NCBI RefSeq assembly: GCF_004010195.1
Contig: NC_057713.1
Span: 21,143,935-21,207,934, forward strand
Source: Chiloscyllium plagiosum
Lineage: Eukaryota
Length of the DNA: 64,000 nt
Direction: 5' to 3'
Positions 1-64,000 of this stretch are shown piece by piece (within the stretch, counting starts at the first letter, position 1; each line of letters begins with the position of its first letter). Position numbers and translations under genes: made by a program. The notes beneath the pieces were generated by a model, which was given only the letters and a program-made list of their open reading frames with translations, was not told the DNA's origin and did no database searches.

Positions 1-348
1 GGTGGTGATAGGGAGCAGGGGAGAAGGAGGCAAACTCTCTCTCTCAGAGCAACAAACATGTCTTCCATGCACACAGCATGGCAAAAGGTTCTAACGATGC
101 CTCACTAACTTGAAAGGAAAAATTCAGCTTAGCCTGCCTTACTTTAATGAACCTTCCTTTCTATCAAATACTCCCCAGGGCTGAGAAAGGAAACAGTGGC
201 TGAGAGCCATGCTCCAGATCATCACACAGTGATTCCGACTGGAACTGTGTGCAAATTGACAACATGAGACTTAATTCTGATCTGCCAATATTGTATCTCC
301 AAAATTGCTGTGTGTATGTCCAATGGAACTTATTCTTTCTTCACCTTT

Positions 349-479
349 CCTGATGAAGGGCTTTTTGCCTGAAACGTCAATGTTCCTGCTCCTCGGATAC
401 TGCCTGACCTGCTGTGCTTTTGCAGCACCACTCTAATCTTGACTCTAAACTACAGCATCTGCACGACCCACCTCCGCCT
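349..479 (+). mobile_element. Short Penelope-terminus (pLTR)-derived element, subfamily P1, with hammerhead core
   Basis: Same ~130 bp sequence recurs at 5791, 16126, 23364, 27428 and 55290, and resembles the termini of the PLE remnants at 31893-33060 and 50100-52620. Degenerate flanking duplication tggaacttattc (324-335) / tgaaacttagtc (482-493), 10/12. Confidence 0.85.
350..378 (+). ncRNA. Minimal type-I hammerhead ribozyme core (PLE-associated)
   Basis: CTGATGA-A-GGGC-TTTTT-GCCT-GAAAC-GTC: CUGANGA and GAAA boxes, a 4-bp stem II, and essentially no helix III, as published for minimal PLE hammerheads. Stem I pairing is poor in this copy. Confidence 0.65.
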
Positions 480-620
480 CGTGAAACTTAGTCCCCATAT
501 TCAAAGCTGCAAAAAACTTTCACCTTCCAGACTCTCTGAGGTGGGGCCACTATTAACCACAGTGGGTAACAGGTGGAAATGAAGGAAGCTATGGGCCGAA
601 AGGAACTCATTCCAGGATAA

Positions 621-816
621 AATAATCTAATTTAGGCTATTATAATCCATACTCTATGGTATAATAATCTCTATCATAGGGTACCATAACCTTCATGCCA
701 GACTATATTAATCCATAATCTAGATACAATAAATCAATATCATAGGGTGCTATAACCTACATTGCAAGATGTTATAATCTAAATTCCAAAGCAAAATAAT
801 TGACATCCCAGGCATT
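621..816. repeat. Degenerate 22-bp minisatellite with a 66-bp higher-order unit
   Basis: ATAATC/ATAACC-like motif recurs at about 22-nt spacing (units start at 641, 663, 685, 707, 729, 751, 773, 795). 641-706 resembles 707-772, e.g. tatcatagggt occurs in both. Confidence 0.7.
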
Positions 817-1343
817 ATTAAGACCTCACTGATCTTTAAATTATTTTTATTTTAGTTTATTCTTCTTTCAATTTTGGGTTGGAGTTGTGAACTGAGGACT
901 GACTTTGGAAGATGAGCAGCAGCTTGTGTTAAAAACAACAAAAAAAAACAACAATCTGTAGTAGCTTGTGAGGTCAAGACTGGAAGTTAATTGCAGGTTT
1001 GAACTTGATCAAAAGATTCTCTAGATGATTTGTCATTGAGGAAGAATTGATAGCAGATGTTGGGCATTAACATCTGTACCTGGGAATTGGTTCTAGCAAG
1101 TTTGGAAGAGACCCCATGCTGCAGAAGCTGGTGGATGTTGAACAGTAACTGGGATCTCAGGGAAGATGGTCAGTCTGTCAGGGAAAGCCATAGTCTTAAC
1201 TTAGGTTTTGGACTGTATTTTCTGGGAGAAGGAGCATTTATGTTGATGCCAAGATTTTAAGATTTGTAAGCTCCTGCCAAACCTCCCATTCTCAGACATT
1301 GGAAGTTCAAAGAATAGAAACTAAGTTATAAGTATTACCAACT

Positions 1344-1470
1344 TATGAGGCACGACCTGCCCTTTGTGAAGGGCAGGTCGTGCCTCACAAACCTTATTGA
1401 ATTCTTTGAAAAGGTGACGAAGGAGGTTGATGAGGGGAAAGCGGTAGATGTGGTGTATATGGATTTTAGT
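1344..1470 (+). mobile_element. Young internal CR1 ORF2 (RT) fragment with 5' fold-back and 22-bp target duplication
   Basis: 1363-1470 reads FVKGRSCLTNLIEFFEKVTKEVDEGKAVDVVYMDFS with no stops. Perfect 19-bp inverted repeat 1346-1364/1369-1387. Perfect direct repeat taagttataagtattaccaact at 1322-1343 and 1471-1492. Confidence 0.9.
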
Positions 1471-1904
1471 TAAGTTATAAGTATTACCAACTCCCTCTGA
1501 GTGAGCTTAAAAGGTGGTCCTAATTGAAATCTTCAGAAAATCAACCAAGAAATAATCATATATGCCTGTGGAACAATACATCATTAAAATCACTTCAGTA
1601 ATCAGCCAGTTTTTATATTTTCTTTTATTTATCCTTTAACTATGTTTGTTTGTCTGTCTTTTATGTAAATCATTGCAAATAGAGGGTTATTTTTAAACAT
1701 AGCCTTCAATGAGAATACTTTGCTGTTTATTTTTCTTTGCTAAAGTTACTACATTGTTAATAAATGGCTAAGTATTTATTTAAATGACAAGTTGGTGTTG
1801 AAAATAGATTATTGGTGAATTCTGGGATTGGTTAATTAAAATAAAAAGTCTGGTTGGTCACCTTGGGGTCAATTTTGAGGGTCTTTGAAGATTTTAATTT
1901 TTCT

Positions 1905-2650
1905 GTGTTGTGAATTGGTTCGCAGACAGGAAGAAAAGAGCAGGGCCATTTTCAGAATTGAAGGCAATGACAATTAGGATACCACAGTTTTTGGACTCTA
2001 GCTATTCACAATATGGATCAATGATTTGGATGTGGGAATCATATGTAATATTTCCAAGTTTGTTTATGACACAAAATCAGAAAGAATTGCAAGTGGTGAT
2101 GTAGAGTCCTCAGGATGATTTTGATAAGTTGATTGAGTGGGTAAATGTGTAGCAAGTGCCGTATAACATCGATAAGTATGAGGTTGTCTATCTCAGTATG
2201 AAAAACAGATGACAGAGTACTATTTGAATGGTGATAGATTGGAAATAGTTCAAATACAAATGGACCTGTGTGTCCTTGTACAGCATTCACAGAAAGTAAT
2301 CTGCTACAAGCAGCTAGAAAGACAAATGGTATGTTGGCACTCATTGCAAGAGGGATTGAGTACATGAGCATGAAGTCTTACTAAAGCTGTACAGGGTCTT
2401 GGTGAGGTCATACATTTGTATTCTGTGCAATTTTGTTTTCCACACCGAAGAAAAGATCTACTTGTCAAAGATGAGTCATTGAGTATATTCAAGGCTGAGA
2501 TGCAGTTATTTATAATCAGTAAGGGATTCAAGGCTTATGATGAAAATCCAAAAAAAGTGGAGTTGAGGATTATCAGTCATGATCTGATGAAGTGGAAAGG
2601 TGGACTAGATAGGCTGAATGGACTGCTTTTGCTCATACATCTTATGGAGG
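1905..2650 (+). mobile_element. CR1 LINE, decayed RT region joined to 3' tail (internally deleted)
   Basis: Decayed INDLD..ISKF(A)DDTK-like coding at ~2015-2075 and CR1 3' UTR motifs near 2580-2645. Confidence 0.8.
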
Positions 2651-2727
2651 GAGTTCAATAAAGATTCACTAGACTGCTGGAAGATTTGACATATAAAGAG
2701 CAACTGAGCCGACAGGGCCTTTACTCA

Positions 2728-3145
2728 TAGAGTAATAGAGTCATACAACATGGAAATAGACCTTTGGTTCAATCAGCCCATATTAACCATAATCCCAGAT
2801 TAGTCTCACCTGGCTCATATCCCTCCAAACGTTTCTCATTCGTACTTATCCAAATATCTTTGAAGTGTTGTAACTGTACCTGCATCCACCACTTCCTCTG
2901 GAAGTTTATGCCGCAAATGATCCACTCTGTGAGTAAAAAAGTTGTCTATCATTCTTTAAATCTTCGTCTTCTCGTCTGAAATATTGCCCCTTAGTCTTGA
3001 AATCCTCCAGCCTGATGAAAGGCTGCCTGACCTTCATCTTATTTATGTCTCTCATGATTTTATAAATCTCCAAAAGATCACCCCTCAAACTCCTGCACTC
3101 CAGTGAAACAAATACCAGTCTATCTAGTCTCTCCTTATAATGCAA
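2728..3145 (-). mobile_element. CR1 (HER1-like) LINE 3' end
   Basis: ORF 2906..3259(-) contains YKERLDRL..SLE.R.LRGDLLEIYKIMR, the CR1 ORF2 C-terminus. The tail (tagagtcata) lies at the left end. Confidence 0.85.
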
Positions 3146-3149
3146 ACTG

Positions 3150-3500
3150 GAGTTCAGAAGAAAAAGAGGAGATTTCATTGAAGTGTATGAAATTCTGACA
3201 GGGCTCGACACACTGGATGCAGGAACAATGCTTTCCCTAGCCAGTGCAGTCCAGAACAAGGAATGGTGGTCTCAGGAGAAGCAGTAAGCCATTTCAAACT
3301 GAGAGCAAGAGATTGACCCAGTGGCATTCTCTACCACAAAAGACTATAGAGGCCATGTCAGTAAACATATTTTAAAAATGCAATAAATAGATATCTTGAA
3401 GTTAACAGTGTCGAGGGATACGGATGTAAAATGGAAGCATAGCATTTGTACAGTGAATCAGTCATGATCATGTTGAATGACAGGGCATATCATAGAAGCC
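3150..3500 (+). mobile_element. CR1 LINE 3' end fragment
   Basis: RGDFIEVYEILTGLD-like coding followed by CR1 3' UTR (atcagtcatgatcatgttgaatg). Confidence 0.8.
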
Positions 3501-3509
3501 ATACATCCA

Positions 3510-3730
3510 AACAGAATCCAGGTCCGCACCAAACACATCCCACTCAGATCCATCCCCCTATCCAGTATGGGGCTTTTTAACATGGCAAACCCACACCTAA
3601 CCTGAACATTCCTGGAAATTGCAGAGCAAGTTGTAGAATGGCCAATCCACCTAACTTGCACATCATTGGACTGTGGGAGGAAACCCATGCAGACACAGAC
3701 ACAGGGAGAATGTACAAATTCCACACAGAG
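3510..3730 (-). mobile_element. HE1-type V-SINE, partial
   Basis: Matches the body of the copies at 15271 and 59687 (ggactgtgggaggaaacc...cacagggagaatgt). Confidence 0.8.
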
Positions 3731-3736
3731 TCCAAA

Positions 3737-3820
3737 CATGTGGTGCTGGAAAAGCACAGCTGGTCAAGCGGCATCCAAGGAGCAGGAGAGCCAATGATTT
3801 GAGCATGAGGGCCTCTGTTA
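3737..3820 (-). mobile_element. Penelope-terminus-derived fragment (P1)
   Basis: tgtggtgctggaaaagcacagctggtcaagcggcatccaaggagcaggag is homologous to the other P1 copies. Confidence 0.75.
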
Positions 3821-4126
3821 AGTCTGGGGCTGGCAAATAGGCAGCAGCCTGTACTATTGTTATGGAGATGAGAGGAGAAATTCCTGCTTTTCCTGGTTGC
3901 ATATTGATTAAAACAAAGGAAACCTTTCCTTGCTGCTTCTTTGAGCATCTCCATCTCTAGTTGTTTTCTGTTGAGGACTGCTATGAAGTTCACACAGCAC
4001 AAATTTCTGAAGAATCTGGCAAATGACTCCTGATACAGACTGAAGACTTCATGTGAAACATAAAAATATGAGTACAATGCTGATTTCAGGCCTCCTTCAA
4101 CATAAGAATATTGAAGATGTATTGAT

Positions 4127-4353
4127 TGTAATGAGGTCAACCAGGTGTACCTGATAGGATATGAGTAACCTAATTGGGGCTGTTAATCTGGTCCAATCAG
4201 GGAGCCCTGGCTGACAGACAGAAACAGGAGTGTCAGGCATCCAGTTCACTCTGAGAGTTGGCTATGAGGGAGCTGGATCAGTACCAAGGAGTTTCCAAGT
4301 GTATATGAAGGGTTACTTGGTGATGGGATACAGACCTCTGTGGAGTTATTTCA
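4127..4353 (+). mobile_element. Short solo LTR (probably Gypsy-type)
   Basis: TG...CA termini (tgtaatgagg ... gttatttca), 227 bp, internal CCAAT. Resembles a common shark LTR as I recall it. No TSD seen. Confidence 0.6.
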
Positions 4354-4359
4354 AAAGGC

Positions 4360-4820
4360 ATTCAGAAGAGGTTTGTTAACCTGGTTTGAGTAGATGAGTA
4401 AAGATTAGGTAGCCTGCACCTGTATCCTCTAAAGTTTAGAAGGGTCAGAGGTCTATTGAAGCATAAGATCCTGTGGAGACTTGATTAGGTGAATGCTGAA
4501 AATATGGGAGAGTGTAGTACTAGGTGTCATAGTTTAAAACTAAGGGGTCAGCCATATAAAGGAGAGATAAAAAAATATTCCTTTCTTCTCAGGAGGTTGA
4601 GAGTCTTTGGAATTCCTTTCCTCAAAACATAATGAAAGTAGAATATCTCAATATTTTTAAAACAGAGATAGATAGATTCTTGATTACAAAGGGGATGAAA
4701 GATTATTGGTAATATGCAGGAATGTAGCATTGACGTTAAAATCGGATCAGCCATGATCTTATTGAATGGTGGGTCAGTTCTGAAGGACCAATAGGCTACT
4801 CCTGTTCCTTGTTTGTATGG
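4360..4820 (+). mobile_element. CR1 LINE 3' end
   Basis: Decayed ORF2 C-terminus plus 3' UTR ending gatcagccatgatcttattgaatggt...ctactcctgttcct. Confidence 0.85.
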
Positions 4821-5170
4821 AAGACTGATGTGGTGGCCATATTTTCAGCATATATTAAACTCTGGATGTTGTAATATTAAAAAAAATGTGAAATGTGTTT
4901 AACCAATGTCTGAATAAGGCAAAAAAACTTTCTATATCACGATCTGTCTTTCAAATGAACTGAAGCTTATGGCATTGCAAATCATCTCTCCACTTTTTTA
5001 CTTAAAGTAAGCAATGTAATATTTAATAAGTATTCACTGTTTGTTTTGTTATCGCATCAGTATCAGTGGTGATAATCTTATTAATATTAATGCAACCCAA
5101 AGGGTCTTATTAATATTCATTTCCATCAGCTATTTTCAACGGTGCAGGCAATATGCAAACATCAACTTTC

Positions 5171-5501
5171 AAACCACTTCACTGTGAGCTAAGCGAAAGT
5201 AAGACCATATTGTCAGGTTCTAGATAATTACGCAATGACTCGTCTTATCATTGTAACACTTCTACCGCAACATCACACAACATGGATGCTTCAACACCTT
5301 CATGGTGAAGAGGAAAGTCAGTGTTACTTGACCTTTCCTTCATCAATAGAGAGAATATATCAAACTGTTTTGGTGTGCAGAATTCTCTACGTGCAATTTG
5401 AATGCAGTCACTTTGATAAAAGGAAAGGTGACATTTCCAATCAATTCACACTTGCATAAAATAAAGCATTCAATGTGTCAATCTTTCTGTCCTTACACAT
5501 T
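5171..5501 (+). repeat. 331-bp local direct duplication, copy 1
   Basis: Aligns without gaps to 6223-6553 (offset 1052), about 16 mismatches by hand count. Confidence 0.95.
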
Positions 5502-5790
5502 CAACTGAAGCAGCATCCCAGAAACAATGACCATGTTTGTGGCAAAACATGACATATTTTGACAAGCATCTTCACCAAATGCCAGCTCTGATGAAATGTC
5601 ACTGGCATAAACATTGAACAGCATTTTTGCATTTGGGACTTCAATATCTAAAACATACAGACAGCCCAAAGCAGACCACAGGAGCCATTTTCTGTGAGAA
5701 GATCCCATAGTTGGCCACCTCAAGATTGCCACCTTATTAAGGATCTTAGGTGATCTCCCAATGTTTCTCACGTGTTGACAATTCTGGACC

Positions 5791-5929
5791 CTAGGCGAAA
5801 GTGAGGACTGCAGATGCTGGAGATTAGAGTCGAAAGTGTGGTGCTGGAAAAGCACAGCAGGTTAGGCAGCATCCGAGGATGCTCCTTGGTTGCTGCCTGA
5901 CATGCTGTGCTTTTCCACCACCACACTCT
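5791..5929 (-). mobile_element. P1 Penelope-terminus element with fold-back and 12-bp TSD
   Basis: Inverted arms around ~5880. Direct repeat caattctggacc at 5779-5790 and 5930-5941. Confidence 0.9.
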
Positions 5930-6222
5930 CAATTCTGGACCACTGCAGCCTGCTCAGAAAAATAGGACAATTCGAGGGCTCCTCAAAACAGAGGCAAACT
6001 CATGGGGGTGGGGAATCTTGATCAAACACTTCAGTGAGAAGCTGGAAGTGAAGATCTACCTGAGGCATTCTGGGGACCACAGGTGTAGCCTTCCATTCCG
6101 GTGGTCCATCTTTCAAGCAAGGGAACTCCAGCTGCTGCAGCCCCACACTCTGCTGCTGACAGGCCATTTCCATTGAGATGGCACGCTTCCCATGTGAAAG
6201 GAGCACCAAGCCACCAAATGCA

Positions 6223-6553
6223 AAACCGCTTCACTGTGAGCTAAGAGAAAGTAAGACCATATTGTAAGGTTCTAGATAATTACGCAGCGACTAGTCTTAT
6301 CATTGTAACACTTCTATCGCAACATCACACAACATGGATGCTTCGACACCTTCATAGTGAAGAGGAAAGTCAGTATTACTTGACCTTTCCTTCATCAATA
6401 GAGAGAATATATCAAACTGTTTTGGTGTGCAGAATTCTCTACGTGCAATTCAAATGCAGTCAGTTTGATAAAAGGAAAGTTGATATTTCCAATCAATTCG
6501 CACTTGCATAAAATAAAGCATTCAATGTGTCAATCTTTCTGTCCTTACACATT
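6223..6553 (+). repeat. 331-bp local direct duplication, copy 2
   Basis: About 95% identical to 5171-5501. Confidence 0.95.
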
Positions 6554-6814
6554 GCAGGATCTCTGAATTTCCCCAAATGTGTTAACAACTCCAATGTCAG
6601 TCCACATCCTGTGCAGCCAATTCACATTCCAACCCACCTCTCAGAAACTTCCCCAGTGAGGTGCAGAAGATCTATAATCGGAGAGGGGGTCAGTGAGGAA
6701 CTCTGAAAGGACACTGACAAGGTGGTGAGGTGGGTGGATGTGGTTTATGCAGAAAACTGTGAGGGAAAGTACCTTGATCAGAAGAAATTGAAAGACAATA
6801 TAAAATAGGCAATG

Positions 6815-8045
6815 CAATTCTAAATGGTGGTGGATGATTCAACAACCAACTGGAGGAGAGGTTTCCATAAACAGCCCCATCCTCAATGATGGACGAGCCC
6901 AGCACATCAATGCAAAAGGTAAGGCTGAAATATTTGCAGCAATCTTCAGCCAGAAGTGCTGAGCACATGATCCATCTTGGCCTCCTCCAGTGGTGCCCAG
7001 CATCATAGATAGCAGTCTTCAGCCATGGATACAAGAAATGGTTGAATCAGCAGATACTGAAAAGACTATGGGTCCTGACAACATTCCAACAATAGTACTA
7101 AAGACTTGTGTTCCAGGACTTGCCACCCACTCCCTGCCAAGTTATTCCAATACAGTTACAGCACTAATATCTAGCAGACAATATTAAAAATTTCTCAGCT
7201 ATATACGAAAAGCAGGACAAATCCAAACCTTCCAATTGTTGCCCCATCAGTGTACTCTCCCTCATTAGTAAAGTGATGGAAAGGGTCATCAACAGTGCTA
7301 TCAAGCAACACCTGCTCAGCAAGAACCTGCTAGGTGATGCCCAGTTTGGGATCTGTCAGGGTCACTCAGCTCCTGACCTCATTACAGCCTTGGTTCAAAC
7401 ATGGACAAAAGAGTTGAATTCCAGAGTTGAGGTGATATCAAGGCCATATTTGATTGAGCATGGCATTGAGGAGCCTGAGAAAAACTGGAATCAATGCGTT
7501 ACGGGGGGCAAACTCTCCACTGGTTGGAGTCATACTTGGGACATATGAAGATGGTTGTTGTTTTTGCAGATCAGTCATCTTAGCTCCAGGACATCTCTGC
7601 AGGAGTTCCTCAGGGTAGTGTCCTGGGCCCAACCATCTTCATCTGCTTCATCAATGACCTTCCTTCCATCAGAAGTGGGTATGTTAACTGATGATTACAC
7701 AAGGTTCAGTACCATTCAGGAACTCCTCAGATACTGAAACAGTCCATGTTCAAATAAAACAAGATATGGACAATATCTAGGCTTGGGTTGTCAAGTGCCA
7801 AAGAACATTTGCATCACATAAGTGTCAGGCAATGATCGTTTTCAATAAGAGAATATCTAAGCACCATTCTTTCACTGTCGCTGGGTCAAAATCCTGGAAT
7901 TACCTATGTAAGAGCATTGCGCGTTTATCTACAGTAGGTGGACTGCAGTAATTCAAAAGACTCAACACCACCTTCTCAAGAGCAACTAGGAATGGACAAT
8001 TAATGCTGCCCCAACCAGCAATGCCCACATTTCACAAGTTAATAT
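6815..8045 (+). mobile_element. CR1/L2-group LINE ('family B'), RT region plus 3' tail, decayed
   Basis: KTMGPDNIPTIVLKTC; VINSAIKQHLLSKNLLGDAQFG..GHSAPDLITALVQTWTKEL; AGVPQGSVLGPTIF; GMLTDDY (RT YADD-equivalent). The 3' tail at ~7965-8045 is shared with SINE family B. Confidence 0.9.
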
Positions 8046-8064
8046 ATAAACATATACAATTCCT

Positions 8065-8325
8065 GAAGATGTGCAAGAACAGAGATGTATGTGTGCTTAG
8101 ATCATTTTCTCACAGAGGTGTTAGTGGACGAAATGCACTGGCAGGAAATGTGATGAAGGTAGGTTTGATTAAGGCATTCAAGAGGTCATTGGATGATAAT
8201 TTGAATTGAAATGGTGCATAAAGATTGGGAAAAGACCAGTGATTGGTATTAGGTAACAGAACCAGTGCAGGCACAATGGGCCAAGCACTCTCCTTCCGTG
8301 CCATAACAGTTCTATGGTTCTGTGA
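8065..8325 (+). mobile_element. CR1 LINE 3' end fragment
   Basis: RGVSGRNALAGNVMKVGLIKAFKRSLD is the CR1 ORF2 end; tail ttctatggttctgtg. Confidence 0.75.
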
Positions 8326-9034
8326 ATCAGTAGGAGGGAGGCTTTCTAATGTAGCCACTGACTCTTTTCCCAACTCCACCAACTCCACCAAAGCTGGGAA
8401 AATTCTGCTCATTAGCTTTGTTCCCAACAAACAGAGCTGCTTGCTGGTTGAGAACAGATTTTGAGCATTCTCTGTTTATATTCCTAATATCCAGCATCTG
8501 CCTTTGGGCACATAATCCTGGCAATTTGATCTTTCTGTTTCTCTGAAGTTCAGCTAATGTGGAACAAAATTAATATTTTGTTATCACCCGTGATAATAAA
8601 GTTTTAAATTAATCTGAACATGTCAGTTGTTTCAAAGGATGATATTTATTTGGTCATAAAAACTCAATTTGTCTGAGAAAACACAGTGGTAGGCCAAAGC
8701 TTACAGAGTTAAAAGCTGAGATAAATCATCAGCTTGGATTTTGTGGTGATGACAGCAAAAGTGTCAGTGACTGATCTTATTACTCTGCTAAAATTGGCAG
8801 CAACTTGAAAATCTACACCTGAACAGTTAAGCCCAAGAATCCAGAACTTGCTGTTCATGATTCCATATTTCCCCAAAGTGTGCTCTATTGAAGTGTCAAA
8901 AACTGCAATCAATTTTAAATCCCTGAATTGACTTAACCCTTTTATGCTGATGTTAGTGAATAAGGTGTAATTTGATTAAATCTTACATCAAATGCATAAT
9001 TATTGTTACTCACAGTCTCACGGTTTCAGGTGAC

Positions 9035-9520
9035 CCCAATTGGCGGCGTAGTAGACAGTCAAGAAGGTTATCTATGATTTCAAAGGGATCTTGATCAATT
9101 GGGCCAAAGGGCCAAAGAGTGGCAGAATGAGTTCAAATGTGATATGTTGTATTTCGATAAGACAAACCAGAGCAGGACTGACACAGTTAATGGAAGGGCC
9201 CTGGGGAGTGTTGTGGAATAGAGGGCCCTAGTGTTTCAGAAACGTAGGCTTGGCTATTTAGAAATGTTGAACAAATTTACTAAAATTTATTGAGGATATA
9301 GAATAGATTAGGGAGAACTAGTAGATGTGGTGTATTTGATTTTAAGAAGGATTTTGATAAGGTCCCTCCATAAGATGGTTAAGTGGAAAGGTTTATAGAA
9401 TATGGGATAGGGAGTAATGTATTGATGTTGATCAAAAATAATTGACAGACCAGAAACAGAGTGGGAAGAAGTGGATCCATTTTCAGATGACAGGCCGTGA
9501 CTAGTATCATTTACAGGATG
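9035..9520 (+). mobile_element. Two juxtaposed CR1 RT fragments
   Basis: IGGVVDSQEGY..QRDLDQLG-like coding (9040-9240) and GELVDVVY.DF.K.FDKV-like coding (9310-9370). Confidence 0.75.
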
Positions 9521-9579
9521 CAGATTCTGCAGCTTGCATTGCTTTTTTATCATGGAAGGACAGAGAGCTTGATTTTGTG

Positions 9580-10460
9580 AGGAGCTCTCAACATTCAAGG
9601 AGCGGAAATGTTAAAATCAGGCTTTCAACTTGTGCCAGCAACTTACATGGCAATCAATGCATTGGCTTCAAGCAAATAGTCTTATATGAAGATCAAAGGG
9701 AAGCAGTAAATCGTGGGGTGCAGGGGGATCGTAGACAGTCTAAACTGACTGGCACAGTCAGTCAAGGGGCTTATTCAATTCCTCTCCATGAGGCTGGCTA
9801 CCGATAATCTAGCCAGAGGCTGCAGATCCATATCCTTATATTCTGGGGAATGGGCCATAGTCAGTCCTCCAGGTCAAGTGGAATCAGTCCAGGGATGACA
9901 GGTAACTCAGTCAGATTGCTGTGGAGACATCCATTTGGAGGTGAGCCAATACTTCTTGCAATGGCACAAAGGGAGGGTTTGTGTATGATGGGAAGTGGAT
10001 GGAGGAGTGAATATGGGTGATGCACAAGCATGAAAAGAGGCGTCCTCACTAATCGAGCAGGAAATGCACAGAGCAAGAAGGATCAGGAACTCAGCAGGAT
10101 AAGGAGGGTGAAAGCCTTTAAGTCGACATGATGCTTGCAATATTGAGTAGTCCATGAGCAGGAACATGCAGTGGCACAGGTGGACCTGTGAGTGTTAAGC
10201 AGCAGAGATAAGACCGTGGAATTTATTCTTGTGGAGTGCAGAAGATCATTGATTTTCTTCCTATGCTGTTTGGCATGCCTTTTCACCCCAGACATAGAGC
10301 TCACCTGGACTGCAATTTGAATCTAGGCTGGCTTGATCTGGCACAGGGTTCTCCTCCAGTAACCATAACCATTCAGCTCTCAAACACCTGATCCACCAAG
10401 ACCTCCAGGTCCCTATCTGTGAAGCAAGAAAGCAAGCTTCCCTTTCCTCAGGGTCATATC
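9580..10460 (-). pseudogene. Decayed PIF/Harbinger-type Myb/SANT DNA-binding gene (copy A)
   Basis: Minus strand reads MTLRKGK../FTDRDLEVLVDQV...IAVQVSSMSGVKRHAKQHRKKINDLLHSTR, matching the Myb_DNA-bind_5 / NAIF1-MSANTD-like pattern. Stops and frameshifts are present. Confidence 0.7.
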
Positions 10461-10849
10461 TTCATTTTCCAATGTTTGAGCATTGCAGTTTGAGAGATTG
10501 TTCCATCTTACAGTGTCTGAAGTGATGTGCAGCTGGGTTTACATGTGGCTCCAGCAGTGTGAACACCAGAAGGTCCTAGCAGTGGAAAGTAATATCCTCC
10601 CTCTGGCTTCACCATTCCCTGAGGAAGGTGCATGAGGCCAGTTTCATAATTAATGAGGTGCAGAGCAGAAACCTGCTTGAAAATAGTCACATCCAACCCT
10701 GGCAGACTGGGTGTACAAATTGCACACAACGAAACACTACAAATGAAAATAGGAATAGGCACTGTTAGAAGCCTGAAAAAAAATCTCTAGTGTGGTTGCC
10801 AACAATCTGATCTTGCGATCAAATAAGATAACTATTACATAACGCTAAA

Positions 10850-10990
10850 TTTGAAATAAAAACAGAAAGTGCTAGAGAACCTCAACTGGTCTCGCAGCAT
10901 CGATGAAGAAAGAAATGGTGTGAACCTTTTAAATCCAGTATGACCCTTCATCCGATTTCCAGCATCCTCAGTATGTGGTTTTTATTTCAG
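10850..10990. mobile_element. Penelope-terminus-derived element (older subfamily)
   Basis: aaaacagaaagtgctagagaacctca...gacccttcat then ttccagcatcctcagta..ttttattt; homologous to the PLE ends at 31893 and 35300. Confidence 0.7.
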
Positions 10991-11529
10991 CCAAAATGGG
11001 AGATTGGTTTTATATTTTGAGGGCATTTATTATTCGTGTTGGTAAGGTGGTGCTTATGAGAATTTTACTGGCTTGCAGAAGCACGACTGAAAACCTTAAA
11101 TGCAAGCAGTTCCAGCCTTCAGCAGCTTCCCAGCCACTGCACAAAGAAAGAGATGTTTGATAAACCCAACAGTTGATAAAAACTGCTACAAGTTGATACA
11201 CCGGGTGTGTGAAGATTATGGACTGAACAAAAGATTGTTTAAACCTCAGGAAAGGTTATAAGAAAGAACTTTTTTTTACTCAGAAGATTGAAGAACAAAA
11301 CTATGACACAGAAAGAATGAGCTATAAAGTTGAGCTGAATGACAACCATGTGCGACCTTTCACAGAAAATATTTGCAGCGTTCTGTGAGTACATTGTCTG
11401 CCTCAACAAATTGTGCATATTTGAATCATGAGTCCACGGCCCTCATTTCTTGTATGCAGACAATGTACACCAGCCTGAGACTATCATATTTCTGGCATAA
11501 AAGATACTCACCTGCTTTTAGAAAGAGAG

Positions 11530-11780
11530 AACCATAGAAAACAGGAGTAGGAGTCCATCATTCAGCCCATCAAATTTACTTTGACATTCAACATGATAAT
11601 GCCTCTTCTTTTATCTCAATACCTTACTTGCACTCTCTCTTCATATCTCTTGATTACTTTAGTCTCAGAAATCTCTTTCTTTTTTAAACAAATCGAATGA
11701 CAGTCCTGACGGTCTGACGTGATAAGAATTCTATAGTTTCACCACCTCCTGAGTGAAGAATTTCTCCTCATCTCAATTCG
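11530..11780 (-). mobile_element. CR1 LINE 3' end
   Basis: Reverse-complement CR1 3' UTR (aggagtaggagtccatcattcagccc...). Confidence 0.75.
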
Positions 11781-11789
11781 AAATTTGAA

Positions 11790-12965
11790 TATATGCACAA
11801 GGAACAAGGATAAGTCGCTCAGCCCTTCAAGCCTGCCCCACCATTCACTAAGATCATGGCTGATCTGTTTTTAATTTTGACTCTACATTCCTGCATATTC
11901 TCAATCATCTTTCATCCTCTAGGAAATCAAGGGTCCATTTACCTCTGCCTTAAAAAATATTTAAAGATTTTGCATCTGCACCCTTTTGAGGAAGGGAATT
12001 CCAAAGACTCACAACCTTCTGAGAAAGGAAAGAGAAATTCTCATTGCTGTCTCAAATGGGTGAACTCTTATTTTTAAAATATGACCCCCTAGTTCTACAT
12101 TTTCCCACAAGAGGAAACATCGTTTCTATGTCCACTCAGTCAAATCCACTCATCATCTTACTTGTTATAATTATTTCAACTTCTGCCTCTTCTAAATTCC
12201 AGAGGTTACTGGCCTAGTTCATCTAACCTTTCATCATTAGGCAATCTGTTCATTCCAGGTATTAGTCTAATAAACTTTTTCTGAACCTCATCCAATATAT
12301 TAACTTCCTTCTGTAAGTATGGCGACGAGTACGATATACAGTACTCCAGTATAGTCTCAGCAAAGCCGTGTATAACTGAAGCATAACCTTGATGCGTGGA
12401 TGGAGGGGGATGAAGGTGAGTCCTGGCTACTCTTGCATTCAATTCCCTTCACAATAAATCATAACATTCTGTTGAATTTCCTGATAACCTGCTATCCCTG
12501 CATATTAACCTCTGTGATTCATGCACTAGGACACCCAGATCTCTCTGCATTTAGGTAATATCCTTCCTTTTTATCCTTGTCTCTGCAAAAATGGACAATT
12601 TCCCATTTTCCCACAATATATTCCATTTGCCCACTCATGTAACCTGTCTACATTCCTTTGTAAGCTCCTTGTGTCCTCTTCAGAACTCATTCTCCTACCT
12701 ATCTTTGTGTCATCAGCAAATTTAGCTGCCAGACCTATGGTCCTTCCATTCAAATCATTTATATAAATTGTAAAGAATTGAGGCCCACACTAACCTCTGT
12801 GGCCACCATGCTCCTAGCCTGAAAATGACCTATTTAATTCTACTCTCTGCTTCCTGTTAACCAGCCAATTTTCTATCCATGCCGACATATCACCCCAACA
12901 CCATGAGGTTTTCCTTTCTGCTATAAACTTTGATGTAGCGACTCATCGGATGCCTTCTGGAAATC
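11790..12965 (-). mobile_element. CR1 LINE, ~1.2 kb 3' part including the RT FADD motif
   Basis: ORF 12571..12753 has AAKFADDTKIG..LQRNVDRLHEWA. ORF 12206..12442 has LEYC..SPYLQKEV..VQKKFIRLIPGM. Confidence 0.9.
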
Positions 12966-13075
12966 ATGAAAATTATACGGCAATTAAATTATCTCAGTAT
13001 ATTTAAGCATATTGAATGTATTTATGGCAGAGATAGATAGATTCTTGATTAGTAAAGGGATCAAGAGTTATGTGG

Positions 13076-13413
13076 GAGGCAATGGCTGAGTGGTATGATC
13101 ACTGGATTGTTAATCCAGGGATCCAGTTAATGTTCTAGGGACCTTGGCTTGAATCCTGCCACAGCAGATGGTGGAATTTGAATTCATTAAGAATCTGGAA
13201 TTAAGATTGTAATGGTGACCATGAATCCACTGTCAATTGACATGAACAACACATGTGGTTCACTAATGTCCTTTATAGTAGGAAACTGGTCTGACCAATG
13301 TGTGACTCCTGACCTACAGCAATGTAACATTTAACTGGCCTCACGGCAATTAGGGATGGACAATAAATGCTGGCCTAGCTAGTTATGCCCTTTTTTCTGT
13401 AAATTAATAAAAA
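13076..13413 (+). mobile_element. tRNA-derived SINE 'family B', full length, inserted in a CR1 tail
   Basis: A box TGGCTGAGTGG (13083-13093), B box ggcttgaatcc (~13146-13156), 3' tail ggcaattagggatggacaataaatgctggcc shared with LINE B. CR1 tail sequence on both sides (13000-13075, 13415-13510). Confidence 0.85.
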
Positions 13414-15270
13414 ATCATGGGGTTGTGAAACTATCAGCCATGATGTAATGGCAGAGCTGACTCATTGGGCTGAATGGCCTAATTTTGCTCCTATTTCTTA
13501 CAGTCTTATTAATGAACCTGGGGTTCGGATACATTTCTTATCAGGCAATTATAAAAAGAATAGTTGTGGATGACACACTGATGTTGCACCAATATATTTT
13601 GGCTGAGAGTTCCACTATCAGATAAAATACAGACTGCAAGCACTTCTAGATGCAGGTCTGCTTCAAAACTAACAGCTACAGTCTGCATTCTCCATGCATA
13701 ATCATTGAATCAGATTAAGCAATAACTCTTGAGTTAAGTAAACTTAATCTGGTTGATAATTATACTTTGTTTAAAATCAATATTTGAGTTCAATTATGTA
13801 GATGCTTATGTTGTACAATCACCTATCAAGATGTCAATGAATTTGCCTTGGGGCTAATTTGCTTTATACATGGAACTGTCGGAGAATCTTGCCCATAGCC
13901 AAAGTATATCAGAGGAATCAAGCTCAAGAGACTCACAATGTTCCAATAGGTGCTGTTATCACGTATTGCATCCAGAAATCAACCCCAGTACATTCACAAA
14001 GTAATAAAACCTGAGCACTGAGTAATCCCTTCAATCCAAGCTTGCAAGTCTTTTATTGAGCACGAGGATATCTCCTTTGCGTGGCAAAATCAAAAACCTG
14101 TTCAACAAAGAACAGGTTATGTCTTTGTGGTATGTGGTGCACATGGAAAGTCATCTCCTGATGTATGCTGTTGTCTCAGAAGGATCACAAAAACATATCT
14201 TATTGATGAAATAATTAAGCCGGTCTCTACCATCGCATCACACAAAGGAGAGGTAAAATACGAAAACATATTGACAGAAGATTTGTTGGCATGAGGTGAC
14301 TTCAAGTAAATGGGTTCAATGAAGAAAGATGAGGCTTATTCCAGATCTGAAAATAATTGTTCATGGGGTTATGGATTAAAAGATCGAAGTCAATAATATT
14401 TTCAAGCCGTTTAGATAAGTTGGATGAATGAGTCTGTGCAGAGCTGATTTTATTTCATATATAGTACCATGCATTGGAGTTAAAATACTCATAGCTATCT
14501 CACTAAAAGCTCATAAGATGCTACATTCGATCACTTTCCTGTGTGTAATAGAAATGTGGCCAATAAGTAAAGATCTGTGGAAGAAAATCAAACGTGTGAG
14601 TTAAGATATATGCCAGTAATTCCATATACAAACCATAAGACAAATGAGGTGGTACTTAAAATTAAAACAACAAAAAGAACTCTGAAAAGTAACATCCAGG
14701 AAAGTAAGTGTCAATCTTCCTGCCAGTTAATCAAAGCTGAAAAGCTATAGAGACCTCTTTTTGAGTGCAAAATGGAGGGCAGGGCAGAAGAAAGAGGGGT
14801 CACCCTCAGTGTAATTGGATGACACATGTCAAAGAGCAATTGCAGACAGGTTAGAGTCAATGCGTTAGGATGGCAGTAAAGAGATAAGCATGGTATATCA
14901 TGGCATAAGATTTCCTGACAGTAGTACTTACAAAAAGCAGCTACAAGCCATAGCTACCAACTACAAGCTGGCCAAGGATGTTGCTAAGGGGGTGATTGAT
15001 AAAGATAACCAAACAAGAAAGAGGAAAGTGTACAATCACTCATTAAAATGGCACAGTGAGTACAAGTTGCTGACAGAAAAAAACAGTAGCAACAGTGTTT
15101 AGGTTGTATTTTCAGGATCATCAAGACAAATAAACAGCACCACAGGATTCTTGTAAATTTGCATGCAGAACACTATTTGCACTTTTGATTTCCATACTGG
15201 TAAGGAGTTTGAAAAGACGTGGCTTTATATGCTTTGCATAAGGGCAGGCTTCAAAATAAATTGTTAAAAC

Positions 15271-15588
15271 GGGGTGGCACAGTGGCTCAGTGGTTAGCAC
15301 TACTGCCTCACAGCACCAGGGACCCAGGTTTGATTCCCGCCTCAGGTGACTGTCTGTGTGGAGTTTGCACATTCTCCCTGTGTCTGCATGGGTTTCTTCC
15401 AGGTGCTCTGGTTTCCTCCCACAATCCAAAGATGTACAGCTCAGGTGAATTGGTCAGGCTAAATTGCCCATAGTGTTATGTGCATTAGTCAGGGGTAAAT
15501 GATGAGGAATGGGGTGGGTTACTCTTCAGAGGGTTGGTGTGGACTTGTTGGGCCAAAGAACCTCTTTCCATACTGTTGGGAATCTATC
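15271..15588 (+). mobile_element. HE1-type V-SINE, full length
   Basis: tRNA head (tggctcagtggttagc; ggtttgattcc), V-domain ctgtgtggagtttgcacattctccctgtgtctgc, CR1-derived tail. Confidence 0.92.
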
Positions 15589-16125
15589 AAAAGTTTTCAA
15601 AATGGCGAAGAGTTTGGATCAATTCTTGTCACTTCAATTATGTAATTATGTCACAGATCAAGATTTTGGGTTTATAAAATTTGCAGACAAATTATTTGAT
15701 TACCTGTCAGCAATACTTATTTCACATATGTTATTTCCCCTGCATAACCTATCAGGATATTGATGCAGGATCTTTGAAGGGCAATATAAAGAGTTTGTTA
15801 CAGAAAAGATTGCTTCCATCAGATAGCATGAATTATTAGATATTATATATTCTTGGCAACTGTGATTTCCTGAAAACCAGGATGAGTTTAGTTTTTGTTT
15901 AAAGGACTAAAAGTTATTTGCTTCCTACAGGATGATTGGAAAGTGTAGGAGAAGATTCTGTAAGGTCAGAGCATTGAATAGTCTTTGTTCACATGTCTGA
16001 TTTGGTCATATGATCCTAAGGGACATGCAAGTTGAAACTGTGATTGAGATGGTGGTGTAGTGTTTGTGTATTAGTAATCCTCTGTAATTAGTAATGAGGC
16101 AAATTTTCTTGGTTCAAATTCCACC

Positions 16126-16250
16126 TGGCAAAAGTGAGGACCGCAGATGCTGGAACCCAGAGTCTAGATTAGAGTGGTGCTGGAAAAGCACAGCAGGTCA
16201 GGCGTGCTGCCTGACCTGCTGTGCTTTTCCAGCACCACTCTAATCTAGAC
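16126..16250 (-). mobile_element. P1 Penelope-terminus element: perfect 44-bp hairpin and 12-bp TSD
   Basis: Arms 16160-16203 and 16209-16252 are exact reverse complements. tcaaattccacc occurs at 16114-16125 and 16251-16262. Confidence 0.95.
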
Positions 16251-16351
16251 TCAAATTCCACCAATCAATTTTATTCAAGTAAAAGGGAAAAATCCAGAAT
16301 TGAAATCTAACCTCAGTCATTGTTACTACTGAGTGTCACAAAAACCTAAAA

Positions 16352-17465
16352 AGGCCATATGATGTAGGAGCAGAAGTAAGCCAATCATCCCAGCGAGTCT
16401 GCTCCACCATCAATCAAATCATGGCCTTTCAGATCATTCTCAACTCCACTTTCCTGCCTTTTCCCATAAACCCATCATGCCCTTACAAAGAGCATATATG
16501 TGAACACCCAGTCTCAGAAGCCATATGCAGGAAAAAAAATTTCCACAGATACACCACCCTTTGCAAGAAGAAATTCCTCCTCATTTCTGAATTAAATGAG
16601 TGACCCTTTACTTTGAGATTTATGTTGGCCTCTCTGACAAAGAAAACAATCTCTCAGCATAACACTGTCGAGAATCTTCATTTCTTCAGTAAAATCTTAT
16701 TCTTCTAAAGTACAATGAGTACAAGCCCAGCCTACTCAATCTCTCCTCAGAAGAAAATCCTTCCATGCCTGCAATCAATGTAATGAAGCTTCTTTGGGTT
16801 GCCTCTCATGTCAGTATATCTTTCCTTAGGTAAGAGGAACAAAACTGTTCACAGTATTTTAGATATGGTTTAACTGGTGTATCGTTTTAGCCAAACCTCT
16901 TCACTATAATAGTCCATTCCCTTTGAACTAAAAGCCATGATTCCTCCCTTATTTGTCTTCGCTATTATCTGCTTAACATATGTGCCAGCTTTTGCTGATT
17001 TATGCACAAGGATTTCCAAACCTCTCTGTGCTACAAGTTTCCACAGTGTTTCTCCATTTAAATAATATTGAATTCCTCTATTCTCCCTGCCAGAGTGCAT
17101 AATCTCACATTTTCTCACATCAAATTCTATCTGACAAGTTTCTGTCCACTCCGTTGCACTCTGCTACTTACAGGTTGTTATCCTGAATGGTCCCTTATCC
17201 TAACTCTTTATCGTCCTTGAGTTAGCCACTTCCCTTTCCCTGCTAATGTACAACTCTCAACACCATGACATTAAGCAGCTTTCTGTGTGGCACCTCAAAA
17301 AAAGCCTTGTAAAAATCCAAATATGTTGCAAGTACCATTCATATCCTAACTGTTCGCTTCCCAAATAATTTTGATCAGGCATAATTCCCCAGTCATGAAG
17401 GCATATTGACTCTTCTAGATTAGACAATGCATTTATTCAATGTCATTCTAACCTATTCTATTCAC
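16352..17465 (-). mobile_element. CR1 LINE 3' part
   Basis: ORF 16870..17118 KCEIMHSGREN...YYLNGETL...QRGLEILVHKS; CR1 tail at the left end. Confidence 0.85.
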
Positions 17466-17949
17466 AGATTAACTTTATGGAAAAAAAAGTCTGCCATCCT
17501 TACCTAGTCTGGCATCTGACTCTACCCACAGCAAAGTGGTTGACTCTTAATTAGCATCTAAAATAGCCCAGCTAGCATTTGATTTCACTGGCGATTTAGG
17601 ATGGATTTACCATCAATATCCACATTCTATGAAAGAAAAACAAAAATTAGCATTTTAGATTTTGATTACTCCACATTTCTGCAGACTGTATTAAAACTTT
17701 ATGTATAATTTAACAGTCACAGTAGAGTCTTAGATATATGCTTAGCAAAATGTACAACAGCATGATGTGCTGTAGTCTCGGGTTTTCATCCCATCTTATC
17801 ACACATTGTAATGCTGATTTCTGTCACCAGGAATTACATTTTCAGTGACATTTTCATACTACAGTTTAATCCAAACTCAAATGTTCTCAGGCATTAAAAC
17901 TAAAACATGTATCCTCTTTCTTGTGAATCTCACACAAAGAATGTTTTGG

Positions 17950-18130
17950 TGGCTTACAAGCTGAATGCTGGGAGAGCTGAGACATCGGTGGGAAAGGTAT
18001 CTGGACAGGACGGATGCTTGAAGTTTTAAGCAGACTTTAAAACAAAGCAGAGAGATGGCAAAGTGAAGTGGATTTGAAAGTAACTTTCAAAGATAAGCTA
18101 AAGGATTAGCCCTTAAAGGTGAAACAGGGA
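17950..18130 (-). mobile_element. Old L2-like 3' fragment
   Basis: Weak similarity to the reverse complement of 40440-40730. Confidence 0.35.
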
Positions 18131-18229
18131 ATGAATCATTATCAGAAGTGGACAACTTTAATAAACTAATCCTTATTGTTGCAACATGCGAATTGAGTGA
18201 GATGGGCATGAGCTTCAACAAGCAATAAA

Positions 18230-18620
18230 ACATTTCACGTTTACTACCATGATCCTACACTTTCGAAGTTGTACAGCAGCAGGCAATTCACGCAGAGCAA
18301 GCTCACAATGTCGTATGATATAAAACATATAACTCGCTGATAATATGCTATCAGTTAAGGGATAGGTATTGTCCAGAGTGAAATTTCTTCATCTAGTTCA
18401 ATACAGTCGAATGGGATCACTGACATCTACCTGTGAGGATAACTGGAATCTTGACCCAATGTTTCCCCTATTAGGCAGCAGCTCCAGTAATGAAGCATTG
18501 TCTGAGTAATGCAGTCAAGTGTGAGCCTGGATTATTTCACTCCGACTTCTGTCGTGAGACTTGAACTCAAGAAAATCTGACTTCAAAGGAGGATGCTACC
18601 AACCAAGTTCGAGCTGACAC
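18230..18620 (-). mobile_element. SacSINE1/DeuSINE-like SINE, old
   Basis: Reverse strand starts gtgtcagctcgaacttggttggtagcatcc..agtcaga..ttgagttcaagtctc (tRNA head) followed by a Deu-domain-like body. Homologous to 58680-59050. Confidence 0.7.
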
Positions 18621-19624
18621 CACTGCACTTTGACAAACCTATATTTTTGGAGGAATGATTGCGTTCACTTGTCCAGTTCACAATACACGTGAAGACACCT
18701 AACGCAAAATTCCAACGCCTGACAAGTGCATGTCTCATGATCAGACTGTTCCAGATAAGGCATTAAATGAGGACAGTACAGAGAAGAAGTCAGGACATTA
18801 AACAATTAAAGGAGGTGATCTGACATTATTCTGGATGCACTATGAAATTAATAAGTCTGATAAAAATCAGATTGTCTGATTCAGAATTAGAGCGATGGCA
18901 ATCCTGTATGACATTAAACAGAAACTGGCAAACACTTTCAAGGTTACTTCTCCAGAGATTCCTCTGCTCTTAGAATATTTCATCATATACAAACATTGAC
19001 ACTGTGTGCTATTTCATGAGAAATTGTGTAGAAATGTCAGAGAATTCAACTGTATGAGAAAGGAATTACTAACATGCTAAAATACAGATTTGGTGCTTGA
19101 AGATAGTCTCTCTTAATAGTAATTTAACGTCATAACTTGTTTCCACTTTGTTATATCTCACATGCCTCTGAAGTGCATTAAAACAGTCTGTATTGGATTT
19201 AGCTGACAATGATTCATGTCCATTGGGCCGCTTTACTTCCAATTGTCTTGTTATGATGATGAATAAGCCTGGTCCATCTGCAATATAAAAAAACACAAAG
19301 TACTTCACTGACAAATACTTTGTTCTTTTAAATGAACAAAATAAATGGATAATAGGAAAGGTATCAATTAGACTGAAAGTTCACACATATAGTAATACAT
19401 ACTTGAGCAGGTTAGTTTTATGAATTTCTGTCTCATGTTGGATCTACCACTGCTGAAATTGATAAGCAGGAAATTATAGATTCCTTTCTCATGATGTTAA
19501 AGTTAACAGAAAGAAAACTAGACATCCTGCTCTTAAATTACACCAACCATGTAAAGTCATGCGAAAAACGTTTTGGAAACAACACACACAAAAAAGGGAT
19601 TTAAAAAAACATTATATAAACAGA

Positions 19625-20300
19625 AACATAGTTTCTTGAAACTGGAGCCACAGGTAGACAGGGCAATAAAGAAGGTGTTTGGTAAACTTGGCTTCATTGA
19701 CCAGTGCATTGAATTTAGAATTCGGGATGTTATGTTGTGGCTGTACATAACATTAGTTAGGCCACATTTGTTTTAATGTGTTCAATTCTGGTATTCCTGC
19801 AGTAAGAAAGATGTTGTTAAACTTGAAAGGATGCAGAAAAGATTTTCAAGGATGCTGCCAGGGCTGGAGGATTTGAGCTAGAGGGAGAGGCTGAATAGGC
19901 TGGGGCTATCTTCCCTAGAGCATCAGATGGTGAAGGGTGACCAGAGAGATTTATAAAATCATGATGAGCATGGATAGCGTGCATAGCCACATTTTTTTTT
20001 TCCAGGGTAGGATAGTTCAAAACTAGAGAGCAAAGGTTGAAGGTGAGAGGGGAAAGATTTAAAAGGGACCGCAGGGGCAACTATTTCATGCAGAGGGTGA
20101 TGCGTGTATGGATTATGCTGCCAGAGGAAGTGATGGAGGCTGGTACAATTACAATCTTTAAAAAACATCTGGATTGGTATAGAAATAGGAAGGGTTTAGA
20201 GGGATATGTGGCAATTGAGACTCAATTAATTAAGGATATCTGGTCAGCATGGACGGGATGTGCAACTGTTTCCGTGCTGTACAACACTATGACTCTATAA
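19625..20300 (+). mobile_element. CR1 (HER1-like) LINE 3' end
   Basis: QVDRAIKKVFGKLGFI..IEFR..DVMLWLY.TLVRPHL; KVRGERFKRD.RGNYFMQRV; tail tatgactctat. Confidence 0.92.
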
Positions 20301-20657
20301 AAAAGCTGGATATACTTGGTAGTTCACAAACGCACAGGTTAGAATCTCAATCCTATCTGGTTATCAGAATTTATAATTGTTTTATGTGAATTTATAAAAT
20401 GCTCTGGAGATAATTTCATGAGATGGAGTTTCAGAAGTTGGAGGAGAAAGGAAGCCTGAAAACAGATTACCTGGTTGCTATCACAGAGGTTAATAATGTC
20501 AATATGATTTAATTTTTTCAGTTTGCAAACCACTTTGCAGTTGATACCCTTGGCTTCAGTTGGAGCAATACATTATACATTGATGCTACAAGTCCTGAAG
20601 TGTTTATGAATGAGAAGGTCTTCATTACTTGAAACTGGCATGCTAGTACAACCAGTA

Positions 20658-20875
20658 CAATTGGTTCTGTGTAAAGCATATTTCTTCAACGGGAATTGGA
20701 TTTAACATGATTGAAGAATTTAGACCATTATTTGTACAAAGCAAACTTTCCTTACGTATATTGTCTATAATACACTTCTGACCCCATTAGTTTAAATGGC
20801 GCAGTTATTGCATGATTTTCTCATTTCGTGAGATTGCACGAGAACAGAACTATCGCGTTATATCAGAACTGACTG
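20658..20875. mobile_element. Putative Tc1/pogo (Tigger-like) MITE
   Basis: TA|caattggttctgtgtaaagc ... gcgttatatcagaactgactg: degenerate terminal inverted repeats starting CA, preceded by TA. Confidence 0.5.
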
Positions 20876-21582
20876 GACATTCATTTGCAGGTTTTACTTA
20901 TTTTTTACTGGTTTCTCCCTCCAAAAAGATTTGGGGGACTGGAGAAAAATGAATTATATATTTTCCAGACTGAAGCTGACAGCAACTGAGCAGAAGCTTC
21001 CTTATATTGGAAAAGTTCAATAATAGTCTTTGTTTTTGTTTATCATATTCAGCAATGGGCATGTGCTGAAGTGATGGAATACTCATTTCCAATATGATGA
21101 TGTAACAACTAAAGCCTTCACGTCTTATGCATCACAGGGATATGACACAGAAGCAAACATTCACCTCAAGTGGAAACTTGAGACAGGCTCCATCTTAAGG
21201 TCATGCTAATGATTATAACCTGAAAACAAACAAATTTGCGAGCAATGTATGTCAATACATACATCATTTGATAGATGTGTAAAGACTGTGTCTTTTTATT
21301 TTGTAAGTATATCCTAGTTCCATTGTACAGTTGGAGTGCCAGTTGTTGTCTGGACTAGTGGCAGTAATGGTAGTTAAGAAATTACCTGAAGATGGAGCTG
21401 ATTTACTTCTAAGGAATGATTTGTCAAGGGTGCAAGCATCACTTTGCTTATAATCACAGAAAGTCCAGTTGAGGTTAAGGCGATGGAACAGTTGTAGAAA
21501 TAGATTCTGCGTATTTTTTTTTCCATCATATGTAGTGATCAGGACATTGGCAAACACAGGTCCATTACCAGAAACTACAGCA

Positions 21583-21908
21583 GAATCCCTACAGTGTGGA
21601 AGCAGGCCATTTGGCCTAACAAATCCACACCAATCTTCCATCCCATCCTGAACCATTCCCCTACCCTTTCACTCTACACTTTCACTGACTAATACATCTA
21701 ACCTGCACACTAAGGGCAATTTAACGTGGCCAATTCACCTAACCTGCACATTTTTGGACTGTGGGAGGAAACCGGAACACCTGGAGGAAACCCACGCAGA
21801 CACAGGGAGAACATACAACATTCACACAGACGGTCACCCGAGCTTGGAATCAAACCTGGTCCGTGGCACTGTGAGTCAACAGTGCTAACCACTGAGCCAC
21901 TGTGCCAC
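21583..21908 (-). mobile_element. HE1-type V-SINE, full length
   Basis: Reverse-complement homolog of 15271-15588. Confidence 0.92.
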
Positions 21909-21959
21909 AGTCATACATCAGGCAGGTGTTGGAGTACCTGAAACTGTATTTAAGATTAG

Positions 21960-22128
21960 ATAAAGTCACTATAGCCCTCTTGGAGAGACAGAGAGAGTTA
22001 ATTGATGTTGTTATAACCTGAGGATTACCACATCTCAGGAGAGAGGAGAAGTTGAGAAGGGAAATGCTTCATGGTAACCTCAGCTGTGCGGGAATTGAAT
22101 CCATCACTCGGCATCACAAACCAGCTGA
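21960..22128 (-). mobile_element. Short SINE 'family C'
   Basis: Reverse-complement homolog of 27787-27995 (ctatggtgacttt / aaagtcactatag; cttctcaac / gttgagaag). Confidence 0.65.
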
Positions 22129-22744
22129 ATGAAGTGAGATCAAAGGAAGCATTTAGGATATCCTAGTTAACTGAGGCTCAAGAAGCAGATACAGATTTAA
22201 GTAATTTAGCACAGACAGCTTACATTGAAATTGAGGCTGTAGGAGTTCTAGACTGTTATAATATTAAAAATGTTAATGATGATATATTCCAATCTTTTAC
22301 TCTGTTACTAACTCCAAGTAAATTCTCAGCCTGTAGTTTAATAAACTCCTGCCTTTATCATCCTAAGTTTGAGGTGCATCTGCATTCACTGTTTAGCTTT
22401 GGTGCTTGCACTTTATTTAAGTTTGTGGCTTCTACTTTGTGTTTCAAAGACAATAGGAAGATCTGAAATAGCTGAGTGTTTGCACATATCTTTCAAGATG
22501 GTGCAGCACCTCCAAGTTTTGGATGTTTAGTTAGTCCTGTAGTATCTGCTGCCGTATCATATTATGGTGATGACTCGGTGTGAACTCTGTGTCTAGCATA
22601 GTCTGTGAGATTTTTTCAGCAGATTGCCTGTCCACGCCAGCCAGGGAGCCATCTTGAGAAACAGTGTTTGTGACTTCTCTTCTGCTATTGTTGAGGCCTC
22701 TGCAGTGACTTGCTCAGGTAGATTCCTAGGTACACAAGCAGGAA

Positions 22745-22867
22745 TGAAGAAGGGTTATACCCAAAACATTGGACTTCTCCATCTCCTGATACTGTCTGGC
22801 TTGCTGTCTCTTCCAGCCTCTTGCTTGTCTACTTTGGATTCCAGTATCTGCAGATTTTCTTGTCTCA
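22745..22867 (+). mobile_element. Penelope-terminus element, subfamily P2
   Basis: tgaagaagggttatacccaaaacatt (degenerate hammerhead) ... ttccagtatctgcag; reverse homolog at 37320-37430. Confidence 0.75.
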
Positions 22868-23363
22868 AGATGATTTCCTACCAGATTGAAATCAGACACT
22901 TAGAACACTGAGCTTTGTTAATTATAGTTTAAGTTTCTACAAGTCAGAACATTTATTAGGAATATATTGGCTTTTTATCATTGGTGGTTTCTTGACACTG
23001 AGTCCTGAAGTGGTCATATTCTCGATAGCACTCTCCAGTTTTGCTTGTCAGTGAAATATCACTGCACCCTGGCTTGCCTGCTTCTTACAGACTTGTCGAG
23101 TGATCTCAAAATTGCATGCTTTTTAAAACATTGGAGACACCCTAGCATCATCCATTAAGTTATTCACTCATGGAATGTGGGCATCACTGATTGGGCCAAG
23201 GTTGATTTGATTTAATTTATCGTTGTCATATGAACCTAAGTACAGTGAAAAGTTGTGTTTTGTGAGCAGCACAGGCAGATCATAACTAACAAGGACATAC
23301 AGATCATATTTATTGCCTATCCCTAAATGCTCTGGAGAAGATGATTGTGTGTGCTTTTTACTG

Positions 23364-23500
23364 ATGAAGGGATTCCTGATGAAGGGTTTATGCCTGAAAC
23401 ATTGATTCTCCTGCTCCTCAGATGCTGCCTGACTTGCTATGCTTTTCCAGCACCACACTCTCGACTCTGAGCTCCAGCATCTGCAGTCCTCACTTTCTCC
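23364..23500 (+). mobile_element. P1 Penelope-terminus element with hammerhead core and ~14-bp TSD
   Basis: Core ctgatga-a-gggt-ttat-gcct-gaaac-att at 23376-23403. Flanks tgtgctttttactg (23350-23363) / tgtgttctttactg (23501-23514), 12/14. Confidence 0.85.
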
Positions 23501-23729
23501 TGTGTTCTTTACTGGGCAGTTACAGACTCCAGTCCGAACTAAGAACATATGAACTCATTGTTTACGTAAATCAATGGCAGGTTTTAATTCTTAAACTGTA
23601 TACACTGTAATAGGTCATAATAAGTCTGAATTAGCCTATGAGCACCAGCTGACCGCTCATCAGTAACACATGACTCATGTCTTAAAGGGACACTGCACCA
23701 ATATCACATATAATATACATGTAACAGTG

Positions 23730-23960
23730 AGGTGCTCTCTTGGACAATGCACTTTACAGCGTGCACCCACATTGCTGTAAGGGAGGGAGTTCCAGAATTT
23801 TGGCCCTGCAATAGTGAGGTGAAAGCAAAATATTTTCAAGTCGGGATGGTGAATGGTTTGGAAATGGTGGTGTTCCCATTTATTTGCTGTCCTTGCCTTT
23901 CTAGATGGTCATGATCATGGGTTTGGAAGATGCTATCTGAGGAGCCTTATGCTAATAATA
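23730..23960 (-). mobile_element. LINE family B 3' region fragment
   Basis: gggagggagttccagaattttggccctgcaatagtga is the reverse complement of 7872-7905-like sequence. Confidence 0.7.
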
Positions 23961-25299
23961 TTACTGTAGATAGTAATCTTGGCCATTCATCATTGTTTTG
24001 TACAGCTTCTTTTGAAATCCCATCAAAAAACTTCAGCCACTTCATATTTCATTTCCTTTTTTATAGTCCATTTGATTGGATCTCAAATACTAGAATATCT
24101 TTGTCTAAACTGCATCCAAATAATTATCAATCTAATCCAATTCTGAGCAAAGCCATAGCAAACAATCTCTGAAGGTTTGATGCATACTGACAGTTTTAAG
24201 GTTAAATTCTTCATTCTACTTGCACGTAATGTCATGAAATATTCAGGCTATTCACAAGAATAATTCAAATAGAGTTGCACCTCCTTAAGCTAAGGATTCA
24301 AGTTTGAATTTTTATCTCCAGAAATGTCATGTTATAATAAAATGGTAAGGAGCTAATATCCTAAAGAAAAGCAATTATTTATATATCGAGATGTGAAGGA
24401 AGGAGTCTGACCATCAGTACGCCATTCAAATATCAAACCTTTCGTGAGAATTTTGATTATCTTCAATGACCTTTTGATATTTCCTGTGGTGAAAAGTGAT
24501 AGTTAACAGAAACATTACTTAGTCTGACAGTGATGATGGTCTTGAATTAACATCAGTCGGTAAATCTGAAAAATTGAAAAAATTGCAGTCTCAACAAACC
24601 ATTTATATTGCAAAACTACTTCAAGTGAAACAGTGGTACAGCTCACTGACCTACTCAGTATGTGGAACAAAAAAATTGCATTTAATGTTTCACATGACCA
24701 CTAGACTCTGACTATGACTCTATGTGCTTTACAGCTGCAAAAAAAACTTACTAATGATCTGTAGTACTGTTTTAATGCACAATAGTTACATTGCAGCAAA
24801 GAACACACCTTTCCCACTTATTGACCAAAATTGAGGTAAAAAATTCATAAAAGCCATAGATTGGACAAAATCCCAAGGAAAGTGAACCCACTACCAACAA
24901 TGTCAATCAGAAAAACTCAAAGATGCAGGTCCAGATTGACAATTCAATATTTTTTGAGATTGGCCTATCCAGGAATACAGTGTGAAAAGCAGGTTTGCGA
25001 TTTGTGTGGGTGGAGCAAGCATTTCAGGAAGTCTGTGGCTGTAAATTGTGATGGTGGTGACCAGTAATAGTGGGGCCTTAGGCAGAGGGAGAAGTTGAAC
25101 ACAAACTCTGAAAGCTATCTTCTTCTCCTATGGCATCTTAAAAATCATGGTGGAGAAACTCAACTCATGGCAATCTACTTTGCACCTCAGATGTCCTGTT
25201 GGTGGCTAATTCTACCAGATGCTGTATTCAAATGCTTTTCTAAGTTCATAGGGGACCTGTGAAGGGCATTGATCCAACAATTCAAAATATTGCATGCTT

Positions 25300-25575
25300 G
25301 GAGTCATAGTGTCATGTAGCATAGAAACAAATCATTCGCTCCAACCCATCCATTTCCAAATCCCACTTGCTTGTGTTTGGCCCGTATCTCTCTAAACCTC
25401 TCTTATTCATGCACCGATCCAAATGTCTTTCGGGATTTGGGCATCACTGGTTGAGTAAGCCATTTATTGCTCATCCCTAGTCACCCTTGAGGCAGGGTTG
25501 GTGAGCTACCTTCTTGAATTGCTGTAGTCTTTTAGGTGTAGCTATACCCACAATGCCATTAGGAAGAGTTCCACA
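25300..25575 (-). mobile_element. CR1 tail fragment (25300-25430) adjacent to a LINE B tail fragment (25435-25575)
   Basis: gagtcatagtgtcat tail repeat, then gcatcactgg..catttattgctcatccctag. Confidence 0.7.
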
Positions 25576-27427
25576 CCAGTGGTCATGTGCATCTTAAGTA
25601 TCAGTCTTTAAAGATTCACTGCAGAGCTTTTAGCCAAATATCACACAAAGGGTTTTAAAAGCTATTGATTCTGATTTAATGATGTGTGGATGGGTTTTGA
25701 GTGGTAAAAATGAAGTCCACTTTTAGTTGGAACTGGAGGAGCTGGAGTCCTCTTCCTACCTCCTTTGGAATTTGACTCTTCCTGATATAGTACTTGACCA
25801 TGGGCCAGATTGGCAAGACAGCTGTCAGAAATTCATCAGGTCGCAGTTGGTAAGTCATATTGGGACTCTTGTTTAAGGGTACATGGCTCTCTGTTTCTGT
25901 TCAAACGAGACCTGATGCCAAAACAAGGTGAGGACGGTTCACTGAGAAATCATTCTGTCTGGGCACAACTCACAACATTAACTCCACACAATTACTTAAT
26001 CATGGCACCATCAATGTCAATATAGCCCCCAATGTCCTTTTTAATGTAAAGAAACATCAAAGGTGCATGTTTAATTCAGATGCTACACATGTTCTGGCTG
26101 GAGAATCCATTAGATCACTGATCAGCCACAGAGAGGAAAGACCTGACATAATCAGGCATGGTTAATCCTGAAATCTCACTTTCCTGAACTTAATCAGGGA
26201 TTCACTCACTCTGTTACTGTTGATCACAAGGTGAATTTTAAGGCAAGAAGAAATTTGAGTTGGAGAGAAATTTTCGGGTGGAACATCCTTCTTCAAAGCT
26301 TTGTGAGCTACTGTGTTTCCTGTACCACCTAGGTCCATGCCATTTTCCTGTTTGTTGGCAGCAACTATGTTCCTTGCCCAGAAGTGGTAAATTGAATTTT
26401 TCAAAAAGCCTATTAAGACGTCTTTTCAAAGGCCTGAGTGAATCTTACAACCTTCCCACCCCACCCTCACCAACAAGGCATCATGGGCAAGGACAATTTT
26501 CTGCCTCATAATTCAAAACTTCCTGAAAATACTTTGGTTCAAACAATTGCTTTCATTCAGCACCAATTTGCAAACAAAAGTTTAGAATAGTTTATGCAAC
26601 TATTACTTTGTTTAATTTTTGATGGTTGACTTTTACCTAAAACTTTCTGGAGACTTTTATATAAAATAAAGATGTTTGTATAAAATAAAGAATGCAGGTG
26701 AAAGAAAATGTAAAGATATATTATATCAAATTCAATTTATTTGATTCTTATCCACCGAATGTCATAGCTTTAGATGAGCAGTACTAGACTGAACTTCAGA
26801 AGAACCAAACTCAATTAGTTGATAAGTTTCCCAGTGTGCTTCACTACTCTATAAATCTACAATTATATTCGGAGTGTTTATACTACAGTCTATAAAAGTG
26901 AAATTTCATTGGTCAATTAAACTCGAGGCAGGACGATGTCTATCCATGTCAGGGTGTGGGGGATGGGAAAGGTGGTGTGGTTGGGTCAGCATGTAGAGGT
27001 TTCAGATTAGAGGAGAAACAGGTGAGAGATGGGAGATGGATCATTGTCTAGAAAAGTCAGTTGTGGGAGAAGGGTTGGGGTCAGAGGATGGTGGGTGGGT
27101 GTTGGGTCCATAGGTGTCAGGCACTGGGATAGTGGGGCTGGGGAATAGCTTGAGGAGATGTTTGTGGTGAATTGGGAGTTCAGTTTAATAGTTACCGAAG
27201 AACTAGACTAGATTTGAAATCCTAACATTTTCTGGGTAACTATTAAGCTGAAGTGAATCAGAATACTCCAAATTCCCTAGATTTAAGAGATTTTTTTTTC
27301 ACAGCATTCCAGATAACAGAAATTGCTAATTGGAATTTTTACTTTCTGGGCAACTCCCTTGTAGTTAGCCAAGTCACAATTTCCACAAAGACCTGATATG
27401 CAACTCCAGTCTACCCTACCACAATGA

Positions 27428-27652
27428 TCTACGAGAAAGTGAGGACTGCAGATGCTGGAGACCAGAGTCGAGAGTGTGTTGCTGGGAAAGCACACCAGGT
27501 CAAGCAGCATCCAGAGAGCAGGAGAATCAATGGTTCAGGCATAAGCCCTTCCTGATGAATTCCTGATGAAGGGCTTTTGCCCAAAATGTCGATTCTCCTG
27601 CTCCTCAGATGCTGCTTGACTTGCTGTGCTTTCCGAGCATCACACTCTCGAC
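27428..27652. mobile_element. P1 Penelope-terminus element, long palindrome with hammerhead core and TSD
   Basis: Inverted arms around ~27555. Core ctgatga-a-gggc-tttt-gccc-aaaat-gtc at 27563-27590 (CpG-decayed GAAAC). TSD ccc[t/a]accacaatga at 27414-27427 / 27653-27666. Confidence 0.9.
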
Positions 27653-27786
27653 CCCAACCACAATGAACACCTGCCTCTGCAGAAGTTAAAAACATGCTCT
27701 GATAGGAGGAAAAGGTCAAGAGAAAGTTAAAGCCAACAAGATCCTATAAATGTTAGTGGATGAGGAGAATGGGAAAAGAACTTGAG

Positions 27787-27995
27787 AGTTGGTTGGTTCA
27801 GTTCACTGGATGACCGGGTTTTTATCATGTTGAGTGACATCAACGTTAGCTGAGGTCGCTATCAAGGTCCTGCCTTCTCAACCATGCCCCTCATCTGAGG
27901 TGTGGTGACTCTCACGTTAAACCCACCATGAGTTATCTCTCTCATGAGAGAGCAATCTATGATCCTTGGGAACTATGGTGACTTTCACTTCACTT
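27787..27995 (+). mobile_element. Short SINE 'family C'
   Basis: tRNA-like start, homologous to 21960-22128 (reverse), tail ttcacttcactt. Confidence 0.65.
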
Positions 27996-28136
27996 CTAAA
28001 TCTCTTGGCCAGTGGAATAGGAAGCGTTAGAATAAAAAAATAAGTATTACCTTGATCAAGGTAATAGTTGCATATAGCAAGCAATAAACTCTTGCTATTA
28101 GATCTTTATCCTCACTTGTAATGATGAGTTTGCAGA

Positions 28137-28177
28137 TCCCATGTGTAAGTTAGGTCCCATGTGTAAGTTAGGTCCCA
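28137..28177. repeat. Perfect 18-bp tandem duplication
   Basis: (tcccatgtgtaagttagg)x2 + tccca. Confidence 0.95.
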
Positions 28178-29089
28178 GTTTACTCTGCCCGCAACCATTT
28201 GTTTCTGGTGCAGCCTGTTTGCTGAGAGACATATTGCGAAATGTGTTAGCTTTCTTAATTCCTCACACTGACCATTATGCACTACTTATTGCTATTACTG
28301 GGAATGTTTGTTTTGCAAAAAAAAAAGCCAAAAGGCAGGGTAATCAAAGTTTCATGTCAGTTAATGTTTAAAGAGGCAAGCCATTCATGCAAAGCGCAGA
28401 GAGGAATAATGCTTCACTTATCTGCTAGCTGCAGCCCCAGGCAACTCAATTGCAAGTGGTCCCAGTGCGAAAAAGCCTACCCACCCAGGCACTTTAAAAT
28501 AGGGATTAAAGCAGGAAAAGATGTTTAAAAGATGGCAGGTCAGATTCGCTGTTTTCTGCAGTTGCCCCTGATTAACGTTTTAGTCCCGCTCTATCATTTT
28601 TCCACAGGACTTAGCGATAAAGCCAATTTACATAGAGGACATGCTCAACAACTTCAACTAATCCTTCCTATGTACAATTCATAAATAATCATTTATTTTT
28701 TCTGAGTTTTGCATGTTAATTGATGGAAATTTCTGCATGTAGCAAGTTCAGATGAAACTATAAAGAAAGAAAAAGAGATGAAAAGCAAAATGTTTTGTAA
28801 CCCATGCTTGATAACTGCAAGGCTGCTTTCAGAATTAGTGACTGTGCTGCATGCTATTCTGTATCTGCTCCAACATGAAGTTAAAAACACAATTTTATTA
28901 TTCTGTGATATCTTCTAACAACTCACTGCCGTGAGCAAATATTTTCATTGCTTGAATTAAAATCTGAATACATTTTTATGCCTGGAGAATATTATCCAGT
29001 TTGAAATGCACTTGCTTGTGGAACTATATGGGTGACAAAATTATCTCCGCTTTCACAAAAGAGAATTTTCAAGCCTTGCTTGATATCTT

Positions 29090-29900
29090 TGCAGAAGCTT
29101 TCTGAAGAATTTGTCCCAGCCTCAATCTCAAGAAGACACAAATCCTTTACCAACCTGTCCCAGGTCAAGTTCCAGTCCATCCCGCCTTTAGGATTGATGG
29201 AGAAAGCCTTCTAAACATGGAATATTTCCCCTTCCTGGGAAGCTACTTCTTATCGAAGGCTGAATCGATGCGGAGATTCAACATCACATCCAATCTGTGA
29301 GCGCGGCCTTGCAATTCTAAGGATGAGAGTCTGATGGCTGTGACATTATTTTGATACAAAAATACTTTTGTATAAGGTAGTCATTCTTTCATTTCTTCTA
29401 TATGCCTGCAAAACATGGAGCATGTGTAGATGCAACCTCAAGACATTTGAGAAGCACCATCAATTTTGTTTGAGATGGATTCTCCGCATGAGCTGGGAGG
29501 TGTCCCTGAAGCAGCTATTAGCACCGGTGTTGAGGCCATGATCATCTGAAACTAAGTCTGTTGGGCCAGCCATGTGCTTCAAATGCCTGAGTTCTGACTG
29601 CCAAAGCAAATCATCCTCACCCAGCTCAAGGAAGGCACTAGAATGAGAGGAGGATATAGGAAGTATTTTAAAGACTCCTTGAAGATTTCCCTTAAGAAAC
29701 GCAACATAGATGTGGGGAACATAACTTGTCAGGATCACCCGTCAGCAAGAGGAAATATGGAAAAGACACAGGAAGAAGGAATGCCAATTATCTCAAGGCT
29801 AAGGTCCAATTCTACTCCTTGGAAACAGAAACAAAATGTATGGTCAATGATGCAGTTTAGGATCAGGTTTATGAGTCACACAAGGATACAGGGGCACAGA
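29090..29900 (+). mobile_element. RTE-clade LINE, decayed RT C-terminal region
   Basis: SLNLKKTQILYQP..IDGESLLNMEYFPFLGS..IDAEIQHHIQSVSAA; DTKILLYKVVILSFLLYACKTW..LKTFEKHHQFCLRWIL; RGGYRKYFKDSLK. Confidence 0.85.
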
Positions 29901-30134
29901 ATTTCCTGGGTGGGCAATCATACTCATTAATGAGTGATGTCAACAATATAGTAGAACGAGGTCAAATAAAATTTTAGTTTGATTTGAGATGCTTCAATAT
30001 GGAACTGAACACAAGGATCAGAAGGTCACAAGTCGACTTGCAGTCTATACAATATGATATTTTCCCAGAGGAACACTCCTGGTGCCTTGACGTTTTGTCC
30101 ACTGATTGCCTCAGGGATGCATGAAAGAAGGCTA

Positions 30135-30590
30135 TAATTAGAATCAGGGATGACTTTAATTTACATATAGATTGGACAACCAAACTAGCAGTGGTATTCT
30201 GGAGTCAGATTTCCTTGATTGTGGGTGACCTTTTTAGAACAATACACAAAAGTACCAACCAGAGAACAGAGAACTATTCTAGATGAAGCAATGTGCAATG
30301 AGAAAGAATTAATGAACAACCTTGTTGTGCAAAATCTTTTGGGGAACAACCATAATATGATAGAATTCTTCATTAAGATAAAGAGTTATTAGTTAGATCA
30401 AGATCTGAGGTCCTGAATCTAAATGAAGAGAACTATGAAGATATGAGCACAAATTGGCTAGGATATACTGGGGAACCATACAAAAGGGCTGGTGATGGAT
30501 AGGCAATGCTTTCGATTGAAAGAACATCGACACAAACTACAACAATTCTGTCTGGAGGAAAAATAAAAGAGGAAAGGTGGCTCAACTATT
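30135..30590 (+). mobile_element. CR1 ORF2 AP-endonuclease fragment
   Basis: (G)DFNLHIDW..FLEQY...PTREQ..ILD...CNEKELMNNL..GNNHNMIEF, i.e. decayed GDFN and SDH motifs. Confidence 0.8.
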
Positions 30591-31892
30591 GTCTTACCAA
30601 GTCCCTGTATAACTGAAATATTACCTCTCTAATGCAAATCTGTTTTCACCACATCTTTTTCACTTCTCCATTCTAAACATGGGATTGTTACTGGTTCTAC
30701 CAACCCCTGGGCCCATTTCTCATCAACTGCATTTGATCAAATTAGGATTATCTTCATGAACAGCTGTTAAAGGATGAATGAAATATTTTTATGTTTGTTT
30801 CATGCCCTATGTTCTAAAACATCAAATTACAGCAGGGGTTCCATGCCTACGGCAAGTCACAATTTTATAATGTGCAAATACATTTCTGTAACCACCCTGC
30901 AGGCACTGTCATTTGCAGTTACAAATTACCAAAGCTACCCGGTGCACATGTCAGCAAAGATAATTCTCTTCATAAAGAAAGACTTTGTGTGGAAGTTTCC
31001 TGCATGCAGTCAGAATCTTAGTGTCACCACTCTGCCATACCTCAGAGCAAAGATTTACATGCCATCTTCCACTTTTAACCTCATTAATTATGCAAGCAAA
31101 ATGTTGGACGCTTCTTAAGGAATCTATTGGTGAGCAAGACAGAAGTGCTTGCCATTAGCCAGACTTTTGAGTTTTCTCCTTGTACAAGGTCTAAGATGAA
31201 CATTTCATACCACTGATGATGCTAAAAGCCAGGAATGATCCCATACCTTGTTGTGTTTTAACCTGATGATCAAGACAGTGATCTGGAGGTGTTGGTGGAT
31301 GGTGTGATGCAGAGAAGAGCTGACCTCTTTCCTCTGGACTGCTAGTTGAGGCCACACCACTGGGAACAACTAACTTGGGCAGAAGTTGCGATATGTGAGG
31401 GTGTTGTCTCCCACATGAAGAACACCTAAGGGTGCTACTAGAAGGTCAATAATTTTCTGTGCTCCACAGGGGTATGTGCCACCTTGTCTTTGACCCCACA
31501 CTCCAAGGGCAAGTTCTTAGTCTAACTCTGCCAGTGCACATACATCTCACCAAGGCTGATGGACTGCAACACTCAAAATCGCATGTATCATGTCCACTCA
31601 GTTCTCACCTACTACATCCTTCCAAAGCATTAACCCTTCCTGCTCACTCACCGGGGCACCTCATTACTGCTCTACCTCATTCATCATAACAACTGCTTTT
31701 CAATAATACTCAAACTCTCCCTTTGTCCCATTTTATGTAAAACTGGCCCACAACTAAGTGGAGAGGTCCATGACTAATGAAAATAGGCATCAGTCTTCTC
31801 ACTCCATATGATAAGAAATAGTGGAGTTAGCCAGAAAACACCTGGCTCATTCATATGTGAATGAGGCGACACCAATACTAATCAACGCAGTT

Positions 31893-33060
31893 ATAAATAT
31901 AAAACAGAAACAAATTGCTGGAGAAACTCAGCAGGTCTGACATAGAGAGAAGGCAGAGTCAATATTTTGAGTCCAGTGACCCTTCTTCAGAACTAATTAC
32001 AGCTAGGGAAAGATTGGTGTGTAAGCTGAAGATGGACTGGGGCAGTGGGGACAGTAAAGAAATGGAAATGGAGCCCAGAGAGAGAGAGAACAGCAATTGG
32101 ACAAAGTAATGAGTACAGTCTGACATTATCAATAGCTGCTAATGGGGACCGTTAGTATCTAACAATGGGGTGTATATGATAGCAACCCATGTGATGATAA
32201 GGCCTGGTGTGTGGGGGTGTTAGGGTAAGGACATAGGAGAAGGTGCCCACACCCTAAAATTATTGAACTCAATACTGTGTTCTGAAGTCTCAAGTGGAAG
32301 GTGAGATGCTGCTCTTTCCGCTTCACTGGAGCACTGCAGCAAACACAAGACAGATGTTGGCCAGGGAACATGGTGGTGTAACCAGAAACTCAGGTGTTCT
32401 CCACAGTGGTCACCCAATCTGAATTTCATCTCCCCACTGGAGAGGAGGACATATTGTGAGCAGCGAATGGAGTAGATTAGATTGAGTCAAGTGCAGGTAA
32501 ATCGCTGCTTCACCTGGCATATGTATCAGAGGCCTTGAATGGTGAGGAGGGGGAAAATAAATGGTTAGGTTTTATGACTTCTGCAGTTGCATGGGAAGGT
32601 GTCATGGAGGTGTGGGGTGGTATTTGGAGCATAGAAGGACTGGATCAGAGTGTCCCGGGGGAGTGATCACTGTAGAACTCTGACAGGGAGGAGAGGGGAC
32701 TATGTGTCTGATACTAGCTTGCTGTTGGAGGTGTTGGAAATGGTGGCTAATGATCCTTTTGGATATGGATGTTGATAGGATGGTAGGTGAGGACCAGAGG
32801 CACTTTATCAGCATTAAGGGCAGAAATAAAGGAAATGTGTTGGATTCCATCTATCGCTTACTCTTCCTCCCCTTCCTCCAGTCCCCCATCTTCAGCATAT
32901 GTACCAATCTATTCCCAGGTGCAATCAGTTCTGAACAAAGGTCACTGAACATGAAATGTTAACTCTCCTTTCTCTCCACAAATGCTGCCTGACCTGCTGA
33001 GTTTCTCAGCAATTTCTGTTTTTGCTTCAGATTCTCAGCATCCATGGGTCTTTGTTTTTA
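31893..33060 (-). mobile_element. Penelope-like element remnant: GIY-YIG region between inverted pLTRs
   Basis: Minus strand QVKQRFTCT..NLIYSIRCSQ..; KFRLGDHCGEHL; KRKEQHLTFHL. Terminal sequences 31893-31995 and ~32925-33060 are inverted homologs. Confidence 0.85.
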
Positions 33061-33061
33061 G

Positions 33062-33510
33062 GAATGTTGTGCTGTACTGCTCTCTCAGTCCAACTAGCTG
33101 ACTCAATTTGTATACAGTTCTGGGCATCACTTCATAGACAAGATGTGAGAAGCCATGGAGAGATCTCAGAAGTGATTTAGACAATAGACAATAGACAATA
33201 GGTGCAGGAGTAGGCCATTCTGCCCTTCGAGCCTGCACCACAAGAACGGTTCCAGGGATGAAACATTTCAGTTTTGAGGATAGTTTGAAGAAGTTGGGAC
33301 TATTGTCCTTTGAGAGAAGAAGACTAAGGGGAGATCAGAAAGAGGTTCTCAAAATCATGAGGGAGAATCTATGGTGGTGGCAGGCTAATTAATTTCAAAT
33401 GGGCATTGGATGATTAGTTGAATGTGCCAGGGTAAACAAACAGGAAGTTGACTCATTTAAAGAGCCTGTGCAGCCACAATGGGCTGAATGGCTTCCCCCT
33501 CCATGACTCA
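33062..33510 (+). mobile_element. CR1 3' fragment interrupted by a young CR1 tail (33178-33242, minus)
   Basis: Decayed CR1 ORF2 end. The insert is (agacaat)3-aggtgcaggagtaggccattctgcccttcgagcctgcacca. Confidence 0.75.
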
Positions 33511-35299
33511 TCATTCTTTTGCACAAGCTTTATCCATCTTCTCCAAGTAAGTTTTTCTCTTTTCATGCAGGCACTCATGACACTCAGTGAACCTCCGCAA
33601 AGAGAACAGTGCTGGAGATGCTGAGTTACAACTCCATCCCTGGGGAAGATGCCAGTGAAAGCCCACAAGAAGCACTGGCAAAGCTTTCACTTGCACCCTC
33701 TACCAGCTCAAGACTTTCACTTCAGTGAACTCTCTTTCTGAATCAGGTTAATGGACACAATCTGATGGGTATACCACTGACACGCCACTGCAGCTCGTTG
33801 AGGAAAGAATGCTTCAGGTTTCTGCAGAAGTCCAGTTGAAGGTGTGCCCCAAATGCTTGGCACAAATAACTTGCTCAACATGCAGAGGCATAGGAACATC
33901 ATGCAGATTTGTCAGTGGTAGTCAGTAAACTGGAACTAAGACTCATTGCTGTTGTAGCTCTGGCATACAAGCACCATGTTTCCATGGAAAGGATATTGGC
34001 TGCTTTGGGGAATCACATTAAGATCTATAAATGTAGGACCTCATTATTCACTGTATCTCCTTGGTGAATCCAGTCCTAATACTTCTCTCTTTGGAATCTG
34101 TACTTGCTGAAGTTGCTCCTATCGCTGTCTCCTTCTGCATTATCTTTGCCAAATCATCAAGGCCACAATGACTCCAGTGTACAATTTTAAATTTGCTATC
34201 TTCCACAATTCATCAAAGATGTGAGATCATGAACAGGTAATCTGGCAGGAATATCAGACAGATAACTCAATTGCATTAGAGAAACCCCTGAGCCCTCACA
34301 TCCACAACAATAAAGGATCATGTTATTCCCTTCCACAGGTTGCCATGGAAGTTTCCTAGGGAGGTAATAGTGATACTCAATAAGAGGCTCTGATGTATGT
34401 GACCCTTATCCAATTGTAAGGTGGACAACCAAGGTTTCATGCTGCATTTAGAATAGAATTTTGCTAGTTCGCTACCATGACAGCCCTCACAACTCCATAA
34501 TGTAAAGCTTTCCTTCCACATCAGAACCCATGTCCTTACATATTTAAAAGTTCAATATGAGAATTCGGCAGCTGTGAAATGTCAGCTATCAGAACTTGCT
34601 GTAGAATTCAGTTATCAAGTGGGAAATTCATGTTCCATTTTTAAGTTGCTTGTTCTCAAGAATATTGACACTTTGGCAACGAGGCAATTTGAGTGCACAC
34701 TGTAATGCTCATGGTTCCTGGAGGCCCTAATTTTAACTTTGTATTCTCGCACGATTAACAACCTGCCAATAAAATGCAGCATTATTTAATCAGTGAAGGA
34801 ATGATTATGGCAATGTGCCTAGGAGGACTTAACCCAAAATAAAGAAAGAGGTCAGGCAGAGATTTAGTTTACTAGTTAACAGGAGTTAAAGTAGGTTTTA
34901 GTCTGTTAACTTCTCTGGGGGAATGATAATTCTTGAGTGAGTCACAATCTTTAGAATTTTCTGACATCTGTGGGGTTTTTGGAAGGTCAGGGCATTTGCC
35001 CTTTGAAACTTTTTATTTCCCAGAAAATTAACTCAGAGTCAGCTGCTTTGCAATAATGCAGATCCCAAAGCATCTTCCAGACTACACTGCTCTAGTGACT
35101 ATCTGGCCATTAGAATACATGGGCCATTATTATAAAAAGCAATCTATTCATTAGACATTCCTTTATTCACTCTTTGTATGAAGGCTTGAACCCATTCAAA
35201 ATAAACAGCTACCTGGCCATTGATCCCCATGAAATTGTAATGTGGGCTGAACTAAAAAAGAGAATCTGACATTAACATCAGCTGAATCTAAACTGAAAC

Positions 35300-35425
35300 A
35301 AAGACCTTCAGATGTTGGAAATCTGAAACAAAAACAGAAATTTCTGGAGAAACTCAGCGGGTCTGGCAATGTCTGTGAGAGAAAACAGTATTAATGTTTT
35401 GAGTCCAGTGACCTTTCTTCAGAAT
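35300..35425 (-). mobile_element. Penelope-terminus element, subfamily P3
   Basis: Close homolog of 31893-31995; reverse strand ctgaaga-a-aggtc-actg-gactc-aaaac-att. Confidence 0.8.
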
Positions 35426-35923
35426 CGGTCAATTTAGCTGATTCTACTTCAATCAGAATATGGTACTTATTTTGTGAAGCTTTTGTTTATAATTTAAAAA
35501 AAACATATCTACAACTTACCTGTTTGGAAGCTCCTGGTTCCTTTTATGGGATTTTTCATTGAATAAAATCCAACGGCCAGGGGTTTAAATGTTAAAGAGT
35601 GAGAAGTCACTTAATTACTGCGCTGGAAAGGCTAAACTCGCTCTTTATTCTTGTAAAACTTGTTGACACTCTCATTTTTAATACAATGTAAGTGGGTATG
35701 TCTTGGAATATAATCAGGCCCTTATTGACGACCAGCAATTTTTTTTTATTTTTTTTGAGCTATACCTCACCAGAATGTGTCTTGCTGATGAAAAGAAAGA
35801 ACAGACATTTTGAAATAATCAGTCAAAACATTGGGTATTTTAAAGAAAATCCAAACAGGAGAAGATAGTGACCTTCTGATTACACTGCTGATGTATTGTT
35901 GGGATTCCAAACTATTGAAAATT

Positions 35924-36263
35924 GAATCCCTACAGTGTGGAAACAGCCCAACAAGTCCGCACCAACCCTCCGAAGAGCAACCCACCTAGACCCATTTCCT
36001 TACCCTATTGCTCTTCATTTACCCCTGACTAATGCACATAACTGATACATACCTGAATACTTGGGAAATTTAGCACAGCCAATTCACCTAACCTGCTCAT
36101 CTTTGGATTGTGGGAGGAAACCAGAGCACACAGAGGAAACACATGGAGGAAACACACGGAGAATGTGCAAACTCCACACAGACAGTTGCCTAAGGTTGGA
36201 ATTGAACCTGGACCCCTGGTGCTGTGCAGCAGCAATGCTCACCACTGAGCCACCATGCTGCCC
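35924..36263 (-). mobile_element. HE1-type V-SINE, full length
   Basis: Reverse-complement homolog of 15271-15588. Confidence 0.92.
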
Positions 36264-36287
36264 TAATTGATAACCATCCTAATAGGA

Positions 36288-37025
36288 GCAGGCAGTGGCA
36301 CAGCAGTAAAATCAATGGATTAAGGTTAATTCTCTGAGGGCAAGGGTTCAAATCTCACCACGGTAACATGGGGAATTTAAATTCAATTCTTAAAAAAATT
36401 GAGCATAAAACAAAACTTATCTAATGGTAACCATTTTTAATTGCTGGAAAATCCATCTGGCTTGTTAATATCCTTCAGTGAAGAAAATCTGCTATCCTTA
36501 CCTTGTCTGACTGTCATGTGAAGCCACAGCAATGTGTCTTACTCCTAAATGCTCTCTGAAATAGCAAGCCATTCAGTTGTATAAAACTGCTACAAAACAT
36601 AAAAGTGACTAAACTGAATGGATTACCTCACTTCAACCCAGGCAATGGAAATTAAATGGCCAATTCATGTCTGTCGACCCATTATCAATCAACATTAGTG
36701 GCTTTATGCCAAATTTGAGAGAGGTGTCCCATGGACTGGCGAAGCAACTGCCTGAATCATGCTTTACAAGCAATGTCCCAGATACTTCCACCACTATCCT
36801 GAGGTAATGTTATCCAAACAGATCCACTGTGGGGGGTAACACACGAGGAGTTTTCTCTGAAGTCTCATGGCATTAGAAACATGAACAAGAAATCCTTCTG
36901 CAGATATCTGGTCACTGCTACAATTTACCCTCCTATAGTTCATGAATCATTATGTCTTCATGTTGAACACTAATTGGAAGAAGCATTGAGGGTGGTGAGG
37001 ATACAGAATATAATTTGTATTAGGG
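36288..37025 (+). mobile_element. LINE family B 5' end: tRNA/SINE-like head running into AP-endonuclease coding sequence
   Basis: 36288-36560 is homologous to the SINE B head and body (B box ggttcaaatct). From ~36690: NISGFMPNLREVSHGLAKQLP..SNVPDTSTTI; ..HVEH*LEEALRVVRIQN, a decayed APE domain. Confidence 0.75.
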
Positions 37026-37319
37026 TGTTATATATTGTATATCCAGAACTCAAAACAAATTAGCTGAGAATCAACTGCACATGTAAATGTTCCTGTGGGA
37101 GCGCATGCACAGCTGCACCAAGTCTCCTACCCTCGCAGCATGGCAGTTGTAATAAAAAAAGAAAGCTCTGAAGTGTGATTCTTTCAAACACCTGAGAATC
37201 AAAGATAACCAGAAGACAAACAGAACACATAATATTGTTGCTCTGAAAGCCTCCAGATAACCTTCAATATTCACCAACAACAGCAGCTTGGTAGCATTCC
37301 TGGCTGATATCTAAAGGAT

Positions 37320-37430
37320 AGACCTGCTGGAATGCGTCTGTAGACAGGCAGGAGGCTGGAAGAACACAGCTAGCCAGGCAACATCAGGAGGTGAAGAATT
37401 CAATGTTCTGGGTGTAACCCTTCTTCAGAT
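37320..37430 (-). mobile_element. Penelope-terminus element, subfamily P2
   Basis: Reverse homolog of 22745-22867; ctgaaga-a-gggt-tac-accc-agaac-att on the minus strand. Confidence 0.75.
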
Positions 37431-37436
37431 CCTGTA

Positions 37437-37870
37437 AGTCCTCAGATGCTGAGTCAATCCTTCTACATGTGCACTTATACCCAAACATTATCAAAGCTTA
37501 GGCTAAGGTGGCAGTTAATATTTATGCCAACAAATACTAGACAACCACCATCTACAGCAAGAGGATTTTAACCGTCTCCCCTGACATTTTATGGCACAAC
37601 TATCATTGAATGGCCTACTATCAATATTCTGAGGGTTACCAGTGACCCTCAACCCGGCATATAAAAGCACTGTGGTTGCAAGAGCAGATCAGAGGCACAC
37701 AATATTGTAGCAAGTAAACAACCCCTTAATTACAAAATCCTGTCTGCTATCTACAAGACAATGATTGGAGTTTCATGGATACTGTTTACTTGCCTGGATG
37801 AGTACAGATCCAACAGCCCTCAAGAAACTCAGCAATATGTAGGACAAAGTAGCCCAATCCTCCAACCAAT
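37437..37870 (+). mobile_element. LINE family B, RT C-terminal fragment
   Basis: Homologous to 7725-7870 and continues with INILRVT..; ARADQR; LSAIYK; CLDEY-like decayed coding. Confidence 0.75.
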
Positions 37871-38546
37871 GCACAATGCTAGTAAACTGTGTCATCTACA
37901 TAATGCACAATTACAACTTATTTTCCAACTTCAGTCATATGAGTGTGTTTGTAAATTCATCCCGAACATGGTTATGTTAATTAACACTTGACAGAACACA
38001 ATTCCCTCACTGATCTCATCAGCATTTTAGTTAAAAAAAATACACAGAAAATTAGAGGCCGTGTGAGGTATCTATAACTCATGGGGCTATTTCCACTCTT
38101 CGTTACCAGCCATATCTGTACAATTCAGGCACAGTTGGCCAACGCAAAGTAAAAGCTTGTTCCATTGAAATACTCGTTGGACCCAAAGGCATTTGCATTC
38201 GTCGCTTTTGCCAATTTTCTGAAATGGACCATGAGCACAAATCAGTTGCAACCACCTTGCTGGGCATTGTAAGATTCCACAATCACATTAGATTGGAAAG
38301 ACTCTTCAAATTGCACTCATTTTCTCTGGTGCACCAGCAGGCACAGATTTGAGGTTTTTTTCATATCAGAAAATTACTAAGAAACTGATTCAAATGCAAG
38401 CATTAAATGGTGCATCTCAGCCATGATGAAAAATCAAGTTAAATACAGGTAGAAATTGTAAAAGAGTTGTTAATTTTGGTGATTATATATTCAGCTAATG
38501 TTTAATCCAATTTAAAATGAATTCTGAAATACATCTCTGAATTACA

Positions 38547-38843
38547 GAATCCCTACAGTGCAGATAGAGGCCCTCTGGCCCATCAAGTCTGTATCGACCC
38601 TCCAAACAGCATCCTACTCTATCCCCATAGCCACATGCCTAGTTGAGCTAACCTGCATATTCCTGGACACGTTGAGACAATTTAGCATGGCAAATCCACC
38701 TAATCTGCACATTGTTGAATTGTGGGAGAAAGCCAGACCCTCCGAAGGAAACCCCGGCAGACAATCACCCGAGGCTGGAATCAAACCTGGATCCCTGGGG
38801 CTGAGAGGCAATAATACTAACCAGTAAGCCATCATGCTGTCCC
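38547..38843 (-). mobile_element. HE1-type V-SINE
   Basis: Reverse homolog of 15271-15588 with internal deletions. Confidence 0.88.
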
Positions 38844-40439
38844 ATGGACTAGAGTGGGCTAGAATTTGCTGTCAGCAGTATATCAACAGCTTTCTGCTTC
38901 TATTGAGACTTTTTTCTCTGACCGCTCCACAATTCTATAAGGGACAAGCAAGGCGCAGAACAAGGTCCTCTCCCTTCAGCTTTGCTCTGAGGTTGGTGGG
39001 AGCAGTTCAATGGCAGGGGTCAAACACAAAATTTGGATAAATCAAATTTTATTTTCATCAAGAAAGATTCTTCTTCTTGAAGGATGATAGTATGCTTTGG
39101 AGTAAAGGGAATGATAGCATAGTTCGTGCATTGCCTGTGGGAGGTCTGTTGAGTTCAAGGTCTGCATCTTATCCTCTAAATAGTAAGTTGGCATGCCCAC
39201 AACAATATCGATAAGTGTCCTGGGTCTCACCTTTACCAGGTCAATAGCTCTTACTTTCTCAGTTTAATCGAACTATTGCATAGTTGCGATGAGACATTTA
39301 CAATACAGATACAAAATCATTTCAAATCTCAGGGCTGGATTTCAAGACTGGGACTATCTTGGGTTGCTTTATGACATTGCAGGCGTTGCACAATTTGAGT
39401 TGTTTCTGTTAATATTACAGTTTGAGTCTCACATAGAGCAGCAACTGGCTAATTGCTCAAGTTGGCAAAATAACCTCATCGCAATGATTTCACTAAGATT
39501 ACAATGACAGAAGTGTGACTCTTATCTGCAACCGCACCATAGGGATTTTTTTCACTAGGATTTCAGTGAAGCTGAATGAAGGCTGTGTGAAGTTAACATC
39601 CATTTAGCCTGTGAAAATGCACAACAACACACTTCCAAACTTTTGTTCAGAAAGACTGTTTCTTTTTTGTTGGTCAACTCCATAACACAGTAGATGAAAG
39701 ATGAAGTCCAAAGGAGTGAATGTAGCTCAGTATGTCAGTCATTGTTTCTAGAGAGAACAGGCAAATTAACATTAAACATAGCAAGAAAACATTGGAGACA
39801 AACAGCATATAAAAAGAGGAGAGAGATTAAATAATTGTTTCAAACAATGATGTATATAAGTAGTCATTTGGGAGTGCAGAATTTGAATATTGCTGAAAAA
39901 AGATATTCTGCTGAAACTTTTCATCTTGCTGTTATCAGGACATTTCATCAGAAATATTAATCTAAAGGGAAATGTATGTATGAAAGTAGAATCCTGATTG
40001 GTTGGCATGTGGACTCTGATTGCTACAGGCATTACCACATAGAATGCACCAGTTAATGATGATTGGCAGTTAACTTACAAGCTTTGTATACAATTTTTGC
40101 CAGTTTATCAAGACTGCAAAATTCATAAGGTGCAGTCTGGGCTCTTCTCATGATGAATAGGGACCACCTTAGACATGTTTACAAGTTTCTGTAATATATA
40201 GCAAGAAATAATCTGATCACGGCAGCTATTATCCCATAAGATGGCTTCGATATACTCTACTTCAGCTTTGCACAATGCACAAATATCTCAGGCCCTATTT
40301 CTGAACATTTTAATATGACTACCCTCATAATATATGGATCTATAAGAATACCAAAGTATATTTTGACCAATAGTGTATCTGGTTTGCAGGTGATCATGAA
40401 AGTAATCATAAGATGTCATTTTAAAATTCACAGCTCTAT

Positions 40440-40730
40440 TTTCAAACTCTATTCCTCTCTATAATCCCCTGTCACTATACCCATGCCCTAGGTCTCTGTC
40501 TTTCTTCACGTTTGCCTTAAATAGGAATTCCAGTTTTAAGTCTTCCAACATTGAAAGAGCAATGCGAACTGTCAAGAGCACAAACTTTATAATTCTTTCC
40601 CTAAATTTCTCAATCTTTATCCTTCTCTAAGCCATTCCTCAAGTCATACTTGTGAGCCAAGCTTTTGTTCAGCTGCCTTAATATCTATGAGCTTGATTTC
40701 TCATTCCTGTGAAGCATCTGTGGAATTTGC
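40440..40730 (+). mobile_element. Old L2-like 3' end
   Basis: aattctttccctaaa...gccaagcttttg...tcctgtgaagcatctgtgg, a typical L2 3' region, heavily decayed. Confidence 0.5.
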
Positions 40731-40749
40731 CGAATTAGCAAGTAGTCAA

Positions 40750-41000
40750 GTCCAAAACATTGTATGATTACAAGAGGGAGTTGGATATACCACTTGGGGC
40801 TAAAGGAATCAAAGGTATGGTGGAAAAGTGGGAACAGACTATTGAAATGTAATTGCTGGGATAAAGATTCTAAGACAGTTCAGAAACAATCTGGCAAGAA
40901 ATGACTGTCAGAAGTAACAGCGTTGTGATCATAACGAATGGTGGAGCAGGCTTGAAAGGCCGAATGGCTAACTCCTGCTCCTATTTTCTATGTTTCTGTC
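40750..41000 (+). mobile_element. CR1 3' tail carrying a 75-bp templated insertion
   Basis: CR1 tail ...gaatggtggagcaggcttgaaaggccgaatggctaactcctgctcctattttctatg. 40853-40927 is not CR1 sequence. Confidence 0.85.
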
Positions 41001-41519
41001 TTGCTTCTCTTATAACTCCCTGTTCCAGTACCCCTCCATCAGAAAATATCCCTAAATAATTTTTGCGAACATATGAACATATGAATTAGTCTTTCCCTCA
41101 CTCGCTCAATCATTTATGTCACTTTGAAACATTTTCACCTGACTGCGTAACTTCCAATAGCTCTTCACAAACCATTGAACTGAGAGAAATTCTGCTGGCT
41201 TGCCATTTAAATTCTTCCGAAAACACAGTTCTGATCTATTAACACATGCCAGGTTATGTCTGCTAAATACATCCATGGATATGTTCGAAGTCTGCATACA
41301 GTGAGTTTAGACAGTCTTTCACACTGCTCAAACACTCTTTCATGTTTGCTCGCTCCTTTCATTTTTAAATAGGCTTGCAAAAGGATTTTTTTTTCATCAC
41401 AGCAGTAGAACATAACATCAAAGCAGTAAGGCTTTCACTCCATCCACAATGCTGTTACTTCTGACAGTCATTTCTTGCCAGATTGTTTCTGAACTGTCTC
41501 AGAATCTTTATCCCAGCAA
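40853..41519. repeat. 75-bp inverted repeat pair (40853-40927 / 41445-41519)
   Basis: 73/75 reverse-complement identity by hand alignment. Confidence 0.95.
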
Positions 41520-42364
41520 ATGCTTGCTGTGAGCCCACCGTCCTCTGAAGAATGTGTAATCTTTATATTAAATAAGCTACAAAATTACTCTGTGGTTTGA
41601 AAAAAAAAATCAGACAACACTATTATTCCCTTTAAGCTGGCAGTTAATTGTGCAGTATTTAGTTCCTAACTTCCCTATTTCCAGATTTAGCATAATGTAC
41701 TGTATCTCATGCATATTAGTATTCACCAATTTCTCTTTCCCTCCGCAATCTTTTGACCAAATGCAGATTTGCTTCTAGTAAGAAACCGTGCATAATTGAA
41801 AGCTTGGGCAGAGTTCAAGCTGGAATTTCTAACTAGATCTTCCACCTATGGCACTGTATTCTGAAAGGTTTTGAAGAGAGTGCAATGAAAAAGCAAAAAA
41901 AAAACTACTCAAAAGAATCTCAGCAATATTGGGGGCCATGGGAAAATTTATGGTAGAATTGTGTGAGAAGTCTGGTGAGGCCTATTTCAAAGTAAATAGC
42001 ATCTCACGCCATTCCTTAAGCTTTTCATGTGGTAAGTTTCTTGCTAGATAGCAGCGACTTGTTAATTAAAGGGAATTATTACTTGTTAACTACCATGTGG
42101 AGGGGTCAACCTGCTTCAGTAATAGTCAGCTTTCTATTTTATCAAATGCACCTAGCTGAATGATAATGTGCTTCGTTCATCTCTCACCTGCATCATGAGT
42201 GAGCAGCTATGGCAAAAACATATGCAATCATCAGACAGGCATGTCCTCACTGAAATCTATGGAGGTTTATCGGTAATGAGGTCCCAGGACAGTAAGTCAA
42301 AGGAAGCCGCCTATGCTAGTCCAGAGGCCAACTCTTAAGTGTCCAGAAAGTAGATTTCAATTCT

Positions 42365-43060
42365 GAAACAACACCTCCGGTTGTAGACTCTCCCACAGGG
42401 GGAATCAACCTTTCTGCATTTGTCAAATCCCTTCAAAATCTTGTACATTTTAATAAGGATACCACTAATTTTGCAACAATTTCAGGCCTAATCTACTCAA
42501 CCTCTTCTTATAAGACAGTCCCTCCATAGCTCGTAGAAGCCAAGTGAACATTCTCTGAACTGCTTCCAATGCCAATACACCTTTCCTTAGATAAGGGGTT
42601 CAAAACCATTCACACTATTCCCAATGTGGTCTGACGAGTGACTTAATAATTTTTAAACAACTTCCCTATTTTTAGACTCCATTTCCTTTTTAATAAAGAC
42701 AAATATACAATTTGCCTTCCTTCTTATCCGCTGAACTTGGATGCTAGCATTTAGTGGTTCACGAATGAGGGCTCCTAAAACCTCTCTGCTCTGTAGCTTT
42801 CTGTAGTTTTTCTCCATTTAAATAATAATAATAATAATAATTGTTTTCTTACTGCATAACCTCACACTTTCAAACATTTTATTCCATCTGCCAATTTTTT
42901 GTCCACTTCTTTAACCTGTCTACATCCTCTGTAGACTCTTTGTGTCATCCTTACTACTTGCTTACACATCTATTTTAGTGTCAGCCACAAACCAGGCTGT
43001 TGTCCATTTACTTTCCTCATCCATATCATGCATAAAGCATTGATCCCTGTGACACACCAC
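42365..43060 (-). mobile_element. CR1 LINE RT/C-terminal fragment
   Basis: AWFVADTKID (decayed KFADDTKIG) in ORF 42962..43234; homologous to 12100-12800. Contains (aat)n at ~42822-42841. Confidence 0.85.
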
Positions 43061-43069
43061 TCTGAGTGC

Positions 43070-44000
43070 TAGCAGCCTGGGGTATTCCTTCGCCAGCCAG
43101 GTTTGGAATTGTTGCAGTGATGTACTAAACCTTCTTGGCCTCACGCTTCCACGAGGTATCAGTTTCTGTGCTGGAGAGAGGTGCAACAGGCTGCCTTCCC
43201 AATGCTTCATCTGAGACCTCTCATTCTCAGACATCCAGGAGGTAGCTTCAAAGGGAGCTGGACATTTCTTTTGTAGGGGTGCTGTCAGGATCTACAAGGC
43301 ATTGCAGCCAGCACTCACAAGTAGAGAGCAATGAATAAGACAGAGAGCAGGGTTAATGAGAGGTTAGCAGTGGAATGAAGGGTGGGCGTTACTTGGTTGA
43401 TGGGTCATGGCATCCCCTCAGGAGTGGTCTCTGCCTTCCGAAAGGGCCCAGATTCTTCATTCATGTGGTACTTAAGATCAGGCACCTCCCCACCTACATG
43501 GGCACGCTCTGCCTTGTCTTTTCTGGAATAAGTGAAAGGGAGGAGTTGTGTAATGTTGGGTGGCTAGGCTGTTAGTACCATTGAAGGTGGCCAAAAGGTA
43601 GTGAGGTGCTCGGAGGATATGAGTAAGCAGCATAGAAACCACATGGGAATGTAGGAGGTTGGGGAGAGTGAGGGCAAGTGAGGGAAGAGATCACAGGCGA
43701 GAGTGAGAGTGGCAGAGATGGAGGCAGCAGCAGAGTGATTGATTGTGAGGGTGGCAGAGAGGAGAGGGTGGCACATACCCTGACACACAAGGGCCATTCT
43801 CCAGACTGCAGGTACAGCTGTGCTCCTGGTGGCTACCTCGAACCAAGCTGCCAAGGTCTGTCAGCATGGCCTCGTTTGCCTCTCTTCTGGACAAAGAATA
43901 GCCAGCTTTGCCCTCGAGCAGGAACTCCAGATCCCTGCCTGGGAATCATAGCACCATCCTACAGTTCTCCAACAGATCAGTCAACAAGTACAGTGACATC
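43070..44000 (-). pseudogene. Decayed Harbinger-type Myb/SANT gene (copy C)
   Basis: GRDLEFLLEG..; QTLAAWFEVATRSTAVPAVWR; donor context gggtatgtgccacc (43767-43780 reverse) identical to copy B; next exon KDKAERAHVGGEVPDLK; later APLSSTETDT. Confidence 0.7.
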
Positions 44001-45264
44001 AGAATATCAATGCTTGTCCAGATGCACAATGGCCTTTTAAAAGATGGCACCAATGAAACGCACACCAGTTGTTCAATGAATATCCGCAGAGGGGCGAGCT
44101 GTTCTGGGAATTGAATCAGATATGACAGATGCTATCGGGGTGGAGTTGGTAACCAATGCTGTGAATTTGGTAACAAACAGTGAGCGAGATTGCGAGGTCT
44201 TGGAGCAAGAAAATCCTTCAAAACAAAAACTCAAGGCAACCCAAACTTAGCCAAAACAAAAACTTGAAGATTCAATCCAAGGAGTTTTTGAAGCTGCTGA
44301 ATAGTCTTCATGTTAGTCTAACAACTGCTTGTGGTTTCAGACGAATGGAAGTCAAGAAGATTCTGAGCTCAATCAAAATATTTGGATGGATAGAATCTTA
44401 ACAAGTCAATCTGAACCTCTTAATTCACAATTTAGATACACGTACCAATGAATCAGACAGAAAAAAAACACCACCCGAATCACTGCTAGTGTCTGCGAAA
44501 TGTCTGCGATTAAATTCAAATTATAATTGATTAGTTTTCTTCAAGTTGCCCTCAAAAGCCTTGCATCCAAGTGCTCAGTCTGTCCTCAGGGTAGTATTAC
44601 AAGAAATAAATCAAAATATTTGAAATTGTTTTCAGCAGAAATTATAAGTATAAACAAAATAGATATTCAGGACTCAACAAGTCTAACTTGTTTTTTGAGA
44701 TAAACCCTACCAATCGTGAAGATCGTTCAATGTTTTGCCTTTCCAGAAACACCACAACTGAGAACCTTGAACATAACCATATTGTGCACTTTAAGAGTTC
44801 CCTCCAATAAGATCAACTATAATATTTATTTTTCTTTTTTGCAAAAAAAAGTCATTGCTCTGCTTCATTACTCTTAACTTTTGTAATTTTAATGTTACTT
44901 AATAGTTAAACCCTTTATTCACAGTGCATAATGATCCAGGTTTGTCAATTTGATATTGGAGGCTTGAAGGGAATGCCTGGAGTTTGAATGTGAATCTGAA
45001 TTTTTATTCTGAAGAAAACATGAGCAGTGCTAGATGGAATTTTCTTTTTTTTGTTCCCCTCTATCCCCTTTCAGGAGAAATAATGTCATTCTTTTTAATT
45101 GGAACTCTCTTACAAGCAACCCAGATATTTCACTTTTGATGTGATATGAACAGAGGTTCCAATGGTTACAAAACTATATTTTTGAAATTTGAACTGTACA
45201 TTCTCCAGCTGAACAATAAAGTGGAAGTGAGAACTCTCATGAATCTGTGCAATTTTTAAAATAT

Positions 45265-45460
45265 TTGGCAGGGTACACCTGGCTCAGCCAATATTCATTG
45301 CCCATTACTAATTGCTTTGAACATGAGTGATCTGCTAGGCTATTTCAAAGGGCAGTGAGCAGTCAACTACATTGCTGACTCACATGTAGCCAGAGCAGAT
45401 ATGGACATTAGTGAACCAGATGGTTCTTTTTATAGCAATCGACAATAGTCTAAATAGTCA
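45265..45460 (-). mobile_element. SINE family B fragment
   Basis: Reverse-complement of the SINE B tail and body (attcattgcccatt..; ggacattagtgaaccagatgg). Confidence 0.7.
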
Positions 45461-45464
45461 TCAA

Positions 45465-46242
45465 GAAAGGATATTATTTCTTTGAAGGAAGTTCAGAGAA
45501 GGCAGATGAGGATAATCCCCAGTATGGAGGGATTGTCTAATGAGCAAACGTTAAATAGGTGGATATTTTTAAAAATTTAATCATGGGATGCGGGGGTCAC
45601 TGACTGGGGCATCATTTATTGCCCATCCCTTGTTGCCCAGAGGGCAGTTAAGAATCAACCACATTGCTGTGGGTCTGGAGTCACATGTAGGCCAGACCAA
45701 ATAAGGATAGCAAATTTCCTTACTTAAAGGACTTTAGTGAAGCAGATGGATTTCTCCTGACCATCAACATGGTTTCATGGTCATCATTAAACTCTCATTT
45801 CCAGATTATTGCTGCCATAGTGATACACTCACTGAAGTTCAGGAGAAAAAATGGTATTCTCGTTGAAACATATAGGACTCTTAAAGGACTTGACAGGGTA
45901 AAATTTGAAGGATGCTTCCCCTCATGGGAAAGTGTCGGACCAGATGGCATAGTCTCAGAATTAAGGAGTGCTGATTTTACACTGAGACAAGGATGATTTT
46001 TTTTCTTTCAGAGAGTTGCGAGTCTTTGGAACTCCTTGCCAAATAGAGCTGTGAGGGCAAAGTCCTTTGCCACCTTTAAGACTGAGATTGATAGATTTTT
46101 GATCAGTTGGGGAATCAAGAGTGATGGGAAAAGGGCAGGAAAGTGGACTTGAGGAATACTGGAATGGCCATGATCCTGTTGAATGGTGGAGCAGCCTGGA
46201 GTAGGAACGGCCTACTCTTGTTCCTATTTCTTAAGGTCTTAT
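45465..46242 (+). mobile_element. CR1 3' end split by a SINE B insertion (45575-46545 region, minus)
   Basis: CR1 coding at 45465-45562 resumes at ~45822 (SLKFRRKNGILVETYRTLKGLDRV) and runs to a tail at 46242. SINE B tail/body at 45575-45815; a SINE B head fragment lies at ~46290-46545. Confidence 0.8.
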
Positions 46243-46336
46243 TAGGCTGGCCTTTTGGTCCACATTTTTATTAAATTACATTTTTGCCCTCTGCAAAGTG
46301 GAATTCCAACCCACGACCCTATATTACCACCAGGCA

Positions 46337-46473
46337 GTTCTGAGGAAGGGTCACCAGACCCAAAACATTACTTTTGATTTTTTTTACACAGGTGTTGCCA
46401 AACCTGCTGAGCTTTTCCAGCAATTTCTGTTGCTGTTTCTGATTTATAGCATCTGCAGTTCTTTTGATTTTTA
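46337..46473 (+). mobile_element. Penelope-terminus element, subfamily P3
   Basis: ctgagga-a-gggtc-acca-gaccc-aaaac-att ... cctgctgagcttttccagcaatttctg ... agcatctgcag. Confidence 0.85.
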
Positions 46474-48027
46474 CCCTAAAACATTAGCCTAGGTTTCTAG
46501 ATTGCTAGTTCAATGACAATGCCACTACATCATCACCTACCCCCCAAGACAAGACGTCTCTACAAAACAGTGCTGAAATTTGTTTAAGCCTCTCAGTTTA
46601 TGCAAAAAATAAATTGGTTCCTACCGAGGTCCTGAAACACCAGAGGAATTTCTTGTGAATGTGGGGATTTTCACTAATATGACAACCAATCTCATCTTGT
46701 CAGGTATGATCAGAACAGATGACAGATGTTTGCAGAGAGATAGGAAAGGATAGAATAAAGGGTAAAGGGAGGATTTAACCTCGTAGCACTGAATGGAAAT
46801 GTGAAGGGGCGGATGCTGGGGACAATGACAGGGCAAGAAGTGTGAGAAAGGAGAGTTTAAACATTGACTGATAGGGGGCAAGTAAGTATCAGAATGAAAT
46901 GGGGAAGTGGTGGCAGAATGAAGTGGGGGAATTTGGACTTAGATGAGTGACAATTTGAGCTGGAAGGTTAAGGTTAATGAGAGCGGTGAGTTGAGGTAAA
47001 GTTTTAGAAAGTGATCCTCTAGTTGGTCTCCTGAAGATTCAAATCCACTTGTCATTATCTTGAGAATTAAAAATCTTGCCAATTTCAGAATGGTAATGTG
47101 CTTATAACTAACAATGCTCATTTTCAATATAAACATTTGAAAATTTGAACCCAAATCCATCATCAACTTTTATCTTCAATGTTCAGATTCCACTACCTCA
47201 CATCACTGCCATCTCCCAAACGTCCTGCTCTCATTTATTTTCCTTCTGTTACTTATCCGTTAACATAACAAGGAAATGTGAAACATACTGCCTGAGTTAC
47301 AAACATCACCAGTTGTTTATCTTGATACCAGAAGTTTAAATCTCTCAGGCCACATGTTTCAGATTCTGGGAAATTGCATTAGTTTATTTCCACTCGGCTC
47401 CTGCCTCGAGTTACAATTGGGACACAGTGATGACGGATTGGATAACGTTTTTCATGTACCGTTATGAGTAGTTTTGAAATTCACAAGCCTCCTTTGTCGG
47501 AGGCCATGTGCAAATTGTATTTCGACAGGAATGGAGAACACTCCCAGTGTTAATTGTTAGCCCTAATCATTCAGTGCTAGTACCGGCTCAATGCATCAGT
47601 GTTAATTGTACATTTCTTGTCCATTAAATGATCCAGTTTTGTTCTTAACTCTCTCACCATGATCTTCCAAATTTTGTGAAGTTTTTGACCTTGCTCTTGT
47701 ATTGACTCCTTTCTTCAATAGGTTGGTCTGACAGGGAAACACTTGTTGATTTATGTTGATGAGGCCCATGGTTAAAATATTAGGTAAGTCCTTATTATAA
47801 TATTAAAGCTCAAGCTCCATACTTATAAAAATGAGCCCTCTTGGTTCTTTGTGAGGTTGTGCTTTTGTTGGGATCAGGTGACGAAGGGTCATGGCTCCTT
47901 TCTTTCTCAATCCTCTCTCTGTTATTAACAACAATTTATTTTTTTAAAATTTCATCTTTCTAGTACATAGCTATCACACTTCAGTTAAACATAATTAACC
48001 AGGACAAAAATGAAGGAGATTTTCTTG

Positions 48028-48754
48028 CATTATGAAGTTGAAGGCATGTACAGTACCTTTAAGAAAGAGAGAGATTGCTGTTCTGAACTAAGAGATTACA
48101 AACCTCTGTCTATATGACTAGATGGTAATCCTAGAGTGTACTGGGAAATTGCAAATATGTAACATTTGGCTGTGAAACTGATACCTGAGTTCTGGTTGCT
48201 GTTTTGACAACAATTCGAATGTAACCAATCAGTTTAAATTATGCCCCAGGATACTAAAACCCAATTGAGTTTGAATTTATTATTTTACCAGCATTGATCC
48301 AGTGATGGAGATATAAAAATGCTAGCATTTTGATAATTGGAAAAAAAGCCAAGAAATTAGGAAACACTCTTTATCAAAAGTACAAAAGAAAAATATTCCT
48401 AGTGAAAATAAAGAAGGCAACCCAGGGAAATCAGCAGCTGGAAGAGTGAAGTCACAGAAGATGACTGTGGCTGTGTGGTTTTGAAATTAAGTTGATGCAA
48501 TTTTAGTAAGTGTCTTATTGGAACAGCATATTGTTATAGAATTGGAGGCAGGTTAAGAGAAAGGGGGCTTGGAGTTGTGAATAGTTGTTGTTTAATGTTC
48601 ACTTTTCGTGTTAAAAAATAAATTGACATTATTTTTTTTACTTAGTGGAATGTGCGAGTTCTCTGTCACTTATATTTTAACATATTATGAAGCGAGGTTG
48701 GCTTTTCTAGGTGTTTGGTTAATTAACAGAAGGGTTCACTGCCATGTCTTAACA
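48028..48754 (+). mobile_element. Solo LTR (~727 bp) with 4-bp TSD
   Basis: cttg at 48024-48027 and 48755-48758; ends ..ttaaca; TATA-like gatataaaa (~48310) and AATAAA (~48617). The 5' TG is altered. Confidence 0.6.
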
Positions 48755-51276
48755 CTTGAGTGAAAGATTATAGATTTTTAAAAGCAGGTACTCCAAACAA
48801 ATGATACAATACACACACACACATGCACACACAATGTGCATACAAAGGTACCTCCTGCAGCCAAGACGGTAAAGATGTTTGAATTTTACAGCTTTTTGGA
48901 GTGAATTTAGGATAGTGCGTTGTCAGAGTGAAATTGAGTCTGTTCAGTTGTTGCTCTGTTTCCTCTGTAACGGTGAAGCAGACATGTCCTGAAGTTCTCA
49001 GTGAATTATTACTGTTCATCAATTAACTATCTGGGTTTGAGGACCATTGTGTGTGAGAGAAGAGACTGCAATATCCTGACTTTTATTATTCATGTTGATT
49101 TTTCCCTCTGCTTTTCTGCTTAAAGAAAGCTTCTAAAATACATTTTTTTCACTGTGAATGCAACACTTTGTAGATCATGTTCAGTTGGCACCTAAGGGAT
49201 TGGTGAGTTCATTGGCCCATAGATCCTGTGGGTCTCTATCCATTATCACTTCACAAAGTAACTTGAGGGCAACCTGGGTAAACACTGAGCAGGTCGTCAA
49301 GCAGAAATGGTGCACAGTGACCCAGGGTTTTCGCAAAGTTTATGTTTCAGTTGTCTAACTATTCTTTATCAGACCTCAAAAGCAACGCCAGAAGATGGTA
49401 CTCCTACTGCCCACTGTCAGTGACGGTAAACATTTGACTGTAATGCTCACTTTGGACCTACCCAATCATCACATTGGATTACACTTGAATGGCATTTGTT
49501 TTAGAATGTTTTAAAAATAAAATATATCATTTTGGATTCCAGCAAGCTTAGTGGGGAATTTGTCAAAGTCCAACACAAGAATTGCAGGAATCTATTTGTA
49601 ATAGAGGGGGATTTTCCATCCATTAATTTGTATGGGAAATCCACGGGCTTCATCCTCTAAGCACTAACCTTTTACTTCCCGCTGGGAATTTGAGAATACA
49701 AATATTGTCTGCAGTAGTCTTTTTTTCATGTCCTTCTGCCTCCAGTCTCCCTGCAGCGCCAACCTTTCTGAATCTACAGGGAGACAATCTGCTCCTGAGT
49801 CCTTGCCAAAGTGCCTTTATAATTGGTTGCTGGATCATTGTTTGTATAGAAACTTATGACCTCCATTCAGACAGGACGCTACCTTCTGCATTTGTGCTTT
49901 AAACTGTGCGTGCCCAGTAACTATTTGTTACCCATCCCCTTGCCAAAATCTGGCACCTTCTGTTTCCCTGCCCTCCACTTTTTGGGTTAGTTCTTTCCCA
50001 CTTTCGCTTGAAGCAGAAACTTAAACCTGGATTGGTATCTGATGGGCAGAAATCAGGGATTGGCCAACCCACCTGACCTCAATAGCTAATCTAGTTCTCC
50101 CTATCATGACTTGTTTCCTCTCCCCTTGTCCAGTCTCTTCTCACTTATATTTCATATTCTTCTAACTTTCTACATCGATTCCACAATTTTCAATTCCCTA
50201 CCCCCTAACCTCTCACCATGTTCTCTTCACCACAGATGTGCAATCCTTCTATATCCCCATCAGAATGGTCTGAAGGCTCTCCACTTTGTCCTTGAAGAGA
50301 AGCCTGAAAAGTCACCATTTCCCACCACCCTCTTTCACCTAGCTAAGCTTCGATTAGGGTCACTTTCTCCAGTTGAAGGGCACAGCTATACCGTTCCAAC
50401 TATGGATATTGCTTTGTGGGGTATGTGGAACATCAGTTGCTCCAGAACTACTTAGGTGTCCATCCACGACTTTCTCTAGTACATTGACGACATCATCGGT
50501 ACAGCTTCCTTCACTTGTGCAGAAGTTCTAAAAGAGTTATCAATTTTGCTACCAATTTTCAACCTTCCCTCACTGACACCTGGTCCACCTCTGACTCTTC
50601 CTTTCCCTTCTTTGACTTCTCCAGTGTCATTTTCGGAGATAGACTACTTACCAATATCCATTCCAAAGCCACCCACTCCCACAATTACTTTGGCTAAATT
50701 TTCTCACACCTGGCTTCCTGCAATTCTTGTATTCCATTCTCTCAGTTTCACAGGCTCAGTCACACTGCTTCCATTGGGCTGCCTCTGACATTTTCTATTT
50801 GCCTTGATTGAAGATTCTCCCCATCATGATTGACAGGGACATCAGCGGTGTCTAACCTATTCCTAGCAATTCATCGCTCACCCCTTCGCCTCCCTTCCAG
50901 AATATTGATAGCATTCCCCTTGTCGTCACTTTCCATCCCACCAGCTTTCGCAGCCAAAGGCCCATCGTCTGCCATTTTTACCTATCTTGGAGAATGCCAC
51001 CATTGAAAACATTTCCTTCCTTTGCCTGTCAGCATTCTGTAGGGAATGTCCCCTCTGAGACAGCTTGGTCCACTACATCATCATTCCTAAAAATTCATCA
51101 ACTCCCTTTTGCATTTTCCCATGTAATCATAGAAGGTGTAACACCTCTTTTACCTCCTTGCTATCCATTGCTCTAAACACACCTTCCATACAAAGTAACT
51201 ATTTATTTGCATGCTTTCAATTAAGTCTACAGTATTTGCTGCTCACAATGTAGTTTCTTCTATGTTGGTAAGACCA

Positions 51277-52020
51277 TCATCACCATCATGGGTGGTCCCT
51301 TACAAACAGAGATGACTCTTGGCATGGTGGCTCAGCGGTTAGCTCTGCTGCCTCACAGCACCAGGGACCAAGGTTCGATTCTAGCCTTGGGCAACTATCT
51401 GTGTGGAGTTTGCACATTCTCCCTGTGTCTGCGAGGGTTTCCTCCAGGTGCTCAGGCTTACCCTTCCGTCCAAAGATGTGCAGGTCAGGTGAATTGGCCA
51501 TGCTAAATTGCCCACAGTGTTAGGTGCATTACTCAGGGGTAAATACAGGGTAGGGGAATGGGTCTGGGCGGGTTAATCTTCAGACGGTTGGTGTGGACTT
51601 GTTGGGCCGAAGGGCCTGTTTCCATACTGTAGGGAATTTAATTTAATCTTCCACTCTCAGGGTGAGTCCGTAGGTGGCTGTACAGATTGATGCAGCTTCC
51701 ATAGATTCTGCCATACTTGGGGGAAAAGGTGCTCATGGGAAAGGGTAGGTAGGGTGTTGGTCACTGAAGTGAATTTACACATTAGTTTGAAGTATAGATC
51801 AATAGAGATATAGTGGAAGACATTGAAGGGAATATTTCAGCACACAGAGCATAGATACATTCCAATGAGTAAGAGATATGCCTAGGGAGTGACCCACCAT
51901 CCAAGGTGAACGATAAAGGTAAAATAGGAGCAAATTTAAATAAAAAGCATATAATTCTGCAAAGGTAGGTCAAAAGATTGGACAGAATAAGAAAAACAGA
52001 AAGAAATGAATTAAAATAAA
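51277..52020 (-). mobile_element. Retroposed insertion inside the PLE (probable RTE-type 3' end, (GAT)n-like tail) with 8-bp TSD
   Basis: taagacca at 51269-51276 and 52021-52028; tcatcaccatcat tail at the left end. The RTE assignment is tentative. Confidence 0.65.
51321..51645 (+). mobile_element. HE1-type V-SINE nested in the 51277-52020 insertion
   Basis: Full head, V-domain and tail; tctt on both sides. Confidence 0.92.
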
Positions 52021-52624
52021 TAAGACCAATCACTGACTGGGTAACTGCTTTTTGGAATAGTTCTGCAAGAATTACCTTGACCTTCCAGTTATTTGCCATT
52101 TTGATATACCTTCTTGCTTTCATGCTAATGTTTCTGTTGCAGTTGTTCCAGTGAAGCCCAATGCACGCTGAAGGAGCAGCAGCTCGTTTTCTGCGGAGAC
52201 ACTTTCAAGAGTCTTCCAACAACATCAGAGCATGAACACTTTGGTTACACCCCTTCCTCACTCTCCCATTTCCTGCATGTATAGTTGGAATAGTTTGCTC
52301 TCAGAGAACTGACCTATCCGTACTATTCACAACTGTGATTAACTCTGTGATTAATTCTGTGACCTTCCTGTTCCGCTACTATCAATAGCACTCCCTTTGT
52401 CTTTTGCTCTGGGCATTATCACCATCTGTTCCACTTGATGCTCCCCCTTCCCTTTTTGTTAATGGCATAAAAGCCATTATTTTCTAGGCCTCTTCATTCT
52501 CGAAGAAGAATCATACAAGACTCAAAACATAACTGTTTCCCTCCCTACAGATGCTCCCAGATCTGTTGATGTTCTCCTGCAATTTCTATTTCAGTATTCA
52601 CAGTACTTTACTTTAAATTACTCC

Positions 52625-53310
52625 AACAATTTGTTTAATACCACTTCTCCAGTGATTGTAATTTTCCTGAGTTCCTCACTTCCTTCATTTCTTAATTTAT
52701 AGCAACTTCTGAGATGTTATTTATTTTTCCAGGTGAAAGCTGATGCAAAATATCTGTTCAATTCATCTCGCATCTTTTTATTTTCCATTACCAATTCTAC
52801 AGACTCGCTTACCAAAAGGATCAATGCTCATTTTGTTAACAGTCTTTTAAAAATATTTACAGAAACTCTTACTATCTGCTTTAAAAATTCTGGATAACTT
52901 TTTCTTGGACTTCAATTTTTCCTCTTACTTTAAAAAATCATCTCTTCCTGTTTTTTATGCTCTCCAATCTTTTGGCCTGCCACATTATTATAGAACTATA
53001 TGTTTTTATTTAAATTCAACCCTGTTTTTAACCTGTATCCATGCCTTGGATGATGAATCACTCAGTACCTTAGAATATCTCTTACTCAGTGGAATCTATC
53101 AATTCTGTATATGCTAAACTATTCCCTTAAATGTCTGCCGCTACATCTGGATCAATCTATATTTCAAACTAATACGTAAATTCACTGTCATCAGCTCTAC
53201 TTTCATGCAATTGTAATTGTTCTTATTTGTTTTTATTTAAGTTTTAATAGAATATACTCAGACCCACTTTGCTCTCCTTCAAACTGAATACAAAATACAA
53301 TCATTCACTG
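52625..53310 (-). mobile_element. Old CR1 ORF2 middle fragment
   Basis: tgatgcaaaatatctgttcaattcatc (reverse: ELNRYFAS) is homologous to 57060-57100. Confidence 0.55.
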
Positions 53311-55179
53311 GTTATGGCAAGGCAGGTAACTTTGGAGTTTTCACTGCAAGCAATACTGTTGGGAAAGATGTAGGTGGAAGGGGCTGTCTCATTTAGGGGT
53401 CATCCCTGCCCATCAGGGGCAAGCCATACAACATCAACCTACTTGTTTAATATTCCTCCCCAGTCACTTTAACTTGATTCCCAACACACTTTCACTTTCC
53501 CAACCCCATTTTCTACCTTCCCCTCTGTCATCTACTGGGGTCTCCTAGCCAGGTTTATCCAAAGATCAGGTTTACCTCAGGAGTTCAGGCTCCATATCTC
53601 ATTTTTCTCAATTTCTGACTGTAATCCCAGCAGTGGTCACGTCTCAATCCTGGCATTACTGAGATGGGGGCAGACTTTCAGGCTACTCTCAGTGTAATAT
53701 CTGTTTGGGGTTGCTAGTTTCTGAGGTGATGGGCTTACAACCATTTTTTTTCCATCAGGAGGGAGCGCTGAATAATTCTACTTGTAAAATTCACCCAAAT
53801 TAAAACATAATTTAGGAAATCACCTTGTGTCAATGTGTACGTCTATGAAATGTGGTAAATGATTGTCTCAGTTATATTGTCTTCTCAAAGTCAACAATCT
53901 CAGATTTAGCCAAAAACTCCTGATTAACATAAAGTTAAGTTCCCTTGGCACACATACTTTCCCTCAACTGCAGATCTCCACTTCAGCAGTCCATCAGCAA
54001 TGTGTGTATCATTCTGGTTAAAGATTAAAGCTGACAGTGTAATGTGATTTTAGATGTACACCCATTTCTCTCAAACATTGAAGCATCCTGCTCAAAAAAA
54101 GATTAGAGCCGTATATTTTATATCTCAGATCAATGCAGAAATGACACAAGTTTCTATATGTGTAATATTGTGCTTCAAAAGGTCTGATGCATGCTTCAGC
54201 TCTGACATCAAATACTGGTCTTACCAGCAACACCAGCAACCTATTTATTAAAATTTGAATGTTTGCGACCACTTTTTAAAAACATTTTCAAGGAAGCCCA
54301 ATATGTTGCCCACAACTATGGTTTAGGTCAGATCAATTGCCTGGGTCGCTGAGGTCAATGTTTCCAGCAGATTGTTCAATTTTAAACTAGCAATGCAAGA
54401 ACGTAAGATTATGTGAATTGCTTTGCCCAGATCGTGTTTACCTATGACATGAAGAGATTACGTTCAGAAAGGTTTTCAATGTATTTCCACTGGCAGTGCA
54501 CCAGCCCTCAGATATCATGTTGTGATCTCTTTCCTGCACCCTGCAGGGATCTGGACTCAAAAACAGGTGGTGAAGCTGGCGTTAATTCCTGACATGGGGA
54601 ATAACTGCGTCCTACTGCACATGGCACAGCAGATTAATGCCCCGTAGATTATCCATATATAAGGAAATCCAAAGCACAGTCATCGATAATTAGCTAGATT
54701 TTGTTGACAGAGTTAAGGAATGCAACACTTCCTCCTAAATGTCTGGTATCGTTTCATCTTGAAATTCTCACCTTGCTTTGCCTCTTTTGTCTGATGTTTT
54801 TACTTGATTTACTGAACAGTGGCTTAGAGAACACCTGACACACACTAAGATCAGTTCACTGTCAAGTCTGAGAATCTAATGTCTGGCTGCCCAGTTGGAG
54901 AGAACTCCAGCAAACTAACCCATTGCCATCGCAAGTCACACAACCTACAGCTTCCCTGATTGTGCTTCCATATGCTGTAGTATCCTGATGCAACCAATTT
55001 CTCTTGGCACAATTTCTCGATTTTCAAATCTTATGTTTTATTTGGTCACTGTGGCTTTATTTTTGTCTGTTGGTATTTTTACACCTTTAGTCTTTTTTTT
55101 TCTTGTTATAAGCTCCAGTTTTATTCCTAATAGTTCTATTGCTTCATAAATTTTACAGGATTCATACTTTTACAGGATT

Positions 55180-55860
55180 TATAGGAATTAGGAGCAATTC
55201 AGTTCAAATACTTCTCTGCCATTCAATAAGATCATGGCAGATCTGATTATAGATTTAACCCCACTATCCTGTCTGTACCCCATAACCTTATCCTGATGAA
55301 GGGCTTTTGCCCGAAACATCGATTTTCATGCTTTTCGAATGCTGCCTGAACTGCTGTGCTTTTTCCAGCACCACACTCTTGACTCTAATGTCCAGCATCT
55401 GCAGTACTCACTTTCGCCTGTAACCCATAAACTTTTACTCTCTTGCTGATCTCTGTCTGAGGTCTGAATACATTCAATTACCCAGCCTTCAGTGCTCTCT
55501 GGTAAAAATAATGCCAAAATCATGGACCTTTCTGAGAATGAATTCTCAGGCAGATGTGATTAGTTGAGATGCCATCATTGTGGGAACAGACATGGTGGGC
55601 TGAAGGGCCTGTTCATGTGTTGCATTATTCTACTCATGTCATTTTTAAATGGGGCACCTCTTATTGTACACCATGACGTCTAGTTCTAGATTTCTCGCTG
55701 AAGGGAAGCATCCTCTTAGCATCTTGCGAGTCAAATCTCTTAGATTCAAATATGCTACAATCACAAACTCCAACGAATATAGATCCAACCTCTTAAGACA
55801 AATCCCTTACTCACAGGAGTGGATCCAGTGAACCCTAGTTGAACCATCTCTCTTGTAAGT
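55180..55860 (-). mobile_element. CR1 3' end interrupted by a P1 element and a short plus-strand tail (55545-55635)
   Basis: gccattcaataagatcatggcagatctg (reverse CR1 3' UTR); homologous to 11800-12300. Confidence 0.75.
55290..55417 (+). mobile_element. P1 Penelope-terminus element with hammerhead core and 17-bp TSD
   Basis: Core ctgatga-a-gggc-tttt-gccc-gaaac-atc at 55293-55320 with atc/gat stem-I pairing. TSD ctgtaccccataacctt (55273-55289) / ctgtaacccataaactt (55418-55434), 15/17. Confidence 0.9.
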
Positions 55861-55929
55861 GCATTCCCAAACTGTAATTATATATCCCACCCCCCCCTTG
55901 CAATCAAGCCATTTTTCATCATAATTACT

Positions 55930-56310
55930 TGCTATAAAAAGACTGGTGGCCAACATAAAGGGAAATCCCAAAGTCATCTTATAAGTCCATGGGAAAAGGA
56001 AGAGGAATGTGCATAAGGGAAATTAAAAAAGCATTTACAGACAGAGACAAGAGGCTTGGCTGAGATGTTAGTAAAGATTTTGCATCTGTCTTTTCCTGTA
56101 AGGCCAATGCTGCCCAGACCAGGGTGACAAATGTGGGAACTCAGTCAATAGAGGGTTAAAAATTAGTAAGGAGGACGTATTGAGTAAAGTTATCAGTATT
56201 TTAATTTAATAAGTTACTGGGAGCAGATGAGATGCATCAATCAATCTTGAAGGAAGTCAGAGTAGAAATTGTAGAGGCACTGGCAATAATTTTGGATTTC
56301 TATAAGGTGC
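55930..56310 (+). mobile_element. CR1 ORF2 middle fragment
   Basis: KRLVANIKGNPK; FASVF; GADEMH..ILKEVRVEIVEALAII. Inverted homolog of 56880-57260. Confidence 0.75.
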
Positions 56311-56439
56311 TACATAAAATTTAACTGCACTTGCTTATGATGTTGTGTATGACTGTGCATAGAGGATTGGTGAACAAACTGAAAACATGAAGGCAAGATA
56401 AATGAATTTTGACTTCTTGCAATTAATATACAAAGACAT

Positions 56440-58130
56440 CCAGGAGCCTCTCTATTGATATTGCAGTCTCTCTTCATTTAAATAATGTTTTACTTTTCTA
56501 TTTTCCTGGTGAAGTGGTCAATCTTGCATTTTGCCATATTTCACTCCATTTGATAATTTTGTATCCACTCATTAAACTTATCTATATCCCTGCAAACTCT
56601 TATGAATTTATCTCACAACATTTGTTGCTGCCTAGCCGAGTGTCAGAGAATCTAGCCACAATACAGTCTACCCCTTCACGTAAGCCATGAACATAGTTCA
56701 GAAATAGTTGAGGATCCAGCACTAATCCATTTCCATTCAAGTTGAAAGTTACCCAGTTATCCAGCCTGTGTGTTTCAAGTTAGCCAAACTTCTATGTGCA
56801 AACACAACCATTAACACAGGCATCTGCAGTTAACTTTTATGTAGCATGTTAGTAAATGCTTTGTGGAAATCCAAGATTACTGTTAGTGCCTCTGCAATCT
56901 CCATTCTCATATCCTTCAATGTGTTTCATCTCGTCCCAGTAACCTATCAAATTAAAATACAGACAGCCTACTCAATACCTCCTCCTCACCAGTTTTAAAC
57001 CCTTCTAGTGATTGAGTTTATTCACCTGTCTCCATGGTCTGGGCAACACGTACCTCACAAGTAAAGACAGATGCAAAATATTCATTTAACATCTCAACTG
57101 TGCGTCTTGCCTCTGTGCATAAATGCCCTTTTTGTGCTCTAATAGACCCTACTCTTCCTTTTTCCATCTTTTCACTATTGATGGGCATATAGAAGATTTT
57201 GGGGCATTTCCCTTTAAATTAGCTGCCAGTCTTTTCATAATTCCTCTTTGCTTCTCTATTTGCTTTTTACCTTCACACTGCGCCTTCAGTAGTCAACTTG
57301 GTTCACAATTGTAATTACTACCTGATACCTATCAGAGATAACCGTTTTCTCCCTTATCTTAATTTCTGTCTTCTTTGTCATCCAGGGGGCTCTGGATTTG
57401 CTTGTCCTAACTTTCCCTTTTGAGGGAATATATTTTGCCCATGCCCAAACTCTGTCCCCTCTAAAAATAGCTCATTGCTCAGATACTAGTTTTCTCACCA
57501 TATCCCCTTCTCTTGCCCCAGTAAAGTCAGCTCTCTGCTGGTTGATTGCCCTTACTTTGGTTTGATCAACATTTGACTCCATTATTTTTTCCCTAACTCT
57601 GACTTCATCTATCAACTTACTATTCTCTATTTTAGTGCTGTCTGTCACTCCTAGCATTTTATGTACCCTGCTATTACTTGCTAATATTCTCTCCTGGTCC
57701 CCACAACCCCACTGAATTAGTTTAAACTCTACTCAACAGCATTCGCAAAATGTCCTATGAGGAACTCCATTCCGGCTCTGTTCAGATGCAATCTGCTTGG
57801 CTTGTATGGTTCCCCAGAGCCAGCTTCAGTATCCCAGGAATCTAAATCCCTCTGTCTTGCACCATGCATTTGTCTGATCTTCCAATTTCTGTACACAAAT
57901 GCATATGGCAATGGGAGTAAGTTGGAGGTTACTGCTTTAGAGGTCCTGCTGGAGTTTTCTACCGAACTCTTTACATTCAAATTGTAGGCTACATTCTCCT
58001 ACATTATTAGTATCAATGGGGAGCATGACCTCTGGTCATTTGTCAGCCCTAAGGAGAATGCTCCATAGCTGTTCAGTGACATCCTTGATCTTAGCACGAA
58101 CTAACCATCCTGTAGTCACACTGATGGCCA
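56440..58130 (-). mobile_element. Fragmented CR1 LINE including an ORF1 esterase (SGNH/GDSL-like) remnant
   Basis: RT-region fragments at 56440-56880, mid-ORF2 at 56880-57620. ORF 57729..57980 has RNWKIRQM...LHLNRAGMEFLIGHFANAV, like the DGLHLN block of CR1 ORF1 esterases. Confidence 0.75.
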
Positions 58131-58134
58131 CAGA

Positions 58135-58270
58135 AATAGAACATAGAACATAGAACAATGCAGTGCAGAACAGGCCCTTCAGCCCTCGATGTTGCACTGA
58201 CTTGTGAACTATTCTCAGCTCATCCCCCTACACTATCCCAAAATCATCCATGTGCTTACCTAATGTCAAC
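58135..58270 (-). mobile_element. Young CR1 tail
   Basis: (atagaac)n tail followed by acaggcccttcagccctcgatgttgc. Confidence 0.75.
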
Positions 58271-58679
58271 TAAAGAATGCCCTGTCAGTAGTACCCTTCC
58301 ACTCTTCTTCCTCCCCTCTTGTAAAGCTGGGTCACTCACGGTGACATGGACCTGGACCTTGTCATTACTTCTTAAATAATGAATTTTACAACTTGAAGAA
58401 AGACAAACTTTAGGTTGACTGGCTTACACTTTTCAGTGTTGCCTAATCCCAATGTAAGTAACTTTAAAAGATTAGCACCAACATATCCATGATATCCATC
58501 CATACTTCTTTTAAATCCCTCAGATTCAGGTCGAGAAGACTTATCACCTTTTCAGCCCAATAACTTTTCAAGGACATTTTCTCTATTGATCCTGATTGGT
58601 TCCATTGCCCCTCCTGCCTCTTGATTTCCGACAAGTTTTTGGGTTTTTTCTACCGTGAAGACAAGTACAAATATACAAT

Positions 58680-59050
58680 TCTAAGTCCGAAAGATATACC
58701 TCTTCTGTGACTTGACCCAAAGTCTAACTGCTGCATCGATTCAGTTTTGACAGAGTTTGATCAGGATTCTGTCTCCCAAGTTTGGCAGATGTGAATGATT
58801 GCATTGCATTGTTTCAAATAAGAACATTGGCATTATCTCCAATGTCCTGGTTAATTTATACCTCTCAACTAAAAGCATCAAACCTCACCTGATTATTATC
58901 ATGCCGCTGCTTGCCAGAGCGCATGTGAAAGTTGACTTTTCTACATTGCAATAATCATGACACTTCAAAAGGATTTCATTGGCTGTGAAGTTGGGACACG
59001 TTGAGGTCATGACAGCACTATAACAATGCAAATCTTGATTTCTTTATCTT
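58680..59050 (+). mobile_element. SacSINE1/DeuSINE-like SINE, old
   Basis: tgtcctggttaatttatacctctcaac...cacttcaaaaggatttcattggctgtgaag..gaggtcatga..aatgcaaatctt matches the recalled DeuSINE body and tail. Confidence 0.7.
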
Positions 59051-59686
59051 TCTTTCATAGATGTTGTGACTTCAGACTAGGCTTGGAGAACATTGGGAGC
59101 TGGGTCAAGCTGAGGAAAATATACTTCACTCTGAGCATGTAGCTTGGAGGCAAAAAAAGCTTCAAATTGTGGTTGAACAATTGAGCTCAAACTAGGTGAA
59201 TTGTTCAATTTATTTTTCCATCAATTGTATCTTTTACTGTTCCACTAAAATACTCACTATCAAAAGATCTAAAGAGCTAGACATGTGGAAGCTATGAAAT
59301 GCCTTGAGGAGGAAGGTCTAGTTTGGAAGTTCAATTTCTGTTCTAATTATTTTAATACTGAGTACCATATATCAGTTCTCCTGTTCAAGTTATAATTCAG
59401 TGCCTTTTGAATTCCAGTTTTGAAGTGACCTAATTGCTGTTTCTTGATTTTCATCATCTCTGCACCAGCTTTTTTAAAAACCTTGGTTGGGTTCAATACT
59501 TTCAGCCTGTAATATATGGATATGGTTTGAGGGGCTTCTGAGGTGTGGGTAGTGCAATAATGTTTGCAAATTTCTTCAAAAATTGTCAGGCAATATCCTG
59601 GAATAATCATTTATCAATTTGTGCAGAAAAATGCCGGCATTAATAAATTAGTCATGTCATCAGTACAGAAAGATTTGTATGTCATT

Positions 59687-59989
59687 GAATCCCTACAGTG
59701 TGGTAGCAGGCCATTCAGCCCATCAAGTCCACACCAACCTTCTGAAGAGCATCCCACCCAGACTCACCCATTCCTATAACCCTGCATTTCTCATGGCTAA
59801 TCCACCTAACCTGCACATCCCTATACACAATGGCCATTCCACCTAACCTGCACAACTTTGGACTGTGGGAGTACCCAGAGCAAACGCACGCAGACACAGG
59901 GAGAATGTGCAAACTCCACACAGGCTGGTATTGAACCCAGTTGTCTGGTGCTGTGAGGCAGCAGGGCTAACTGAGCTACCATACCACCC
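59687..59989 (-). mobile_element. HE1-type V-SINE
   Basis: Reverse homolog with a duplicated tccacctaacctgcaca unit. Confidence 0.9.
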
Positions 59990-61899
59990 TGTATCCTCTT
60001 TCATAACATTGTAAGTGTCACACTTACTGAAATTTCACAAACAGAACAAAAAAAAATTCTAATTTGTTGCTTCTGCTGTGTTTTCCTATTACACACCATG
60101 AATTGCCCAATATGGGCAAGGATTTGGCAACACCGCTGTATGGCTTCAATAGAAATTATCATGACATTCTTGCTCATGAACTAATGTTGTCCACTCCCAC
60201 TCAGTATTGTCACCTTGCTTTATTTACAATGCAAATTACTTTGCTGCAGCATTTCAGTCTTTATGAAACCAGACAGTGTCAGGTTACTTGTGGATCCATG
60301 ATTTTGGAATAATACTCATGAAAGCAGTTTTACCTCGTCTTCTTGGCTTGGGTTCAAGTTTAGTTTCAAGGGCAGCACAGCGACATAAATGATCTGCAAA
60401 TTACAGCGTGCTTACAGCGCCATACATAAATGAATGTCACCAAATGTCTCATTACCGTACAATACAAATCTAAGGAGTAGAGGTTCAATTGAGAAGCACT
60501 AACTTGGGCTTGCAGCTGTCACGGATGATCTATATCTACTATAGATGACAAAAAGCTCCTCTCCAGTCAAGCTGTCCTGCCAATGTTGATGTATTAATCT
60601 AAAAGTTAGAATCCGAGCCAAGTGTAAGAATGCATGGGTATCCACCACAGGGGCTGTTAAATATCAGATGACAGCCAGGGCCACCAACAGCAATGAAAGG
60701 TAAGAGCTGTCTGTCATACTGACTAAACATCAAGGAACAAACAGGAAGGCATAACAACATATTGGTTTGAAGCCAAAACTGGCAGCACAGCAATTCAAGC
60801 TAATGCCAAGTGTTTGAATTATAATGAACCTTTTATCTGGGAAGTAACTTGTCTGCAATTCATGGGACATCCAGATTTTATGAAAAAGAAGCATTGCACT
60901 GATGTCTTATGAGCATTAGGTAATAAGTACAGCTGTATTTCAATTAGATTGGCCTCGATCCATCTGTAAGTAGTTAAGAGGTAGCTTCTGTCCTTCATAG
61001 AAATGAAGCTGCTCAATACAATGAAATTTGGAAGTGTCAGGAAGAGGTAAATTTTGTGATTCCTTATACCACCCATACAATCTCACAGGGAACCAGTTCA
61101 GGTTACAACATTGTTGGCAGGGTGCCACAATTTTCTCATATGTTCCCACTGTTCAAAATGCACTCAAATCGGCAACCTCACGAAATAGCTCCTGTGCACA
61201 GATAAAAGTGTTCCCATTGCTGTCAGGCTTTTCTGAGGCTCATGACTAAAGTAGAGAACAGCTGTATCTGAATCGCTGTGTTACTCTGGTTGAGAATATT
61301 ATGGAAGCAAAACAGGCTAATTCTCCCTGAAACAATTCTTGCTCAGATATTTTTAAAAAGACCTGATTTTAGCTTTTAGATGCTATATAAAAAAAAATTG
61401 CTGTCATACAGACTGAAATTAACTTGTCATGGAGAAGCATTATTAATACTGAGGAAGATAATCGACAATATGTTTTCCTTCCCCATTCCGCTTTCACTCA
61501 CTTCAAGTATGTCATATGTCTATCTCCCTTCAGCAGTGATGAAAGGACATTAGAGAACAACATTGGATAAAATTGAAATAGTGAATAAAATTTCTTGCCC
61601 TCCCCATGATGTGTTTGATTACTTGGGGACATATAATCAGAACAAGAGAGGCAGACAAGACCAAGCTGCCTTTGTTTCAGTCAAGTCCATTGCAGAAAGC
61701 CCCCAGTGATCTTGTCATCCCAGTGCAAATTGAAACTCTAAAGTGGGTAATTAATACCTACTACAAGGCATTAATTCATCAGAACAAGTACTCACCAGTG
61801 CAAAGGGTGCACTCATTCTGCAGGGTGCACATCAAACAAACCCTGTTACTGGTTTCTTATTCAAGGACACTCAATGTCTTAGATTCACCACCCGCTGGC

Positions 61900-62305
61900 T
61901 GAAGAAAACTTTCATTATTTCAGTTCTAACCGTTTGTCACTTTGCTCTAAGGCTGTGCCCTCAGGCCCTCGTCTCTCCTACCACTGGAAACATCTTCTCC
62001 ATTCTATCTAGGCCTCTTAGTATTTTGTAAGTTTCATTGAGATCCTTCCCCATCCTTTGAAACTCGGATACAGACCCAGAGTCTTCATTCGCTGTTGACA
62101 TGACAAGCCCTTCATCCCTGGTATTAGTCTTGTCAAACTCCTCTGGACTGCCTTCAAGGCCAACACACCTTCCCTGAGATACAGGGCCCGAAACTGCTCA
62201 AAATAGACCAAATATGGTCAGATCAGAGCCTTATACAGCCTCAGAAATACATCCTGCTCATGTATTCTAGCCCTCTCAAAATGTATGCTACCTTTAAATA
62301 TTGCC
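61900..62305 (-). mobile_element. CR1 ORF2 C-terminal fragment
   Basis: ORF 62017..62211: YFEQFRALYLREGVLALKAVQRSLTRLIPGMKGLS. Confidence 0.85.
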
Positions 62306-64000
62306 TTTGAAAACACTGGAAATAAACAATACCTATCCATTTCATTCTTGACTCTTCTGCCTTATTTAGCTTATAGTCCTGCTGTTTGATAGCTTTGTTT
62401 TAAAATGAATACAGCATACTCTTTAGATTCATGCCCTTCATTCTCAAATTACAATGCCACCTGTACGGTTCATTTTAGAACCAGTAAAGAGGACAGAAAA
62501 AACTAAACAGACTGTGTATTAGACACTTGGGGTGAAGCTCCTTCACTAATCAAAATGGGAGAAAGGTTGTTTATCCCTATAATTTACGGCCCTTTCATTA
62601 AATCGTGTCTGGTATTACTGAGAATGCAATTTTCATGGTGGGTTGTTAATTATGGGGAACAGGCATTTCTCTTGTTAATTAGATGAATTTTATTATCCAA
62701 GGTCTTTATTATTTGGGTAGGTCCTATTTCCAAACAAATTCTGCCTGTGCAAATTGGCTCTGCAACACAATGCAACGCAATTGCACTTTCAAAATAACAA
62801 CTCCCCTTCTTCTGCATCTATATAGCGTAGTGCATTTATTGTGGAATGTTTATGATCTAATTAACTAAATTGACAGGTAAAAGTTTGATCTTATTCATGT
62901 AAAATGTCATCTATATGAATGGCTGCAATGGTAAAGTTTAGAATCACAGCTGTTTAAAGAAACATTTGAGAAAGCTCACTTCTTTTTATTCAGGTCTTAT
63001 TTCTTTCAACTTTCATGGTTTAGAAACTCGTCTTATTTAGCTCTATTCTACAACTGATATCTCACAGGCTTTCTTTTTCCCTAAATTCACTATGTCCCAG
63101 AAACACTCCCACTGATGTGGTTGAAAGCAAAGATCCTTTATTTTCAGTGCCTGAGGGCTTTCTCTTTTGAGAAAACCGGCATTGACACATGTGTAAGATG
63201 TAATCTTGGACACTAGTTGGTGCAGAACACTGGCTCTCATCAATGGGCACTCCAGTACACAATTGAACAAATTGCAGATAAAGTAGACATCTGCTATATC
63301 CTTCTGCGGTAATTATTGTTTCCAGAAGAATATTTATCAAAGGTCTATTAAACCTTACTTAACAGTCTGCCATCAATTGACTGCTTTGTATATTAGTTAT
63401 GTCAGCTAGGGAAAATCCATAGCAATGATTCTGGTAAAATTGTGTTGGAATATTTCCTTCCATTATTGAGCACTCCAGTTATTTAATGTCTTACTGCTAA
63501 TAATTGAAAGAAGCAATTAAAATATTCCCTAAAGGACTTCCTGAAAGAAACAGTTTTGAAGAAGAAATGATCAGATAAGAGCTTCCTGAATCTAATAGCA
63601 TATTCATACATTTGCAATAAAATTGTCAGTTGCATGAGTTCATGAAATACAGTGATGACCCTCTTGTTCTGTTTATATTCTCGTGGCGGAAGAGTCCTGT
63701 GTTGTCTTAGCAGATCATTCACTGAGAACAGGAGGAATAAAATTACATTGATAATAAAGCTCCAAATATTAGAATTTAATAAGTCAATCCATTGTTAGCA
63801 GTACTTTTTTAAAAAAATGGTCTCAACAATTTTACTTAGGGACTTAAAATTTGAGTAATTGAAAGGAAGAATGTGTCAACATTCAAAAGACCTTTTTGGG
63901 TTGTTCTATAACCTATAACAGATAATCATTTTCAAAAGTTTTCAGCAAACTTTCAAAACTAAGAGCTGAACAGCATCGAAAGACATACTATACACCATGC

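What the first reader, a model, noticed from the sequence alone, without database searches (positions are those of the whole stretch)
1322..1492. Internal CR1 RT fragment inserted with a Penelope-style signature (5' fold-back + 22-bp duplication): possible trans-mobilisation of a foreign RNA
Seen: a 127-bp insert flanked by a perfect 22-bp direct repeat. It consists of a stop-free, CpG-retaining piece from the middle of CR1 ORF2, with a perfect 19-bp fold-back (4-nt loop) at its 5' end and no CR1 3' tail. Established: CR1 normally needs its own 3' tail for priming and usually leaves short or no TSDs, so ordinary CR1 retrotransposition does not explain this; PLEs are known to produce inverted 5' copies. 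Seen: the same architecture (sense piece, fold-back at the 5' end, long TSD) marks the PLE-terminus insertions at 5791, 16126 and 27428. Inference: the PLE GIY-YIG/RT machinery may have captured and integrated a fragment of an unrelated transcript, which would be a route for making hairpin insertions from arbitrary RNAs. Alternative: polymerase-theta-type snap-back repair at a staggered break.
Basis: partly seen in the sequence, partly recalled or inferred. Interest (0 to 1): 0.8.

Follow-up and report, generated by a model that had tools for sequence, protein, structure and literature searches.

The report
Tail-less CR1 fragment with snap-back hairpin
A short internal piece of a young CR1 jumping gene sits in a shark-like genome with a hairpin at its front end and a 22-base target duplication; it looks like an accident of CR1's own copying plus ordinary DNA repair at a recurring stop site, not like cargo carried by a Penelope element, although that is not fully excluded.

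Summary
Observation confirmed: 22-bp duplication, 19-bp perfect fold-back, 109 nt of young CR1 ORF2 without tail. The empty site exists in 3 of 4 runs laid; the filled allele was not seen in reads. The Penelope (PLE) reading is weak. The same CR1 base is a 5'-end hot spot (26 of 1,123 copies versus 9 of 3,047 at two control bases), at the foot of a natural stem-loop. Tailed CR1 copies snap back there too (arms 12, 9, 7 bp). Five tail-less pieces start there, with 22-, 5-, 79-bp duplications, a probable deletion, and one unresolved. PLE-end insertions have 9-17-bp duplications and 30-49-nt tails; this one has 22 and 80. Best reading (0.55): CR1 RNA primed internally at a staggered break, then Pol-theta-type snap-back. 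PLE trans-mobilisation 0.12; mis-assembly 0.12. Earlier scan notes describe this genome's PLE fold-backs on other DNA; none matched this stretch.

The parts
1322..1343 (+). left copy of the 22-bp target duplication
   Evidence: 100% identical to 1471-1492; single copy in the empty allele
1343..1364 (-). inverted (snap-back) arm; 19 bp perfect (1346-1364), one mismatch at 1345, 1 nt shared with the duplication
1362..1371 (+). apex: 3-bp stem (1362-1364 with 1369-1371) around a 4-nt loop (1365-1368); all ten bases are donor CR1 sequence, so the cDNA end could pair on itself
   Evidence: donor alignment
1362..1470 (+). 109-nt internal fragment of ORF2 (RT domain) of a young CR1-type LINE, no 3' tail
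   Evidence: 1 mismatch to L002/L003; frame; Pfam RVT_1 + Exo_endo_phos on L003
1363..1391 (+). footprint of a natural stem-loop of the CR1 RNA/cDNA; its 5' foot is the 5'-end hot spot
   Evidence: folds; hot-spot counts
1470..1474 (+). 3' junction: the first four target bases match the donor RNA across the breakpoint, offset by one extra T
   Evidence: chance of such a match 2.2% of donor positions
1471..1492 (+). right copy of the 22-bp target duplication
5779..5941 (-). comparator: PLE-end (P1) insertion, 12-bp duplication, diverged inverted copy (83%), 42-nt tail
16114..16262 (-). comparator: P1 insertion, 12-bp duplication, 44-bp perfect arms, 36-nt tail
27418..27666 (-). comparator: P1 insertion, 10-bp perfect duplication (14 with one mismatch), diverged inverted copy (81%)

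Best explanation
A recent, rare insertion made from CR1 RNA by CR1's own reverse transcriptase and finished by host end joining. (1) A staggered break left 22-nt 3' overhangs (shown: duplication against the empty allele; the nuclease is unknown). (2) The bottom-strand 3' end primed inside ORF2 instead of at the tail, probably through the 4-nt TAAG match with a one-base slip (inferred). (3) Copying stopped after 109 nt at the foot of a natural stem-loop, a position where this family's copies often begin (hot spot shown; the stem-loop as cause is inferred). (4) The free cDNA end paired on itself through 3 bp around a 4-nt loop and was extended 16-19 nt, as Pol theta does (sequence signature shown; enzyme inferred). 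(5) The new end was joined to the top-strand overhang through 1-2 nt, and fill-in made the duplication (inferred). It is a dead one-off product, not a mobile unit.
For: Hot spot: 26 of 1,123 copies lack the upstream GG at this base versus 4 of 1,737 and 5 of 1,310 at two control bases (Fisher p 6e-9); after removing false hits 24 versus 2 and 2. Ten of those 24 have the CC that a snap-back adds first. Tailed copies carry the same snap-back: L033 12 bp, L159 9, L154 7, L158 5, and L010 11 bp at another site. All arms end inside the stem-loop footprint. Head-to-head fold-backs 3, tail-to-tail 0 at the same motif, as expected for a cDNA 3' end (small numbers). Five tail-less pieces start here with unlike target changes: 22 bp, 5 bp (L162 = L032), 79 bp (L177), a probable target deletion (L169), unresolved (L161); one nuclease stagger does not give this spread. 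Internal CR1 pieces are joined at different points to a CR1-tailed non-autonomous element in L166, L170, L176 and in 5 of 12 further copies. Pol theta extends stem-loops from two terminal pairs and leaves inverted repeats (PMC11292364, abstract and passages); snap-back is a described 5' junction class of R2 insertions (PMC11371274, passages).
Against: Tailed CR1 copies seldom have long duplications (0 of 16 at 7 nt or more; longest 11 nt), so the 22-nt stagger is not CR1's usual cut. The two longest arms (19, 20 bp) are both in tail-less pieces and begin within 1-2 nt of each other, which fits priming of both strands as well as snap-back. The 3' microhomology is out of register by one base, and L162, L177 and L169 show none. 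The chimeras could be internal deletions of one composite transcript rather than switches between two RNAs. The stem-loop is modest (RNA z -1.4 to -2.2; DNA z -2.5 and -3.5), and the snap-back that its own long stem would give was not found (0). The filled allele is unseen in reads.
Confidence: 0.55

Rival explanations
1. PLE trans-mobilisation: a Penelope-like GIY-YIG/RT protein cut both strands and primed both ends internally on CR1 RNA that has no PLE terminus, giving inverted copy + tail + long duplication.
For: 9 of 11 hairpins with a duplication in 609 kb are PLE-type ends. P1 is a PLE end: L046 joins it to a PLE-type RT and it carries a hammerhead-like core (motif recalled). The anole PLE protein nicks and extends both strands and starts internally in an AC-rich stem-loop without target homology (PMC11167929, parts 1-2 of 4); the CR1 arm start lies in an AC-rich stem-loop strand. 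Both long-armed cases are tail-less and start their arms at nearly the same base.
Against: 22 bp exceeds all 37 perfect P1 duplications (9-17; 26 of 63 ends unresolved, and values under 9 were not sought). G at -2 in 22 of 37 P1 sites (background 21%), absent here; no G at -3..-1 in 8 of 37 (background 51%). Tails 30-49 nt in 20 of 22, here 80 and 20 in L162. Same apex in tailed CR1. In rotifer PLEs the terminal repeats are the cis requirement for trans-mobilisation (PMC3846280, passages); none is present. No other cargo: 0 in 609 kb, 0 of 18 SINE fold-backs.
Confidence: 0.12
2. No RNA step at this site: Pol-theta-type repair copied 109 nt from CR1 DNA (a genomic copy or a free cDNA) into a break, then snapped back.
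For: Short inverted templated inserts inside otherwise intact SINEs are present (about 6 of 18 loci); L154 has a 71-nt copy from 750 bp upstream at its junction. Unlike duplication lengths fit repair.
Against: No near-identical donor in the window or the 80 kb fetched beside it (best 70-77% over the length). The 5' end coincides with the hot spot of tailed retrotransposed copies. Fold-back polarity is 3 to 0.
Confidence: 0.12
3. Mis-assembly of a heterozygous, longer CR1 insertion: real 5' junction and hairpin, false 3' junction and duplication.
For: Filled allele not seen in 4 runs laid; no indexed run exceeds the share expected for an empty-only sample; 22 + 127 = 149, close to a 150-nt read; young CR1 copies are often gapped in this assembly.
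Against: No N at the junction while unresolved copies keep N gaps (median 451 nt of 55 runs). The other tail-less cases have different duplication and span lengths. The offset 4-nt match at the 3' junction has a 2.2% chance. A very young private allele would also be missing from other animals.
Confidence: 0.12
4. Tail-less retroposition by another LINE (L1-, Tx1- or RTE-type) whose cut gives long duplications.
For: Tailless retropseudogenes are internally primed, have target complementarity at their 3' end and 8-35-nt duplications (PMC5322556, passages); 22 bp fits.
Against: The target is not TT/WAAAA-like (AC/TAAG; CT/AAG if shifted by one). No L1 ORF1 match was found, but that search had no working control. 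That paper ties the class to relaxed L1 of therians and lizards.
Confidence: 0.06

Closest known systems
Tailless retropseudogenes / internally primed LINE products (Noll et al. 2015, PMC5322556)
   Same: 3'-truncated RNA copy without tail, long target duplication, short target-RNA complementarity at the 3' end
   Different: Cargo is the LINE's own ORF2; complementarity is offset by one base; not A-rich; carries a 5' snap-back; the driver is probably CR1, not L1
Snap-back 5' junctions of R2 insertions (Zhang et al. 2024, PMC11371274; Palm et al. listing PMC11331408) and Pol theta stem-loop extension (Carvajal-Maldonado et al. 2024, PMC11292364)
   Same: cDNA 3' end primes on itself through 2-3 bp, leaving an inverted copy fused to the upstream target
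   Different: Natural germ-line product of a CR1, concentrated at one internal stem-loop, with a 22-bp duplication and no 3' module
Insertions of endonuclease-bearing Penelope-like elements: inverted pLTR + tail + TSD (Arkhipova et al. 2013, PMC3846280; Frangieh et al. 2024, PMC11167929)
   Same: Overall layout: duplication, inverted 5' copy, sense copy with an unpaired 3' part, duplication; no poly(A)
   Different: No PLE terminus or hammerhead; duplication 22 versus 9-17; unpaired part 80 versus 30-49 nt; no G at -2
L1 twin priming with overlapping cDNAs (PMC12016303)
   Same: 5' inversion whose sequence overlaps the sense part (median overlap 12 bp there), with target duplication
   Different: There the sense part is primed at the poly(A) tail; here it is primed internally and the inversion is fully contained in the sense part

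Membership tests
Canonical tail-primed CR1 insertion | sequence derives from an APE-endonuclease/RT LINE of CR1 type | tested here: met
Canonical tail-primed CR1 insertion | 3' end is the element's tandem-repeat tail | tested here: not met
   ends about 1,130 nt upstream of the tail
Canonical tail-primed CR1 insertion | short or no target duplication | tested here: not met
   22 bp versus 0 of 16 at 7 nt or more and at most 11 nt in 17 tailed hot-spot copies
PLE (P1) insertion or PLE trans-mobilised cargo | PLE terminal repeat (pLTR / hammerhead end) in cis | tested here: not met
   the whole 127 nt is CR1 sense or its inverted copy
PLE (P1) insertion or PLE trans-mobilised cargo | inverted copy starting at the left duplication | tested here: met
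   (22 of 37 P1 inserts have it)
PLE (P1) insertion or PLE trans-mobilised cargo | 30-40-nt tail between the two initiation sites | tested here: not met
   80 nt here, 20 in L162; P1 30-49 in 20 of 22
PLE (P1) insertion or PLE trans-mobilised cargo | duplication length and target preference of the local family | tested here: not met
   22 versus 9-17 in 37; no G at -2 versus 22 of 37; other PLE families of this genome were barely sampled
PLE (P1) insertion or PLE trans-mobilised cargo | made by PLE RT/GIY-YIG protein | not testable with these tools
   needs biochemistry
Tailless retropseudogene | 3'-truncated, no tail, 8-35-nt duplication | tested here: met
Tailless retropseudogene | target complementary to the RNA at the 3' end | tested here: inconclusive
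   4-nt match offset by one base; 2.2% by chance
Tailless retropseudogene | L1-type target (TT/WAAAA) and an active relaxed L1 | tested here: inconclusive
   target does not fit; L1 ORF1 search without working control
Snap-back (stem-loop extension) 5' junction | inverted copy adjacent to the cDNA end, primed by 2-3 terminal pairs of donor sequence around a short loop | tested here: met
   3-bp stem, 4-nt loop, all donor sequence; 2-bp stem, 5-nt loop in L162
Snap-back (stem-loop extension) 5' junction | dependence on Pol theta | not testable with these tools
   needs POLQ-deficient cells; joining of two cDNAs gives the same sequence

The most novel reading that the evidence does not exclude
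A Penelope-like protein recognises an AC-rich stem-loop inside CR1 RNA as a decoy initiation site, primes both cut strands on it without any PLE terminus, and writes short hairpin insertions from a foreign RNA; the window insert and L162, whose long arms start at nearly the same base, are two such products.
Probability: 0.12. Interest if true: 0.7.

Novelty: new variant of a known kind. Interest (0 to 1): 0.3.

Why it matters
As best explained it is a by-product, but an informative one: one CR1 position collects about 2% of all 5' ends of the copies that cover it (8- to 16-fold over controls), and shows a graded series of snap-backs, tail-less pieces and chimeras. This gives a natural test case for how RNA/cDNA structure and Pol-theta-type repair set LINE 5' ends, and shows that a supposedly tail-dependent LINE RNA can be copied from internal positions. 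It also warns that 'fold-back + duplication' alone does not identify the enzyme. If the PLE reading were true, PLEs would be a route to hairpin insertions from RNAs without a PLE terminus, which I did not find described (searches).

Tried and rejected
Mobile mini-element: rejected; the insert with its arm matches once in the genome, all other 39 listed places lack the arm. Fold-back as a general feature of CR1: three other positions gave 0, 0, 0; a degenerate pattern at the same site gave only the 2 known long arms. Snap-back through the long natural stem: 0. SINE cargo: 18 fold-back hits, none a tail-less piece with a duplication. Other non-PLE hairpins (L098:5595-5672, L086:2188-2218) have no duplication. 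A 22-bp repeat in L102 is a short copy inside an old LINE, not a target duplication. Local DNA donor: none. Hot spot at the 3' breakpoint: 1 other copy ends there under a strict pattern that excludes the window's own junction. Organism B (run X9): contigs stop at 1322 and resume at 1513, so no verdict on its allele. Word shares under 0.9 were used only as a consistency check. L1 presence: uninformative. One search had a faulty pattern and was redone; only its background figures are used. In one search inverted copies were sought by BLAST, which misses arms under about 20 nt. Supplements of the papers were not opened; those of PMC11167929 (initiation sites) may bear on the PLE rival.

Full report
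1. Observation. The window holds a perfect 22-nt direct repeat at 1322-1343 and 1471-1492 around 127 nt. The first 21 nt of the insert are an inverted copy of what follows: 19 bp perfect (1346-1364 with 1369-1387), 4-nt loop, extendable to 22 bp with one mismatch; the fold has z = -7.2. 1362-1470 is a stop-free piece of an RT frame, 1 nt from the closest of 61 fetched copies covering it. Donor L003 has an open APE-endonuclease/RT frame; the family ends in a (TTCTATG)n tail about 1,130 nt further on. A genome search with the insert listed 40 places of 942 candidates (40 scored); only the window's place has the arm.

2. Is it an insertion, and is it real? Of 4 runs laid, X5 and X16 have contigs that skip 1322-1470 cleanly (149 nt, 22 letters fit either side) and X19 has one such read; X9 (another organism) does not bridge the site. 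So the 22-mer is single in the empty allele. No listed piece shows the filled junctions; the table shows only part of the pieces, so this is not proof of absence. 78 of 771 31-mers of 1000-1800 are specific to the filled allele (expected share for an empty-only sample 0.899); the best of 18 holder runs is 0.88. The allele is therefore rare or private, or mis-assembled. The span 149 is close to a read length. Against an artefact: no N at the junction although unresolved repeats keep gaps, a second case of the same build with other lengths (L162), and a 4-nt target-donor match at the 3' junction (2.2% of donor positions).

3. The comparators. L046 links this end to a PLE-type RT frame (RVT_1 E 5.5e-4, below the curated cut-off), and the end carries a hammerhead-like core (motif recalled). 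Their duplications are 12, 12 and 10 nt (14 with one mismatch). Of 63 P1 ends in all fetched DNA, 37 have a perfect duplication of 9 nt or more: range 9-17; 26 were unresolved. 22 of 37 have an inverted 5' copy, with 30-49-nt tails in 20 of 22; 22 of 37 have G two bases before the duplication (background G 21%). The CR1 insert has 22 nt, an 80-nt unpaired part and no G at -4..-1. In 609 kb (window, 400 kb of sampled genome and search loci), 32 hairpins were found, 11 with a flanking repeat: 9 PLE-type ends (7 P1, 2 other hammerhead-motif families judged by eye), 1 small tandem repeat, and this insert. So the layout is PLE-like, the parameters are not, and no second non-PLE cargo turned up.

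4. What CR1 does by itself. Of 29 tailed young copies, 16 had both ends resolved; none had an adjacent duplication of 7 nt or more. A fold-back pattern at the insert's own motif found 3 places in the genome: the window, L032 (tail-less, 44 nt, 19-20-bp arm, strictly a 5-bp duplication) and L033, an ordinary tailed copy with a 12-bp arm and no long duplication. The tail-to-tail control gave 0; three other CR1 positions gave 0 each.

5. A 5'-end hot spot. 26 copies lack the two upstream G at exactly this base against 1,097 that read through. Two control bases, one also at a T run, gave 4 against 1,733 and 5 against 1,305: 2.3% versus 0.3%, p 6e-9. Dropping false hits (L164, L171; L180, L182; L183, L184, L185, which are indels or other subfamilies) leaves 24 versus 2 and 2, p 1e-10. 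With L033 there are 25 true starts: 17 tailed, 1 probably tailed, 2 unresolved at gaps, 5 tail-less (my classification). Ten of the 24 begin with the CC a snap-back adds first; arms are 4-20 bp, in tailed copies up to 12 (L033), 9 (L159), 7 (L154). Tailed copies have duplications up to 11 nt (L160). The tail-less five are the window (109 nt, 22-bp duplication), L162 = L032 (44 nt, 5 bp), L177 (50 nt, 79 bp, no arm), L169 (320 nt, probable target deletion, judged by eye) and L161 (147 nt behind an inverted CR1 segment, left end in a gap). L187 is a further tail-less piece at a control base, without duplication. The hot-spot base is the 5' foot of a natural stem-loop of the donor (RNA z -1.4 to -2.2, cDNA z -2.5 and -3.5), and all arms end inside its footprint. 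Several subfamilies share the start, so it is not one source copy.

6. Internal landing on CR1 RNA. L166, L170 and L176 start at the hot spot, run 128, 256 and 483 nt of CR1 and then join, each at a different point, a non-CR1 sequence that ends in the CR1 tail. That sequence is a very young, high-copy non-autonomous element (40 of 40 scored places 100% identical over 261 nt, 907 candidates). Of 12 of those 40 places fetched, 5 have an internal young-CR1 piece joined upstream at different points. The simplest reading is template switching of a cDNA end onto internal CR1 RNA; internal deletion of a composite transcript is not excluded. Either way the premise that CR1 sequence can only be copied from its tail does not hold here.

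7. Other cargo. Two SINE fold-back patterns gave 18 places. They are large head-to-head duplications, short inverted inserts inside intact SINEs, tandem arrays, or tailed 5'-inverted copies; none is a tail-less piece with a duplication.

8. Mechanism. Shown: target duplication; internal 3' end; 5' end at a hot spot shared with tailed copies; an apex made of donor sequence with a 3-bp stem. Inferred: priming on CR1 RNA through the offset TAAG match, release of the cDNA end at the stem-loop, Pol-theta-type extension, joining by 1-2 nt, fill-in. Unknown: who made the 22-nt stagger; a PLE endonuclease cut that was captured by a CR1 particle is possible and would count under this reading. Two cDNAs primed from both target ends and joined at the 3-bp match would give the same sequence; this is what keeps the PLE reading alive, since the anole PLE protein extends both strands from internal sites in an AC-rich stem-loop and the two long arms are both in tail-less pieces.

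9. Literature seen. PMC11167929: parts 1-2 of 4 of the text. Passages only: PMC3846280, PMC11371274, PMC11331408, PMC12016303, PMC5322556, PMC4760211 (second-strand cut position is LINE-specific, about 15 bp for L1 and 5 bp for ZfL2-1), PMC13343379 (CR1-group content of sharks, nothing on duplications in the passages). PMC11292364: abstract, outline, passages. No supplements. Nine searches listed no paper on tail-less snap-back CR1 fragments or on PLE mobilisation of RNA without a PLE terminus; only listings were seen and subscription journals are mostly missing.

10. Verdict. Real in the assembly and probably a very young, rare insertion. It works like a tailless retrocopy with a snap-back 5' junction; it resembles a PLE insertion in layout but fails the PLE membership tests that could be run. 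New variant of a known kind; interest 0.3. The PLE trans-mobilisation reading keeps about 0.12.

Noticed in passing
L166, L170, L176, L189-L200; places listed: A very young, high-copy non-autonomous element: over 1 kb of non-CR1 sequence ending in the last ~150 nt and tail of the young CR1; 40 of 40 scored copies are identical over 261 nt, and 5 of 12 sampled carry internal CR1 pieces joined upstream.
   Followed up: partly
window 1362-1363 and L154-L178, L002, L033: 5'-end hot spot of the young CR1 at the foot of a natural stem-loop, 8- to 16-fold over two control bases.
   Followed up: yes
L177 (- strand), about 261-473: 50-nt tail-less CR1 piece flanked by a perfect 79-bp duplication on a 1.2-kb contig.
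   Followed up: partly
P1 insertion sites: G two bases before the duplication in 22 of 37 PLE-end insertions (background 21%): a possible endonuclease preference.
   Followed up: partly
L141 and L148, centre about 1520: Head-to-head SINE halves whose inverted duplication runs on into the flanking DNA: large fold-back palindromes centred in a SINE.
   Followed up: no
L098:5595-5672: Perfect 35-bp hairpin with an 8-nt loop in AT-rich non-PLE sequence, no clear duplication, 40 bp from a P1 insertion.
   Followed up: partly
L154:678-748 and 1428-1498: 71-nt exact copy of DNA from 750 bp upstream placed at the 5' junction of a tailed CR1, next to a 7-bp snap-back.
   Followed up: partly
window 5170-5500 and 6222-6552: 331-bp direct duplication, 95% identical, 1.05 kb apart, enclosing the P1 insertion at 5779-5941.
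   Followed up: no
window 50090-51300: Decayed PLE-type RT region (translated similarity to L046), followed by a SINE at about 51319-51635.
   Followed up: partly
L084:4727-4887 and L096:2246-2322: Fold-back insertions of two further hammerhead-motif repeat families besides P1 (13-bp duplication in L084).
   Followed up: no
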